Below, in pieces: positions 1 through 62,762 of a stretch of DNA of 62,762 nucleotides. The translations under genes and the position numbers were made by a program. A model generated the notes under the pieces. That model worked only from the letters and a program-made list of their open reading frames with translations. It searched no databases and was not told where the DNA came from. Position 1 is the stretch's first letter. Every line of letters begins with the position of its first letter. The DNA comes from an uncultured Nitrososphaerales archaeon (GTDB lineage: Archaea; Thermoproteota; Nitrososphaeria; Nitrososphaerales; JACAEJ01). The DNA lies in NCBI GenBank assembly GCA_938091495.1, contig CALLJF010000019.1:1-62762 (forward strand), given 5' to 3'.

Positions 1-984
1 CTTACAGTGCCTAACTGCCCCCTTGCCAATACTATAAAGAGTGATGTAGAAAGAGCCTTGATGAATGTAAAGGGAGTAAAGGCTGTTGATGTAGAATTGA
101 CTTCTATGACAAAGGATGAGCTGGATGCCCTTGCAAAGAGTATTCAGCAAAGGGGAGAGGCAAAAAAGGTAAGCGCGATGATAGAGAAGCTAGAAAAAGG
201 TCGCATAAGAAATGTGATAGCAATAGTATCTGGAAAGGGAGGGGTGGGAAAATCCTTTGTGACTGGAATGCTGGCCATAGAATTGAGAAGGCAAGGACAT
301 GAAGTTGGCATATTAGACGCTGATATAACCGGTTCGAGCATAGCGAAGATATTCGGATTAAGTGAAAGGCCTACAAAGGGACGGTCTGGAATAAACCCTA
401 CATTAACAAAGTTAGGCATAAAAGTGATGTCCATGAACCTTATACTTGATGATCCTACAACCCCAATAATTTGGAGAGGACCTCTTATCAACAGTGCCAT
501 AAGGCAGCTTTACCAAGATGTTGATTGGGGAGAGCTTCATTATCTATTGGTTGATCTTCCTCCTGGTACCAGCGATGCACCTCTAACTGTATTTCAGTCT
601 CTTCCCCTTGATGGAGTGATAGTGGTATCTTCTCCTCAAGACCTTGCTTTTATGGTTGTGAAAAAAGTCATGAACATGGCAAGGCATATGAACATCCCAA
701 TCATAGGTCTAATAGAGAACATGAGCTATATCGAATGCCCTAAATGTGGAGAGAAGATAGAGCTTTATGGACCTTCAAAAGGATATGAAAGTGCAAAAGA
801 TTTTGAGATACAATTCCTTGGAAAAGTTCCAGTAGACCCTACGATTTCTAAATTATCAGATCAAGGTAAGCTCGAGGATTATTCGAGCTTAGTATTCACA
901 GAAATTACGAGAGCTTTAAGATTGGGCATTGAAAAATTAATCAAGAAAACGAGCGCAAGGCAACCTATAGCATGGTCAAAGTAA
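1..984 (+). CDS. mrp: Mrp/NBP35 (ApbC) Fe-S cluster carrier ATPase with N-terminal DUF59/FeS-assembly domain; 5' end lies outside the window
   Basis: LTVPNCP (DUF59 motif) at the window edge, deviant Walker A SGKGGVGKS, DLPPGT, ENMS and CPKC motifs. Confidence 0.92.
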   Translation, partial: LTVPNCPLANTIKSDVERALMNVKGVKAVDVELTSMTKDELDALAKSIQQRGEAKKVSAMIEKLEKGRIRNVIAIVSGKGGVGKSFVTGMLAIELRRQGHEVGILDADITGSSIAKIFGLSERPTKGRSGINPTLTKLGIKVMSMNLILDDPTTPIIWRGPLINSAIRQLYQDVDWGELHYLLVDLPPGTSDAPLTVFQSLPLDGVIVVSSPQDLAFMVVKKVMNMARHMNIPIIGLIENMSYIECPKCGEKIELYGPSKGYESAKDFEIQFLGKVPVDPTISKLSDQGKLEDYSSLVFTEITRALRLGIEKLIKKTSARQPIAWSK

Positions 985-1044
985 TGAACTACGAATTAAG
1001 TTAAGTCCAAATTCTTTTATAATTCGAGAGTTTGTATTAGGATT

Positions 1045-1860
1045 ATGGAAGCGAGAGTAGTTCTCATCTCATACACCCCTGATCTTGAGAGGGTGTGCGC
1101 TTCAGCCATGAGGTCTTGCTACTCACAATATCCTGCATCTGAGCTTTATCTTAGAAAAGACCTCTTGGGCGATGCTGATGTGAAAAGAATGTTAGAAAAG
1201 GCTCTTCAGCTAGGGCATTATGACGTAATGGAGCATGGATCTTTGACCTATAGCCTGAATAACGTTTCAAGAGTTCTCACTCATCAACTCGTAAGACATA
1301 GACTTGCATCTTTCTCTCAGCAAAGCCAAAGATACGTAAGAATAGGAAAAAACGAATGGTATGTAAAGCCCCCTTCTTTGAAGGATGAAAAGGTTCAGGT
1401 TGAGGTTAATAACGCTAAGATCGAGCTTGGCTATGATGATTTCATGGCTGTTAGTGGGCAGATTTATGAAGCGTATTCAGAAAAAGGTTTTCACAAAGAG
1501 GATGCTAGGTTCATAGTGCCATCTGCAAGTAAAACCAATATTACCATTACAGCAAATCCAAGGGAGTTTAGGCACATCTTCAGCCAAAGATGCGATAGTG
1601 CAGCGCAATGGGAGATTAGAGATGTATGCTGGGCAATGCTTGCATCGGCTAAACTTATAGCCCCAAATATATTCAAAACTTTCGACTTCCCTGCAAGCAA
1701 AGATCGACAAGCATTAGAAAGATTAGCCAAGATAGATGAATTGTTATCAGATTATAGATCATCTTTTGAGAAAACAGAAAGAGGAACTCTATTTGAGATC
1801 GATTTGAGCAAGCTCGACCTATCTCATAAGGTTCTTTCGTTCATTTTAAAAGGTTCATAA
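1045..1860 (+). CDS. thyX: FAD-dependent thymidylate synthase
   Basis: ThyX motif RHRLASFSQQSQRY, GHxxVxEH, EDARF, AQWEIR. Confidence 0.93.
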   Translation: MEARVVLISYTPDLERVCASAMRSCYSQYPASELYLRKDLLGDADVKRMLEKALQLGHYDVMEHGSLTYSLNNVSRVLTHQLVRHRLASFSQQSQRYVRIGKNEWYVKPPSLKDEKVQVEVNNAKIELGYDDFMAVSGQIYEAYSEKGFHKEDARFIVPSASKTNITITANPREFRHIFSQRCDSAAQWEIRDVCWAMLASAKLIAPNIFKTFDFPASKDRQALERLAKIDELLSDYRSSFEKTERGTLFEIDLSKLDLSHKVLSFILKGS

Positions 1861-1879
1861 ATCAAAATCGTGATAGAAT

Positions 1880-2413
1880 TTGAAGAAATCTCATGTTTTT
1901 GACCCTAAGAACATAGATATTCTAGAAATGGAAGGGAGAAATATCTGGCAAGATCCCGAAGAAATTCTTAAAGCAGTAGAAATCAAGCCTTACTTCGTTG
2001 CTGCTTTTTCACTTTACCATTGTCTCAGAAGGTCAAGAGAATCTATGCTATAGATATTCAAAGAGAAACGCTTGAATTTCTAAAAAATTCAAAAGCTGAA
2101 GATAAAAAACATTGAACCTTTACTTTCAAAGGAAGATGGGATTCCCCTTGAAAAGCATCGACCTTTTGATCACCATCAACACCCTTCATGAATTTGACAA
2201 AAAGGATAAAACTATCGAGGAGATGAGAAGAGTGCTAAAAAGATTTGGGAAAGCTTTGATAGTTGACTTTAAGAAAGAGGATACTGGTTTTTGGCCTCCA
2301 GTTGCCATTAGAGTTTCTAAAGAAGAAGCATAAGTCTTTTCGAGAAGAAAGGCTTCACCTTTTTGAACTCAAAAGACCTCATGTACCATTGCCTTCTAGT
2401 TTTTTCTAAGTAA
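1880..2413 (+). pseudogene. Degraded class I SAM-dependent methyltransferase
   Basis: Pieces WQDPEEILK..FVAA / FTLPLS..YAIDIQ / NTLHEF..EMRRVLK..LIVDF lie in different frames; glycine-rich SAM motif I is missing; premature stop at 2331-2333. Confidence 0.75.
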
Positions 2414-2447
2414 AAGGTTAAACGCAACATACTTTCGATTTTTATGC

Positions 2448-3857
2448 ATGGAAAAAAAGAGGGTAGAGAAGGATTATCTTGGCGAAAAAGAGATACCTGA
2501 GGATGCTTACTATGGAATTCAGACTTTAAGGGCAATAGAGAATTTTCCTATAAGCCGAATAAAAGCTCACCCAGAGTTCATAAGAGCGACAGCCATTGTA
2601 AAGAAAGCTTGTGCTGAAGCAAATATGATGACAGGAGATTTAGACGCTAGAATTGCAAAAGCCATTATTAATGCTGCTGATGAGATAATAAATGGTAAAC
2701 TTCATGATCAGTTCTTGGTGGATGTATTTCAGGCAGGAGCAGGAACATCCCATAATATGAACGCTAACGAAGTCATAGCCAATAGAGCCATAGAGATACT
2801 AGGTGGTAAAAAAGGAGATTACAAAATAGTTCATCCTAACGATCATGTGAACATGGCCCAATCTACGAATGATGTATTTCCCACTGTAATGCGCATTTCT
2901 TGCCTTCCTTTGATTCAAAGATTGATCATTGAGCTAAAGAATCTTAAGGAGGCTTTTGAGAAGAAAGCCAAAGAGTTTGACAAAATTATCAAGCCTGGAA
3001 GGACTCATCTGAAGGATGCTGCGCCTATTCGATTAGGTCAAGTTTTCAATGCATACGCTTCAATAATTTCTGAAAATATCGAGAGAATTGAGAGAGCATC
3101 TATAGCTTTAGAAGATTTGAATATAGGAGCAACGGCAGTGGGTACAGGCTTGAATGCAGACCCTGAATATGTCAAAATTGTTGTGGAGAAATTAAAAGCT
3201 TACACTGGTTTTAAACTTCGTAGTGCTAAGAATTTGATAGCTGTAACTCAATCCATGGGCGATTTTGTAGAATTGTCAAACGCTCTTAAAACTTTGGCAA
3301 TAGATATGATCAAAATTGCCAATGATATTAGGCTGATGAGCTCTGGTCCCGTTACTGGATTAAATGAAATAAACCTACCTTCAGTCCAGCCAGGATCGTC
3401 GATAATGCCAGGTAAAGTAAATCCTGTAATTGCAGAAGCGATGAACATGGTAGCCTTTCAAGTAATAGGAAACGATTTGACTGTAACTCTTGCTTCACAG
3501 GCAGGGCAACTAGAGCTTAATGTAATGATGCCTGTAATCGCTTTTAACTTGATACAGTCATTGGATATATTAAAGAATTCTATTCATGTATTTACTGAGA
3601 GACTAGTATTAGGGATTACTGCCAATGAAAAGAGATGTAGAGAAATGGTAGAGCGTAGCCCTGGTTTAGCTTTAGCGTTAAACCCATACATCGGATTTGA
3701 AGCTACTGCAAAGGTAGTTCAAGAAGCCATAGCCACTGGTAAGACTATAAAAGAAGTTATATTGGAGAAAAAACTGATTCCTAAAGATATGGTTGATAAA
3801 ATTCTTGATCCTTATGCTCTGACTGAGCCAGGCAAGAGAAAGGTAAAACAAAGTTAA
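2448..3857 (+). CDS. aspA: Aspartate ammonia-lyase (class II fumarase/aspartase family)
   Basis: GSSIMPGKVNP signature, GAGTSHNMNANE, HPNDHVN, QSTND. Confidence 0.85.
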   Translation: MEKKRVEKDYLGEKEIPEDAYYGIQTLRAIENFPISRIKAHPEFIRATAIVKKACAEANMMTGDLDARIAKAIINAADEIINGKLHDQFLVDVFQAGAGTSHNMNANEVIANRAIEILGGKKGDYKIVHPNDHVNMAQSTNDVFPTVMRISCLPLIQRLIIELKNLKEAFEKKAKEFDKIIKPGRTHLKDAAPIRLGQVFNAYASIISENIERIERASIALEDLNIGATAVGTGLNADPEYVKIVVEKLKAYTGFKLRSAKNLIAVTQSMGDFVELSNALKTLAIDMIKIANDIRLMSSGPVTGLNEINLPSVQPGSSIMPGKVNPVIAEAMNMVAFQVIGNDLTVTLASQAGQLELNVMMPVIAFNLIQSLDILKNSIHVFTERLVLGITANEKRCREMVERSPGLALALNPYIGFEATAKVVQEAIATGKTIKEVILEKKLIPKDMVDKILDPYALTEPGKRKVKQS

Positions 3858-3988
3858 GATGCTTCTTTTCTTAGCTTCATCTCAGGAATAGGGGCTGATT
3901 TTCTATATGGTCCTCTCTTCCTCTTTCTAGCCTTCCTCTTTTCTTCTGCTTTCTTTACTAATTCTCCTTCTAAGCCCTCTTTATTCAT
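3854..3988 (-). CDS. Small basic hypothetical protein (44 aa)
   Basis: ATG-started ORF MNKEGLEGELVKKAEEKRKARKRKRGPYRKSAPIPEMKLRKEAS fills an otherwise empty gap; not listed in the ORF track. Confidence 0.55.
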   Translation of the reverse strand: MNKEGLEGELVKKAEEKRKARKRKRGPYRKSAPIPEMKLRKEAS

Positions 3989-4137
3989 CTTTCTCAATAA
4001 TAATTTCTTGAGAAATCATTTAAATTTTTGGAGAGTAGTTAAATTTTAGATTAGGTGTTATGGGAAGATATATAAATGATAAGAGATGAGATTATTAATA
4101 GAGAAAGATAGCGTAAACATTACTTAGGTCGATTTTT

Positions 4138-5328
4138 ATGGAAATAGTTGAGAGAGTCGGTAAAGTTGAGGATATTATGTCTAGGACCTTTAACGTCGTC
4201 AAAGAAGATGAATTCCTCTCAAAGGTCATAGGCATGTTCAAAGGAGGTAAGGCTAAACCTACTGAAGCACTCATAGTTGTGGACTCTAAAGGCAGCTATA
4301 AAGGCGTACTTACTGAACGTATGATAATCAGGTCGAGGCTTGATCCCAAAAAGACGAAGGTCAAGGCAGTATATAGACCTGCGCCTAAACTGAATCCAAA
4401 AGATGATGCTATTGAAGCTGTTATATTGATGGTTGAGAATGATATTAAACACATTCCAGTGATTGAAGAGGATAATATTGTCGGTTTAGTTGTAGATGTA
4501 GATGTTTTGGAGAAGGCTGTCAAGGGAGATTTCGGCTTAAAACTAGTAAAGGATATAATGACTAAAGAGCCTAAAGTCATTGAAGAGAGAGCTTCCATAG
4601 CCAGTGCCATGGCTTTAATGAGAGAAGAAGGCATATCTAGACTTCCTGTAGTTAGGGGCGATAAGTTAGTGGGAATTATCAGCATACATGATATTGTAGA
4701 ACAGGTTGTTCTACCAAGAGATAAGATTAGGTTTGGAGACTTTGCTGGAGATAAACCTAAACCCTTAAGCAATCCTGTCAAGGGCGTCATGACAAAGCCT
4801 GTAATAACCATCTCACCAAATACCACACTTAGGGATGCGGTTCGACTTATGCTCGAGCATAATATAGCTTCGTTAATCATTTTGGATAAGGGTAAGATAG
4901 CAGGCATCGTAACTAAAACCGACATACTGAGTGCGATAGCTCAAGAAAAAAGAATAGCCAAGAATAGACTTTTAGTCCAATTCTCTTTTAACCGCATGAG
5001 CATCGACAGTACAGAGCATGAGCGCATGTTGGCTGATATGGAGTCCTTTGCTAGAAAGTATTCAGACCATCTAGGCGAAGGTGTAATCACAGTCTACTTT
5101 AAGCAGCATAGAGAGAAGTGGAGGAACGTGCCATTTATTCATTGTCGAATTATGATCAAGAGCAAAGGAGGACAGTACGTAGGCATAAGCAATGGCTGGG
5201 GCTTCTCACATGCCCTTCAAAATGCCTTGGATCATGCTGAAAGACAGATACTAAAAGGTAAGGAGATGAAAAGAGAACACAGGTTTGCGGAGGAGTTCAT
5301 TAACAAAATGTTAGAACTCTGGCATTAA
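4138..5328 (+). CDS. Four-CBS-domain protein with C-terminal HPF/RaiA-like domain (putative ribosome hibernation factor)
   Basis: Four CBS repeats (e.g. SRLPVV..LVGIIS) followed by a ~110 aa alpha/beta tail ending GWGFSHALQNALDHAERQI. Confidence 0.7.
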   Translation: MEIVERVGKVEDIMSRTFNVVKEDEFLSKVIGMFKGGKAKPTEALIVVDSKGSYKGVLTERMIIRSRLDPKKTKVKAVYRPAPKLNPKDDAIEAVILMVENDIKHIPVIEEDNIVGLVVDVDVLEKAVKGDFGLKLVKDIMTKEPKVIEERASIASAMALMREEGISRLPVVRGDKLVGIISIHDIVEQVVLPRDKIRFGDFAGDKPKPLSNPVKGVMTKPVITISPNTTLRDAVRLMLEHNIASLIILDKGKIAGIVTKTDILSAIAQEKRIAKNRLLVQFSFNRMSIDSTEHERMLADMESFARKYSDHLGEGVITVYFKQHREKWRNVPFIHCRIMIKSKGGQYVGISNGWGFSHALQNALDHAERQILKGKEMKREHRFAEEFINKMLELWH

Positions 5329-5657
5329 TCGGGTTTTATTAAAATGTCTTCTCCTTGAACTTTGACTTCATAAATTGGTACAGGTTTTAATGGTATCTCT
5401 CTCCCCCAGAAGCCTTCTCCGGTTTTCAAGTCAAAACGAGCGAAATGGCAAGGACAAATGACTTTACCTTCCTCAATGATACCTTTGGACAATAAACATT
5501 TCATATGAGTGCAACGATTACCTATAGCGTAGAAACTTCCATCTAGTTTTGCTATCATAATTTCTTTGTCATTGATCTTAACATCAATCATCCTTCCTTC
5601 AGATATGTCTTTAACTGAGGCAACTTTAACGAATTCTCTCAAAGATTCACCTCGCAC
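5325..5657 (-). CDS. Rieske [2Fe-2S] ferredoxin
   Basis: CTH and CPCH Rieske ligands, FDLKTG. Confidence 0.9.
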   Translation of the reverse strand: MRGESLREFVKVASVKDISEGRMIDVKINDKEIMIAKLDGSFYAIGNRCTHMKCLLSKGIIEEGKVICPCHFARFDLKTGEGFWGREIPLKPVPIYEVKVQGEDILIKPD

Positions 5658-5776
5658 CGAGATTTTTATGAGTTTATTATAAAAATCTTGCGCGCCAGTA
5701 AATATACTTAGATTTTGACCTATTAATTAAATTTACTAATACTAGTAGTTAGGTAATCATATACTTAGAGGTACGA

Positions 5777-6820
5777 TTGATGAGCATAGGCGTTGCCATT
5801 TTATCCGGCGGGGAGAGTAGACGCTTTCAGAAGCCTGACTATAAGAGAAGAGACAAGGCTTTGGAGATTGTAAATGGAAAGAGGATGATAGAATGGGTCA
5901 TAGATTCAGCCTATAAAGTCTCGAATAAAGTCACTATAATAGTAAGAGATGAGAAGCAGGTAAAGTTATACTCAGATATCTTCTCCAAAAATTATTCTAA
6001 GATTGGCGTAATAGCAGACTTGAAAGGTTTTGGGCACAGCCCCCTTGTAGGCCTTGCAACTAGCGCAAAAGCAATAGAAGATGATTTTATTTTGATCTTG
6101 CCTTGTGATGCACCGTATGTAAAAGAAGATGTTCTCAAATTGTTAATAAATAAAGTAAATAGTTATGATGTTATCTCACCTTTATGGCCAGATGGTAAGG
6201 TTGAACCACTTTTTTCCATTTACAGAAGAGAACATGTATTATTATGTTATGAAGTCCTTCTAAGCCTTAAGAGATGGAGGCCTGATGATTTGATAAGAGC
6301 CAGCAGAAAATCGTATTTTATCAGCGTAGAGAATATGAGAGAAATTGATAAAGAATTGAACTCTTTTTTCAACATAAACTACCCTGAGGATATTAGCATT
6401 AAAAAGAGAGTCAAAATAAATAATGGAATAAAAGAGGATAAGATAATTCATCCTAATAGAGTTTCTATAGAAATAATAGAAGGGGTTGTAAAAACTATAT
6501 TGAGTAAGGATTTAAACCCTAATCTCATAGACGAATTAAAAAACTCTCATTTTTGGAAATCTATCATGGCTTTATCACTTTGTGAAAATTTTGGGAAAAA
6601 GTATCTGGAATTAGCTGGAAGGAGTTTTGAGGATGAAGCCAATTACTATATGAGAAAAGAGTTAAAAATGCTTGCCCTTCATGCATTATTAGATGCTTTA
6701 TCTTGCTGGAAAGAATTGAACCATAGTGAAAATGTAAATAGACTATCAAAAAAGGCTTTGAGTTTAAGGAAGCAAGTTAGCATAGACTTTAAAGGAAAAT
6801 ACCTTAAATTTCATATATGA
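5777..6820 (+). CDS. mobA: MobA-like NTP transferase (molybdenum cofactor guanylyltransferase family) with C-terminal extension
   Basis: ILSGGESRRF..DKA, LPCDAP, EPLFSIY, FFNINYPED. Confidence 0.75.
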   Translation: MMSIGVAILSGGESRRFQKPDYKRRDKALEIVNGKRMIEWVIDSAYKVSNKVTIIVRDEKQVKLYSDIFSKNYSKIGVIADLKGFGHSPLVGLATSAKAIEDDFILILPCDAPYVKEDVLKLLINKVNSYDVISPLWPDGKVEPLFSIYRREHVLLCYEVLLSLKRWRPDDLIRASRKSYFISVENMREIDKELNSFFNINYPEDISIKKRVKINNGIKEDKIIHPNRVSIEIIEGVVKTILSKDLNPNLIDELKNSHFWKSIMALSLCENFGKKYLELAGRSFEDEANYYMRKELKMLALHALLDALSCWKELNHSENVNRLSKKALSLRKQVSIDFKGKYLKFHI

Positions 6821-6826
6821 TAAAAA

Positions 6827-8638
6827 TCATTCTCTCTTTGATAGATAATAGTACGATTCTCTCCCCTTCTGATCTCTATCTAACTTGCTACCAGGCTTAT
6901 TGACTCTAGGCCTTCCAGTGTCCACATCACGCCTATAGGTTATTCCCAAATCTTTAAGAAATGTGTTCATGCCTTCCTCTTTTTCCATAGGGGATGTGGC
7001 TTCACCTTTAACTCCCTGCTCACCGGTGAATATCATGAGAGAATCAGAAACAATGTCTATGAGCTGAACGTCATGATCCACTATTATTGCAGATTTACCT
7101 CGAGATTTTACGAACCTTTGAACTACTTTTGCAAAGGCTATTCTATCCTCTACGTCCATGAAGGCTGACGGCTCATCCAAAGCATAAACATCGGCTTCTC
7201 TCAGTAAGCACGCTGTTACGGCTACCTTCTGTAACTCTCCTCCGCTTAAATCCTTTAAGGGCTTATCGTATAGTTTACGAACCCTTAAGGGATTGATTAT
7301 CAACGATTGGATCAAACCTGATTCCAAATTGCCTCCTGATGCTCTATCTAAAAGAGTCTTGACATCTTCATCAGACTCAGCGTTAAGATACTGAGGTTTG
7401 TAGGATATTCTAGCTTTACATTTAACCTCTCCTTTATCAGTTTTTTCCTCTCCCGCGATTATCTTCATGAAGGTCGTCTTTCCTAATGCATTTCCTCCTA
7501 AGATTCCGATAATTTCTCCTTCCTTTAAAGACCCTGTTGAAACTTTTAATTTAAAATTTGGATAGGATTTCAAAAGGTCCATATATTCTATTATGTTTGG
7601 TGTTTGCAAAGAATCACCCATAGGAGCGTATACATCGAATGTTATTGGATTGTCTCTGAACCTTACGTTTTCAGCTGGCAAATATCCATCGAGTAGAGTA
7701 TTAATTCCAACTCTTGCTGACATTACGCCAGATACTATGCCATAAGCTCCAGGATCTCCATACAAAATGTGCACATAATCGCTCAAATAATCTAAAACTG
7801 TCAAATCATGCTCAACAAGTAAAACAGATTTCCCTTCCTTAGCCAAGCCAGATATTACTTTAGCAACGCTCAATCTTTGGTATATATCATTATATGATGA
7901 CGGTTCATCAAAGAAGTATATGTCAGCATTCTTTAAGGCGCATATAGCTACTGCCAACCTTTGAAGCTCTCCACCGCTCAGTTCTTTAGTAAGCTTGCGT
8001 AAAGATTCCTTAAGGTTTAGATTTTCAATTAATTCATCCATGGTTCCTTTTTCATCGAACTTTTTCAATAACGATAGAGAATCATTCTTCCAAACTTTGG
8101 CTAAATCGTAAACTGTTTGAGGTTTGAAAGAGACCACTAACTCCTTACTACAAATCTTCTCGAAATGATCCTTAAGCTCTGTCCCTTGGAAATGGTCTAT
8201 AATTAAATCCCAATCGGGAGAGTTTTCTATCATGCCCATATTTGGTTTAATTTTACCAGAGAGGATGTTTAATGCAGTAGTCTTCCCAGCGCCATTTTTT
8301 CCCACTAAGCCCACTATAGCCCCTTTTCTCGGTATAGGCAACCTGTAGAGCCTAAATCCGTTAAAACCGTATTGATGAATCTTATCTTCCTTTAACTCCT
8401 CAGCTAAGTTGATTATCATAATTGAATCAAAGGGACATTTCTTAGTACAAATACCACAGCCTGTGCATAATTCTTCGCTTATTACAGGTTTTCCATCATC
8501 GCCAAATATTATGGTCTTGTCTCCCATTTTCACGCCTGGACAGAGCCTATAGCACTCTAACCCACACTTTTTAGGCTGGCATCTTTCCCTATCCAGTACT
8601 GCTATGCGATGGACCAAATAAACCCCCTTAGCATACAA
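6827..8638 (-). CDS. Ribosome recycling factor ABCE1 (RLI1)
   Basis: N-terminal 2x[4Fe-4S] (CQPKKC, CTGCGICTKKCP); two ABC domains with LSGGELQ signatures. Confidence 0.96.
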   Translation of the reverse strand: MYAKGVYLVHRIAVLDRERCQPKKCGLECYRLCPGVKMGDKTIIFGDDGKPVISEELCTGCGICTKKCPFDSIMIINLAEELKEDKIHQYGFNGFRLYRLPIPRKGAIVGLVGKNGAGKTTALNILSGKIKPNMGMIENSPDWDLIIDHFQGTELKDHFEKICSKELVVSFKPQTVYDLAKVWKNDSLSLLKKFDEKGTMDELIENLNLKESLRKLTKELSGGELQRLAVAICALKNADIYFFDEPSSYNDIYQRLSVAKVISGLAKEGKSVLLVEHDLTVLDYLSDYVHILYGDPGAYGIVSGVMSARVGINTLLDGYLPAENVRFRDNPITFDVYAPMGDSLQTPNIIEYMDLLKSYPNFKLKVSTGSLKEGEIIGILGGNALGKTTFMKIIAGEEKTDKGEVKCKARISYKPQYLNAESDEDVKTLLDRASGGNLESGLIQSLIINPLRVRKLYDKPLKDLSGGELQKVAVTACLLREADVYALDEPSAFMDVEDRIAFAKVVQRFVKSRGKSAIIVDHDVQLIDIVSDSLMIFTGEQGVKGEATSPMEKEEGMNTFLKDLGITYRRDVDTGRPRVNKPGSKLDRDQKGRESYYYLSKRE

Positions 8639-8724
8639 AAACCATCTTAAGGTCTTTTAAACCAGATTTCATTTGCTTGAAGCTTAACTATTTATTATTA
8701 GCCATAAATAAATACTTTATAAAG

Positions 8725-9546
8725 CTAGGGGAATGCTGCTTTGTAGCGAACACCTCTCTTTAAGCATAAATCTTCTAATTTAACTTTTAATCTATGCCAA
8801 TAATCCGAGTCTCTTGTAACAAGTGATGGTAAACGATCCTTAAGCCCAGGCCTCTCCTTTTCCAAAAATGAAGCCATAGAGTCTAATACCCAAGGTCTCA
8901 GGTTAAGTTTATCGTAGATTATCTCGCTCTTTGTCTTCTCAGCCAAATCGATTATCTGCAAAAAGCTGTCCTCATCATCATTTATTTCTGGTATTATGGG
9001 GCCTAAAAATATCCATGTATTTATTCCTCTATCAGAAAATTCCTCTATAACTTGAACAAGGGAACTGGGTGATGGAGCTCTTGGCTGTAATTTCCTAGCG
9101 AGATCTTCTTTAAGAGTGGTTATAGTAAAGCCAACATCAAACCCTTCTGACCTGATCAAGTCTTTATCTCTTAAGACTAAAGGAGATTTCGTCTGTATGG
9201 AAATTGGAAATTTTTGGGTTGATAATAATTCAATGCATTTCCTCGTCAGTTGTAACTTTCCTTCTAATGGTTGATAAGGGTCGGTGACTGTGCTTATGCC
9301 AACTATACCCTTTGGAAGCTTCTTCAATTGATTATCTAGAATTTCAACCACGTTTATCTTTGCTTTTACGAATTTTCCCCAGTTTTTTGCTATTTCATTA
9401 TCACGGAAGACAGATGGACTATAGCAGTAAATACAACCATGTTCGCAGCCAAAGTAAGGGTTCAACGAGTAATCTAAGCCAGGCAAATTACTGCGTGAGA
9501 TAGCATTCTTGCAAACAATATTAGAATAACTGACCAAAGGCACCAT
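8725..9546 (-). CDS. Radical SAM protein, spore-photoproduct-lyase-like DNA repair family
   Basis: NPYFGCEHGCIYCY (CxxxCxxC), TDPYQP, QTKS. Confidence 0.85.
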   Translation of the reverse strand: MVPLVSYSNIVCKNAISRSNLPGLDYSLNPYFGCEHGCIYCYSPSVFRDNEIAKNWGKFVKAKINVVEILDNQLKKLPKGIVGISTVTDPYQPLEGKLQLTRKCIELLSTQKFPISIQTKSPLVLRDKDLIRSEGFDVGFTITTLKEDLARKLQPRAPSPSSLVQVIEEFSDRGINTWIFLGPIIPEINDDEDSFLQIIDLAEKTKSEIIYDKLNLRPWVLDSMASFLEKERPGLKDRLPSLVTRDSDYWHRLKVKLEDLCLKRGVRYKAAFP

Positions 9547-9551
9547 TCCAA

Positions 9552-10850
9552 TTAGAAATCTGTAATCTTCCTTTGAAATAGAGCTTCCTTCAAAATTAAG
9601 CTATGCTCTATCCATTTGTCAAGAGGTACTGTAAGAACTTTAAAAGCAAAATTCAAGGCAGATTGTAAACTATCGAACTTCTTTGGTTCCCTTTTTAATG
9701 CACTTCTCATACTTTCCCTGACATTCCAAACGCCAACAGGTAAGATGTAGCCTGGATGAATCTCTCTTAAAACAAGGACCTTTGCTTGTCTTTTCATCTC
9801 TTTTAGCTTCTCAGTCGCTGCTAGCCTTGCGGAATAATAGCATCCACCTACATTAGCATAAGTGGACCTTCCCACGTAGCTTTCATAGTCACCCATTATG
9901 GCTGGAGTTTTTCCTCCAACATTCCACACAGTTCCAGGGAACCATGCCTCTATCCACTCAAATCCCCATTCCTCTGGCATGAATATTGCTAGGAATGTAT
10001 TATCTAAATTTCTAAAAAAGTACACCTCATAATCATCCAAACTATCGTATTGCTTTATTTCCTTTATCAGCCAAAGGGAGATTGTATCATCAACTGCTGT
10101 AATGCTCCACCTCGTAGGAACTAACTTCCTTCTATTCCCAACTCCTAACATGCCGACACTTAACGCACGTTGAATTCTGCTGACCAGAACCCCATCATCA
10201 TACAACTTAACGATAGCTTCAGAAGCCCTCATATCTCTATCATAGTAGGCTTTTTCTATTCTTCTATCAACTCTAATGTTAGAAGTTTTAAAAGATTTTA
10301 GCAATGATGAAGGGCCAAAAGGTTGGGCATCCTCGCTAAAAGATATTACGCCTGTAGGTCTTTTTTTGAATATAGCCTCGGAATCTACAGAAGATATGCT
10401 CATAGACAACTCTTGAATTAGATCAAGCAAACGATTACCCTTAATGGCATCAAATATGTTCATTCTGATCTTACCCCTGATTAAACTGAGGCGATATTCT
10501 ATGATTTCATCTATAGACTTACCTACCCAAAGCTCAGGAGTATCAAGTATCTTAGTATTACCAAAGTATGGAGGCAACATAGGACCAACGTAGACCTTTG
10601 GATACCCTATTCTCCCTACAAAAGATCCTGGTGGAGTTGAGCCTTCAACCCTCTCTGATATCAGAGAAGAGCTTTTTACCACTAATTTGGCTTTAGCTAT
10701 GATAGGACAACTTAACTTTCCACATAGCATTCTTCCTCCTTTACAGATTAAGCATAATTTTGATGCCTCTCCAGTTAATATATTGTATAGTAAGGATTCA
10801 CTCAATAATTCATCTTTAATCCAATTATCATTCAATGGCTCATATATCAT
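9552..10850 (-). CDS. nreA: Archaeal Nre DNA repair protein (PCNA-interacting)
   Basis: CLICKG..LCGKLSCP, LVPTRWSITAVD, GVWNVRE, C-terminal PIP box QRKITDF. Confidence 0.9.
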   Translation of the reverse strand: MIYEPLNDNWIKDELLSESLLYNILTGEASKLCLICKGGRMLCGKLSCPIIAKAKLVVKSSSLISERVEGSTPPGSFVGRIGYPKVYVGPMLPPYFGNTKILDTPELWVGKSIDEIIEYRLSLIRGKIRMNIFDAIKGNRLLDLIQELSMSISSVDSEAIFKKRPTGVISFSEDAQPFGPSSLLKSFKTSNIRVDRRIEKAYYDRDMRASEAIVKLYDDGVLVSRIQRALSVGMLGVGNRRKLVPTRWSITAVDDTISLWLIKEIKQYDSLDDYEVYFFRNLDNTFLAIFMPEEWGFEWIEAWFPGTVWNVGGKTPAIMGDYESYVGRSTYANVGGCYYSARLAATEKLKEMKRQAKVLVLREIHPGYILPVGVWNVRESMRSALKREPKKFDSLQSALNFAFKVLTVPLDKWIEHSLILKEALFQRKITDF

Positions 10851-10953
10851 TAAACTGATATATAATCATACCATCAGAAAAATTCGTATTGAAAATCAAG
10901 AATGAAGGAAAGTCAAAATTCAATATAAATATGAGTTCGATTCTTCTTGATCT

Positions 10954-11208
10954 ATGGCTAAATTTGCAATTCTTAAGACTGATGGTCGTAGAGTGATAAA
11001 ATACAATCTTGATGATGATGAGAAAGACCTTGGCTCAATAATGAACCTTTGCATAAAAGGATGTGAATCTTTGTTGAAAGAAATCAAGAACGATGATGAT
11101 AGAACCTTTGTTAGGCATGAGATTGCACTAATGAGACAGACTAAAGAGCAATGGCAAAATTTGATCAAGGCCTTTAGCAGAGTCAAGCCTTCACAAGAAT
11201 TCATATGA
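10954..11208 (+). CDS. Hypothetical protein
   Basis: ATG-started 84 aa ORF filling the intergenic space, protein-like composition. Confidence 0.55.
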   Translation: MAKFAILKTDGRRVIKYNLDDDEKDLGSIMNLCIKGCESLLKEIKNDDDRTFVRHEIALMRQTKEQWQNLIKAFSRVKPSQEFI

Positions 11209-11235
11209 TAACTGATCATTTTAATGCGAAGACAA

Positions 11236-12216
11236 TCAATCTATAAGACCCTTTATCACTTCAAGCCAAGCTCTGGCAACATTATCAGGATTGTATCCTC
11301 CTCCACCTAAAGCAAGTATTCTTCCATCACATAACTCATGTGAGATTTTATGCAGCTTCTTTGTTGCGTATCTATGGGCTTCCTCTGTATACTGCAGATG
11401 CGCATGGGGATCATTTTTCAACCCGTCTGCTCCACATTGGAATATGATCAGTTCAGGCTTTATCTTATAGGCAAATTTCTCCACTTTGGTGAAAGCTTCT
11501 TTGAATTCTTTGTCTCCAGATTTAGGAGCTAATGGCAGGTTCATCTTAGTCCCTACCGCTTCTCCAGAACCAGTCTCTGTGCTAAAGCCAGTACCTGGAT
11601 AGAGAAATCTTCCATCCTCGTGTATGTCAGCTATGTATACAGCTGGGTCGTTATTGAGGTCATAGAAGACGCCATTCCCATGATGAGCATCTATGTCAAC
11701 ATACAATATTCTCTTAAGACCATAAGTCTTCTTAGCATAGATTATAGCTATTGCAGCATCGTTGAATACACATAATCCTTCAGACCTGGTCCTTCTTGCA
11801 TGATGCGTTCCTCCTATTGGGTTGAATGTGTGATCAAATTCCTTTCTCATAAGCATATCTAAGCCAAGAATAGTAGAGCCTACAAGATAACTCGCTGCCT
11901 CGAAGATGCCCTTGAAGGCCGGGGTCTCTCCATAACCCCTTAAACCAAAACATACCGGGGCATCCCCATAATCCAGGTAACCAAAACCTTGTTCTGAAGC
12001 CTTCTTAACAAAGTCTACATGCTCTTTTGTATGGAATAGAAGAAGAATCTCATCGCTTGTCAGAACCGGCCCGACGATTTTGACTCTTCCTTTTTTGAAA
12101 ATACCTTCCTTTTCGAGCATCTGCTGGAAGGCTTCTAGCCTTTCATTAGCCAGTGGAGAGTCTGGGAAGGAGTACTTTTTGAATTCATCTCCCAGGATCA
12201 TTCCAACGTTGCACAT
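11236..12216 (-). CDS. Histone deacetylase/AcuC family Zn-dependent deacetylase
   Basis: GGTHHA, DIDAHHGNG, YPGTG, GADG, GGGGY motifs. Confidence 0.92.
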   Translation of the reverse strand: MCNVGMILGDEFKKYSFPDSPLANERLEAFQQMLEKEGIFKKGRVKIVGPVLTSDEILLLFHTKEHVDFVKKASEQGFGYLDYGDAPVCFGLRGYGETPAFKGIFEAASYLVGSTILGLDMLMRKEFDHTFNPIGGTHHARRTRSEGLCVFNDAAIAIIYAKKTYGLKRILYVDIDAHHGNGVFYDLNNDPAVYIADIHEDGRFLYPGTGFSTETGSGEAVGTKMNLPLAPKSGDKEFKEAFTKVEKFAYKIKPELIIFQCGADGLKNDPHAHLQYTEEAHRYATKKLHKISHELCDGRILALGGGGYNPDNVARAWLEVIKGLID

Positions 12217-12311
12217 AACGAGATTCTTTTATAATTATGATTTAAAGTTAAGCTTTGTGATGGCCTAGAAGAAGCAGAGTTATTGTTAGTAACTATGAAT
12301 ACGGAATAGAC

Positions 12312-12935
12312 TCACTTCTTACTCTTTTCTAAAAGGTTCTTGATTGCCTTTTTAGCTACATCTATACTCAATCCAAAATACTTTGAGAGATTATCCAATT
12401 CTTTTTCAAATTCTGGGGATAGAGAAGTATAGAAAAGAATCTCTTCAAAAGCAGTATTGCTTGCTTTTCTAATCATTTGCCTTTCAAGAACTTCTAAGTT
12501 GAGAAGTTCTTTTATGATCCTTATCTCTTTATTCCTTATGGATTTGAGTCTTCTTTCAAGATCAAATTTTTCATCTTCTAACTTTTGAAGAACGTCGTAA
12601 AGTCTTTCTTTAGGAACGTTAACTTCATGCTTGACCAAATCCTCTTTTTTGAACGCTTGAAAATAATCAACCCCTCCTTCGCTGTCCAGACTAATTTGAA
12701 CAGGAGTTAGTAAACGATATATCTTTCTAACTAAACCTATACTCTTCTCAGGAATTACGAAGTCAACGAGACCGTTCTTTTTAAGAATTGCAAGATGTTT
12801 CATTACAGCCTGAGGAGTAATACTTAGCATATCTGATAACTCCGATAAGCATCTTGGCCTCTGCATCAGTAGTTTGATAAGGCGAACTCTTGTTACTGAA
12901 CTCGAAATCTCAAGCATTTTTTCATATCTTTCCAT
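12312..12935 (-). CDS. ArsR-type wHTH regulator, probable heat-shock repressor (HSR1/Phr-like)
   Basis: wHTH (TRVRLIKLL..ELSDMLSITPQAVMKHLAILKKNGLV), coiled-coil C-terminus, divergent from hsp20-cdc48. Confidence 0.75.
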   Translation of the reverse strand: MERYEKMLEISSSVTRVRLIKLLMQRPRCLSELSDMLSITPQAVMKHLAILKKNGLVDFVIPEKSIGLVRKIYRLLTPVQISLDSEGGVDYFQAFKKEDLVKHEVNVPKERLYDVLQKLEDEKFDLERRLKSIRNKEIRIIKELLNLEVLERQMIRKASNTAFEEILFYTSLSPEFEKELDNLSKYFGLSIDVAKKAIKNLLEKSKK

Positions 12936-12960
12936 GTTTATCGCAGATATATTACAAGGA

Positions 12961-13002
12961 AAGGTTTATAAGTTTAACCAATGGTTAATAACCCTAGGTA
13001 AG
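12961..13002 (+). promoter_or_regulatory. TATA box plus palindromic heat-shock repressor operator(s)
   Basis: TTTATAA at 12965-12971; perfect inverted repeat TTAACC-AAT-GGTTAA (12974-12988); second imperfect ATAAC-N5-GTAAG (12988-13002). Confidence 0.7.
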
Positions 13003-13004
13003 CA

Positions 13005-13511
13005 ATGTTCGAAGGAAGGAAAAGGTTTAGAGATATTCTCGATGAACTCGACAAACTAATAGATAACATAGAGAAAGACATTGAAGATTCTTTGAAGGGT
13101 ATGTATGAATCTGGTTCAAAATTCTTTTCAAAACCCATGATTTATGGATTCTCGATGAAGATAGAGCCTGATGGCAAGCCAGTTCTAAAGCTCTTTGGTG
13201 ATAGAAAATTTTTGGAAGAAGGTTTCAGAGAGCCTTTTTATGATCAGTTCGTGGATGAAAACAAAGGGGAACTAAAGCTTGTCGTGGAACTTCCTGGCGT
13301 GGAGAAAGAAGATATAGATTTGAATGCTTTGGAAGATGAATTGACGTTATCAGCAGTTCATGGTGATAGGAAGTATAAGGCGAAGATAAAGTTCAAAGTA
13401 TCAGTAGAGCCCGAAAGTGCAACAGCATCTTATCGTAACGGGATACTGGAAGTAACGTTTAAGATAAGGGATAAATCTAATAAAAGATATAAGAAGATAA
13501 AATTGGAGTAA
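13005..13511 (+). CDS. hsp20: Small heat shock protein Hsp20
   Basis: [11 protein letters not shown] and [10 protein letters not shown] alpha-crystallin motifs, C-terminal IxL. Confidence 0.92.
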
Positions 13512-13519
13512 GGAACAAC

Positions 13520-15685
13520 ATGAGCCAACAATACGTATCTGTAAAGGTCTTGGAAGCTTATACCAAGGATGTTGGCAGAGGAGTTGCGAGGATAGACTAT
13601 GATACTATGGATGCTCTTGGTGCCTCTACAGGAGATATAATAGAAATCAGAGGAAAAAGAAGGACTGTTGCAAAAAGCCTTCCATTGTACCCTTCAGATG
13701 AAGGAAAAGGAATAATAAGAATAGATGGGCTTATAAGAAACAATTCTGGAGTTGCAATAGGAGACACAGTTATTCTCAAGAAGATAAGGGCTCTGCCCGC
13801 TGAGAAAGTAGTAGTAGCACCGTTAGAAGCCATACCTCCAATAGATGAGAGGTATCTGGCAGATGCCCTTGAAGGCGTGCCTATAACAAAAGGAGACAAT
13901 GTGATGATACCTTACTTTGGAGGAAGGCTGACTTTTCAGGTTGTTGGAATCAATCCTACGGCTGATGCTGTTTTGGTAACTCAAAGAACCATCTTCGTCA
14001 TATCAGAAAAAGGAGAGATACTTAGAGGGGTTCCACAGGTAACTTATGAAGACATTGGTGGATTAAAGGACGAAATACAGAAAGTAAGGGAGATGATAGA
14101 GCTCCCTCTTAGGCACCCTGAAGTCTTTGAAAAGCTCGGAGTTGAAGCACCTAAGGGAGTTCTGCTTTATGGTCCTCCTGGAACAGGGAAGACGCTTCTG
14201 GCAAAGGCAGTAGCTACTGAAAGTAATGCCCACTTCATAAGCATAAGCGGACCAGAGATTATGAGCAAATTCTATGGAGAATCTGAGGCAAGGCTTAGAG
14301 AGATCTTTAAAGAAGCTAAGGAGAAGGCTCCTAGCATTGTCTTCATAGATGAGATAGACTCGATAGCTCCTAAAAGAGAGGAAGTTACAGGAGAAGTTGA
14401 GAGAAGGGTGGTAAGTCAATTGCTATCCTTGATGGACGGATTGGAAGCCAGAGGAAAGGTCATAGTCATTGCAGCCACGAATAGGCCCAATGCTTTAGAC
14501 CCAGCATTAAGAAGACCTGGCAGATTTGATAGAGAGATAGAGATAAAAGTTCCTGATAAGAAGGGAAGGCTCGAGATACTACAGATTCACACAAGGAACA
14601 TGCCTTTGACCAACGACGTAAATCTTGAGAAGCTGGCTTCAGTAACTCATGGATTCGTTGGTGCAGATCTTGAATACTTGTGTAAAGAGGCTGCCATGAA
14701 GGCCTTAAGAAGAGTTTTACCTGAGCTGAAGCTAGAGGAAGAGAAGTTGCCGCCAGACGTTTTGAACAAGCTGCAAGTCAATGCTGATGATTTTGAAAAC
14801 GCGTTGAAGGATATCACGCCATCAGCCATGAGAGAGGTCTACCTCGAGACGCCGGACGTGAAGTGGAGCGAGATAGGTGGCTTAGAAAATGTTAAGAGGG
14901 AGCTTCAGGAAGCTGTAGAGTGGCCTTTAAAGTATCCTGAGCTATATAAGCAGATGGGCTACACCATGCCGAAAGGGATTCTTCTTTACGGTCCCTCTGG
15001 CACTGGAAAGACACTCTTGGCAAAGGCTGTGGCTACTGAGAGCGAGGCTAATTTCATAAGTATAAGAGGGCCAGAGCTACTCTCAAAATGGGTAGGAGAA
15101 TCAGAGAGGGGAGTTAGGGAGGTATTTAGAAGAGCAAGGCAGGCTGCCCCTTGTATAATATTCTTCGATGAAGTGGATTCTCTTGCACCTATAAGAGGCA
15201 TGGGTGGAGATAGCATGGTCACAGAGAGGGTTGTTAGCCAGCTATTGACAGAATTGGATGGTATTCAAGCCCTTACAGGAGTTGTAGTTTTGGCTGCCAC
15301 TAATAGAATAGACATGGTAGATCCAGCTTTGCTGAGGGCTGGCAGATTTGATAAGCTCATCTACGTACCCTTGCCTGATAAAACTGCGAGAAAGCAGATA
15401 TTAGAAATACATGCAAGAGGGAAGCCTCTTACAGATGTTAATTTAGAGAGAGTAGCTGAAGTAACAGAAGGATTCAGTGGCGCAGACTTGGCTGCCATAA
15501 TAAACACAGCCACTTCCTTGTCTATTCAAGAATTCATAAACAAATATCCTAACCCTGAAGATGCAAAGAAGCATGTAAATGAAGCACTGATAACATCAAA
15601 ACATGTAGAAGAGGCCATAAAGAAGGTAAGAAGCTCAAGAGAAGGCAAGACCATGGAGAAAGTCACTGTTCCATACTATAGGTAG
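13520..15685 (+). CDS. cdc48: CDC48/VCP AAA+ ATPase
   Basis: N-domain plus two AAA modules ([23 protein letters not shown]). Confidence 0.97.
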
Positions 15686-15731
15686 ATTTTTAAGCCGTTC
15701 TCATCAAACAATCAGCTTAAAGTGCCAAGGC

Positions 15732-17324
15732 ATGGAGAAGGACCTAGCAAAGATAATAGGAAGAGGTACCTGGATAGACAAAGTATGTGAGAAGATAGTA
15801 GAGAGAGAGGATAGACTCAAAAGAAATAAAGAAATTCTTCGTGTTGAAAGTGGGATAGGAGCATCCGGGATACCTCATATAGGAAGCCTATCAGATGCCA
15901 TAAGAGCCTATGGTGTGAAGCTAGGGTTAGAGAATATTGGCTACAGATCTGAATTGATAGCCTTCTCCGATGATATGGATGGATTGAGAAAGGTTCCAGC
16001 TGGATTGCCAAAAGACCTATCAAAATTCATTGGAACTCCTGTTTCTATGATACCAGACCCCTTCAAGTGTCATAATTCATACGGTGAGCATATGAGCTCT
16101 TTGCTCAAAGACGCTCTGGATAAATGTAATATTGAATACAAATTTCAGTCTGGGACAGAAGCTTATAAAAGAGGATTATTGAATAAACAAGCAAAGATAC
16201 TGCTAGAGAAGGCTGATTTGATAGGAAGAAAGATAGCAGAAATGCTGGGTCAAAAGAAGTTTGAGAGAGCGTTGCCATATTTCCCATTATGCAATAAATG
16301 TAATAGAATATACGTTGCAGAGGCCTATGAATACTTAGATGAAGGAAAGATTCGATACAAGTGCAAAGGAGCTGAGATAGCCGGCAAATGGGTCGATGGA
16401 TGCAGTTATGAAGGAGAGGCATCGATAACAGATGGGCAAGGAAAGTTAAGCTGGAAGGTTGAGTTTGCGGCAAGATGGTCAGCCCTTGATATAAGGTTCG
16501 AAGCCTATGGCAAGGATATAGCAGACTCAGTAAAAGTAAATGATTGGGTCTCTGACTATGTATTGAATTTCCCTCATCCATACCATGTAAAGTATGAGAT
16601 GTTTCTAGACAAATCTGGAAAGAAGATATCAAAGTCTTTGGGTAACGTTTTCACTCCTCAAACATGGTTCAGATATGGCTCACCACAATCTCTTCTTTTA
16701 CTCATGTTCAAGAGGGTTGCTGGATCACGTAACATATCTATAGACGATATACCTTCTTACATGGATGAATACGATCTGCTTGAAGACATATACTTTGGCA
16801 AGGTAAAGATAGAAAATCCATCAAAGTTGATGAAGTTAAAAGGACTTTATGAATATGTTAACTTATTAAAGCCAAAAGGAAAACCGAGCACTCATGTTCC
16901 TTACAAGATGCTAGTCCAACTCGCATCTATAGCCCCCAAAAAGAAACGTTTAGAATACATCTTGAACAGGCTCTATAGCTATAAGATGATACAAGAGACC
17001 AGCCAGGATTTGATCCAAAGGATAGAATTAGCTTCTAACTGGGCAGATGACTTTAAGACTGTAGAGAAGAGAAAGTTGATCTTAAAAGACAACGAGAAAA
17101 GAGCCATAAAAGAGCTGGCTGAGATCATCGTAAAAGTCGATGATGCTGAGAAGATTCAAGAAAAGATATTTGAAGTTGCTAGAAAGAATGAATTAGATCC
17201 TCCCATTCTATTCAAATTGATCTATCAGATTCTAATAGGCTCTGATAGAGGCCCGAGGCTAGGAAGATACATAGTAGACATAGGAAGAGAAGATGTTGCT
17301 AGACTCCTATTAGAGCAATTATGA
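15732..17324 (+). CDS. lysS: Class I lysyl-tRNA synthetase
   Basis: HIGS and KISKS motifs, SDDMDGLRKVP, GPRLG. Confidence 0.95.
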   Translation: MEKDLAKIIGRGTWIDKVCEKIVEREDRLKRNKEILRVESGIGASGIPHIGSLSDAIRAYGVKLGLENIGYRSELIAFSDDMDGLRKVPAGLPKDLSKFIGTPVSMIPDPFKCHNSYGEHMSSLLKDALDKCNIEYKFQSGTEAYKRGLLNKQAKILLEKADLIGRKIAEMLGQKKFERALPYFPLCNKCNRIYVAEAYEYLDEGKIRYKCKGAEIAGKWVDGCSYEGEASITDGQGKLSWKVEFAARWSALDIRFEAYGKDIADSVKVNDWVSDYVLNFPHPYHVKYEMFLDKSGKKISKSLGNVFTPQTWFRYGSPQSLLLLMFKRVAGSRNISIDDIPSYMDEYDLLEDIYFGKVKIENPSKLMKLKGLYEYVNLLKPKGKPSTHVPYKMLVQLASIAPKKKRLEYILNRLYSYKMIQETSQDLIQRIELASNWADDFKTVEKRKLILKDNEKRAIKELAEIIVKVDDAEKIQEKIFEVARKNELDPPILFKLIYQILIGSDRGPRLGRYIVDIGREDVARLLLEQL

Positions 17325-17372
17325 TCGATTTGAGACATAAACTTATCTTTATCCTATGATCAAATTGATAAA

Positions 17373-17448
17373 GGGCCCGTGGCCTAGAATGGATTAGGGC
17401 GTCAGCCTGCGGAGCTGAAGGTCGTGGGTTCAAATCCCGCCGGGCCCA
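17373..17448 (+). tRNA. tRNA-Arg(GCG)
   Basis: GGGCCCG/CGGGCCC acceptor stem, TCAGC-CT-GCG-GA-GCTGA anticodon arm, GGTTCAAATCC T-arm. Confidence 0.95.
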
Positions 17449-18331
17449 CTATATCTCGTAAATTAGTTAAGGTCTTTAGCTCTATTGGGCCTTCTTGCTC
17501 TGGGTTAATACCTGTATTAACTTGGTTAATACAGGAGACGAGCAGAATCAACGTGAAGTGATGTATGTTCTTAGTCAGATAGGCATAGCAAGGCCTGATG
17601 TAGCGTTATCTATGCTAAAGAATATGATTAGCAAAAGAATTGATGAGAATTCTCTTTCAAAAATAATCAGAGTTATTGGAGAAACGATCAGAGGACCGTT
17701 AGCAGGAAAAGTTTTGCCTATGCTAGAAGAAATAAAGCAAAAGTATCCGCTCTTGAAGGAAGTTTTTGACAACTCGATAATAGAAATTAGAAATTCTGAA
17801 AAAACAAAACCACTAAGTCCAAATAGTAAAGAGAATCTTTTGTTGAATTCAAGTTTTGAATACGGGTTATCAGGATGGAATAGCACAGGTGGAAGTGTAG
17901 CTTATATACCCGTTAAAAATTTAGGAAGTGGACAACATTGTGTTAAAGGAATTGAAGAGAGGGAAGATAATCTGGGCAGACTCTACCAAGACGTGACTGG
18001 AGTGCTAATACCAGGTCGAAAATACAAGATCAGTGGATGGATTAAAACAGAAAAAGTTGAAGCTAAAGGCGAAAGAGGAGGGGCAGTGCTAGCATTGAAT
18101 TACGTAGACCAATTTGGTTGGACTCCAAGAGACGGTTTTGTAATGGAGTTAGGTTGGAAGGAAAAGGAAAAAAGGATGGTGGGAACAAGGGATTGGACTT
18201 ATTTTGAAAGTGAAGAATTCACTCTTCCTCCAATGCCAAGTGATTGCATTGCTTTGTGGTTTTTGCTGGATTTTAATGATGGAAAGGGGACAGCCTATTG
18301 GGATGATTTATCACTAACCGAAGTCAAATAA
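17449..18331 (+). pseudogene. 5'-truncated HEAT-like repeat plus carbohydrate-binding (CBM4/9-like) domain protein
   Basis: NSSFEYGLSGW..LYQDV..GRKYKISGWIKT..AYWDDLSL (CBM-like); HEAT-like sequence continues upstream in another frame (SIGPSCSGLIPVL) up to the tRNA end. Confidence 0.55.
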
Positions 18332-18356
18332 GAGTATAGATTAAAATAGTTAAACT

Positions 18357-18530
18357 ATGGAAACCTAGATAGAGCTTTCTATGAAAGAGAAACGATAACA
18401 GTTGCCAAAGGACTGCTAGGCAAGCTTCTAGTGAGAAGAACCAATCAAGACAATATTAATATATAGGCAAGATAGTCGAAGTTGAAGCATATTGTTGCTC
18501 TGATGATCCTGCAAGCCATCCTAGATCCTC
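18357..18530 (+). pseudogene. mpg: Remnant of 3-methyladenine DNA glycosylase (AAG/Mpg family)
   Basis: METLDRAFYERETITVAKGLLGKLLVR, then frameshifted GKIVEVEAY..DDPASH; the rest is missing. Confidence 0.8.
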
Positions 18531-18595
18531 CAGCTTCTTCTTCACTATACGTTCAGCGCTTATACCTTTTGAGTAAGCAGACCTTCGACGGTTTT

Positions 18596-19423
18596 TCACA
18601 CCGTCCTTAGCTTAAAGTTCACTTGATTATACAATGCATCACGACTATTTCTAGTCAGTTCAATCTCTTTTTCAATCAGGAAGTAATCTATATTTGATTT
18701 GGTAACTTTCTTGATTTGATTCTTCCTAGCCCACTCTAAACACTCTTCGACAAGCTTTGGTAAAAGCTCCTTCTCTTTCTCTATCCGCTCTTTTTCCTTC
18801 TTCAGGCGCTCCTGTTCAAACTTCTGTCTGACTATTGCTTCAACTTTCTCTATCTTTAATCGCAGTTTGGGTTCAAGGGACCATCTATGGATGCCTTTCT
18901 GTTCCCAAAATAATTCGGTGTTACGATAACCAATCATATTTGCTTCAGGGAATTCTTTAGACAAGAACGCCAACATTTCATCTGCAAGCTGATTCTCATC
19001 CTTACTTTGAATTTCTTTTAACACTTCTTCAGGGATTTGCTCTTCAACTCCATACCTAATCGCTATTGGTGGTTTCTTCATTTCATGCTCTTCTTTGATA
19101 GATTCTATCCACCATTCAGCCTGCTTTTCAAAAATATATGTTACACCATCTTTTATCCACGCAAGTTTAAGTGAACCTATCTCGTTAGTATGCTCATCCT
19201 CATCTTTATCTATCCCAACAATTATTGTCTTCGCACCTTCTTCTTTAGCTATTTCAATAAATGACTTCCAGTCATCACTTTCCGAGCTCCAAGTTACTTG
19301 GTTGAGAAATCCCTCATCAAGCGTTAACTTACCAGGAAAGATTCTAAGATTTTGTGACTTTATATATTCAACTACTTCTTCATAGATTTTATTCAAGTTC
19401 TCTGTTTCCGTCAATTCAATCAC
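18596..19423 (-). CDS. Hypothetical protein, last gene of the Argonaute/NurA-HerA-Mre11-Rad50 operon
   Basis: 275 aa ORF overlapping the rad50 end by 8 bp; acidic N-terminus, charged coiled coil. Confidence 0.75.
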   Translation of the reverse strand: MIELTETENLNKIYEEVVEYIKSQNLRIFPGKLTLDEGFLNQVTWSSESDDWKSFIEIAKEEGAKTIIVGIDKDEDEHTNEIGSLKLAWIKDGVTYIFEKQAEWWIESIKEEHEMKKPPIAIRYGVEEQIPEEVLKEIQSKDENQLADEMLAFLSKEFPEANMIGYRNTELFWEQKGIHRWSLEPKLRLKIEKVEAIVRQKFEQERLKKEKERIEKEKELLPKLVEECLEWARKNQIKKVTKSNIDYFLIEKEIELTRNSRDALYNQVNFKLRTV

Positions 19424-21437
19424 CTATGCTTGATACACCATTTAATTTTGTTACTTTAAACACGCGGTCAGCAAAGCTTTCAAGCTCTTTCTCATGTGAT
19501 ACAATAACAACTTGTGGACAAGCAAGCTCATCAAGAATATCCCTAACTTTTGATAGTTGCTCCTTGCTAAAGCCATCAGTTGGCTCATCTAGTATAAGGA
19601 GATTAGACTTTATACCTATAGAAACTTTTTGAACAAGACTGTTGAGGGCTAATCTGTAAGCTAAGGCTACACTAGTTTTTTCTCCACCACTAAGGTAAGA
19701 TATGTCTTGCTCATATCCATCCTGTTCAACTATCGGAGTAAAATCTTCATCGATCCTTGCTTCCTTGCTAGAATCTTCAACTAGCAAGCTAAACCACTTC
19801 TGAAAATGCTGGTTAAACTCTTGTTGAATAGTTATCATAGCATGCCTTTCTATATTTTCTAGCGTTGCTATGAAAAAGTCTTTTAGCCAGACAAGGTATT
19901 CGTCTAATAACTCAGCCTTCTTTAACAAGTCCTGTTTCTTATCTATCTCTTGTTTTAACTCCTCTGCTGCTTTTTTGGTTTCATCAATTCTAGATCGAAT
20001 TGATGAAACGCTCTTCTTAATCTCAGTAAGTGCTTCATTAGTCTTCTTTATTTCTTCGTCTAATAAGACGATTTCTTTTGAGACTTCTAAAAACTGCTCT
20101 AACTCTTTCCTCGCTTCCTCCAATCTTGCATTGATTCTTTTTATCTCTTCATTGATAGAAGCTATTTTATTTTTGCAATCCTTCATAGTCTCTTTAAAAC
20201 CATCTGCTTGCTCTTCGTATGCATTGAGATTATTCTGTGCAGCATTGTACTTTTTCAGTTCATCGATCAATTCCTCTAAATTTTTAATTCTTTTCTCACA
20301 CTCATTTACTGCCTTATCGGCAATCTCCTTTTCATGAATTTTGCTTTTGATTTTTTCCTCAAACTCTTTTGGATTTGCTTCTCTGTCACATGTAGGACAT
20401 ATTTTGCTTTGTTGTATAGAGCTGTAATCTTGTATTTTAGATTCTATTGTATTAGCAATCTTGATAAGCCTTTTATGTTCTTGCTTAAATTCTTCTAACT
20501 CTTCCTCTAATTCATTCTCTGTTTTATCAGTGGGCTTCTTTATCTTTGCTAACTCGTCTAACTTTGGTTTTAATTCATCCAGCTTCTTTTTCGCTATATC
20601 AAATTTTTTATTCAATTCTTCTATGCTCTTATCTTTCTCTTCGATCTGTTTCTCAAGTAATGGAATCTCACCTTGAACCGAGCTCAGCTTGTCCTTAACA
20701 TCACTAAGTTTCTTAAGCTGCTCATTTAAACCATCAAGTTTTCCTGTCAGTAATCTTTCTTGGTCAAGCAGCGGTTTGAGTTGTTTTTCATAATCTTCGA
20801 TCTCCTTAAGTTTTTTAGATAGTAGACTTCTTTTATCTCCGAGATCTGATGCTTGAGCTTTAAATTCAATAGATTTCTTATCTATTGTAGAAGCTAGGTT
20901 TAAGGCGTTATCACGCGCTATCTTGTAGTCTTCGATTCTGAAGGCTTTCCTTAAGGTCTGTAACCTAAGATCAGAGTTCATAGTAAGAATTGTCTTCATT
21001 TCTTCTTGAGGGGTAAAGACAGCATAGCGGTAAATTACACTCTGGGCTTTAGGATCAGGAGGCTCGTTGAAGTTTAAAATTTGAAGTACTTCTTCTTTAA
21101 GCTCAGTTGGAGAAAGATGACGAACTTTATCATCTACTTTAATCCAACCCTCTTTCTGCTGCACAGATTTTCCTTTTCTCACTAACGTGCGAAGAATAGT
21201 GTATTCTTTTCCATCTACATCGAATATTAAGCCTACTGATCCTTCGTTCTCGCCTGTCCTTAATAATGAAGCTCCTTTTTCAGAGCCTAAGCCAAATAGT
21301 GCGAATTCTATAGCCATAAGAATAGTGGACTTGCCAGAGCCAATATCTCCTTCAAATAACATAGTGCCTAAAGGAAACTCTATAGTTGCATCCTTGTAGC
21401 TCCTAATATTCTTCATCTTTAGTGTTTTAATGATCAT
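19416..21437 (-). CDS. rad50: Rad50 (SMC-like) ATPase, short coiled coil
   Basis: Walker A GDIGSGKS, zinc hook CPTC, signature LSGGE, Walker B LLILDEPT, VSH. Confidence 0.93.
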   Translation of the reverse strand: MIIKTLKMKNIRSYKDATIEFPLGTMLFEGDIGSGKSTILMAIEFALFGLGSEKGASLLRTGENEGSVGLIFDVDGKEYTILRTLVRKGKSVQQKEGWIKVDDKVRHLSPTELKEEVLQILNFNEPPDPKAQSVIYRYAVFTPQEEMKTILTMNSDLRLQTLRKAFRIEDYKIARDNALNLASTIDKKSIEFKAQASDLGDKRSLLSKKLKEIEDYEKQLKPLLDQERLLTGKLDGLNEQLKKLSDVKDKLSSVQGEIPLLEKQIEEKDKSIEELNKKFDIAKKKLDELKPKLDELAKIKKPTDKTENELEEELEEFKQEHKRLIKIANTIESKIQDYSSIQQSKICPTCDREANPKEFEEKIKSKIHEKEIADKAVNECEKRIKNLEELIDELKKYNAAQNNLNAYEEQADGFKETMKDCKNKIASINEEIKRINARLEEARKELEQFLEVSKEIVLLDEEIKKTNEALTEIKKSVSSIRSRIDETKKAAEELKQEIDKKQDLLKKAELLDEYLVWLKDFFIATLENIERHAMITIQQEFNQHFQKWFSLLVEDSSKEARIDEDFTPIVEQDGYEQDISYLSGGEKTSVALAYRLALNSLVQKVSIGIKSNLLILDEPTDGFSKEQLSKVRDILDELACPQVVIVSHEKELESFADRVFKVTKLNGVSSIGD

Positions 21438-22705
21438 TTGAGCACCTCGCTAAGCTGAAGAGTTCCTATCCCATGCTCTTGCATTCTTGCTTCATAGTCT
21501 TTCTTCGATTCATTCAGCTTTTGTTCTTGCCTTAGCGTTTTTAAAAGTTCAAGAGCAAGAAGCGCGCCTTTCTCATCTTTTAGGGATTCATTTGAGACCT
21601 TAATTGAACTAATACTCTCCTTGAATAACTTTCTCTCTATTGTAGCTATATCTTCACCCATTATCTTAACCGTAGCGTATTCCTTTGAGGTTAGACCATG
21701 GCGATTTAAGTAAATATAGATGGCACCGTTCTCAATAAGCATATTCTTTAGCTGGAAAAAGTCAATGTCAGAAGTCTTTCCGCCTGAGAGCTCGCCTTTT
21801 ATTTTAAGAGCGACTATCTTGTCCTTAACATCTAGCTCGCTTAACTTCTCCTTTAGCTCCTTTTGGACTTGTAAAGCATTTTTGTAAGAAGCATCATACT
21901 CAAAGTAAATGCCTTCAAAAGGTTTCATTTCCACAAACTCGATCTTCTCAACCTTATCAGAAAAGCTTACAATATAAAATCCTCTCTTCTCACCTTTGGC
22001 TGTCTGCTCAAAATCTCTACCATATCCTGTGAACAAAGGACCAGGAAAGACTACTTTCTCATAACCTGGCAGGCTATTCTCAGACCTATCATGTATATGA
22101 CCTCCAGCATAGTAATCGAAGCCTTTTGGAAGATAAGAAATCGGTATGGTCTCCATCTGGCTCAAGTATGCTGGCTTAAATTCATTCAGCCCACTATGAA
22201 AAGCAAATATCTTAAAACCATCTTCATTTTCAAGGCTTTCTCTATCTAAAATCTCATAATACTTGCTTTCTAAACCTATCTTCCTAGCAGAAATACCAAC
22301 AAGCTTCGCTTTTGTCTTTGGATCGATAAAGAATTCTAGCTTTAATTTATCATTAATCACTTTTCCCTTAGCTATTTTTGTGATAATTCCTGCACTTTCT
22401 AAAACATCTATAATAGAAGTCCCAGTAGGAGTGTAATCATGACTTCCATATATCACATAGATAGGTATGCCTTTGTCTTTCACTTCCTTCATCTTTGCAA
22501 CTGCTTCTTTGACAACACCTAAATCAGGAATTCCAACATGAAAGAGATCGCCACATATAAGAATAAAATCAACTCTCTCTTCTATGCATTTGTCCATCGC
22601 TTTTCTAAAAGTTTCTATCTCGAGTTTTTCAAGCGTAGGTTCACGATTGGCACCTAGATGAATATCAGCAATATGAACAAATTTGTACATATATTCAACC
22701 CTCAA
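21434..22705 (-). CDS. mre11: Mre11 nuclease (start possibly ATG 22690)
   Basis: Phosphoesterase motifs DIHLG, GDLFH, GSHD, FH, GHIH. Confidence 0.93.
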
Positions 22706-24242
22706 ACTCTATTTCTATTTTTCCTTCACTCTCAAACCTATCCTTTGTCCTCGACTCTTTAACAAACTCGTCAAAGAGTGGCACATAGATAGGAACGGCG
22801 AATCTTGTGAATATGCTACTTACTATTGCTTCTCCTTTATCAAGGCTAGCTATGGTTCTATCATCATCTGAAAGATCTTGAGCGGCACTCTCTATGATGG
22901 CGTGCCTTTCAGTTGCCATCTCATTACCAAGAATGATCTTTGTATTCATATTGGTTAATATGTTCCTAGGAATAACACTAGTTAACTGAGTGATAGCTAT
23001 TAAACCCACCTTAAACTTTCTTCCTTCACGTGCAATCATACTATAGATGTTCTCTCCTGATTTTGCAAGCCTGTCACTGCTAAGTACACGAGGAGCTTCT
23101 TCAATAACTATGCTTATCGTTGGCTTTTCATCAAGTTTACCTTGAGATTTGTATTCTTGATATCTTGAAAATACTTTGTTAGCCACTATGCTACCTATGA
23201 GAAGTTCTGCTTCGTCTCCGATCTTTGACGTATCTATAACAACTACTTTTCCCTTCTCTAATGCTTTAACTATGTCGTCTGTAGTTGATTCGCCTGAAGT
23301 ATCGCTAAAAACTTCGTTAGTACATCTTATCTCACCATTTTGGTAATAAACACCAAGCATGGTCTTCATTTTTCGCTGAAGGACATTAAGAGTTCTTTGA
23401 TCTACACCTTTTAGACTTTCCCCTCTTACGATTTTTTCAATCCATTCATCTCTAAACTCCCTATAATACATTGAAATTGCATCACGTTGTGCATCTGTAA
23501 AATCGACTATACCATCAAAATGTTCAGGTTGAATAGACTTGAGGTTGATCACTAATGTGTTAGCTCCAACAGGCGGGTCAGACGAATAATATAGCAAATT
23601 TTCTTTAGCACTCAGATGATCTTTTAATCCCTTGCCATTTCTGCCATAGTACTCGTCATGAGGATCAAGGACAAGAATACCAAATTTCTTTTCGTTAAGC
23701 GCACTCCATAACATGACCTTTACAAGGTTACTCTTCCCTCTTCCAGTGGTTGCAGGGATTAGAATATGATGCGCTAAAGCTTCCACACCATTCAAATAAA
23801 CATCAACGTTGAGAACTTTTGAGCCGCTTCTCACCTTACCAACATAAATAGGGTTAGGAGGTTTTATCAAGAAGTCCAAGTCCTTTTCAAGCACATGTCT
23901 TACTGTGCCAAAGAAGTCTGGAAGCACTTTTGGGACGTGAGGCTTGCTAGTAACTCTGAGTACAGATTTTGCTAAAGCCAAGACATAATTCCTTAATTGT
24001 GGTTCAAAGAATTCTAGCCCAGCTCCAAGACCTTCTAATTTCATGCCAGCAATCAATTCCCTTGCTACTTGAGAGATCTGACTGCCATAAAGCAGATCAT
24101 AAACCTGTAAGATTAAATAGCCTTCACTATTCTCAGCAACTAAAAGATCACCTAACTCTATCTTCTCTCCACTCTTCTCTCTAATGAGAATCTTTCCTAC
24201 CCCGCCAGCGATGATTTGGCCACATATCTCCATCTTTTTCAC
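22695..24242 (-). CDS. herA: HerA bipolar helicase/translocase
   Basis: HAS-barrel N-terminus, [34 protein letters not shown]. Confidence 0.92.
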
Positions 24243-25351
24243 CCCCTAAGGAAGTTCAGAATTCCATGTGCATCTTTTGATTGTATATGTCTTAAGAATT
24301 TAGGCCATGAACCAAGCTTTGATATCTCAGTCATTAGCATGATTCGATAAGTTTCTACTTCTTCATGCCTGACTCTAGCATTATAGTCTGCATCTATAAG
24401 ACCATAAGGATAGCCTGGAAAACTCACGTCGCTAGAATTGATAGATAGTTGACACATCACCTCATTAATATCTGAAGCAGATAAAAGTTTAACTTGTTCG
24501 GCGTTGATCTCATATCTAAAGATTCTTTGAGAATTATCGTTTAGCTTTACGATAAAGATGGCTGCTTTATGTTCAGGGCTCAAAGATTCAGCCACAGGGT
24601 AATAATACCAGATCGATTCTATCTTAAAATCATTAGCAAGCTTCCTGAGCGCTCCGAGTAATGATAATCCAGTGGTTGTATAGAGGCGGCTAGTCTTCGA
24701 TAGACCTGAGTATATCGCACCTTTTTCAATTGCTACTTTGTACGCTTCTTTTGCATAGTTTGATTCGTTTGTAAATGCAGCTCTTAACGTTCCATCCATT
24801 ACTAGTATATCGCCTTCATCAAGCTCATTTTCGATTATGTGCTTAGCATATTCCCATTCTGCAAACCTTCTACCTATAGAAGCTACTCTGGCTATGTCTG
24901 CTCTTGAGGTACCTATCATCAACCTTCTGTCTGTAGAGCTAAAGGATAGATCTGAAGCTCTTGGTAAGAATTTTGAGATTTCATCAGTCATAGGAAAGAT
25001 TGATGTATCAAAATAGATCTGATCTTTCCTGAAGTTGGCAGATGTTGCTGAGAAGAACTCTATTTTCTCTGGGATTGTGGTCTTAGGTATTCTTCTTTTT
25101 CCTTGGAAAATATTGAAATAAATTCGGTTAAGCTGAATTGAAAAATTAGGTGCTCCTATAAGCTCACAGTTACCTCCATCGATAAATGCAAGCTTTCTTT
25201 TAGAATTAACCATATTGATGGGTTTAAAGTAATTTACGTTAAAGGGATAAGCCCGATAGCCTTGTCTACTTAAGAACGGTTCGCCTATTTCTTCTTCGCT
25301 TACTAACTTGTTTAAGTTCCAAATTAGTTTTTTAACAGCCTCACCTAGCAT
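24239..25351 (-). CDS. nurA: NurA nuclease
   Basis: [33 protein letters not shown]. Confidence 0.9.
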
Positions 25352-25361
25352 TTATTACACC

Positions 25362-27581
25362 TCATAATAGAACCATATCATCAGGTACTCTCACTCCTGC
25401 AGAGACATTCTCACCAAGGTTCTGAGTCAGTATTTGAGGTAGAGCATACCTACCTTGCTTGAACAAAGAAGACCAGTTCAGCTTAGTCAGTCTATAATAC
25501 TCATCCATGATCTGTAATACATGCGGCCTTGGTACGCCATTCGTGTTAAGACAAAGATGCTTCTTTAGAGAAATCTCAACAGGTTGTGCTGTGCCTATCC
25601 TTGAGCTACATGATACTAACAAACCTTCATTCTCATTAAAAGCTATGGCTGTCCCTCCAGGTACGTTAAAGTAGCGGCCTAGCTTTAAATCAAAGATTCT
25701 TTTATTTGGAGTTTTATTCACTCTGATTATGTCTATTATGAGGCTTTTAGGGAACATGGAAATTCTTTTGAGGAGCTCGGGTATAGGTTCTTTTTTCTCA
25801 TCAGGTATGCCACTCATTATCACCTTTTCCATTATGTCAGCCTCATCGTCACTTATTATCCCATCTTTTGCAAATACAAACCGATTAAAGCTGAGCTTTT
25901 TCCCATCAATTCCTGTGCATCTCTGACTGAAGATTGAAATCCTTTGTATGAGATCGACTAAGATGTCATAAAAGGCAGATGGCGAAAGTTTTTCTCCACC
26001 AACGGGCTTAGTACCTGTAGTAATGTACCTGCCATAAGAGTCTGTCATAGCGCTATAAGCTGTAGCAGAGGCTTTTAGCTTTGGCCTTCTTGAGACGTCA
26101 TGATATGCATAGCATTGTGAAGCTGTGTTAGCAGCTATTGCATAAGCACTCCTATCTCCTTGAAGAATCTTTTCCACAGTCTCATAACCTATGGCTTGAC
26201 AAGGAGAAGGTTCTGTCCCAAAAATTCTCTCAAAAAGTTGATCTCTAGACTTGTAGTAGATGTCTGCGGCATAAATGCTAGGAAGAATTATTATTGCAAG
26301 TACTTTTTCTTTTTTGGTCATGAGTTTTGATCGAATCTCTACAATTGCTGAAGTATAGTCTGCAACCTTATCTCCTCCTGTGTCGATAAAACCATTATTA
26401 CCAATTTCTGTTATTGACTCTAACTCTCCAAGGTTAAGCCGTCTATACGCTTTTTCAATGAATTTTATTGCTTGCTTAGTCCCATCAGTATTGCCAAAAT
26501 GAATGACGATATACTTTCCATTTATCTTCCCTGCATGCGGGCCATGTTGTTTTAAAAGATCGTGTATCTTATCAACTGGAGCTTGAGCATTAGCTCCTGC
26601 AACTACAAAAATCTGATTAGATGATGGATAAGAATACTCTTGATAGCCAAGACTTTCTGCAATAATAGGGCCTTCGAAAGATATTGTTTGATTCAAGAAG
26701 CATAATGAACTTAAAAACGTTTTAAAAAACTCAGTAACATATCTAATTCTCTCATCTGGATCTTTCTTCAAAGTTTCTGGCAACTTACTCCTTTCTCTAA
26801 ACTCACTAAAAATGCAAGATTCAGGGTAAGGTAGCGTTCTTCCAAAAGATGGAATATTAACATCGAGCATTTCATCTTTTGGGGTTATAAAGTCGATTCC
26901 ATGTTTAACTTTCCAATATTCTTTTGTCTTTAACATTCTCGTTCTTATTGGAAATTCCATCTCATCTGCAGTTTTTCCTGCCCTGCCAATTAGTATCCCC
27001 CTAAGCCAATTTGGCAATACTCTTACTTTAATCTCTGAATCCTCACCCATTGTATCAGCCTCGTCTATCTCTTTTTCATTTAATTGAAGCATAACTCTTG
27101 TTTTAGCATCGATCCATACGCATGGGTAACCATTCTCCAACGATGCTTGAATTCTGTAAGAACGCTTGTAAGGATTCTCTTTGTTAAGAATATCCGTCTT
27201 TAAGATGTAACGATCTCCTATTTTAAGGAAGTTTTTCTTCAATACTTCTATCCTTACTTTATTTTGCCAAGCTGATTCTATGACTTCTTTGCTGTATGAC
27301 TCATTCTCTACTATTTGTGGACTCAGATTAGAATACCCAGAGAGTGTTTTCGATAACACTTCACGATTAACGTTTAATACAACAACATCAAAATTATCAA
27401 AAACTTCCATGGGTGCAACTGTAGCATCAAATCCACGCCTGCATAATGATCCAACGATGGATTGTAGGAATGCCCTTCTATCAGTCTGTTTCTCAATATC
27501 TAACCCTTGGAATCTAACATAGCAACCATGCACCTCATCTGGCACTTTGGTTTTTGATTTAAAGAGGTTGAGATATTTCAT
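25362..27581 (-). CDS. ago: Long prokaryotic Argonaute (N-L1-PAZ-L2-MID-PIWI)
   Basis: PAZ-like EYWKVKHGI..YPESC; MID YYKSR..PCQAI; PIWI HDVS, GGEK, FAKDG, IRVNK, PGGT, GTAQP, LTKLNW, R-Y-A-L-P; hydrophobic C-terminal end. Confidence 0.85.
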   Translation of the reverse strand: MKYLNLFKSKTKVPDEVHGCYVRFQGLDIEKQTDRRAFLQSIVGSLCRRGFDATVAPMEVFDNFDVVVLNVNREVLSKTLSGYSNLSPQIVENESYSKEVIESAWQNKVRIEVLKKNFLKIGDRYILKTDILNKENPYKRSYRIQASLENGYPCVWIDAKTRVMLQLNEKEIDEADTMGEDSEIKVRVLPNWLRGILIGRAGKTADEMEFPIRTRMLKTKEYWKVKHGIDFITPKDEMLDVNIPSFGRTLPYPESCIFSEFRERSKLPETLKKDPDERIRYVTEFFKTFLSSLCFLNQTISFEGPIIAESLGYQEYSYPSSNQIFVVAGANAQAPVDKIHDLLKQHGPHAGKINGKYIVIHFGNTDGTKQAIKFIEKAYRRLNLGELESITEIGNNGFIDTGGDKVADYTSAIVEIRSKLMTKKEKVLAIIILPSIYAADIYYKSRDQLFERIFGTEPSPCQAIGYETVEKILQGDRSAYAIAANTASQCYAYHDVSRRPKLKASATAYSAMTDSYGRYITTGTKPVGGEKLSPSAFYDILVDLIQRISIFSQRCTGIDGKKLSFNRFVFAKDGIISDDEADIMEKVIMSGIPDEKKEPIPELLKRISMFPKSLIIDIIRVNKTPNKRIFDLKLGRYFNVPGGTAIAFNENEGLLVSCSSRIGTAQPVEISLKKHLCLNTNGVPRPHVLQIMDEYYRLTKLNWSSLFKQGRYALPQILTQNLGENVSAGVRVPDDMVLL

Positions 27582-27585
27582 ATAC

Positions 27586-28305
27586 TTACACCAGCCTGCA
27601 TTGGAACGAAACTTCAGTCATCAAGGGAGCTACTACCCTATCTACCAACTCACGTAACACTATAACTATCTGTTCTGCAGTCAATGAAGTGTGATAGATT
27701 GTGATAATACCTTTCATGTGAAATCCTACTACAGCCTCTTCAGGTATGTCTGTTAATCTTACCTTAACTTTTTCAAGTGGCTGGTCTCCATAATCCTCCC
27801 ATATTTGCGAGTGTGTAACGCCACGCCCAACAAGGGATATTTTATCAATAGTCTCTAATCCCTTTCTTGAGGGAGTATGGTCCACTTGAAAGACGTCAGG
27901 ATTTTTTTGAATAACCGATCTTAACATGTCTTCTTTGAGTGGTATAGGCTCAAGTATTATTTCAGGGATAAAGTTATTCTCAAGAAATTTTTTCACGCGC
28001 TGCTGTATCTCTTTGGTTGCGTTTCCAGTAGCAAGGAAACTTTTGCCAAGAAAGACTATCGGAACCTCGCCTAGTGCCTTAGCCTTTCCTATTCCTTCAA
28101 GAGTTGGATATTCAAAATCGTATTCAAAGCCAAAAACAAAATACACGTTATCTTTAATTATTCTCACTGATTCAGGCAACGTACCTTCTCTATAGTCTTT
28201 ATTGCTATTCATTACAGATAGCTCTCTGGCTTTAGATGCAATTTCTTCAGGAATTATCTGTTGCTTTGGAGTTTTTATTATCAAAAAACTAGGCAAGATA
28301 TTCAC
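27586..28305 (-). CDS. Hypothetical Argonaute-associated protein (239 aa)
   Basis: Intact ORF ending 4 bp before the ago ATG and overlapping the upstream ATPase by 17 bp; no motif recognised. Confidence 0.8.
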   Translation of the reverse strand: MNILPSFLIIKTPKQQIIPEEIASKARELSVMNSNKDYREGTLPESVRIIKDNVYFVFGFEYDFEYPTLEGIGKAKALGEVPIVFLGKSFLATGNATKEIQQRVKKFLENNFIPEIILEPIPLKEDMLRSVIQKNPDVFQVDHTPSRKGLETIDKISLVGRGVTHSQIWEDYGDQPLEKVKVRLTDIPEEAVVGFHMKGIITIYHTSLTAEQIVIVLRELVDRVVAPLMTEVSFQCRLV

Positions 28306-29230
28306 TCTCCTGAGAGATTCTTAACTCAACAAAAGGAAGCAATTCTTCCTTGATCCTGTAAAAAGAGAATTTGCCAAACCTTTCATTATGTAAGATTCGC
28401 TCTGATACGAACTTGTTCAAATGATAAGATACCGTAGCTTTGTCCCTATTTAGAACCTCAACTAATTGTGAAGGTCTAATACCTCTTGGGTCAGGATTCA
28501 AAATAATGTTTCTAAGAATCATAAGCTGTAATTCATCTAAAGATTTCAGCTTTTCAAACATATTGTGCAAACTCATTGTTTGGGCTGCCATCTCAACCGA
28601 TTCGATATCTAAACTAGTTTTCTGCTTGAGAAAAGCCTCATGCAAAGTTCTTAAAAATAGTGAGATTATGCTACCAGGAATTCCAAGCGTGAATTCATAA
28701 ATCTTCTCTGCTAATTTAACGTCTAATTTTACTTTTCCACCTGAAGCATAGTCAGTGATTCTACTCAAAAAAAGTTCAGTATCATCCTTGCTCAATGGCT
28801 TTAGATAGTTTTCTCTACTTGTAGCGATGATAGTTTCGATTTTCCCTTTGAAAAAATTCCAGTGAAGGGGTTCCCAAGCAGTGATTAAAATGCCGTTGCT
28901 AAATACTTTCAAGAACTCTTTTATCGAGTATTCTATGTTTCTATCTTCCTCACATGAATCGATAATTAAAACATCAGGTTTTTCACTCTTAAGGCTCTCG
29001 AGATGTTTAAGGAATACTTGCTCATCTTCATCTTGTTCTGAGAATGTTGAGGCATCAAAATAAATAGATTTTAACCTTATTTCTGGTCTTTCACAAAAAG
29101 ACTTTAGAATTCTTAGTAAGTGCGTTTTGCCAGAACCTTTTCGGTTAATCTTGTTTTGAAGCTTGAATTTTATAACTAATTTTTGAAGGTGTATAATAAG
29201 AACAGAGTAGTTATTAATTTCTTGTAATTT
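28289..29230 (-). pseudogene. P-loop AAA+ ATPase with C-terminal wHTH; 5' end lost
   Basis: Frame stays open upstream of the called TTG (28912) through NRKGSGKT (Walker A) and VLIIDS (Walker B) to a stop at 29231-29233 with no ATG/GTG/TTG; wHTH RPSQLVEVLNRDKATVSYHL. Confidence 0.7.
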
Positions 29231-29562
29231 TTAAAAAACCTGCGCAGGTTGACAATCTTTTTATTATCCATCAGTTTTAAAACAGCTTTCGTATCTTGAA
29301 TGGAACTATAAATCCCGATAATTAGACTATTCCGTATTTTTTGCCCGTTGTAAATGTAATCTACTGCTTGAAGTAACTATCTATTTTACTTTGATATCTT
29401 GGATCTGTCTCAACATAATCCTTAACTAGCCTCATGAATCTTTCTGGTATAACACAACCTTAGAAATAAATTCAAACAGATGAAGGTGTATTTCTCATCT
29501 ACCCTCGATACCATTCTCTTGGCTTAAACCAAGAAACGCGTTTGGAACTTTGAACAAACTAG

Positions 29563-29916
29563 CTAATCATTCCTTACAGCAACTGGCTTCTTATATTCCT
29601 CTACTGCTTTTTCCATTGCCTTTCTCGCAAGAGCCATGTCCAGTTTAATCAGCTGCTTCACTACTTCGTTCTCTCTATCCAACTGGTACATGGTAGCACG
29701 TCCAACTTTTCTTATAACTTTCACAGCACCTGACTTCTCAAGCTCACGCCAGTATTTGAAGAATGTTGCTCGACCCATTTCAAGGTTCTTCACTATTTCA
29801 TTCTTCGAGTAGTCCGACAGCGGGTTGTCCAAGAAAAAGTCTATGATTCTCAGAATCGGGCTTGCACCAAGATACTTTAGCAATAGGGTCTCGTCTGGTT
29901 TGTATGCCATCAACAA
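29563..29916 (-). CDS. Winged-helix DNA-binding protein
   Basis: RIIDFFL..YSKNEIVKNLEMGRATFFKYWRELEKSGAV..RKVGRATMY. Confidence 0.8.
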   Translation of the reverse strand: MLMAYKPDETLLLKYLGASPILRIIDFFLDNPLSDYSKNEIVKNLEMGRATFFKYWRELEKSGAVKVIRKVGRATMYQLDRENEVVKQLIKLDMALARKAMEKAVEEYKKPVAVRND

Positions 29917-29972
29917 ATTATTAAAATTGAAAGTATTTAAATATAAACTCCCAAAGTACCATAAGTGAACTC

Positions 29973-30254
29973 ATGCTTTCAGATGAACAGATCAAGGCAA
30001 CTATACTCTTCAAGCTCCATAAGAGAGGCAACTGGGGAGGTAGTCACACAGCATTTGATAATCTGAAGAAAGGATGGAAAGATGAAGACTTGAGTAAGCA
30101 TGGAGTAAAACGAGTGGAAAAGCTGGCAAAGGAATTGATTCGCCGAGGATTGATCATCCCAAAGCCCACGCATTACGGTTTGCAAGTGTCTCTGAATCCA
30201 AAGGAGAATGAAGTGATAGTTGCTTTCATGAAAAGATTTTTCCCTGAGGTTTAG
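29973..30254 (+). CDS. Small basic hypothetical protein (wHTH-like)
   Basis: 93 aa ATG ORF, WGGSHT..KELIRRGLIIPKPTHYG; divergent from the wHTH gene. Confidence 0.7.
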   Translation: MLSDEQIKATILFKLHKRGNWGGSHTAFDNLKKGWKDEDLSKHGVKRVEKLAKELIRRGLIIPKPTHYGLQVSLNPKENEVIVAFMKRFFPEV

Positions 30255-30605
30255 AGTAGAACCTTTTTAATCATGGAACTGGTCTATACGGAGCTGGGGC
30301 TGAACAGCGGTTCAATAAAGGCACGGGTCTACCAAAGAATTGGCCACGATTGATATTCTTGGCCTCCTGGCTATCCTGACTATGGAAGTGGTATGATCTC
30401 TGGATAAAAAATTGAGATAAGAAGTTTATAACCATCGCAAGAATGTTTTTATTTTCTTCACTAACTTCTTCCTTAACCCATCCAGGCGGGTCGCACAGGT
30501 ACTGGCTGTAGATGTAGCCCTCGTATCCTCTCGGCATTACTTGTCCTTTCACGAGGTAGTTCTGCCGCAGTCAGAATTACATTTAAAAATCTTGCGACGT
30601 ATTAA

Positions 30606-32933
30606 TTGATTGAGATGTTGCCAAAAAGTGCGTTCAGCTCCTTGTTGAGCGTGCTGCTCGGGGAAAAATCTATAAAAAGCGAAGATTTGAATAACGTGAC
30701 TTTGGAGCAAGCAGAAGAAATTATTTTCCCAACCTTGGTAGGCAATTATGAAGGACTGAAATTTTTTGAGGAAGAAGGTCTGGGAAAAAGATTGCGTTCT
30801 CTGAAGAAATACATACTAAGCCAGCCTACGTTAATCTACTATGTCATGCGCTCTCTTCCTATGGCAGCTTTATACACAGCAGCCGGGCTTTTGTACTCAG
30901 CAGGCGGGCTTTTGGCTAACAGTCAAGGCAGGGCTTACTTAAAAGATTCAGTCAAAGGCCTGTTCTCTAAACCAAAGGAGATATTCTCGAAGATAGACAA
31001 GGAATCCGAGAAGGAGTTCAAAGAATGGATGGAGGGACAGGGATATTCTATAAAAGAAAGGGAGGACGGCTGGGTGTTCTACGCGGATGAGATAAAAGAC
31101 GGGGACCCGAGAAAGAAAGAGAAGATCGGATTATTTAGAAAGGCGTACCCAGTGCTAGAACTGAAAGAGAGTCCGTTGAGTGAAGAGAAGATCGGGGAAA
31201 AGCGTTTGACCGTGGTGACTGATTATGAAGAGGAAGCTAGAAGATACGTTGAAGAACTGGAGATGAACGCACCTGTAGAGTGGTTGCCGATTTTGGTTGA
31301 TGTTGGAGTGGCGTTGGAGAAAAAACACTTCATCTCAAGAGAAGAATATTCAGACAGGCTGAGCAAATGGGAAAAACAGGAGACAGAAAAGCTTTACGAA
31401 TCTTTTGAAGCATCGGATTACAAGAAAACAGTCGAGAGTGTGGAGAAGATCGGGGAGAGAGCTAGCTATAGCAGCCAAAGGCGTGTGGCTGAGGGCTTGG
31501 TCGAAAGGTTGAAGCAGGAGAACAGAAAAAAAGATGCTAAAAAAATTGAAAAGTATTTTAAGGATGCGGGGATAATTCCACCGCCTGGCTATCGTCTGCC
31601 GATAGCGGTTGGCGCTGGCCTTGGGGCATGGTTCACGCTTGATTTAACGAACACAGCAATACTAGGCGTTATACCCGGTCCGATAAACCTTTTGGAAGCC
31701 ATAGGATATTCTGTCAACACTGGCTTGGACTGGAAGCATTCCGTGGATTTAGCCTTGCACACAGACACTCTCTATGTTCTGGGACAGATGATACACGGGG
31801 AAGAGACCGAGATGTCTAAGGCTATTAGCATCTGTCAGCAGCTGGAGGCCAGCAAAGACGAGAAAGCTTATGATCTGGTAAAGTTCTTTTTAAGCGACGG
31901 GAGAATTTTACCGGAGGAGGTTAAGGCTGCGAATTATTTTCTGCAGGCAAAACAAGTGATACCAGACGGGCCGAGGGCTTACTACACTCAAGAAGAACTG
32001 GGGAGTATAGGGTATAATTTATACGCATCACTCTCGGCAGACGGAAGAATCGGCCCTGATGAAGAACAAGTATTGCAAGCCTTGAACACGGTAGAATGGA
32101 AGAACAGATGGTGGATTGTCAGGGACATTTATAATTCTGGGATGGTCGAGAGCACTGCTCTTAACCAGGACTGGGATAAAGACGGGATTAGTAACATTGC
32201 AGAAATAATGAACGGAACAAACCCTTTGAATAAGCTTGAGGTTGATCCGAGCAATCTGAGCGATAGATATGCTGTTATTACAGCAGTTACAGGTTATGCC
32301 CATATTAGTGTTGAAGTTAAAAGCGTGAAAGGAATTATGGAGTTTTTATATAGGAACGGCTATAATGATGACAATGTATTCTTAGTTCACAACCCAGGTG
32401 GCGCAGCTAACTATGAAATCATGAAAACCTTTCCTATAAAGGTTGATTACAAAGGACCTTCTGATAGCCGTGCTACCGCAGAGGCTTTCTTGAATTACAT
32501 AAAAAATTTGCCTTCTGACGTAAATGATCAAGTTTTTGTTTATGCAAGTGCGCATGGGAATGTAAATTACATCCATATGGGAGGAAACGTACACTTTTCA
32601 GAATTTGGTGATGCATTAAAACAGATGGACTGTGGGGAAGCTGTAGTTGTTATCAATTGCTCTAACGCTGGTGGTTATGTAGAAAATTTATATAATTACT
32701 TGGAAAAAAATCCAAATATGCTAATTATCGGGACTCAGTCTAAAACAGAAAGTTTAGACTTCACACTAGAAGTTACAAAATTTGTTGGGTACTTGGACTC
32801 TGGTTTAAGCATCGAAGAAGCGTTCAATATATTTGCTTATGAGCTAGGAAAAAAAGGTTATCACCCCGTTATGTACTCTGGAAGAGAAGAGCCGTTTACC
32901 AATTTCTTAGTCTATAAGAAATCACAAGAATAG
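30606..32933 (+). CDS. Membrane-anchored protein with Ca-binding repeat and C-terminal clan CD (C13/caspase-like) peptidase domain
   Basis: Hydrophobic segments near aa 80-105 and 330-365; DWDKDGISNIAE; RYAVI, VFVYASAHG, VVVINCSNAGG. Confidence 0.65.
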   Translation: MIEMLPKSAFSSLLSVLLGEKSIKSEDLNNVTLEQAEEIIFPTLVGNYEGLKFFEEEGLGKRLRSLKKYILSQPTLIYYVMRSLPMAALYTAAGLLYSAGGLLANSQGRAYLKDSVKGLFSKPKEIFSKIDKESEKEFKEWMEGQGYSIKEREDGWVFYADEIKDGDPRKKEKIGLFRKAYPVLELKESPLSEEKIGEKRLTVVTDYEEEARRYVEELEMNAPVEWLPILVDVGVALEKKHFISREEYSDRLSKWEKQETEKLYESFEASDYKKTVESVEKIGERASYSSQRRVAEGLVERLKQENRKKDAKKIEKYFKDAGIIPPPGYRLPIAVGAGLGAWFTLDLTNTAILGVIPGPINLLEAIGYSVNTGLDWKHSVDLALHTDTLYVLGQMIHGEETEMSKAISICQQLEASKDEKAYDLVKFFLSDGRILPEEVKAANYFLQAKQVIPDGPRAYYTQEELGSIGYNLYASLSADGRIGPDEEQVLQALNTVEWKNRWWIVRDIYNSGMVESTALNQDWDKDGISNIAEIMNGTNPLNKLEVDPSNLSDRYAVITAVTGYAHISVEVKSVKGIMEFLYRNGYNDDNVFLVHNPGGAANYEIMKTFPIKVDYKGPSDSRATAEAFLNYIKNLPSDVNDQVFVYASAHGNVNYIHMGGNVHFSEFGDALKQMDCGEAVVVINCSNAGGYVENLYNYLEKNPNMLIIGTQSKTESLDFTLEVTKFVGYLDSGLSIEEAFNIFAYELGKKGYHPVMYSGREEPFTNFLVYKKSQE

Positions 32934-32964
32934 TAATAATTTTGTCTAAGGGTTATCTTTTTAT

Positions 32965-33570
32965 TTGAATAAAAAAATATTAATTATGAGAAAGAGCTTG
33001 ATACTGGTTTTAATTTTATTATTTTCATTTAGTATTTTAATGATAATCTTCTTGCCAAGATGGTACGAAGAATACAAGTTAAGAAAAGCTGGAGAAATGT
33101 TTGAAGCCGTAATTTCCAAATGTCCGTTCCCAGAAAAACGAGGAATAAATATCTGCTGCTATAACAACGGTAAATTAAGTTTATGTAATGAAAAGGAAAC
33201 TTTCGAGTGTGGGGAGGAAATAGAAATAAGGATAAGATTGGATGAGATAGATATACCTTCTTACGTATGCGTAAATCAGACATTTTACTTTCCACCTCCA
33301 GTCGAGCCAACAGATTGGACAGTTCTTTATCCTGATGCTATATTCCATTGCTCGGTAGATCTTGAACCAAACTCTGATGTTTTGCTGCCAGTTAACGGCC
33401 TGCCAGTTGACCTTTACTGGAATGGCATGTTCTATAACACTACTGGTCCACGAAAAATTGTGGAAGTTCGCACTTTTCCAGTGAAAAACTATACAACACT
33501 CACAGACCTGTTAGAAGATTTGGAAAGTTCAAAAATAGTTTTGGAGATGGAGAAGCCGATAGTATGCTAA
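32965..33570 (+). CDS. Membrane-anchored Cys-rich hypothetical protein
   Basis: N-terminal TM helix, several Cys, co-oriented behind the peptidase-like gene. Confidence 0.6.
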   Translation: MNKKILIMRKSLILVLILLFSFSILMIIFLPRWYEEYKLRKAGEMFEAVISKCPFPEKRGINICCYNNGKLSLCNEKETFECGEEIEIRIRLDEIDIPSYVCVNQTFYFPPPVEPTDWTVLYPDAIFHCSVDLEPNSDVLLPVNGLPVDLYWNGMFYNTTGPRKIVEVRTFPVKNYTTLTDLLEDLESSKIVLEMEKPIVC

Positions 33571-33768
33571 AGACTTTTCAGAAGCTTAGTTTAATCGCTT
33601 TAATGGTTTTTCTAGTTTTGTTTTTATTAAATCCAGTGAATGTAAAGGCGGATTATACTCGAGTCTGTGCAATAGAGCACATTGAAACATCAAATTTCAT
33701 CTCCATAATTTCACCCCATTGCTATTAAAGGAGAAGGAATTCGATCTGAGTTGAGTAGCCCCGAGTGC

Positions 33769-33980
33769 AAGCTAGAACTCAGTCAAAACTCCTTCTCTAA
33801 AGCAATTTTCTAAATCCTTTCACAATATTGTACTTTCAAACATAAATAATTATCATTATGTGATTAAGTGGAATCTATATGCGCAGGGGGTAAGTTAGAA
33901 CTCGACTTGAACTCTTCCTTCTCTTTGAATTTTTTAAATAATATTGTACTCGAGATGATAAATAGATATCATCTGCATGA
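33769..33980. repeat. Degenerate tandem duplication (~90-100 bp unit)
   Basis: aagctagaactc..ccttctct..aatattgtact (33769-33834) vs aagttagaactc..ccttctct..aatattgtact (33892-33950). Confidence 0.55.
33953..33974. promoter_or_regulatory. Inverted repeat, candidate antitoxin operator
   Basis: AGATGATA-N6-TATCATCT perfect inverted repeat ~50 bp upstream of the AbrB antitoxin. Confidence 0.45.
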
Positions 33981-34022
33981 GAGCAACATAAACTATTTAT
34001 GTAAGAAAGTAAGAATTTTATA

Positions 34023-34314
34023 CATGAGGGTAATGGCTGAACCTGATATTACCATAGTTAGCGATAAAGGTCAGATAGTGATACCTGCCTATCTTAGGAA
34101 TAAGCTTGGAATCAAGCCAAGGACTAAGTTATTAGTGTATAATGTAGAAGACACTATAATCCTGAAGAAGCTTAAAGTGCCTGACCTTGAAAAAGAGATG
34201 AAAGAGTTGTATAAAGAAATAGACAAGAAGATAGCAAAGTATGGAGAGTTAAGCGAGGAAGATATTCAAAAAGAGATAGAAAGGTATAGAGCAGAGAAGA
34301 GGAAGAAAGCCTAA
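34023..34314 (+). CDS. AbrB/MazE/SpoVT-family antitoxin
   Basis: TIVSDKGQIVIPAYLRNKLGI motif; true start probably the ATG of MRVM or MAEPD (~34023-34033) rather than 33868. Confidence 0.85.
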
Positions 34315-34324
34315 GGCGCTAAGG

Positions 34325-34744
34325 ATGATAAAGGTTGTGTTTGATACTAATGTTTTAGTGTCAAGTCTAATCAGAAGTGGAAAGCCAAGGTTACTATGAA
34401 ATAAAGTCATTAAAGGAGAAGTTGAGCTCATAATCTCTATAGAAATACTTTCAGAATTTAATAATGTAGTGAGTAGACCAAAGTTAAGAAGGTATTTGAG
34501 TTTAAAGCGCTTGAGAAGGTTCAATCTAGTCTTAATTAGAAGAGCAGAGATCATAGAAGTGAGAACACATTTACCACAAATAACAGAGGATCCTGATGAT
34601 AATATAATAATCGAGACTGCATTAGATGGTGAAGCAGACTATATAGTGTCAGGAGATAAGCACTTACTCATGCTGAAAGAATTCAAAGGGATAAAGATAG
34701 TTAATGTAGAAGAAATGTTGAAGATTTTAGAACAGCAATCTTAA
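34325..34744 (+). pseudogene. PIN-domain toxin (VapC-like) interrupted by an in-frame TGA
   Basis: MIKVVFDTNVLVS from ATG 34325, TGA at 34397-34399, then in frame to DPDDN..ADYIVSGDKHLL. Confidence 0.85.
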
Positions 34745-34747
34745 GGA

Positions 34748-34969
34748 TCATCTTTTCGAGATCTTAACTCCATGAAACTCATGAATCTTTATCAAACCCC
34801 TTCTTTCAAGGCTCTTGAGTATATGCTTCGAGATTTCTTTATCGAAGTGAAATATTGCACCTAATCTATAATAAACGAGAGGAAAAGGAATAATTCTTGA
34901 TTTACTTATCTTTCTTAACTCTTTCAATACCATCGTATCAAGATTAATTGCATTATTCATCAGCATCAC
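34748..34969 (-). CDS. Small hypothetical (wHTH-like) protein
   Basis: ILKSLERRGLIKI wing-like motif; short ORF. Confidence 0.45.
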   Translation of the reverse strand: MMLMNNAINLDTMVLKELRKISKSRIIPFPLVYYRLGAIFHFDKEISKHILKSLERRGLIKIHEFHGVKISKR

Positions 34970-35253
34970 ATGCTTTAAGATATAGTTCTCTTAGTATGAT
35001 ATACCATTCAGGGAGCTTTGATTTCATATCTTCAGAGTTTTCTTTGCCCATAAGAGTATCGTTGATATCTTAACTAATGAACGTCTGGCTCTTTCTCTTA
35101 GAAATATTGCGTGTGGAATAAAGGCTATAGAATTAGAGTTTCATTTTAGAAAAGTCTATCTCAACTCTTACTTGCCATCTTTCCTTTCTCTGTTACCATC
35201 CACTGATTCTGCCTTCCAACACAGCAACTCTAAATGTTTGTGTTTCACTTTGC

Positions 35254-38013
35254 TTACCTTTTCATCAGGGCAAAGTGTTTGAGACTTTCTATGCTGATGA
35301 AAGTTGCTATTATGCCTCCTGCTACCCATACTATGTCTTCTAATGTAGGGTAGAGTATATGCAAGGCCTCTCTTACCCCTGGTATATGTATTAGTGTAAT
35401 GATAAGAAGGCTTTCCCAAAATATGGCTAGCAAAAGCCATTTGTGAGGTTTCACCTTGTTTATTGTATAGACTAATGAGCGACAGTTTATCGCGACAGCA
35501 AGTTCGACGAAGATGAACATAAGGAATAGCCTTGTTCTGGCAGCATCCATTCCATAAGGTAAACCACTCATGAAAGCAAGTGTAAGAATCGGAGTTTCGA
35601 CGAGCAAAGCCCTTGCAAGGAATAAAACTAGGTCCCTTGTGAAGACAGGCTCGTCCTTTGGTCTTGGAGGTCTTTTCATTAGGTCGGGATCAGCTGGGCT
35701 GAAGCCTAAGGCCAAAGCGGGAAGGCCATCTGTTGCCAGGTTTATGTAAAGAATCTGTGCAGGAAGAAGCGGCAGTGCAGCCTCTCCATACAATCCCATA
35801 AGGCGCAATATGAACAAAGCCCCTATGCTCATCACAGCAATCTCCACAAGGTTGGCTTGGAGAAGGTATGCCAAGTACTTCTTTATGTTATCATATATCC
35901 ATCTTCCAAGCTCTATGGCTTTCACTATTGTAGCGAAGTTATCGTCTGCCAAGACTAAGTCAGAGGCTTCCTTCGTGACATCTGTTCCTGTGACGCCCAT
36001 GGCAATGCCTATGTCTGAGCGCTTTAAGGCTGGAGCATCGTTTACACCATCCCCTGTCATAGCCACTACACGACCTTTCTTCTTCCATGCTTCCACTATT
36101 CTCAGCTTATGGAAGGGGGAGACTCGAGCATAGACAGTCACCTTCTCAACAATCTTCTCGAATTCTTCTTCTCTCAGTCGCTCGAGCTCCTCACCTGTCA
36201 AAACAAGGTCGCCATCTTTGTATATACCCATCTCTCTGGCTATGGCTACGGCTGTGAGCTTATGATCTCCCGTAATCATTATGGACGTCATACCGACTTG
36301 CTTGGCCACTTCAACTGCCTCCACAGCCTCCTTCCTTGGAGGGTCGATCATACCCACCAGTCCTAGAAATGTAAAATCTATTTCTAGACGCTCACTGTCT
36401 AATAAATCTAGACCTTCAGGCAACTTTCTTTCAGCTACTCCTAAGGTCCTTAGGGCATTTCCAGCCATCTCCTCGTTAATCGTCAAAATGAATTTTCTAT
36501 CTTCCTCACTCATCTCTCTTATTTGCCCGTTCTCAAAGAGATAGTTACAACGCTGCAAGACTATTTCTGGGGCTCCTTTCATATAGGCAACGTAAACACC
36601 ATCTTGAGAAGAATGGACTGTTGTCATAAATTTTCGCTCAGAGCTGAAGGGCACCTCCGCCACTCTAGGATGAAGCCCTCTAACTTCATCTTGCTTCAGG
36701 CTCATCTTCTCAGCCAGTACAATCAAGGCACCCTCAGTAGGATCGCCCTTTACCGTCCATTTGTTATCATCTACCTCTAGCCTTGCATCATTACAGAGAA
36801 GAACAGCCTTAGCAAGCCTTGTTAAAGCGTTCTTCAAGCTAAGATCGATGGGCTTCCCATCATGAAGTATCTCGCCTTTTGGATCGTAGCCAGAGCCAGT
36901 AACCTCCAATTTTTTACTATTAACATACACTTGCCTTACAGTCATCTCTCCCCTCGTTAGCGTACCCGTTTTGTCTGAGCATATTATCTGAGTAGAGCCT
37001 AAGGTCTCAACGACAGGCATCCTTCTTACCAAAGCGTTCCTCTTCGCCATAATGCGCATACTTATTGCTAAGCTTCCAGTCACAATGGCTGGTAGTGCTT
37101 CAGGAACAGCAGCAACAGCTAACGCAACACCAAACAAAAAGACTTCAATGAAGAAGCCAAGACTGATAAACCCAAACATCAGATACTCTTCTGCTACTTC
37201 TACCACAGTTATTATCGCAATTATCACTAATGCTATCAATCCAAGCTTTCTACCTATCTCACTCATTCGTTTTTCAAGGGGCGATCTCTCCTCTGTTACT
37301 GCTGTGACTTCCTTGGCGATCTTTCCAAACTCAGTTCTCATCCCTGATGCAATAACGATTCCCTTCCCCTTACCATAAGTAATCGTAGTTCCAGAAAATA
37401 CCATATTGGTTCTGTCCATTACTGGAGCTTCCTCTGGTAAAACCTTCAACATTTTCGTAACAGGGGCTGATTCACCCGTTAAGGGCGCTTCATCTACTTG
37501 AAGGTTCACTGCCTCAATCAATCTTATGTCGGCAGGTACTTTGTCTCCATCTTTTAGAACAACTATGTCACCAGGAACTAATTCTTTTACAAGTATCTCC
37601 TTTTCATTACCATCTCGTATTACTGTGCATGTGGGGCTCAGCATCTTCTTCAGTGATTCGAGAGTTCTTTCGGCCCTGTATTCTTGTATAAAGCCTAAGA
37701 TGACGACGAATAATACTATAACGAATATGACTACTGCATCAATTATTTCTCCCAAAAGCGCTGAGATGGCGGTAGCGATCAATAGAATGCCTAAAAGTAT
37801 GTTCGCGAATTGTTTGAGGAAAATCTTCACCGGCGAGATTCTTTTCTCTGCCAAGAGCTCATTTGGACCATATATGGCAAATCTAGACTTAGCTTCAACA
37901 TCAGATAATCCTTTCTCCTTACTCGTGCGCAGCGTCTGCAGTAGATCATCAATCTCCATTGCATGCCAATTCTTCTCGGGAATTATTTCTTGAACTTGCT
38001 CAAGTCTTGACAT
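35254..38013 (-). CDS. P-type cation-transporting ATPase (type II, Ca2+-like)
   Basis: LTGES, VPEALP, CSDKTGTLT, KGAPE, MITGD, TGDGVND. Confidence 0.95.
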   Translation of the reverse strand: MSRLEQVQEIIPEKNWHAMEIDDLLQTLRTSKEKGLSDVEAKSRFAIYGPNELLAEKRISPVKIFLKQFANILLGILLIATAISALLGEIIDAVVIFVIVLFVVILGFIQEYRAERTLESLKKMLSPTCTVIRDGNEKEILVKELVPGDIVVLKDGDKVPADIRLIEAVNLQVDEAPLTGESAPVTKMLKVLPEEAPVMDRTNMVFSGTTITYGKGKGIVIASGMRTEFGKIAKEVTAVTEERSPLEKRMSEIGRKLGLIALVIIAIITVVEVAEEYLMFGFISLGFFIEVFLFGVALAVAAVPEALPAIVTGSLAISMRIMAKRNALVRRMPVVETLGSTQIICSDKTGTLTRGEMTVRQVYVNSKKLEVTGSGYDPKGEILHDGKPIDLSLKNALTRLAKAVLLCNDARLEVDDNKWTVKGDPTEGALIVLAEKMSLKQDEVRGLHPRVAEVPFSSERKFMTTVHSSQDGVYVAYMKGAPEIVLQRCNYLFENGQIREMSEEDRKFILTINEEMAGNALRTLGVAERKLPEGLDLLDSERLEIDFTFLGLVGMIDPPRKEAVEAVEVAKQVGMTSIMITGDHKLTAVAIAREMGIYKDGDLVLTGEELERLREEEFEKIVEKVTVYARVSPFHKLRIVEAWKKKGRVVAMTGDGVNDAPALKRSDIGIAMGVTGTDVTKEASDLVLADDNFATIVKAIELGRWIYDNIKKYLAYLLQANLVEIAVMSIGALFILRLMGLYGEAALPLLPAQILYINLATDGLPALALGFSPADPDLMKRPPRPKDEPVFTRDLVLFLARALLVETPILTLAFMSGLPYGMDAARTRLFLMFIFVELAVAINCRSLVYTINKVKPHKWLLLAIFWESLLIITLIHIPGVREALHILYPTLEDIVWVAGGIIATFISIESLKHFALMKR

Positions 38014-38088
38014 CCTTTAGCAACTCCATATAATCCAATATGCAGATTGGTTATAGTAAAAAACTTACGGTAGAACAATAAAGAAGGG

Positions 38089-38316
38089 TTAGTCTCCCTG
38101 AGGGAGAGTTTCAGTGCTCTTTATGCCTTTTATTGATGATATCTTCTTCGCTAAGTCATTGAGCCTTAGGAAGTCTTCAGCCTCTAAGAAGACCACTATA
38201 TCAAAGCGCCCAAAGACCATGTATGCATCCTTTACCTCTTTCATCCCTTTTACCTCCTTCAATATGCTAGGAGAAGTTGCGGCTGTAGCCTTTATGAGAA
38301 TTAAACCATTTATCAT
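38089..38316 (-). CDS. Stand-alone Lrp/AsnC ligand-binding (RAM) domain protein
   Basis: VFGRFDIVVFLE..GIKSTETL. Confidence 0.85.
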   Translation of the reverse strand: MINGLILIKATAATSPSILKEVKGMKEVKDAYMVFGRFDIVVFLEAEDFLRLNDLAKKISSIKGIKSTETLPQGD

Positions 38317-38320
38317 AACA

Positions 38321-38548
38321 TCAAGCCTCCAAACCTATGAGGGTTTCAGTAGCAGATACGCCATCTATGCTACCTATTTTTAATGCCAAAGCGCTAAGCT
38401 CCTTCAAGTTTGCAACTTCTACATTTGCCACTACATCTGTTCTTCCTAGGACTGAAAAGGCAACTTTTATGCCTTTGATTTCTTTCACTTTTTTGGTTAC
38501 TTGATCATATTTGGCTGGTTGTGTCTTAATAAGTAAGCAAGCCTTCAT
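38321..38548 (-). CDS. Stand-alone Lrp/AsnC ligand-binding (RAM) domain protein
   Basis: VLGRTDVVANVE..GVSATETL. Confidence 0.85.
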   Translation of the reverse strand: MKACLLIKTQPAKYDQVTKKVKEIKGIKVAFSVLGRTDVVANVEVANLKELSALALKIGSIDGVSATETLIGLEA

Positions 38549-38610
38549 AAATTAGCAATAAATGAAGTCTTTAATATGGATTTTGGAATTGAAGCTAAAT
38601 GTTATAACAT

Positions 38611-39219
38611 TCAAGTAGATTGAGTTTCCTTTTTTATCATCTCTTCTATCTCATAAGGGCTAGTTATGACAGTTATTCCTCTCATAGCTTTGAGTTTTCT
38701 AAAGTTTATCATATCTACATCCCTCATCGACAAATCAAGCTTCTCTCCTGTAGGTAGAACTGTCGTTCTTTTGCCAGTTTCTGTCTCTTGATCCACAGGG
38801 AGTATGTATATAGGTAAATTGCCCTTATGAGCCTGCGCAACTGCGTTGGTTACCAGTGTGTCTGCTATCCCATTAACTATTTTTGCTACAGTATTACCAG
38901 TTGCTGGAGCCACTAAAAGAAGTTTGAACTTTCCAGTTTGAAGTGGACCAGCTATAAAAGGGACATTTGCACTTTCTTCTATCATGATCCTTGGTGATAT
39001 CTTTTCCAATTCATTCCATAGTTTATACCATTTTACGACCATAACAGCTGATTTAGACAAGAACGCTTGTACCTTTACATCCCCTCTCTCAATTATCTTC
39101 TTCATGACTTGAAAAATTTCAGGTAAATAGTCCCCGGCGCCTGTTATCCCCCAAGCAATCTTTATGGGCAAACTTTTTTCGCTCAAGCCGAGTTCAAATC
39201 TTCTATTCTCTAAAAGCAC
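38611..39219 (-). CDS. afpA: Archaeoflavoprotein (AfpA-like, HFCD flavoprotein family)
   Basis: IAWGITGAG, APATGNTVAKI..GIADTLVTN, LPVD. Confidence 0.8.
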   Translation of the reverse strand: MLLENRRFELGLSEKSLPIKIAWGITGAGDYLPEIFQVMKKIIERGDVKVQAFLSKSAVMVVKWYKLWNELEKISPRIMIEESANVPFIAGPLQTGKFKLLLVAPATGNTVAKIVNGIADTLVTNAVAQAHKGNLPIYILPVDQETETGKRTTVLPTGEKLDLSMRDVDMINFRKLKAMRGITVITSPYEIEEMIKKETQST

Positions 39220-39322
39220 AAATATATTTTTAATGTCATCACATAAAAGAGGCTGAAAAATGGATCGTTTATTAATCTATAAATTCTTAACCAAGGCATT
39301 TAGAATAGCCTAGGCGATCATT

Positions 39323-39940
39323 ATGAGAAGCTCAGAATTAAGGATTTTGGGCATTTCAGGAAGCCCAAGGAAGGCTGCCACTGATTTTGTTGTAAGAAAG
39401 GCTTTGGAATACGCTAAAAATAAATATAAGATTAAGACAGATTATTTTCATTTTTATGGTAAGAAGATAAACTTTTGTTTACATTGTGACTATTGCATCA
39501 GAACGAAAAAAGGTTGCATACAGAAAGATGACATGGTAGAAGTTTACGCTGAGCTTGAAGAGGCAGATGCCATGCTTTTTGGAACGCCAGTATACAATGG
39601 CACTCTTAGTGGACAGCTCAAGACTTTATTCGATAGGTGCAGAGCTTTGGTGGCAAAGAATCCAAAAGCCCTAAAGAATAAGGTTGGTGCAGGGATCGCT
39701 GTAGGAGGAGATAGATTAGGAGGTCAAGAGCTTGCTTTGTTAACAATTCACTCTTTCTTACTCATCAACAAAATGATTCCAGTTAGTGGAGGAGCCTTGG
39801 GAGCAAACTTGGGTGGAACAGTATGGTCAAAGGATTTAGGTGCAAAAGGAGTGGAAGAAGACGTTGAAGGTTTCAAGAGCGTCTACAAAACGGTTGATAG
39901 GTTGGTTGAATTGGCTATACTGTTAAGGAAAACTCGTTGA
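39323..39940 (+). CDS. Iron-sulfur flavoprotein (Isf/flavodoxin-like)
   Basis: GISGSPRK, CLHCDYC..GC, GTPVY, GGQE. Confidence 0.85.
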   Translation: MRSSELRILGISGSPRKAATDFVVRKALEYAKNKYKIKTDYFHFYGKKINFCLHCDYCIRTKKGCIQKDDMVEVYAELEEADAMLFGTPVYNGTLSGQLKTLFDRCRALVAKNPKALKNKVGAGIAVGGDRLGGQELALLTIHSFLLINKMIPVSGGALGANLGGTVWSKDLGAKGVEEDVEGFKSVYKTVDRLVELAILLRKTR

Positions 39941-40531
39941 ATGAAAAGGTTTATAGTAAGATGGGAGAGTGCCAGAATGATGTCTCTACAACTGAAAAAC
40001 ATACAGAAGATGAGGAAGGCTCTTGGTCTGACTCAAAGTGATCTAGCAAGGCTATCTGGAGTTAGCCAATCATTGATAGCAAAGATAGAAGCAGGAAGAA
40101 TAGACCCTTCCTTCTCCAAGACCATGGCTATCTTTGAAACTTTGCAAAAGTTACAGCTAAAGAATTCTAAAAAGGTAAAGAGCGTGATGACGAAAGAAGT
40201 CATATCTGTAGATGCTGAGTCTAGTGTAAGGGAAGTAGTGAAGTTGATGCATAAGCATGCAATATCTCAAATGCCAGTTTTAAGTAAGGATGAAGTTATA
40301 GGAAGCGTGTCTGAAAAGGCGCTCATAAAGAAGTTAGCAGAAGAAAGCCCAAAATTGCTCTTCATGAAAAAAGTGAAGGAAGTCATGGAACCCTCTTTCC
40401 CTACTGTAAATGAAGATACTCCCATAGATCTTCTAATTCCTATCTTGAATTTTTATCCAGCGATTTTGGTGATGAAAGGCAAGATTATAGCAGGGATTGT
40501 GACGAGAGCAGACTTACTTAAGCCAGAATAA
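39941..40531 (+). CDS. HTH_3 + CBS domain transcriptional regulator
   Basis: LGLTQSDLARLSGVSQSLIAKIEAG HTH and two CBS domains. Confidence 0.9.
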   Translation: MKRFIVRWESARMMSLQLKNIQKMRKALGLTQSDLARLSGVSQSLIAKIEAGRIDPSFSKTMAIFETLQKLQLKNSKKVKSVMTKEVISVDAESSVREVVKLMHKHAISQMPVLSKDEVIGSVSEKALIKKLAEESPKLLFMKKVKEVMEPSFPTVNEDTPIDLLIPILNFYPAILVMKGKIIAGIVTRADLLKPE

Positions 40532-40575
40532 GATTTAAAAAAGGACCCTTCAGATTTAGGAGGGTAAGGGTAAAT

Positions 40576-40770
40576 TTGAAAAAGAATCAAATAACAGGAG
40601 CCATAATCCTTATCGCCAGCATATTAAGCATCATCATCTATGGTTGGCTCCTCTTCTTTACTGCGTCAACACCGAAGCCTGTGGAGCCAAAGGCTTCAAC
40701 AGAACTCGAGCAGTTTAAAGAAAAGGGGCAAGAAAGAGTCCTAGATTCTTTGACAGGTTCTAGCCTCTGA
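40576..40770 (+). CDS. Small membrane protein (possibly internally deleted)
   Basis: One TM helix (GAIILIASILSIIIYGWLLFF) followed by TPKPVE. Confidence 0.5.
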   Translation: MKKNQITGAIILIASILSIIIYGWLLFFTASTPKPVEPKASTELEQFKEKGQERVLDSLTGSSL

Positions 40771-40797
40771 AAAATTATTATAAAGAAAGATGAAAAA

Positions 40798-41364
40798 TTG
40801 ATTAAAAAGCTCATCCTGGTCACAGGCATGCCAGGTTCTGGAAAGTCCGTAGTTAGAGAAGTAGCAGAAGAGTTGGGCATACCAGTTCTTATCATGGGCG
40901 ATGTAATAAGAGATGAAGTGAAAAGAAGAGGTCTAAAAGAGGAGGCAAAGAGTTACGAATTCGTAATGAGGGACATTAGATCGAAACTGGGCGATCAGAT
41001 AGTGGCCAAGATGATAGCGAAAAAATTGGAACTAATTAAAACAGATATAGTGTTCATAGATGGAGTTAGAAGCCTCGAAGAAGTCAGATACTTTAAGACG
41101 ATAGCCAAGCATGTTCACATTCTCGCTTTACTGTCTCCTTTTCAAACTAGATTAAGACGTTTATCATCGAGAAATAGATCGGGAGACCCAAAGAATGAGG
41201 AAGAGCTTGAAGAAAGAGACAGGGCGGAGTTAAAGTTAGGATTAGGGGATGTTATAGCTAAAGCAGATTATTACTTTGTGAACGATGATAGACCAAAGGA
41301 TGTCTTTAAAGAAGACGTGAAAAAGGCCATAATTGGTTTAGTGGGGGTCAATCAGATAGGTTGA
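40798..41364 (+). CDS. Nucleotide kinase, dephospho-CoA kinase/UPF0200 family
   Basis: GMPGSGKS, MGDVIR, IDGVRS, RDRAELKLG. Confidence 0.8.
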   Translation: MIKKLILVTGMPGSGKSVVREVAEELGIPVLIMGDVIRDEVKRRGLKEEAKSYEFVMRDIRSKLGDQIVAKMIAKKLELIKTDIVFIDGVRSLEEVRYFKTIAKHVHILALLSPFQTRLRRLSSRNRSGDPKNEEELEERDRAELKLGLGDVIAKADYYFVNDDRPKDVFKEDVKKAIIGLVGVNQIG

Positions 41365-41740
41365 AGGGCTTCCCTTCGCTAAGTATCTCCTTTGGAATTC
41401 TTTCTTTGTTCTTAATCAAGAAATTCTTATCTTGTTTCTTATTTCTTAGTTGATCAGGCAACATATGAGGAATCTCATTTATAATAGGGTACCAACGACT
41501 ACAATTTTGGCACATTAGGATTCCTTCAACTATTCTAATTTGAAGACAACTTTTACAATCCAAATTTATTCCTTCATTCTTCAGATCTGCCACCTTCTTT
41601 TTATTATAGCCACAATAGTCATCACAAGGATTCACCACAACTATCGGTGACCCAGTATTTGTTTCGTCATATACTATAAGTTGAAGCGGGAAGGTCTTAC
41701 ATATGGGGCATGCCAATATGTCCATTAGTTTATATTTCAA
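41348..41740 (-). CDS. trm112: Trm112-family methyltransferase activator
   Basis: LMDILACPICK..EGILMCQNCSRWYPIINEIPHMLPD. Confidence 0.85.
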   Translation of the reverse strand: MKYKLMDILACPICKTFPLQLIVYDETNTGSPIVVVNPCDDYCGYNKKKVADLKNEGINLDCKSCLQIRIVEGILMCQNCSRWYPIINEIPHMLPDQLRNKKQDKNFLIKNKERIPKEILSEGKPFNLSD

Positions 41741-41784
41741 CTCTGTCCACGCATATATTAACGGAAAATGATTAAATTAACATA

Positions 41785-42615
41785 TTGTTTAATACCTTTG
41801 GCTTGAAGGACTGGCTAGAATTTCTCATAAAGACTTCTAGAGAGGTTTGTAGTGCCATTAGACCCATTATAGGGTCTGCTTCTGCTTCCGAAGTTGTTGG
41901 AAAAGGGGCTGGAGGGGACTGGACTTTAAAAATAGACAAATTGGCTGAAGATTTCATAATAAATTCTCTCAAGAAGAAGAATATATCGTGCGTGGTAGTT
42001 AGCGAGGAGCTTGGCATTATGGAGATTGGGAGCAAGCCAGATGTTTACATTGTAATTGACAGCATAGATGGCACTACGAATGCGATTAGGGGGGTACCGT
42101 TTTTCTGCACTTCAATAGCAATGTCAAGAGGTAATTTTATCAAAGATATTGATGTAGGAGTTGTGTTGAACCTTTCTGATGGTACCATTTTTTATGCTAA
42201 AAGAGGCAAGGGAGCATGCATGAACGATAGAAAGATAAAGACTTCTGATAGAGCATCACTTGAAGATGCAGTCATAGGAATAGACTTTAGCAAGGCTGAT
42301 GAGAAGGTCATCGCTAAATTGATGCCCCTTTTCAGGAAGGTTAGGCATATAAGGCACTTCGGCGCCAACGCTCTGGAAATCTGTTATGTAGCATCAGGGT
42401 CCATAGACGCTTTTGTAGATGTTAGAAGCATGTTGAGAGTTACAGATATTGCGGCATCTTACATAATATTGAAGGAATCTGGTGGATTAATCCTTACGCC
42501 TGATGGTAAAGAACTTGATTATATTCTAGAACCAACTCAAAGAGTATCCTTCATAGCGGCATCGAACCCAATAATATATGATAACATTTTGAAGATTATA
42601 GAACTAGGAAAATGA
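41785..42615 (+). CDS. suhB: Inositol monophosphatase/FBPase (SuhB family)
   Basis: VSEE, IDSIDGTTN, RHFGANA, DIAA. Confidence 0.85.
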   Translation: MFNTFGLKDWLEFLIKTSREVCSAIRPIIGSASASEVVGKGAGGDWTLKIDKLAEDFIINSLKKKNISCVVVSEELGIMEIGSKPDVYIVIDSIDGTTNAIRGVPFFCTSIAMSRGNFIKDIDVGVVLNLSDGTIFYAKRGKGACMNDRKIKTSDRASLEDAVIGIDFSKADEKVIAKLMPLFRKVRHIRHFGANALEICYVASGSIDAFVDVRSMLRVTDIAASYIILKESGGLILTPDGKELDYILEPTQRVSFIAASNPIIYDNILKIIELGK

Positions 42616-42635
42616 AAACCTTCTTGAAAACATAT

Positions 42636-43184
42636 TTACTTTAAGATTTGCCTTCTGATTAAATCAAGTATCTTCTCAGCACAAGCATCTGGATTCAGCT
42701 TTTCTGTATCAATTCTTAGCTCAGGGTTTAAGGGCTCTTCGTAAGGAACGCCTATGCCTGGCACTGTAGATTTTCCTTCAAGAGCCTTTTTGTAAATATC
42801 TTTAGGAGCTTGAAAAGTTTCTATGCGCCTACTTTCTCTTTTTATACAGGTTTCTAAAGGGCAATAAAAATAGACTTCCATGAAATTATTTATCTCCTCT
42901 CTTGCTTTTTCTCTATACCTTCTTCTATTCCCTGTTGCATCTATTATAACATTTACACCATTCTTTGTCAATATCCTTGCAACGTAGACGATTGTCCCAT
43001 AAACTACCTCTCTTTCCTCCTCTGTATACTTTGGCACTGGTGTTACCACTTTTCTTAGTTCGTCCGAGGATACTATCTGCGCTTTTATGCCATTATTCAT
43101 TAATTTATCAATTAGCACTTTTGCTACTGTCGACTTTCCCGATCCTGGAAGTCCTGTCAACCATACACACCAGCCTTCCCTCAT
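42636..43184 (-). CDS. Adenylyl-sulfate kinase-like P-loop kinase
   Basis: WLTGLPGSGKST, PGIGVPYEEP. Confidence 0.8.
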   Translation of the reverse strand: MREGWCVWLTGLPGSGKSTVAKVLIDKLMNNGIKAQIVSSDELRKVVTPVPKYTEEEREVVYGTIVYVARILTKNGVNVIIDATGNRRRYREKAREEINNFMEVYFYCPLETCIKRESRRIETFQAPKDIYKKALEGKSTVPGIGVPYEEPLNPELRIDTEKLNPDACAEKILDLIRRQILK

Positions 43185-43195
43185 GGCAGCACCTT

Positions 43196-44287
43196 CTAAG
43201 ATATGTATGAATTAACTTCCTTTAAATCGAACCTCTCTACGCTTAACACATTTTTTATGAAGTTAAATATCTTTATTCTCACATCCTCTGGCAAATTTGG
43301 ATACCATATTGGAGATGCAACGACTAAACTTCTCCATGCAAAGAAGGGTTGAATCACTTCGAATACTTCATAATCTTTTGTTTTATCTATGTAATTCTCC
43401 CAAAAATTCATAAACAGTTTTTCAAAGGGTCCTTCAAGCCTTCTATGAGCCTGCAAAGAGTAGAAGATGTAATTTATGCTCATGGAAGAGAGGTCATCGG
43501 CAGGCTCTCCCCACTCTCCTCTGCTTCTATCAAGGACCGTGAAGTCCAAGCCCTTTCTGAAGAATATGTTCCAAGGATGAAAGTCTCCATGAACCTGTGA
43601 GAGTCTATGGGTTTTTTTCTTTAGAATGTATCTCCAATCTATACACATCTTTTCTATCTTCTTAAACCCTTCTTCATCTATGTATGGCAGACCAGAAGGA
43701 TAGCTATCTATCAGGCCCATGATGCATTCCCCATGGCCCAAAAGTTCTCTAGCCCTTCTCGTGTAGAGACCATAATCTTTACTCTTCTTTGCATGTATTC
43801 TCACCAAATAATCTGACAAAGCCAAGCATCTTTTCACATCTAGTTCATCAATCTCATTGGTAGCCTTAATCCTGTCCAAGTCAGAATGATACAGCTTTCC
43901 ATCTACTTTCCTCATCAAGATAAAGTATTCAATGCAGTCTCCTAAGGACTTTAACTTGTACTCTTTGGTAAATGCGCCTACATCATAAGACCTTACATGC
44001 CTTGGTAGCTTGTTGAATGCAGAATTTTGCCATATAAGAATTTGAGCCCTATCAGAGAAGTGCTCATGACCAAAGCCCTCTCTCCTTAAGGTTTCTAGTA
44101 CCAGACTCTTCTTCTTGTCTTTGACATATATCTCAATTAGATAAGGCAGACCATACCCAAAGGCCTTCAGCTTCTTTTCAATCTTCGCCTTACCTTCACA
44201 AAGCTCTCCTATGTATTTTATGGTGACTTCATCCTTAAAGACGGATGACAGATATTTTTGTATTTCCTTAGAATCTATTTTAATCAT
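43196..44287 (-). CDS. Aminoglycoside phosphotransferase/choline kinase-like protein
   Basis: VHGDFHPWN catalytic loop, LDRSRGEWGEPADD. Confidence 0.8.
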   Translation of the reverse strand: MIKIDSKEIQKYLSSVFKDEVTIKYIGELCEGKAKIEKKLKAFGYGLPYLIEIYVKDKKKSLVLETLRREGFGHEHFSDRAQILIWQNSAFNKLPRHVRSYDVGAFTKEYKLKSLGDCIEYFILMRKVDGKLYHSDLDRIKATNEIDELDVKRCLALSDYLVRIHAKKSKDYGLYTRRARELLGHGECIMGLIDSYPSGLPYIDEEGFKKIEKMCIDWRYILKKKTHRLSQVHGDFHPWNIFFRKGLDFTVLDRSRGEWGEPADDLSSMSINYIFYSLQAHRRLEGPFEKLFMNFWENYIDKTKDYEVFEVIQPFFAWRSLVVASPIWYPNLPEDVRIKIFNFIKNVLSVERFDLKEVNSYIS

Positions 44288-44337
44288 TTTCAGACTCTTT
44301 TAACACGTAAATGTATTAATTTATTAATTTTATAAAT

Positions 44338-45843
44338 TTACTTTAGCTTTGAAAGCATCTTTCTCATATTGCTAAATATAGCAAGAGCTATTTGCCTAAA
44401 TTCTTTATCGATGATTAATAGCATCATAGCGTAAACCAAGGCGCCAAACCCTACTAGAGCTAAGACAGATACGACATAGTTGGAAAAGGTTGGAATGTAT
44501 TCAAGGTTGAATTTTAGCAACTGAAGCAAGATCGCCATGATGGCTGAGCAGAAAAAATACTTTAATAGATTTATAAATGGGAATCTGAAGTCCATAACTC
44601 TTTTGGCTAAAATCCATTCATAAATTGTAGAAGAAAGAGTGACTATAAAGGATAAGAATGCCCAGAGGAGAGTAAGTGTGAGGTAATCAAAACCCCAAAT
44701 ATTAGGAAAATACAACAGTACGATCAGGGCCAGGATGTAAAATATAGATGAGACATAAGTTATTAGAGGCACTATGAACAGGTTGCTCTTCATAAAATCC
44801 TTAAACTTTGAGTTCAAGTTTAATTCCACCTTCTCAGTTCCAACCAATATAGTGCCAAAAATTCCTGATAAGGAGAAGATCAAAGATGCAGGAATCATCA
44901 CTCTTAATACCCATAACAAGTCCGCATAAGTTGGATTGAGCAAGTATAGCAGAGGGCGAGCTAGTACAAAAGCGCCAGCACTCATGGGGATGCCAAACAT
45001 TAGCACAAATCTAATCGATGCTTCAACATCTCTTTTTCCTCCGCCTCCTAATAACCTTGGATAAAGGGCTATAGCCAAGAGGCCTGAGTACGTAATGACA
45101 TTGCCAATTATGTTAGGAACCCTGAAGTATGCTACTGGAATGGGCGAGCCTGTTAGAGTAGGGACTATGAGCCCATCTAAACTGTATAAAATTCCTGATA
45201 ATGAACCAAATATAGGAAGCCAAAAGATTTTGAGCCAGCTTTTAGCCAATTTTTTATCAAATTTGCCAGTTATTGTATTTTTTATCAGAAAAGCTTCTAA
45301 GAGTATCTGAGCCATTTGTGCAAGGGCTACCGCAAGTATAGCACCAATTATTCCCATTCTTGACTCTATCACAAGCCATACAGCCAATGCTACCTTTGCA
45401 ACTTCGAAGAGAAAGAATCCGTAACTTTGAACTTCTGGTTTTACACCTTGAGCGATAGACTCTAATGTTTGTAGAATATAGTAAAAGATGACATGAATCC
45501 CAGCTACTAGAAAGTATGTTAGAGGTGATTGTATTCTTTGAGCTATAGGAATAGATGCAAGGAGATAAGCTATAGCAGCAAAAGGGGCTATGGCTAAGTT
45601 CATAATCAGACCGGTCTTTGCAACTTTTTCACCCCTTGCCAGGTATCGAGTTACCCAATAGTTAGAGATAGAAGCAGGGAATAAGACATAGCCAATTATC
45701 AACCCTATAATTTGCCAAATTCCGAAGTCTGCCTCTGTTAGACGCCTTGTGACTATTATTGAGAACATAAGACCAGTAAAGATACTCATTATTCTTGTAC
45801 CATATGCCATCAAGCCAGCGTACCTTAGCCGGATATTACTCAA
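44338..45843 (-). CDS. Polysaccharide flippase/MATE-like membrane protein
   Basis: About 12-14 hydrophobic helices, RRLTEADFGIW N-terminal pattern. Confidence 0.75.
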   Translation of the reverse strand: MSNIRLRYAGLMAYGTRIMSIFTGLMFSIIVTRRLTEADFGIWQIIGLIIGYVLFPASISNYWVTRYLARGEKVAKTGLIMNLAIAPFAAIAYLLASIPIAQRIQSPLTYFLVAGIHVIFYYILQTLESIAQGVKPEVQSYGFFLFEVAKVALAVWLVIESRMGIIGAILAVALAQMAQILLEAFLIKNTITGKFDKKLAKSWLKIFWLPIFGSLSGILYSLDGLIVPTLTGSPIPVAYFRVPNIIGNVITYSGLLAIALYPRLLGGGGKRDVEASIRFVLMFGIPMSAGAFVLARPLLYLLNPTYADLLWVLRVMIPASLIFSLSGIFGTILVGTEKVELNLNSKFKDFMKSNLFIVPLITYVSSIFYILALIVLLYFPNIWGFDYLTLTLLWAFLSFIVTLSSTIYEWILAKRVMDFRFPFINLLKYFFCSAIMAILLQLLKFNLEYIPTFSNYVVSVLALVGFGALVYAMMLLIIDKEFRQIALAIFSNMRKMLSKLK

Positions 45844-45952
45844 CCTCGTCCTCAGACCTTTATAATACCCTACTCAAATAGATTTTCTGAATTAAGTTCA
45901 AAATCTACTTTAGTAAACTCTTAAAGTAAAAGAGGATTAGTATATAGATGAG

Positions 45953-46053
45953 CGCCGCCGGTCGGACTTGAACCGACGACCAACTGGTCTCTGCGTGGAT
46001 TAACAGCCTCAGCTTAGATTATCAGCTGCTCTACCACGCTGAGCTACGGCGGC
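45953..46053 (-). tRNA. tRNA-Asn(GTT) with two introns (30/31: 46008-46022; 37/38: 45989-46000)
   Basis: GCCGCCG acceptor stem; removing 15 and 12 nt restores GCTGG-CT-GTT-AA-CCAGT; both introns form BHB/BHL motifs. Confidence 0.88.
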
Positions 46054-46097
46054 TAGCCATTCAGCAGAGATTGCATTCATGGCTTTAAGTTTTGCTT

Positions 46098-48218
46098 TTA
46101 TATGGTTCCGCAATAAGGGGTGGGGCAACCTCCAGAGTATTCAGGATCAGCGCTGACATACTCTAAAGTTTCGCCTTTCTCCACACCAAGAACTGAACCC
46201 AAATACAAGACTTGTTCTCTCTTGCTACCATACCTATATACAGTTATACCTTTGCAGCCTAGCTTGTAGGCAAGAAGATAAGCATCCCTCACATCCTCTA
46301 CTGAAGCATCATGTGGCAAGTTAATGGTTTTTGAGACTGCGTTGTCCGTGTATTTTTGGAAAGCTGCCTGCATCCTTACATGCCACTCAGGCTCTATATC
46401 TAATGCTGTTACAAATAATCTTTTCACATCCTCTGGAACTCCATCAATCTCTTGAACAGAACCTTTCTTCGCTATCTCCATCATCAAGTCAGCACTGTAG
46501 AATCCTTTCTTCTTTGCAATTTCTTCGAATATGGGATTCACTTCTAAAAGTTTTGTCCCTTCCAAAACATTTCTTACAAAAGATACTGCGAATATAGGCT
46601 CTATACCACTAGAACAACCAGCAATTATAGAAATCGTGCCTGTTGGGGCAATCGTAGTCACAGTAGAATTACGAATCGCTTTGTAGCCTCTTTTCTGCCA
46701 TAGACTTCCATCAAAGTTAGGGAAGGAACCTCTCTCATCAGCCAGTTCTACAGACTTCTGTATGGCTTCTTTGGAGATGAAACTCATGAGTTTTTCAGCC
46801 ATCATCAAAGCTTCCTCAGAATCATAAGGTATACCAAGTTGGATGAGCATGTCCGCAAAGCCCATTACTCCTAAGCCTATCTTTCTGTTGGCTTTAGTGA
46901 TGCTTTCTGTTTGAGGTAATGGATACTTGTTAACATCAATTACATTATCAAGAAAGTGAACTGAAGCACGAATTGTATATCTTAACTTGTCCCATAAAAT
47001 ATCATCCTTGACCATGTTTGATAGATTTATAGAACCAAGATTACAAGATTCGTAAGGTAGTAATGGTTGCTCTCCACATGGATTCGTACTCTCTATCTCT
47101 CCAATTTGAGGGGTAGGGTTGAATTCATTTATTCTGTCTATGAATATGGCGCCAGGATCCCCTGTAGCCCAAGCCATTGTTGCCATCAAGTTGAAGACGT
47201 TGCTAGCTTTGAGCTTATTTACAGGCATCTTGGTACGAGGATTTATCAATTCGTATTCATCGTCTTTCTCCAAAGCCTTCATGAAACTGTCTGTTATAGC
47301 TACGGATAAGTTGAAGTTTGTGAGAAAACCTTCCTTTGATTTGGCTGTTATGAATTCGATTATGTCTGGATGATCTACTCTTAATATTCCCATATTCGCT
47401 CCTCTTCTTCTACCTCCTTGCTTTATTACATCTGTTGCAGTATCATATACGCGCATGAAAGAAACAGGGCCTGACGCTACTCCTTTTGTAGAGCCTACTA
47501 CATCTCCCTTCGGTCTTAACCTGGAAAAGGAGAAACCAGTCCCTCCTCCCGTTTGATGAATTAATGCTGCATACTTCAATGTGTCAAATATGCTTTGCAT
47601 AGAATCCCCTACTGGCAATACAAAACAGGCTGAAAGTTGCCCGATCCTTGTTCCAGCATTCATGAGAGTAGGAGAGTTAGGGATGAATTCAAGGCTAGTC
47701 ATCAGCCTCAAGAACTCTTCTTCGACGCTCTCCACATCTGTTGCTTTGTTATACAAAAGGTCAGCGGCAGCTACCGTCTTGGCTACCCTCTCAAACATCT
47801 GTCTTGGTGTCTCAATGACTTTGCCCTCTTCGTTCTTTTGGAGATATCTTCTTTCTAGCACGCTTACAGCATTGACTGAAAGTTTCAGCTCATCGGCCAC
47901 GCCAAAGAACTTCTTTGCTTCTCGTATTTCAGTGCGCTTCCTTCGATATAGAATGTAAGCTTTTGCTACATCAGCGTAGCCATTCCTTATTAGAGTTTCC
48001 TCGACTATATCTTGCACATTCTCAACGTGGGGAATCTTTCCTTCAAATCTCTCTTCAAGAGTCGCTACAACTTGATCGGAAAGCTTTTTTGCTTCTTCTC
48101 CATCCTCGCGATTCACAGCCATGAAAGCCTTATGTATAGCATTTGCTATTTTGCCAGCCTCGAATTTAACAATTCTTCCATCCCTTTTCTGAATTTCCTG
48201 AATTTTTGTGTTCAGCAT
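46098..48218 (-). CDS. nrdJ: Class II (adenosylcobalamin) ribonucleotide reductase with ATP cone
   Basis: N-terminal KRDG ATP cone, [32 protein letters not shown]-terminal CPTPYC. Confidence 0.93.
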
Positions 48219-48319
48219 GTATCAACCCGTTATTTGAATATCAATAAGTCTAATAAATCGTTTTTTCTAAAAAAATAATAAATAGGCTTACTATGCAATT
48301 AAAGACTAGAGGGGCTGTC

Positions 48320-49604
48320 ATGGCAGGAGATTCCTTTCCATCCCAAATTTAAAACTAAAAAGGACATATTTGAGCAAGAGGTAGAGGTAGAGGGCCATCT
48401 AATAGATTCCATGATATTGACGAAGATATTCGATAGGATCATGGATTTGGGTGGAGACTTTGAAGTAATAGAGTTTAGAATAGGTAAAAGAAAGAAAGAC
48501 TATAGTTACGCTAAATTGGTAGTAAAGGGAAGGAATGAAAATCATCTTAATTTATTGCTAGAAGAGCTTTATCGTCTAGGAGCTTACTCTCCAGAAGTAA
48601 ATGAAGCCAAACTCGTTCCAGCGCCTGCAGATAAAGTCTTGCCAGACGGCTTCTATTCAACTACTTCTCATCCTACATCCATCTTGATAAACGGCAAATG
48701 GATCGAAGTTCAAGATCAGATGATGGACAAAGTCATTGTTGTGGATAAAGAATCAAATTCGGCAAGGTGCAAATTCATAAATGAGGTAAAGCGTGGTGAT
48801 CTAATTGTAGTCGGTGAAGAAGGTATAAAAATCAAGCCTCCTGAGAGGCCGAGAGAGGGAGCTGTTCTATTTGAGTTTATGGCCAGTAAGGCATCTTCTG
48901 AGAAGCCGTCAGTTTCTATAGTAAGACAGATAGCAAGGGACATGTATGAGGTAAAGGTTAAGGGAGGAAAGATAGCAGTAGTTGCAGGTCCTGCAATAGT
49001 TCATACAGGTGCTGCTTTTTCTTTTGCAAAGATGATAAGGCTAGGCTACGTGGATGCCCTATTATCTGGAAATGCTTTAGCTGTCCATGATGTAGAATAT
49101 GCCCTCTTTGGGACATCCTTAGGTATGAACGTGGAGAATGGGTCAACTTCACTTAAAGGCTACAGAAACCATCTTGCAGCCATAAATGAGATCATGAAGT
49201 CTAACTCATTATCAGAGGCTGTCAAAAAAGGAGTGTTAAAGAAGGGAATAATGTATGAATGTATTGTGAATGAAGTGCCCTTTGCTCTTGCTGGTTCTAT
49301 TCGTGATGATGGACCTTTACCTGATGTCATAACAGATGTAGTAAAAGCTCAGAAAAGGTACAGAGAGCTTCTCAAAGATGTAAAATTGGTCATAATGCTT
49401 GCTTCAACTCTTCACTCAATAGCCGTTGGTAACCTCTTGCCATCGACTATGAAAGTGGTATGTGTTGACATAAACCCTGCAGTTACTACAAAGCTTATGG
49501 ACAGAGGTACTGCCCAAGCAGCAGGCATAGTATCAGACGTTGGTACCTTTTTACCATTGTTAGTAGATGAACTTGAGAAGTATCCGATAAAAATCAATAA
49601 GTAG
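48320..49604 (+). CDS. TIGR00300-family (LOR/SDH-related, ornithine cyclodeaminase-like) protein; N-terminus needs a +1 shift at 48350 or a non-canonical start
   Basis: EVEVEGHLIDS upstream of the called ATG 48411; FYSTT, SSEK, GPAIVHTG, AGSIRDDGPLPD, HSIAVGN, KLMDRG. Confidence 0.8.
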
Positions 49605-49644
49605 CTTAAGACCATTTTTCATCAAGGTCTTTTTAGGGCTTTAG

Positions 49645-49732
49645 TGGGCCCGATGGGCTTCGATCCCATGACCAACCGGTATCTACCATAAAGTTATGAG
49701 CCGGTTGCTCTACCAAGCTGAGCTACGGGCCC
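49645..49732 (-). tRNA. tRNA with CAT anticodon (probably tRNA-Ile2), 14-nt intron at 37/38 (49681-49694)
   Basis: GGGCCCG acceptor stem typical of archaeal Ile tRNAs; ACCGG-CT-CAT-AA-CCGGT after intron removal; T-loop ATCGAAG. Confidence 0.85.
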
Positions 49733-49781
49733 TAAAAGGAATCTGACATAGTGGTATTTAGATTTTAAGTTAAACGAAACT

Positions 49782-50096
49782 TTACGTAGTTGAGATTTTT
49801 CCTAACTGCTGAAGTTCAGAACCGCGAGTGCAGTAGAAGGTCTTAGTGAACTTGAACTTGGCAAAGACTGGACAGTTAGGGCATATGCATTGCTTCTCAT
49901 CAGTTATCTTCATGCTCTTTCCATTTGTTATAAAGCAGTAGGCGATGTAATAGTCATCCTTTCCTTTCTTGAAGACATTTCTATAAGTAGAGCAGGCCGT
50001 GCAATTGCACATGCTGTTTGCCATGCTCTCCATCTTCCTTACTTCTTCAACACTTACCTTCATTACCTCTGCAGCCTTTCTGAGAGTAATCTTCAT
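49782..50096 (-). CDS. Cys-rich small protein (DUF2769-like)
   Basis: CNCTACSTY..YC..GKS..CICPNCPV..YCTRG. Confidence 0.7.
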   Translation of the reverse strand: MKITLRKAAEVMKVSVEEVRKMESMANSMCNCTACSTYRNVFKKGKDDYYIAYCFITNGKSMKITDEKQCICPNCPVFAKFKFTKTFYCTRGSELQQLGKISTT

Positions 50097-50243
50097 TTTG
50101 CTTATACCTTCCCATTACATCGAGCAAACGAGTTACGAAATAAAAAATTTTTTAAGACAGAACTTTAGAACATTGAGCTTCTGATGCTGAATAAGAGTTA
50201 TGAGAGAATTCTCTTAAAATAATTTAAACCTATATAATCCACG

Positions 50244-51434
50244 ATGTCTCTGAAAAATGAGATGAACCCTTCAAAGCAAATGGGGGTCAGAGCAGCCTAT
50301 ATGGCAATCATCCTTCTTGGCATAGTAAGTCTCATGGGTGATTTGGTCTATGAGGGGTCAAGAGGGATCATACCAGACTATCTTAATTTTCTTGGAGCAC
50401 CAGCGCTTTTTGTAGGCTTGGTCATTGGCTTAGGAGAGTTCTTAGGCTACGCTATGAGGTTTGTCAGCGGTATTCTTGCAGACACTACAAAGGCTTATTG
50501 GTTCTTCATATTTGCAGGATACGGTCTGATCATTGCAGTTCCTCTCATGGCTTTTTCATTAAATTGGGAAATAATTGCTCTACTCGTTTTGGTAGAGAGG
50601 TTTGGAAAAGCTGTAAGGTCTCCTTCAAGAGACGCAGTTCTATCCATGGTCAGCAAGGGCATAGGTTCAGGGAAAGCCTTTGGAATACATGAGTTCTTAG
50701 ATCAGATTGGCGCCATAATTGGCCCTTTACTCGTAGTATTTCTTATGCTCTACACAAAAAACGATTATTCGAATGTTTTCAAATTCATGATATTGCCTTA
50801 TTTTATACTACTATTAGCGCTAAGCTACACTTATAGGAATATCAAGGGCCAGACATATACAGTAACAAAAGTTGAAAAAAAGCAAGGTTTGAGTAAGTCG
50901 TTTTATATTTATACTGCTGCTGTAACTCTCAATACAATCGGGTTAATTCACATTTCACTCATACTCTTCAAAGCTTCTGAAATTTTGCAGCCTGTCCATC
51001 AGCAATGGATTGTACCAGCTCTTTTCTTGATAGCTCAAGGCGTTGATGCTCCTATAGCGCTTATTTCAGGCTATTTTTATGATAAAGCTGGCGTTAAAGT
51101 TCTTCTCATACCCTTTATCCTCTCTACACTTCCACCCATACTTGCCTTGACGAGTAATCATCTTCTAATGCTTGTAGCTGCATGTATAGTCTTTGGTTTA
51201 GTATTGGGAATGCAGGAGTCCATATATAGAGCTGTAGTAGCAGATTTGACGCCTCTAACTTCAAGAGGCAGGGCTTATGGACTGTTTAATACAGCTTATG
51301 GTCTCGGCTTTTTGGTCAGCGGTACAATATATGGTAGCTTCATAGATTATAGAATTTCTAGTATAGCTGTAATAGCTTATTCTCTTATAACACAAGTCAT
51401 CGCCATATTTCTACTATTAAATGTGAAAAATTAA
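50244..51434 (+). CDS. MFS transporter
   Basis: 12 TM pattern, ERFGKAVRSPSRDA, RGRAYG. Confidence 0.9.
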   Translation: MSLKNEMNPSKQMGVRAAYMAIILLGIVSLMGDLVYEGSRGIIPDYLNFLGAPALFVGLVIGLGEFLGYAMRFVSGILADTTKAYWFFIFAGYGLIIAVPLMAFSLNWEIIALLVLVERFGKAVRSPSRDAVLSMVSKGIGSGKAFGIHEFLDQIGAIIGPLLVVFLMLYTKNDYSNVFKFMILPYFILLLALSYTYRNIKGQTYTVTKVEKKQGLSKSFYIYTAAVTLNTIGLIHISLILFKASEILQPVHQQWIVPALFLIAQGVDAPIALISGYFYDKAGVKVLLIPFILSTLPPILALTSNHLLMLVAACIVFGLVLGMQESIYRAVVADLTPLTSRGRAYGLFNTAYGLGFLVSGTIYGSFIDYRISSIAVIAYSLITQVIAIFLLLNVKN

Positions 51435-51438
51435 AAGT

Positions 51439-52104
51439 TTGAAGAATAGAGATAAGATCATGGAAAAGGGTCTAGATCAATTAATCAAAGTCTATAAAGC
51501 AAAAAAAGATGAAATTCAAAGGAGACTTTTAGAATTTAGAAGAATATTGAGCGAATCTGATGAGAGGGTATTCGCTGAGCTTGCCTTTTGTATATGCACC
51601 CCACAATCTAAAGCTACAACTTGCTGGGAGATCGTATCATCATTGATGGGAAATGGTCTTTTGTTTAAGGGAGATGAAGAGCAGATGAGACCCTTTCTTA
51701 ATGCTATAAGATTTGGGGATAATAAAGCCAAGTATATTGTATATGCAAGAAGATTCTTCACTGAAAATAGCAATCTAAAGATTAAAGAGAAGATTCAATC
51801 CTTTGATGATTTATTCAAATTAAGAGAGTGGTTAGCAAATAACATATTAGGAATTGGGATGAAAGAAGCTAGCCACTTTTTAAGAAACATCGGTCTTGGC
51901 AAGGATTTTGCGATACTGGATAGGCACATATTGAAAAATCTCAAAGAATACGGTATTATTAACGAGATTCCAAAATCTATTTCCAAAAAGGTCTACTTGG
52001 ATATTGAGGATAAGATGAGAGAGTTCTCAAAGAGAATAAACATCCCTATGGATGAGTTGGATTTACTTTTTTGGTCTAAAGAGACAGGCATTATATTCAA
52101 ATGA
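51439..52104 (+). CDS. ogg: 8-oxoguanine N-glycosylase/DNA lyase (Ogg2 family)
   Basis: ELAFCICTPQS, GIGMKEASHFLRNIG, AILDRHIL, ELDLLFW, C-terminal IFK. Confidence 0.9.
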   Translation: MKNRDKIMEKGLDQLIKVYKAKKDEIQRRLLEFRRILSESDERVFAELAFCICTPQSKATTCWEIVSSLMGNGLLFKGDEEQMRPFLNAIRFGDNKAKYIVYARRFFTENSNLKIKEKIQSFDDLFKLREWLANNILGIGMKEASHFLRNIGLGKDFAILDRHILKNLKEYGIINEIPKSISKKVYLDIEDKMREFSKRINIPMDELDLLFWSKETGIIFK

Positions 52105-52146
52105 TACCAAAAGGGTAAAATACGATCTTCTCAATCTAATTTTTGC

Positions 52147-52247
52147 GCTCCGGTGGTGTAGTCCGGACAAGCATAGTGGCCTTTCGAGCTTGGGCGGGGA
52201 GTTTTACCCATAGCCACTGATCGCGGGTTCAAATCCCGCCCGGAGCA
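52147..52247 (+). tRNA. tRNA-Glu(TTC) with 25-nt anticodon-loop intron (~52187-52211)
   Basis: GCTCCGG/CCGGAGC acceptor stem, GTGGC-CT-TTC-GA-GCCAC after intron removal, GGTTCAAATCC. Confidence 0.88.
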
Positions 52248-52294
52248 CTAACTATTAATCATTAATAAAGCATAAAAAGCCAAAATACAGTCAG

Positions 52295-53521
52295 ATGTTA
52301 AGAATGTCTGATAAGAAAAATTCTGGCAATCCAAGACTGATACTTTACACAGGCAAAGGAGGAACAGGAAAGTCTGTAATAGCCTGCGCTACAGGTTTAA
52401 AGACCTCAAGCATAGGATATAAAACTCTCATAGTATCATCAGACCCTGCCCACACGTTAGGAGACGCTTTGGAGAACAGAATAACGGATTCACCAACAAA
52501 GGTATCTGAAAACCTATGGGCGATACAAATAGACCCAATTAAGGAGATGGAAAAGAACTATGCTGTAATTCAAGAGTGGCTAACCTCTCTTCTTTCTGCC
52601 AAAGGAATAGAGGAGACTCTAGCTTATGAGATTGCTTCGTTGCCAGGAATGACACATCTATTCGCTCTTCTTAAGATAGAAGAATTAGCGAGAGAAAAGC
52701 AGTTTGATGTTATAATCCTTGATACAGTCCCATCTGGAGAGGCACTCAAATACCTATACTTCCCTAAACTTTTTGGAAGCATAAGTAGAAAACTGATAAG
52801 CATGGTCGGTTCAATAGCAGGCATAGCAAGAGTTATAGAACCTCTTATAGGGGTGCCTGCGCCAAAAAAAGAAGTCTTCAAATCTGAGGTAGAGTTGATA
52901 AAGAGGCTTGAAATGTTAGCAGATATCCTTAAAAATATTGATATCACAAGTTTGAGGGTAATAGCAAACCCTGATGCTTTCAGCATTGAAAATACGAGAA
53001 GGACTTTGATGCTTTCAAGCCTCTATGGTATAAATGTAGACCTAGCTATTATCAACAAGATTATACCAGAAAAAGTTAACGACTCATACTTCAGCAATTG
53101 GATAGAACTTCAGAAAAAGTGCCTATCAGAGGCTGAGGCAAGCTTCTATCCTTTGCCAATAAAGAAGTTGATGCTCTTTGATTCAGAGTTAAAGGGTATT
53201 GAAATGCTCAAGAGAGGTGGGGATGAACTATTCATTAACGAGGACCCTACCAAGATATACTTTAAGGGCTCTCCCTTTAAGATTATCAGCAAAGAAAATG
53301 AGCTAACTCTAATAGTGAAAGTTCCCTTTACGAGCAAAGAAAAGATAAACGAAGTTGAGAGAATAGGGGATGAGCTCTTAGTGAGAGTGAATACAGAAGT
53401 CGGAGATGTAGTCAAAGTCATACCATTGCCTACAGTTGCCCTTAGAATGAAATTGTCGAGGGCTAAGCTTTTAAATGATGAACTACAAATCAGTTTTGTT
53501 GATGAGTATGAGCGAAAGTGA
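52295..53521 (+). CDS. ArsA/GET3-family ATPase with C-terminal Hsp20-like domain
   Basis: GKGGTGKS, SSDPAH, ILDTVPSG, beta-rich ~80 aa tail. Confidence 0.85.
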   Translation: MLRMSDKKNSGNPRLILYTGKGGTGKSVIACATGLKTSSIGYKTLIVSSDPAHTLGDALENRITDSPTKVSENLWAIQIDPIKEMEKNYAVIQEWLTSLLSAKGIEETLAYEIASLPGMTHLFALLKIEELAREKQFDVIILDTVPSGEALKYLYFPKLFGSISRKLISMVGSIAGIARVIEPLIGVPAPKKEVFKSEVELIKRLEMLADILKNIDITSLRVIANPDAFSIENTRRTLMLSSLYGINVDLAIINKIIPEKVNDSYFSNWIELQKKCLSEAEASFYPLPIKKLMLFDSELKGIEMLKRGGDELFINEDPTKIYFKGSPFKIISKENELTLIVKVPFTSKEKINEVERIGDELLVRVNTEVGDVVKVIPLPTVALRMKLSRAKLLNDELQISFVDEYERK

Positions 53522-53780
53522 AAGCGCCATTAATGATATTGTTAAAGGCATAATGAGATTGATGGCATTACCCTTCTCAGAAACTATGGATGAATTTTTC
53601 ATAAAAGCATTATCTAAAAATTATGCCGAGCCTGCAGAGCATCTCATAAACGCAAAAATAGAGTTCTTAAGCGCATTTAAGAGCGTTTTAGATAAGAGAA
53701 TAGAGAGGTTAAAAGAAGTCAGAGAAAAAGTAAAAGAAAGAGCGGAGGTTGCTAAGAAAGAGAAGGTCCAAGTAGAGTAA
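53475..53780 (+). CDS. Hypothetical helical protein coupled to the ArsA/GET3 gene
   Basis: Overlaps the ArsA-family stop; amphipathic, charged helices. Confidence 0.65.
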   Translation: MMNYKSVLLMSMSESESAINDIVKGIMRLMALPFSETMDEFFIKALSKNYAEPAEHLINAKIEFLSAFKSVLDKRIERLKEVREKVKERAEVAKKEKVQVE

Positions 53781-53786
53781 ATTAAT

Positions 53787-54557
53787 CTATGCTTGTGGGA
53801 TTAAATTCAGCTTTGATAGAAGCTTCAGATAGCTAATCCAACCTATTTCCTTCTTGTAGTTCTTTATTGAATCTATGATGATCTTCTCATCTTCTATGCC
53901 TAATAGTTGCCTTAATTTCTTAGCCATAGGTCCTCCTATGAACAAGTATTGCATTATTTTTGTCAAATTTGAAACCTTTCGACTTATGCTAGCGCTTTCA
54001 AAGTCTATTATAACTGGTTTCTTAGACACTATTACATGCTTTTTTGGATCACTTAATTCGCCATGATCTAAACCTAATTTATCTAAACTAAAGCACTGAT
54101 CCAAGAGTTCTCTAAGAACTTTTCTAATCCCATTGACAGTATACTCTTCCAATCTCTTTAGCCATTCTAAAATGTCATAGCCTTCAATGAACTCCATGAG
54201 GATGAAATTTTCTGTAGATTCGAAAAGCTTTGGACCTACACCAACGGAGTTAGCCATTAGGTGCATTTCAGCCTCTCTTTTCATGGAAATTCTGTTCGCA
54301 TCTATTCTCCTTATCTTCAAAGCTAAAACACCAAAATCGGTTAAAGCTTTGACAACTACGCTTACACATCCTTTTCCAACCACTCCTAACCTGCCTATCC
54401 TCGTCTTCCCTTCGAATAGAATGCTATTGACTTTTAGAAGCTTGAGCTCATTGATTCTTTTAATAACTACGTTGGGATCTAGCTCAGGGTAGCATAACAC
54501 GTTCACGTAAGGTTCTTTCATTAGATCGTCTATTCCAACAAGTTCCGAAGGCGACAA
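53787..54557 (-). CDS. RIO-like Ser/Thr protein kinase
   Basis: VGKGCVSVV, ALKIRR, MEFIEG, DHGELS, IIDFE. Confidence 0.85.
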   Translation of the reverse strand: MSPSELVGIDDLMKEPYVNVLCYPELDPNVVIKRINELKLLKVNSILFEGKTRIGRLGVVGKGCVSVVVKALTDFGVLALKIRRIDANRISMKREAEMHLMANSVGVGPKLFESTENFILMEFIEGYDILEWLKRLEEYTVNGIRKVLRELLDQCFSLDKLGLDHGELSDPKKHVIVSKKPVIIDFESASISRKVSNLTKIMQYLFIGGPMAKKLRQLLGIEDEKIIIDSIKNYKKEIGWISYLKLLSKLNLIPQA

Positions 54558-54690
54558 TGTCCTTGCTCCTTACTCTATTCAATAATTGCAGTATCTAGTA
54601 ATTAAAACCGTTTAACGATTCAATTATTGTAAATATTAGTACGGAGCATAACGACAGATTCATATAAAGTTCTTCATTAAATGATAAAGC

Positions 54691-55734
54691 ATGGAATGGG
54701 AGAAGTTATTAGACCACTATGGTTCGCTAATTGAAGGAAAACTTGAGAGTCATTTCTCTTATGTGATAAAAAATGCAAAGGATTATCATCCATTTATAGC
54801 AGAATTATATGAAAATATTCGTGAATATTCTCTTAGAAAGGGAAAGAGGCTTGCTTCTTGCAGTGCTCTATTATCTTACAAGGGATATACAGGAAAAATA
54901 GATGAAAACATATTGGATGTGTGCATTGGTATTGAGCTTTACAGGCATTGCATTTTAGTTCATGACGATCTTGTTGATAAGGATGAGTTTAGAAGAGGTG
55001 GAAAGTCTTTTCATAATCTCTTTACAGATTATGATAGGAGTTTTGGAGAAAGAGTAACTATCTTTGCTGGCGATTTGATCTTTGCTTTAGCATTACAATG
55101 TATATCGAGGTCTGGTTTCTCTATCGATAAAATAGATAAAGCTTTGAGCTTGCTCATAGAAGGCTATTGTGAAGTCAATGAGAGCCAGATACTAGATTTG
55201 CTTTTTGAATATACTCATCCTGACGTTGCCGATTGGTTCAAAATGGCTCAAAAAAGGGCAGCATCACTATTCAGAGCGTCTATTCTTATTGGTGCTATCC
55301 TTGGTAATGCTCCTGAGCACGATGTAGAATTGCTCAGAGATGCTGCTACCAACATTGGCTATTCATTTGATATTCAGGATGATATAATAGACATTTTTGC
55401 CACAAAAGAGCAGTATGGGAAAAAGCCTGGAAGAGACCTCGTCCTTGGAAAAAAGTCACTTCATATAATACTTCTGCATGAGAGAGCGAATAAGGATGAG
55501 CTAAAATTGCTGGATAACGTTATGCGCAAAAGATACGTAACAAATGCTGAAATTGAATCTATAAGGCAAGTTATAAGAAGGACTGAAGCGCTTAAATCTG
55601 CTAAGGAAGAGTCAAAAAGATATGCAGAATTTGCCAAGAATTTGATTTCCAAGACCAGTATGAGTGATGAAATAAAGGATTTCTTCTCTTCTTTTATAAA
55701 TTACATAGAAGAGAGCTTAGACTGGTATAAATAA
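54691..55734 (+). CDS. Polyprenyl diphosphate synthase (GGPP synthase family)
   Basis: GKRL, VHDDLVDKDEFRRG (FARM), QDDIID (SARM). Confidence 0.9.
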   Translation: MEWEKLLDHYGSLIEGKLESHFSYVIKNAKDYHPFIAELYENIREYSLRKGKRLASCSALLSYKGYTGKIDENILDVCIGIELYRHCILVHDDLVDKDEFRRGGKSFHNLFTDYDRSFGERVTIFAGDLIFALALQCISRSGFSIDKIDKALSLLIEGYCEVNESQILDLLFEYTHPDVADWFKMAQKRAASLFRASILIGAILGNAPEHDVELLRDAATNIGYSFDIQDDIIDIFATKEQYGKKPGRDLVLGKKSLHIILLHERANKDELKLLDNVMRKRYVTNAEIESIRQVIRRTEALKSAKEESKRYAEFAKNLISKTSMSDEIKDFFSSFINYIEESLDWYK

Positions 55735-55909
55735 GAAACATCGTTGTTCCATTTACTGTTATTGTTAGAGTGCCACTTGTGGCAAAGTTCCAACTCACTT
55801 GAGTGCTATCAAAAGAGAAGGTTCCTTAAGCTCTTGAAAGTCAAGAAGCACATTATGGCATAAGATCACTTCTGAAATAGGTTTATTTGCAAGTATTTTT
55901 TATAGTTTC

Positions 55910-56233
55910 ATGATAATTATGGGTGGTACTAAGAAAAAATCCATCTCACAAGCCGAAAAGGTTCAAGCTACAGTTGCAAAAAAGCAAGAAAAAGAGTCGA
56001 AAGCTCTTCAAAAGGTAAAGAGAGACATAGCCGTACCAAAGATGGATGAGAAGCAAGCCATTAAAGTATTTGGGCCTTTAAAGGCCATTACAGTTTACAA
56101 TACTGCAAAGACTCTTAATATAAGGGCATCGACAGCATCTGCACTTTTGAAGTCTTTAGAGGCCAAGGGAATTCTGAAGAAGTTTGGAGGTTACAGTGGG
56201 CATTACGTTTATGCGCTCGTATCAACTGGTTGA
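55910..56233 (+). CDS. rps25e: Ribosomal protein eS25
   Basis: MGGTKKKSISQAEK N-terminus and wHTH (ITVYNTAKTLNIRASTASALLKSL). Confidence 0.8.
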   Translation: MIIMGGTKKKSISQAEKVQATVAKKQEKESKALQKVKRDIAVPKMDEKQAIKVFGPLKAITVYNTAKTLNIRASTASALLKSLEAKGILKKFGGYSGHYVYALVSTG

Positions 56234-56350
56234 TATTAACTATTTCATTAAAAGATACTGAACTGAACATGAGACTTTTAGACTTATTTTTGATTAAAAA
56301 TAGTAGAATTATTGGGCTATGTTGCCCTCAAAACCCTACTCTTAACCAAT

Positions 56351-56923
56351 TTATTGGGATACTGGCTTTTTCCTCAGAGCTATAACATAACCTAGACCAC
56401 CAAGCACGACTCCAATTATTAGAACCCATATAAGAATACCAATTGGCTCAACATAGTATTGCATTATTTCTGTATGAACCTGAGAATCTGGCCAGCCTTT
56501 TCCCCAAGATAAGTTGGGGCTAAAGCCTGACCGCCAAGATACCCTGCTATCATCAGCAACCATGTAGATCCTATTACACCTACATTCTCAAGCACTATGT
56601 GAAGCCATGCTAGAGCATCATTAAGTCTTGTAAAAGGTCTTCTTAGAACTGTTCCTAGGTGGTGATAGAAGACCTGTAACCCCTGTAGCAAGAACTCCTA
56701 CAACAATGTATGTAATGTATCCTACAAAGAACCAAGTTCCAGCGCTCCCAGAAGCTATGATTCTTGCTGGTTCAGGCAGTAGCCCTGTAATAGAAGAAGG
56801 TAAAACTATAATCGCTGTCCATCCCACTGCGAGAATTCCTTGAATTATAGCAACCCAGAGCCATCTCTTAGCCCACTTATTCTCTAATTTAGAATGCTCG
56901 CCCCAAGTTTGGACATTTCTCAT
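56351..56923 (-). pseudogene. Frameshifted four-TM membrane protein
   Basis: Three overlapping ORFs (56621-56923, 56464-56691, 56351-56563) join into one hydrophobic protein via two frameshifts. Confidence 0.7.
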
Positions 56924-56985
56924 CTAACACATGTTATTTCCTAGGTTTTAAACTTTAATCCGCAGGAAAGTTAAATTTTGAGAGA

Positions 56986-57369
56986 TTAACCAATATTAAC
57001 GGTTATGACGTCTCCTGTACCTACCTTACCGAGCATGTCTAATCCGGAAGTGATTTTGCCCAAGGGATTTATGGGCATAGCCACCTCACAATTCTCAAGG
57101 AAGAAACACAAAGCCCCGTTCGATGATAAAAACCCTATCTCTCCCTTTTGAAAACTCTTTCTTACCTTTTCCATACCAGCAACAATTCCTAAAGTGATGT
57201 AAACAAATTGATCCTTGAACCTGATGGCTCTTCCCTGTGAAGGCATATTCCTTAATAAAGCGTTCAAGGTAATCGGGGCAAGATGGCGAAAGACTTCTCC
57301 TTCAGCCCTTCCTTTTCCATAAATCTCTATTGTGATTCTCAGCTTAGAGACCGAGGTCTTTGAGTTCAT
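56986..57369 (-). CDS. Cyclophilin-like fold protein
   Basis: RHLAPITL..P, GEIGF..GALCFF, NPLGKI. Confidence 0.75.
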   Translation of the reverse strand: MNSKTSVSKLRITIEIYGKGRAEGEVFRHLAPITLNALLRNMPSQGRAIRFKDQFVYITLGIVAGMEKVRKSFQKGEIGFLSSNGALCFFLENCEVAMPINPLGKITSGLDMLGKVGTGDVITVNIG

Positions 57370-57528
57370 GGTATAGATTATCTATCATTTATCAATTACG
57401 CTTAAATTTTTATCGATTAAAAGGATGATTTTAAAACTTGAAAAACTCCATTATCCCAGAAATTCGACATAAAACAACATAGGTTTTTATAAAGCAGGTT
57501 CCAATCTTGCTTTTAGTGATTATTATTA

Positions 57529-57627
57529 GTGTTCAAGCTGATAGAGGTCATAGGCATATCTAATAAAGATTTTACAGATGCAGCCAAAAAGGTGAAAAAG
57601 CGCAGATTAATGTCCATTAAAAATTAA
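57529..57627 (+). pseudogene. Dodecin N-terminal remnant
   Basis: VFKLIEVIGISNKDFTDAAK matches the dodecin start, then diverges and stops after 32 codons. Confidence 0.55.
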
Positions 57628-57750
57628 CCACGTGATGAAGAACAATCGCGATCCCAATTGAAATTAACAGATCTGCAGAGATTTGCTGATTTTGCATCTG
57701 ATTTTTAAATCAAAAGCTTTATTTGGCATTTTTTTGGTCTTAAGAGAACA

Positions 57751-58050
57751 TTGGTAGCGGCTATATCAGAGGCTCCATTAGATAAGAAGAAGGCAAAGAA
57801 AGTTACTGATAAGAAGGTTATCATAGGCCCTCCTAATCTCACTAGATTTGAGAGGGCAAGGATCATTGGAGCCCGCGCTCTTCAACTTGCCCTTGGTGCG
57901 CCCCCTTTCATATCTGTACCTCCTAACATAAAGGACCCTATTTCCCTTGCTATAGCTGAACTAGAGAGCAAAGCTTTGCCCATATCTATCAGAAGAACCT
58001 TACCAGATGGCAGATATCAAGACATACCGATAGACGATTTGTTGGATTAA
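57751..58050 (+). CDS. rpoK: DNA-directed RNA polymerase subunit Rpo6 (K)
   Basis: [29 protein letters not shown]. Confidence 0.95.
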
Positions 58051-58316
58051 TGCTTATAATGTATTAAGAAGGTTGTGAAGATGAAATGAAGTTTGAGTCA
58101 GTAAAGGTTTATTGTTCTTAATGCCGAAGGTAAACACGACACACTAAGCTTTGTTTTAACCTCATTCATTTTTGATTTTACTGCCTGTTTTGATTACCTA
58201 CCCGAGATCGGGAGGCTCTTTTTCGATGATCTTAAAAAGTATTCAGAAACGAGGCATAGGAGACCATAAGAAGCTTTGAACGCAATGATTTAAATAAAAA
58301 TAAGCCTTTAAATCTA

Positions 58317-60101
58317 TTGGTTTGCATGTTATATTCGATAATAGCAGACACTTACGAGAAGATAGAAGAGACAACTAAGAGGCTAGAGATTACTGACTAC
58401 CTTGTAGACTTGTTTAAAAAGACTGATCCAAGTTTGATAGATAAGGTAGTATATCTAACTCAAGGTAAGCTCTACCCTGACTATGTGGGAATAGAGATAG
58501 GAGTTGCAGAGAAGCTTGCCATCAAAGCTATAGGGTTTGCAGCAGGTAGAGATTTGGAAAGCATAGAAAAGATTTACAAGAAGATGGGAGACATAGGTCT
58601 AGTTGCTCAGGAAGTTCTGAAGGATCGGGCACAAGCCACACTCTTTAGAGAACCCCTTACAGTAGAGAGGGTATACGAAACTTTAGACAAGACGGCAAAG
58701 ATGTCTGGTCTAGGATCAATAGATGCAAAACTCAAGTATATTTCAAGCTTATTAAACGATGCAACACCAAAAGAAGCAAGGTATATCATCAGAACTATAA
58801 CAGGCGAGCTTAGGCTCGGTGTGGCAGACTATACAGTCTTGGATGCATTGGCTATTGCCTATACGAATGATAAGAGCAATAGACCTTTGCTTGAGAGAGC
58901 CTATAATCTGTCCAGCGATCTAGGGGCTATTGCAAAGACCGTAGCAACTGAGGGACTAAATGGCATTAAAAGGTTCAAGATAACCTTAGGCAAGCCTATC
59001 AGACCTATGCTGGCTGAAAGACTTGAGACAGCGCAAGAAATAGTAGAAAAGCTTGAGGGGAGATGTGTTGCAGAGTATAAGCTTGATGGGGAGCGTATTC
59101 AAATCCATAAGGATGGAAGATCGGTAAATTTGTTCTCGCGTAGATTGGAGAATATAACTCATCATTACCCTGACGTTAAAGACCTTGTGAGGAGCAATAT
59201 CAAGGCTAATAAAGTTATAGCAGAAGCAGAGTGCGTAGCCATGAACATTGATACAGGAGAGCTTTTACCTTTTCAAGAACTTATGCATAGAAGACGAAAG
59301 TATGGAATAGAGGAGGCTATGAAAGCATATCCTATTTCGTTGTTCTTCTTCGATGTTCTATATCTGAATGGTGAAGATTTGACTCAAAGACCCTACTCTG
59401 AAAGGAGAGAAATGTTGGAAAAGATCATAAAAAAAGATGATAGAGTTAGAGTTGTTCAAAGCATAAAATCGAATGATCCAAAAGAGATAGAGAACTTCAT
59501 GGAACAAGCCATATCCGATGGTTGTGAAGGTTTAGTGATAAAAGATGTTAATAGCGTCTACAGAGCAGGTGCAAGAGAGTTCAGCTGGATCAAGCTCAAA
59601 AGAGAGTATAGAAGTGAGCTGAAGGATACTTTAGATCTGGTGATAGTAGGTGCATTCCATGGTAAGGGTCGAAGAGCCGGCAAATATGGTGCGTTCTTAC
59701 TTGCTGCTTACGATAAAGATGCAGATATTTTCAGAACTGTTTGTAAAATTGGGACTGGTTTTACTGATGAAGACTTAGAAAAATTTCCAAAGATGCTTGC
59801 TCCTTACAAAATCACCCATAAGCATGGTCGTGTTGATTCAAAGTTGGAGGCTGATGTCTGGTTTGTTCCTCAAGTAGTTGTTGAAACCATTGCCGCCGAG
59901 ATAACCGTTAGCCCGATTCATACATGCTGCATGGATGCCATCCGTAAAGATAGTGGTCTTGCATTAAGGTTCCCTAAGTATACAGGCAAGATTAGGGATG
60001 ATAAAGCTCCTGAAGATGCAACTACTGTTAAGGAGATATTAGATATGTATAAGAGCCAATTGAAAAGGATAGAAAAAGAGGTAATATCAGAAGCAGTATA
60101 A
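58317..60101 (+). CDS. lig: ATP-dependent DNA ligase
   Basis: EYKLDGER adenylation motif, EGLVIK, WIKLK, ALRFP. Confidence 0.96.
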   Translation: MVCMLYSIIADTYEKIEETTKRLEITDYLVDLFKKTDPSLIDKVVYLTQGKLYPDYVGIEIGVAEKLAIKAIGFAAGRDLESIEKIYKKMGDIGLVAQEVLKDRAQATLFREPLTVERVYETLDKTAKMSGLGSIDAKLKYISSLLNDATPKEARYIIRTITGELRLGVADYTVLDALAIAYTNDKSNRPLLERAYNLSSDLGAIAKTVATEGLNGIKRFKITLGKPIRPMLAERLETAQEIVEKLEGRCVAEYKLDGERIQIHKDGRSVNLFSRRLENITHHYPDVKDLVRSNIKANKVIAEAECVAMNIDTGELLPFQELMHRRRKYGIEEAMKAYPISLFFFDVLYLNGEDLTQRPYSERREMLEKIIKKDDRVRVVQSIKSNDPKEIENFMEQAISDGCEGLVIKDVNSVYRAGAREFSWIKLKREYRSELKDTLDLVIVGAFHGKGRRAGKYGAFLLAAYDKDADIFRTVCKIGTGFTDEDLEKFPKMLAPYKITHKHGRVDSKLEADVWFVPQVVVETIAAEITVSPIHTCCMDAIRKDSGLALRFPKYTGKIRDDKAPEDATTVKEILDMYKSQLKRIEKEVISEAV

Positions 60102-60191
60102 AAAATAAAATTTTTTGCTTTAATAAAAACAATTTATAAAAGTGGTAATTTAATTCAGTAATTGTTAGAATTCATGGAAAAGTGGGTCTGA

Positions 60192-61118
60192 TTGTCATCC
60201 TTAGAGCGAGTTGCCAAGTCTTTGATTAAAATTGAGCGAGAAGACTGGGCTGTTCTTCATTCGATGGAGAAAATGATTCCATCTTACGAGTTTATTCCTG
60301 TTGATGAGATAGTCAGAGTAAGTGATCTTGCCAAGGAAGAGGTTGAATTTAGGCTTGATAGGCTTAATGAGATGGGGTTCATTGTCAGCGGTGGAAAAGG
60401 TTACTCATTAGTCTCATCTGGGCTTGATGCCATAGCTCTTAATGCCTTTGTCAAAAGAAATCTGATAAGTGCTCTTGGGAAGCCCATAGGCATGGGCAAA
60501 GAATCTGATGTTATCGAGGCTATAAACGATCTTGGAGAGGAATATGCAATAAAGTTCTATAGAATAGGAAGAATAAGCTTTAGAGCTATAAGGAAAAAAC
60601 GCAAATACACTACAACTCTTAGTGGGCATCGTTGGCTAATGGCAAATATACAAGCTGCAAAGAAGGAGTATGATGCTTTAAAAAAATTACATCCAATAGG
60701 AGTTTCGGTGCCAGAGGCTATAGCTAGAGAGAGACACGCTGTTCTCATGAGAAAGGTGGAGGGGTTGATGCTTTCTGACATAAAAATCTTAGATTCTCCT
60801 GAAAAAGTATTACATGATATTATAGTTGATGTCAAACTGGCTTACACTTTAGGAAGTATAGTAAATGGCGATCTCAGCGAATATAATGTTCTTTATGATG
60901 GAAAGAAAGCATGGATAATAGACTGGCCTCAGTACATCGACAAAAAACACCCAAATTCATCCATACTCTTGGACAGAGACTTATCGAATATATTGAAATT
61001 TTTTGAGAAGAGGTTCAAGGTCGAATGCAAATTAGAGTCAGCGTCTTTCTATGTTAGAGGATGGAGTGATAAACTAGAGATCTTTAAAGGATCAAAAGAA
61101 TCTGATAGAGCCGCTTAA
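60192..61118 (+). CDS. rio2: Rio2 kinase
   Basis: N-terminal wHTH, GMGKESDV, KFYRIGRISF, NGDLSEYN, IDWPQ. Confidence 0.9.
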   Translation: MSSLERVAKSLIKIEREDWAVLHSMEKMIPSYEFIPVDEIVRVSDLAKEEVEFRLDRLNEMGFIVSGGKGYSLVSSGLDAIALNAFVKRNLISALGKPIGMGKESDVIEAINDLGEEYAIKFYRIGRISFRAIRKKRKYTTTLSGHRWLMANIQAAKKEYDALKKLHPIGVSVPEAIARERHAVLMRKVEGLMLSDIKILDSPEKVLHDIIVDVKLAYTLGSIVNGDLSEYNVLYDGKKAWIIDWPQYIDKKHPNSSILLDRDLSNILKFFEKRFKVECKLESASFYVRGWSDKLEIFKGSKESDRAA

Positions 61119-62312
61119 GATCAAGGACGTGAGATCAGTAACCTTTGATATTTGTTCTTCAGTTATCGATTCTACGTCTGCTCTTATTGATGACAATGAA
61201 ATGCCTTGCTCCAGCACCAAAGCAACGCTGGCTATTTGAGGTTGGTCTATGGGATTGCCTATACAACTGAGTATGCGAGTATAAACCTCTCTTATCCCTT
61301 TTACTTCGTTATATACCTTATCTGCAATTCTTTGAGCCAAGATATTAAAGAGCTTGCCAGTATGATTGACTGGATTCTTGCCAGCCGATGCCTCCATAGA
61401 ACATTCTCTTAAAGGCGTGATCAAGCCGTTGGACCTATTGCCTCTGCCTGTGTTACCATCGTCTCCAGCTTCAGCTGAAGTTCCTGTCACAGTAAGATAG
61501 AATACACCCTTCTGGTAATCGTCTGCAGGATTCATCCTCAACCTTACATTCATATCTGTAATCTTAGAGGAAAAATCTTCGACTCTCTTCTTAGTATCCT
61601 CCATGATGCTAATATAGTGGCTCTTATCAGGAATTAAGCTACTTATCGTAGCTGCAGCAATTGTAAGATTGATTTCCCTGTCCTTTCTTAAGCCCATAAC
61701 TTTTATATCCTCTCCTAACTCAGGAATTTCCTTCTTTAGCTTGTCAGAATTTAAGAATCTCTCAGTTTCTAGAACAAGTCTTTCCGTTGGGCTTAAAGGT
61801 GCGTAGCCAACTCCTATAGAAGTATCGTTGGATGAAGGTATGCCCTTAGATTTTTCGAATATATGGATAAGGTCAGCCGATCCTTGCTTTATTCTGTAAT
61901 CTACTATAATGTGCTTCTCGGGATCAAGAAACCTCATATTTGACTTGAAAAATTTCTTTATTGCTGATACGGTAAGCCTTCCCACAGGTATAGGCTCTAT
62001 CTTATTTTCTTTTGCTATGAAGCTTACAGCTCTTCCTGCAACAATTACATATATAGGCTCTATAACATCTCCTCCGCCGAACACAGGGTTAGACCTGCCA
62101 CCTACTAGAAGGCCTTTGTCTACATTATGATGTAATATGGTGCCATAATTTTGAAGATAGTATTCACATAAGGCTCTAGAGACGGATTCTGATGCCCCAT
62201 CTATGAGGCTGTCAGGATGACCTTGCCCTTTACGCTCTACAATCTCTACCTCAAGGTCCTCTATTGCAGTGGTCCTAAGTTGCTCAATATGAATATGCCT
62301 CTCCATAATCAA
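61092..62312 (-). CDS. mat: Archaeal S-adenosylmethionine synthetase
   Basis: [37 protein letters not shown]. Confidence 0.95.
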
Positions 62313-62321
62313 GCATTCCTT

Positions 62322-62561
62322 TTAAAGATCCTCTACAATTCTGATGAAGAGTACGTTGTTACCTCTTATAACAACTTTTCCGTAGTTAGCCAAGAGATTA
62401 TTTTTGTTGTATTCCTCTGCATCTATCAGAATCAAGTTCATGTAGGGATCGATGTTACACATCTTTCCCTTATATTCTATATCGCTTTTTAATCTAACTA
62501 CAACGTGCTTGTTTATGGCCTTTTGTAGTGCCGTTATGGGTTTCTTCACGACCTGAGACAA
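62322..62561 (-). CDS. Sm/Lsm-like protein (SmAP)
   Basis: DPYMNL (Sm1) and IRGNNV (Sm2) motifs. Confidence 0.92.
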   Translation of the reverse strand: MSQVVKKPITALQKAINKHVVVRLKSDIEYKGKMCNIDPYMNLILIDAEEYNKNNLLANYGKVVIRGNNVLFIRIVEDL

Positions 62562-62762
62562 TAAATAATTCCCCTTGCTCTAGTTCTTCTATTCAAAGAG
62601 GTCTAAAATAAAAATCTTCCTAAAATCAACTCAAAGCTAAATATGTGGGATAACGTTTTATTCTAAGTTTTTAATCTTTGAACCTTAAGGGCTAAAAATG
62701 CTCATAAACCAAGATGTCAATGAGGTAGACTGGATTCCCAAGAACTTAGCCCTTAAACTGAA

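Follow-up and report, generated by a model that had tools for sequence, protein, structure and literature searches.

A rare archaeal Argonaute gene next to a NurA-HerA-Mre11-Rad50 end-resection operon

The locus and its genes

The window, the whole 62,762-nucleotide stretch of DNA analysed here, carries eight tightly packed minus-strand open reading frames. They are listed from 5' to 3', with the basis of each assignment in brackets.

28289..29138, minus strand: ATPase-wHTH, an archaeal-type P-loop ATPase fused to a winged helix-turn-helix, 5'-truncated (open frame and orthologues)
27586..28305, minus strand: 239-aa protein, no family assigned, conserved partner of the Ago clade (synteny)
25362..27581, minus strand: long prokaryotic Argonaute, 739 aa, deletion allele (PADLOC pAgo and family profile)
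26115..26116, no strand: junction of a 93-nt in-frame ago deletion (DNA and protein alignments)
24239..25351, minus strand: NurA nuclease, 370 aa, beginning 10 nt past the ago stop (Pfam NurA 1e-10)
22695..24242, minus strand: HerA hexameric translocase/helicase, 515 aa (DUF87 1.4e-31, HerA_Thermprot 1.2e-29)
21434..22705, minus strand: Mre11 nuclease, 423 aa (Metallophos 8e-16, Mre11_Pyroc 5e-34)
19416..21437, minus strand: short-coiled-coil Rad50, 673 aa, zinc hook C347-P-T-C350 (NCBIfam Rad50 2.4e-60)
18596..19423, minus strand: 275-aa protein, 8-nt overlap with rad50, genus-restricted (HMM search)

The open reading frame coordinates reproduce every junction given in the original prediction (-17, +4, +10, -4, -11, -4 and -8 nt), and the Shine-Dalgarno-like string it described, overlapping the ago stop ahead of nurA, is found there (TGAGGTGTAATAAATG). 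Its set of eight open reading frames and their family identities stands; the extent of the first gene, taken up to 29230, does not.

The 739-aa protein, previously called a long pAgo, has no Pfam match even at E<=10. The PADLOC pAgo model covers its residues 336-728 (1.1e-35). As a lone query against solved Argonautes the protein reaches only E=0.014, and detection needed a widened family profile (A3), which aligns near end to end with VbAgo (6.2e-32) and CpAgo (2.4e-26), the nearest solved Argonautes by profile (PDB 9v65, 9jh7), and also matches PIWI, TtAgo (8.5e-13), PfAgo (3.5e-12) and human Ago structures. On these profile matches we identify it, as predicted, as a long prokaryotic Argonaute of a rare clade, counting just 116 members at E<=1e-3 out of 1.84 billion. 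Three catalytic positions, D495, E530 (the GE finger) and D573, are invariant in 34 family sequences (~17-57% identity) and common to VbAgo and CpAgo; the D-to-A mutations of VbAgo-DM and of a CpAgo mutant map onto D495 and D573. The fourth position was placed from alignment end coordinates using TtAgo D660, which we take to be the fourth catalytic residue. It is seemingly an invariant Gln (Q720), not D, H, N or K, and slicer activity is therefore uncertain. In P0101 and P0121, larger sister proteins, this position is Lys and the catalytic Asp residues are missing.

The predicted identities of nurA, herA, mre11 and rad50 agree with Pfam and NCBIfam matches. NurA retains all family-conserved residues and Mre11 its phosphoesterase motifs, while HerA conserves Walker A (G167-x-G-K-S), E382 and R408 and scores better on repair-type models (1.2e-29) than on anti-phage HerA models (2.7e-11). 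The Rad50-like protein matches AAA_23/SMC_N and NCBIfam Rad50 (2.4e-60). Its Walker A, Q-loop, signature SGGE, Walker B, H-loop and CxxC recur in 90% or more of the 43 family members. NCBIfam equivalog scores of the window resection proteins fall far under their cut-offs (204 v 700, 118 v 600, 103 v 800). A check for a second resection operon in this genome returned no further Mre11, the single match being the window copy. Judged by their motifs, the four genes are intact and encode the genome's only Mre11-Rad50. These are the four families of the archaeal herA-mre11-rad50-nurA operon for double-strand-break resection (PMC13748450, a review, and PMC2288612), and the window proteins keep all catalytic motifs and the Rad50 zinc hook. 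The window operon differs in its order (nurA-herA-mre11-rad50), in its short Rad50 (673 aa), in having ago and a pair of partner genes ahead of it, and in being absent from the closest relative.

Of the partner genes, the ATPase-wHTH has orthologues of 364-379 aa with AAA_16/ATPase_2 and MarR/ArsR HTH domains. The 239-aa protein has no Pfam, NCBIfam or PADLOC match; its family comprises 45 clusters, every one named hypothetical, and directly precedes ago in 15 non-redundant loci (median spacing -4 nt). The 275-aa protein, once counted as the eighth operon member, has no confident family match. An HMM search found three members only (window, G001 and G004), and no relatives were seen downstream of rad50 in other loci; by this distribution it is restricted to the genus and lies outside the conserved system.

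Conservation of the ago-resection linkage

The Ago loci form 39 clusters at 95% identity, 32 of them with at least 2 kb downstream. A NurA-, HerA-, Mre11- or Rad50-family gene lies directly 3' of ago, on the same strand, in 27 of these 32 non-redundant loci, which were gathered via Ago and are not mutually independent. HerA, Mre11 and Rad50 occur together in 19 of the 24 loci with at least 6.5 kb downstream (20 counting an Mre11 detected by tblastn in L069). Spacing is tight, the gap from ago to nurA having a median of 7 nt (19 non-redundant loci) and that from ago to mre11 measuring 21-24 nt (five loci). Hosts, according to the records, are Nitrososphaerales (Nitrososphaerota), Bathyarchaeota, the haloarchaeon Halobellus clavatus and a MAG labelled Gammaproteobacteria. 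The identical seven-gene order recurs in one Bathyarchaeota MAG and many metagenome contigs; a rearranged order, Ago-Mre11-Rad50-NurA-x-HerA, is found in Halobellus clavatus and related contigs. Throughout, the Ago trio sits 5' of the resection operon and never within it.

Five of the 32 loci have no gene of the four families directly after ago. Two of these have a Dna2-like or AddA-like helicase-nuclease instead: L071 places a Dna2/Cas4-type nuclease-helicase between Ago and Mre11-Rad50, and L073 has a UvrD + PD-(D/E)XK helicase-nuclease after Ago. In the other three (L072, L074 and L097), and also in L117, no nuclease or helicase of any kind could be recognised. Replacement of the module is also seen between L094 and L095, whose Agos are near-identical and whose resection modules are very different. 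The Mre11 and Rad50 linked to Ago in Halobellus fall far short of the equivalog cut-offs for haloarchaea, and this genome has another Mre11 at a separate site.

From these comparisons, the adjacency is not chance: the predicted ago-resection link extends far past this assembly, is conserved across phyla and persists where non-orthologous modules have taken the place of the usual resection genes. Such near-constant adjacency suggests that Ago and end-resection genes work together.

Distribution and lesions of the Ago arm

In Nitrososphaeria and Bathyarchaeia this is the common type of resection operon and, by cluster counts, it mostly lacks ago: 2904 Mre11 clusters (E<=1e-60 among 8000 scored) stand against 67 Ago clusters, a roughly 40-fold excess. 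Since the operon is so much commoner without ago, the add-on is Ago with its two partners, and the adjacency could stem from common regulation and not from a joint mechanism. Ago-less copies occur in relatives (G005, G019, G016 and G037), where they sit among housekeeping genes, and the earlier description of a 'self-contained' system is accordingly doubtful for this type. Within the genus, two other species have the complete cluster; Ago was found in two of the four other species and in none of 400 sampled genomes of the phylum. The block homologous with G001 and G004 spans 18586-29148 only, with differing flanks, and the closest relative, G002 (LysRS 97% identical), has neither the cluster nor any Mre11. 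A variable region adjoining a tRNA gene holds the cluster, whose window neighbours are housekeeping genes (Cdc48, LysRS and a P-type ATPase), with no other defence genes seen beside it within the window, and no copies were found in IMG/VR or PLSDB. For Bathyarchaeota G042, as here, the Ago-linked Mre11 is the only one found.

The Ago arm carries two lesions in this genome. The window Ago lacks 31 aa found in all 28 other members of a 29-member protein alignment, and is 739 aa long against about 760-780 aa in relatives. DNA alignment against G001 and G004 shows a 93-nt in-frame deletion, whose segment is flanked in relatives by ATGCTA microhomology. The missing residues are nearly invariant and include the conserved VK(L/F)GG, with it the final lysine of the motif that binds the guide 5' end. 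Run X1 provides read depth on either side of the deletion junction, and hot-spring relatives in runs X2 and X3 have the extra letters at 26115..26116. The ATPase gene, for its part, has a frame open upstream to about 29233 that encodes Walker A (GSGKT), but no ATG, GTG or TTG was found in it upstream of 28912; the gene is thus 5'-truncated, and its startable part (28289-28912, 207 aa, TTG) lacks Walker A. Homology to relatives ends at about 29138-29148, whereas in the X2 and X3 relatives ATPase coding sequence runs on beyond 29138; a Logan contig from run X1 spans 29138 at 100% identity. Lineage-specific residue changes in Ago number 33 in the window against 12 in G004 (p=0.0025), and are balanced in Mre11 (11 v 10) and Rad50 (22 v 23). 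Because of the 31-aa deletion and the loss of the ATPase 5' end, the Ago arm here has probably lost its activity or is in decay, and the window copy of the Ago system may be non-functional. Decay is also seen elsewhere, as a 3' relic in L081/L122 and frameshifts in L111, L114, L116 and L121. The 31-residue gap had been overlooked in the original prediction.

Candidate mechanisms and known systems

We favour, with slightly better than even confidence, a guide-directed DNA interference system in which Ago, its two partners and the end-resection machine form a resection-coupled unit. Such a system would act against plasmids or viruses: Mre11-Rad50 and HerA-NurA would process DNA ends, and this processing would supply small single-stranded DNA guides to Ago, so that resection products may load Ago, as originally proposed. 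The resection machine may also, or instead, destroy DNA marked or nicked by Ago. The operon would then be an operon-encoded counterpart of CbAgo-RecBCD cooperation. CbAgo relies on double-strand breaks and RecBCD to generate its guides (bioRxiv 10.1101/2020.03.01.971358), and Kuzmenko et al. propose there that pAgos adapt to different break-processing machineries. The likeness lies in a DNA-targeting long pAgo taking guides from breaks processed by a cellular helicase-nuclease. However, the partner of CbAgo is the host's unlinked RecBCD, whereas here end-processing genes share a tightly spaced string with ago; that study analyses co-occurrence with RecBCD/AddAB at genome level only, and the window Ago belongs to a distant, rare clade.

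No description of an Ago-resection operon was found in the literature searched. Effector-linked pAgos, such as the long-B systems BPAN, BPAS and BPAM (PMC10620215), the haloarchaeal pAgo-PLD 'APAP' (PMC11442185) and the short pAgo SPARTA (PMC9097488), likewise pair ago with nuclease or other effector genes in operons and show a patchy, horizontally spread distribution. The partner here is instead a four-protein ATP-driven end-resection machine; neither PADLOC nor Pfam finds SIR2, TIR, PLD, Mrr or membrane-protein effectors at the window locus. The main text of PMC10620215 makes no mention of Mre11, Rad50, HerA, SbcC, SMC or helicase, nor does PMC11442185 mention Mre11 or SbcC. Bacterial NurA-HerA and SIR2-HerA anti-phage systems also set a HerA-family translocase and a nuclease against foreign DNA, but without Argonaute or Mre11-Rad50 (PMC13748450, PMC11472057, PMC11514289, PMC11291478).

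Insertion of ago by chance 5' of a housekeeping operon, in this assembly alone, which the original prediction named as what would refute it, is barely conceivable and already contradicted: relatives do carry the operon without ago, but the adjacency recurs in 27 of 32 loci across several phyla, and the full cluster in two other species of the genus. Regulatory hitch-hiking, whereby the trio borrows operon expression or shares a DNA-damage-responsive promoter without mechanistic cooperation, would suit both the wide occurrence of ago-less operons and a trio only ever placed 5' of them. We hold it highly doubtful, as the linkage survives across non-orthologous modules and orders (haloarchaeal MR-NurA-x-HerA, Dna2-like with MR, AddA-like), a variety that a single insertion preference hardly explains; the common denominator is helicase-nuclease end processing, not sequence. 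A role in chromosome maintenance (guide-directed break repair, recombination or replication termination), with the trio as an optional accessory of a housekeeping operon, also appears clearly unlikely. It gains from the sole Mre11 being Ago-linked in this genome and in G042, from housekeeping neighbours outside any defence island, and from the tie between TtAgo and replication completion indicated in PMC7776575. Yet the trio's rare and patchy spread, its place in a variable region adjoining a tRNA gene, its repeated decay while resection genes persist, and the extra paralogues that make up the Halobellus set all speak against it.

A rather unlikely alternative is a catalytically inactive Ago that acts only as a guide-directed sensor, recruiting or licensing the resection machine to be its effector nuclease, with no need of resection for guide supply. 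The apparent Gln at the fourth tetrad position, the Lys and missing Asp residues of the sister proteins, and an effector-like module that varies (NurA-HerA-MR, Dna2-like, AddA-like) beside a constant Ago are all in keeping with this, and the pairing of inactive pAgos with effector nucleases is established (PMC10620215, PMC11442185). Against it, the invariance of D495, E530 and D573 argues for retained catalysis, and the fourth position derives from alignment. Such a sensor would be akin to long-B and short pAgo systems relying on associated nucleases.

Genes of the cluster and the Argonaute family

The eight minus-strand open reading frames lie where the original prediction placed them, with junctions of -17, +4, +10, -4, -11, -4 and -8 nt by ORF coordinates, and the string it quoted for the ago stop and nurA start is present in the window. 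The window is the entire contig C19 (62,762 bp) of the host genome, G000, a 1.39-Mb metagenome-assembled genome that is 96.6% complete. Four genes of the string, nurA, herA, mre11 and rad50, overlap or abut by ORF coordinates, and family scans bear out the identities first proposed for them.

Resection proteins encoded in the cluster (18596-28912, minus strand) and their family matches.
NurA-domain nuclease: Pfam NurA, 1e-10
HerA (FtsK-HerA ATPase): DUF87, 1.4e-31
Mre11: Metallophos, 8e-16; Mre11_Pyroc, 5e-34
Rad50-like ATPase, 673 aa: NCBIfam Rad50, 2.4e-60

Every family-wide conserved residue is present in these proteins. Mre11 has its phosphoesterase motifs (GD53, G87-x-H89-D90, H170 and G202-H203-x-H205), and Rad50 has its Walker A and B, Q-loop, signature and H-loop residues (G35-K36-S37, Q144, S583-G-G-E586, D617-E618 and H648) together with a CxxC zinc hook, C347-P-T-C350. 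None of the four reaches its NCBIfam equivalog cut-off (204.5 bits vs 700 for Rad50, 117.8 vs 600 for Mre11, 103.1 vs 800 for HerA, and 21.8 vs 400 for NurA), but such scores say little, since the models derive from other lineages and the Rad50 and Mre11 cut-offs were passed by 0/14 control genomes too. The Rad50-like protein also matches the LmuB model of Lamassu, a system of SMC-like LmuB plus an LmuA effector without an Mre11 partner, at 7.5e-34; we reject that assignment because no other cluster protein matches Lamassu models, and because this protein has Mre11 as its partner as well as a zinc hook. A bacterial-type promoter and terminator scan returned 33 promoter-like sites against 32.8 expected which, the model being bacterial, is uninformative for an archaeon.

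As had been proposed, the 739-aa protein is an Argonaute: the PADLOC pAgo model PDLC02436 matches residues 336-728 at 1.1e-35. The window protein has no match in Pfam or NCBIfam, even at E<=10, and on the family member P0051 the Pfam Piwi model falls just below its cut-off (1.4e-6; 28.3 bits against 28.9). This is a small family, distant from mainstream Argonautes: it has 67 clusters at 90% identity, and of 1.84 billion representatives 116 match at E<=1e-3 and 34 at E<=1e-30. Widening the family profile with distant members, to 34 sequences (profile A3), brought 64 Argonaute or PIWI chains from the PDB at E<=1. They include VbAgo (the best, at 6.2e-32), CpAgo (2.4e-26), TtAgo (8.5e-13), PfAgo (3.5e-12), PIWI proteins and human Ago1/2, which the profile matches almost end to end. 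The family profile alignment spans VbAgo residues 64-745 and CpAgo residues 14-692, residues 197-301 of the window protein match VbAgo region 232-338, and the protein thus has the full-length architecture of a long pAgo, with an N/PAZ half preceding MID-PIWI. Other queries of the PDB returned less: the window Ago by itself gave a marginal VbAgo match (E=0.014), the narrow profile A1 gave VbAgo only (9.6e-5), the C-terminal profile A4 gave HrAgo1 only, outside the relevant motif, and the distant member P0091 gave no match. Among the cluster members of 10 distant matches there was no characterised Argonaute.

Three catalytic positions, D495, E530 and D573 (window numbering), are invariant in the family. 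In the A3 alignment, the D-to-A changes that distinguish the deposited VbAgo-DM and CpAgo variant from wild type fall on D495 and D573, and the conserved G-E falls on E530. The fourth position of the tetrad seems, tentatively, to be an invariant glutamine, Q720; we place it there from the end of the TtAgo alignment, at residue 662 (profile position 737), and from TtAgo D660, which we take to be the fourth tetrad residue. Tetrads of pAgos are given as DEDX, where X is D, H, K or N, in PMC6299218 and PMC11442185. The guide 5'-end binding motif of the MID pocket is YKQTNK, with variants such as YR that are listed among long-A pAgos (PMC6299218). In this family the motif is of the Y-R-Q-…-N-K kind, made up of Y442, R446, Q462, N485 and the nearly invariant lysine of VK(L/F)GG, and the Y, K, Q and K of CpAgo align to the same profile positions. 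Intact relatives accordingly carry a 'YR' variant of the motif; the window Ago is without its last lysine, which lies in a 31-aa deletion. A sister group of larger, non-canonical Ago-like proteins, P0101 and P0121 (~895 aa), was found by hhalign to share the C-terminal motif, with Lys in place of Q720 and without the first and/or third catalytic Asp.

Linkage of ago to end-processing genes

A scan with the Ago-family alignment gave 15 loci in GTDB, at one genome per species, and 41 in JGI metagenome contigs, whose genes were annotated with iterative profiles of the window's eight proteins and, in the gaps, with Pfam. Collapsed at 95% identity the Agos form 39 clusters, all collected through Ago and subject to that ascertainment bias. 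Adjacency to resection genes extends well beyond the window: 27 of the 32 clusters with at least 2 kb downstream have a NurA, HerA, Mre11 or Rad50-family gene directly downstream on the same strand, and HerA, Mre11 and Rad50 occur together in 19 of the 24 with at least 6.5 kb downstream, or 20 counting an Mre11 found by tblastn in L069. Spacing is tight, with a median of 7 nt from ago to nurA (19 loci) and 21-24 nt from ago to mre11 (five loci). Eight loci to which no Ago ORF of at least 60 aa was assigned were left out of the 39: in L081, L119, L120, L121 and L122 resection genes follow a 3' fragment of Ago, L080 has a split Ago with Mre11-Rad50, and L082 and L123 have a 28-aa match only and no resection gene.

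Arrangements of Ago-linked loci, with two divergent loci.
Type 1: ATPase-wHTH, 239-aa gene, Ago, NurA, HerA, Mre11, Rad50 (~675 aa); in the window, two other species of its genus, a Bathyarchaeota MAG and many contigs
Type 1 variant: ATPase gene divergent, 239-aa gene absent
Type 2: Ago, weak NurA (Pfam E=0.006-0.01, below cut-off), HerA, Mre11, Rad50 (~843 aa)
Type 3: ATPase-wHTH, 239-aa gene, Ago, Mre11, Rad50 (~900 aa), NurA (Pfam 2e-31), 207-aa gene, HerA; in Halobellus clavatus, related metagenome contigs and a MAG labelled Gammaproteobacteria
L071, 12318-15023: 901-aa Cas4/Dna2-type nuclease fused to an SF1 helicase, in the place of NurA-HerA
L073, 12378-15380: 1000-aa UvrD + PD-(D/E)XK protein of AddA/RecB type, in the place of NurA-HerA

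The 239-aa protein belongs to a family of 45 clusters with no known domain. A second small gene, of 205-207 aa and without a Pfam match, is conserved between NurA and HerA in Halobellus clavatus (L076, 17605-18228) and in the Gammaproteobacteria-labelled MAG (L075).

Five clusters are exceptions to the rule, and two of them are instructive. In L071 a Dna2/Cas4-type nuclease-helicase stands between Ago and Mre11-Rad50, and in L073 a UvrD + PD-(D/E)XK helicase-nuclease directly follows Ago. Elsewhere, the Agos of L094 and L095 are near-identical (branch lengths 0.034 and 0.041) and the resection modules downstream are very different, with a Mre11-Rad50 branch of 4.5 substitutions per site in L094, which implies recent module exchange. 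The linkage thus survives the swap of one end-processing machine for a non-orthologous one, and this survival through partner replacement points to a functional tie between Argonaute and resection rather than a frozen accident. What the original prediction observed is largely right; its interpretation is partly supported, and the link between Ago and resection is broader than was then known. The copy on which it was built is probably decaying.

To our knowledge, how DNA-guided pAgos acquire guides and discriminate self from non-self is an open question. The current best model is that of CbAgo, for which guide generation takes place at double-strand breaks and depends on RecBCD (10.1101/2020.03.01.971358); it offers a precedent for coupling resection to Ago. 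RecBCD there is an unlinked host enzyme acting in a heterologous host. We consider it possible, if somewhat short of probable, that the clade described here, archaeal with occasional bacterial members, has an ATP-driven end-resection complex of its own hard-wired to it for guide biogenesis and target destruction, with Mre11-Rad50/HerA-NurA interchangeable with Dna2-like or AddA-like helicase-nucleases, and that Ago, this complex, the ATPase-wHTH and a 239-aa adaptor make up a DNA-interference system of seven genes. Mre11-Rad50 and HerA-NurA would act on DNA ends, and this processing would supply guides to Ago, break down DNA to which Ago is bound or which it has nicked, or do both; the ATPase-wHTH and 239-aa proteins might serve as regulatory or adaptor subunits.

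There are other readings of the same genes. Were Q720 to render Ago non-catalytic, the arrangement could be one of sensor plus effector, by analogy with the long-B pAgo systems (PMC10620215); D495, E530 and D573 are all retained. PADLOC and Pfam scans of all eight proteins found no SIR2, TIR, PLD, Mrr/DUF4365-type nuclease or membrane effector. The same scans set the window cluster apart from SPARTA/SPARSA, BPAN/BPAS/BPAM and APAP, whose typical adjacent effectors are absent from it. Alternatively, the cluster may have a role in repair or replication instead of DNA interference. The clade bears on archaeal DNA repair, too: some genomes, G000 included, have Ago-linked Mre11-Rad50 only, and close relatives have none. 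We regard the cluster as a pAgo system whose associated partners process nucleic acids.

An earlier survey (PMC6299218) states that particular pAgo groups could not be assigned a defined operon composition; the seven-gene DNA-interference system, if true, would be the first for a long-pAgo group, and a natural system for dissecting the link between break processing and Argonaute loading. A pAgo clade encoded with its end-processing machine would be a genetically defined, transferable unit in which coupling is directly testable. In the literature searched we found no description of an Ago with a HerA/NurA/Mre11/Rad50 operon, and PMC13748450 and PMC7776575 proved to have no bearing on one, although orthogroups og_47, og_55 and og_62 ('hydrolases and phosphatases') in the supplementary tables of PMC6299218 may already list Mre11-like neighbours. 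The names of the resection proteins are absent from the main texts of PMC6299218 and PMC10620215, and PMC2743648 mentions HerA only in connection with sirtuins.

Resection operons without ago and a variable locus

Window-type Mre11 is far more widespread than the Ago family: 2904 clusters at E<=1e-60 among 8000 candidates scored, many of them named from Nitrososphaerales and Bathyarchaeia, against 67 Ago clusters. The original prediction had named repair operons lacking ago in relatives as one of several joint conditions that would count against it, and such operons do exist. Within the order, the string nurA-herA-mre11-rad50 occurs without ago in G005, G019, G016 and G037, mre11-rad50 only was present in the stretch fetched from seven further genomes (G009, G018, G022, G026, G028, G033 and G036), and in G031 and G038 the contig breaks off at the cluster. 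The genes that lie upstream of nurA in the ago-less loci are ordinary ones. From these relatives and the disparity in cluster numbers, the operon is primarily a general resection operon, with the Ago trio—ago, the ATPase-wHTH gene and the 239-aa gene—on a minority of copies. In a tree of Mre11 and Rad50, ago-less operons of Nitrososphaerales are nested within Ago-linked ones, but the tree is unrooted, was made by a quick method, carries long-branch warnings, and draws its rows from outside the order entirely from loci collected through Ago. Derivation of the order's resection operon from an Ago cassette is rejected given the 2904 Mre11 clusters.

Genomes differ in whether the Ago-linked set is their only one. 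Halobellus and the Bathyarchaeia genome G043 have a second Mre11 elsewhere, and the resection genes beside ago are there an extra set; the Ago-linked Mre11 and Rad50 of Halobellus score far below the cut-offs of the haloarchaeal equivalogs (Mre11, 70 v 550; Rad50, 153 v 1000). By contrast, the sole Mre11 found in G000 and in the Bathyarchaeota genome G042 is the Ago-linked copy. Whether G000 holds a second resection operon has a divided answer: contig C21 encodes another, divergent pair of NurA and HerA, but the genome has a single Mre11-Rad50 pair. The C21 pair (~28.5-31.1 kb; L001, L005) consists of a 406-aa NurA above the Pfam cut-off (45 bits) and a HerA of ~500 aa that scores best on CedD and anti-phage HerA models. 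Other SMC-like ATPases besides the window Rad50 are encoded in G000; one of 831 aa on contig C54 (L011, 1075-3570), without a Mre11 partner, scores best on the arcadin-4 (Rkd4) model, at 8.5e-36 and well below its cut-off.

Within the phylum the Ago arm is patchily distributed, with ago in two of four other species of the genus, in 0/36 genomes of other genera in the family and order, and in 0/400 sampled phylum genomes. The block common to the window, G001 and G004 is exactly 18586-29148, and its flanks differ. Neither the cluster nor any Mre11 occurs in G002, the nearest relative as judged by LysRS (97% identity); synteny with G002 runs up to 17456 and resumes at ~35.2-35.9 kb, and the left edge holds a tRNA-Arg(GCG) gene (17373-17449) exactly where synteny stops. 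The cluster therefore lies in a variable stretch of ~18 kb that adjoins a tRNA gene. Within 17.3-36 kb no direct repeat of the tRNA-Arg end and no att-like repeat was seen, the window ORFs scanned include no integrase, and no Ago-family member was found in IMG/VR or PLSDB. G004 and the window share 92-97% identity in their resection proteins and only 86% in LysRS, which, with G002 lacking the cluster at 97% LysRS identity, hints that the cluster has been exchanged within the genus, as judged from this single housekeeping gene. The same variable region encodes a 775-aa protein (30606-32933) with a weak C-terminal match to peptidase C13 (legumain-like), found in 0/5 close relatives.

Lesions in the window copy

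Two genes of the window's Ago trio are damaged. The first was initially read as an intact ATPase-wHTH gene reaching 29230, and this does not hold: although the open frame encodes a Walker A, no ATG, GTG or TTG precedes 28912, and homology to the orthologues, which are of 364-379 aa, ends at 29138-29148. The second lesion is a 93-nt deletion in ago, at 26115/26116 between ATGCTA microhomologies, which removes 31 residues that the other 28 family members in the alignment all have. The lost segment is nearly invariant and holds VK(L/F)GG; the 5'-end binding motif ends with the lysine of that sequence. Sequencing run X1 gave contigs that match the window at 100% identity, bridge 29138 and show depth to either side of the deletion junction; the two lesions are thus not an artefact of one assembler. 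Runs X2 and X3 yielded contigs of ~92%-identical relatives that carry extra letters at 26115 and run past 29138 with ATPase coding sequence; the run labels are marine for X1 and hot springs for X2 and X3, from which we draw no habitat conclusion.

Lineage-specific residue changes number 33 in the window Ago and 12 in that of G004 (p=0.0025), whereas those in Mre11 (11 v 10) and Rad50 (22 v 23) are balanced. Taken with the lesions, the window's copy of Ago is probably decaying. Elsewhere, an Ago 3' relic in L081/L122 and frameshifted Agos in L111, L114, L116 and L121 each lie beside resection genes; only in L121 are these not intact, with both nurA and herA split. Together with the window, these loci make it seem a recurrent event that the Ago arm is lost and the resection genes are kept.
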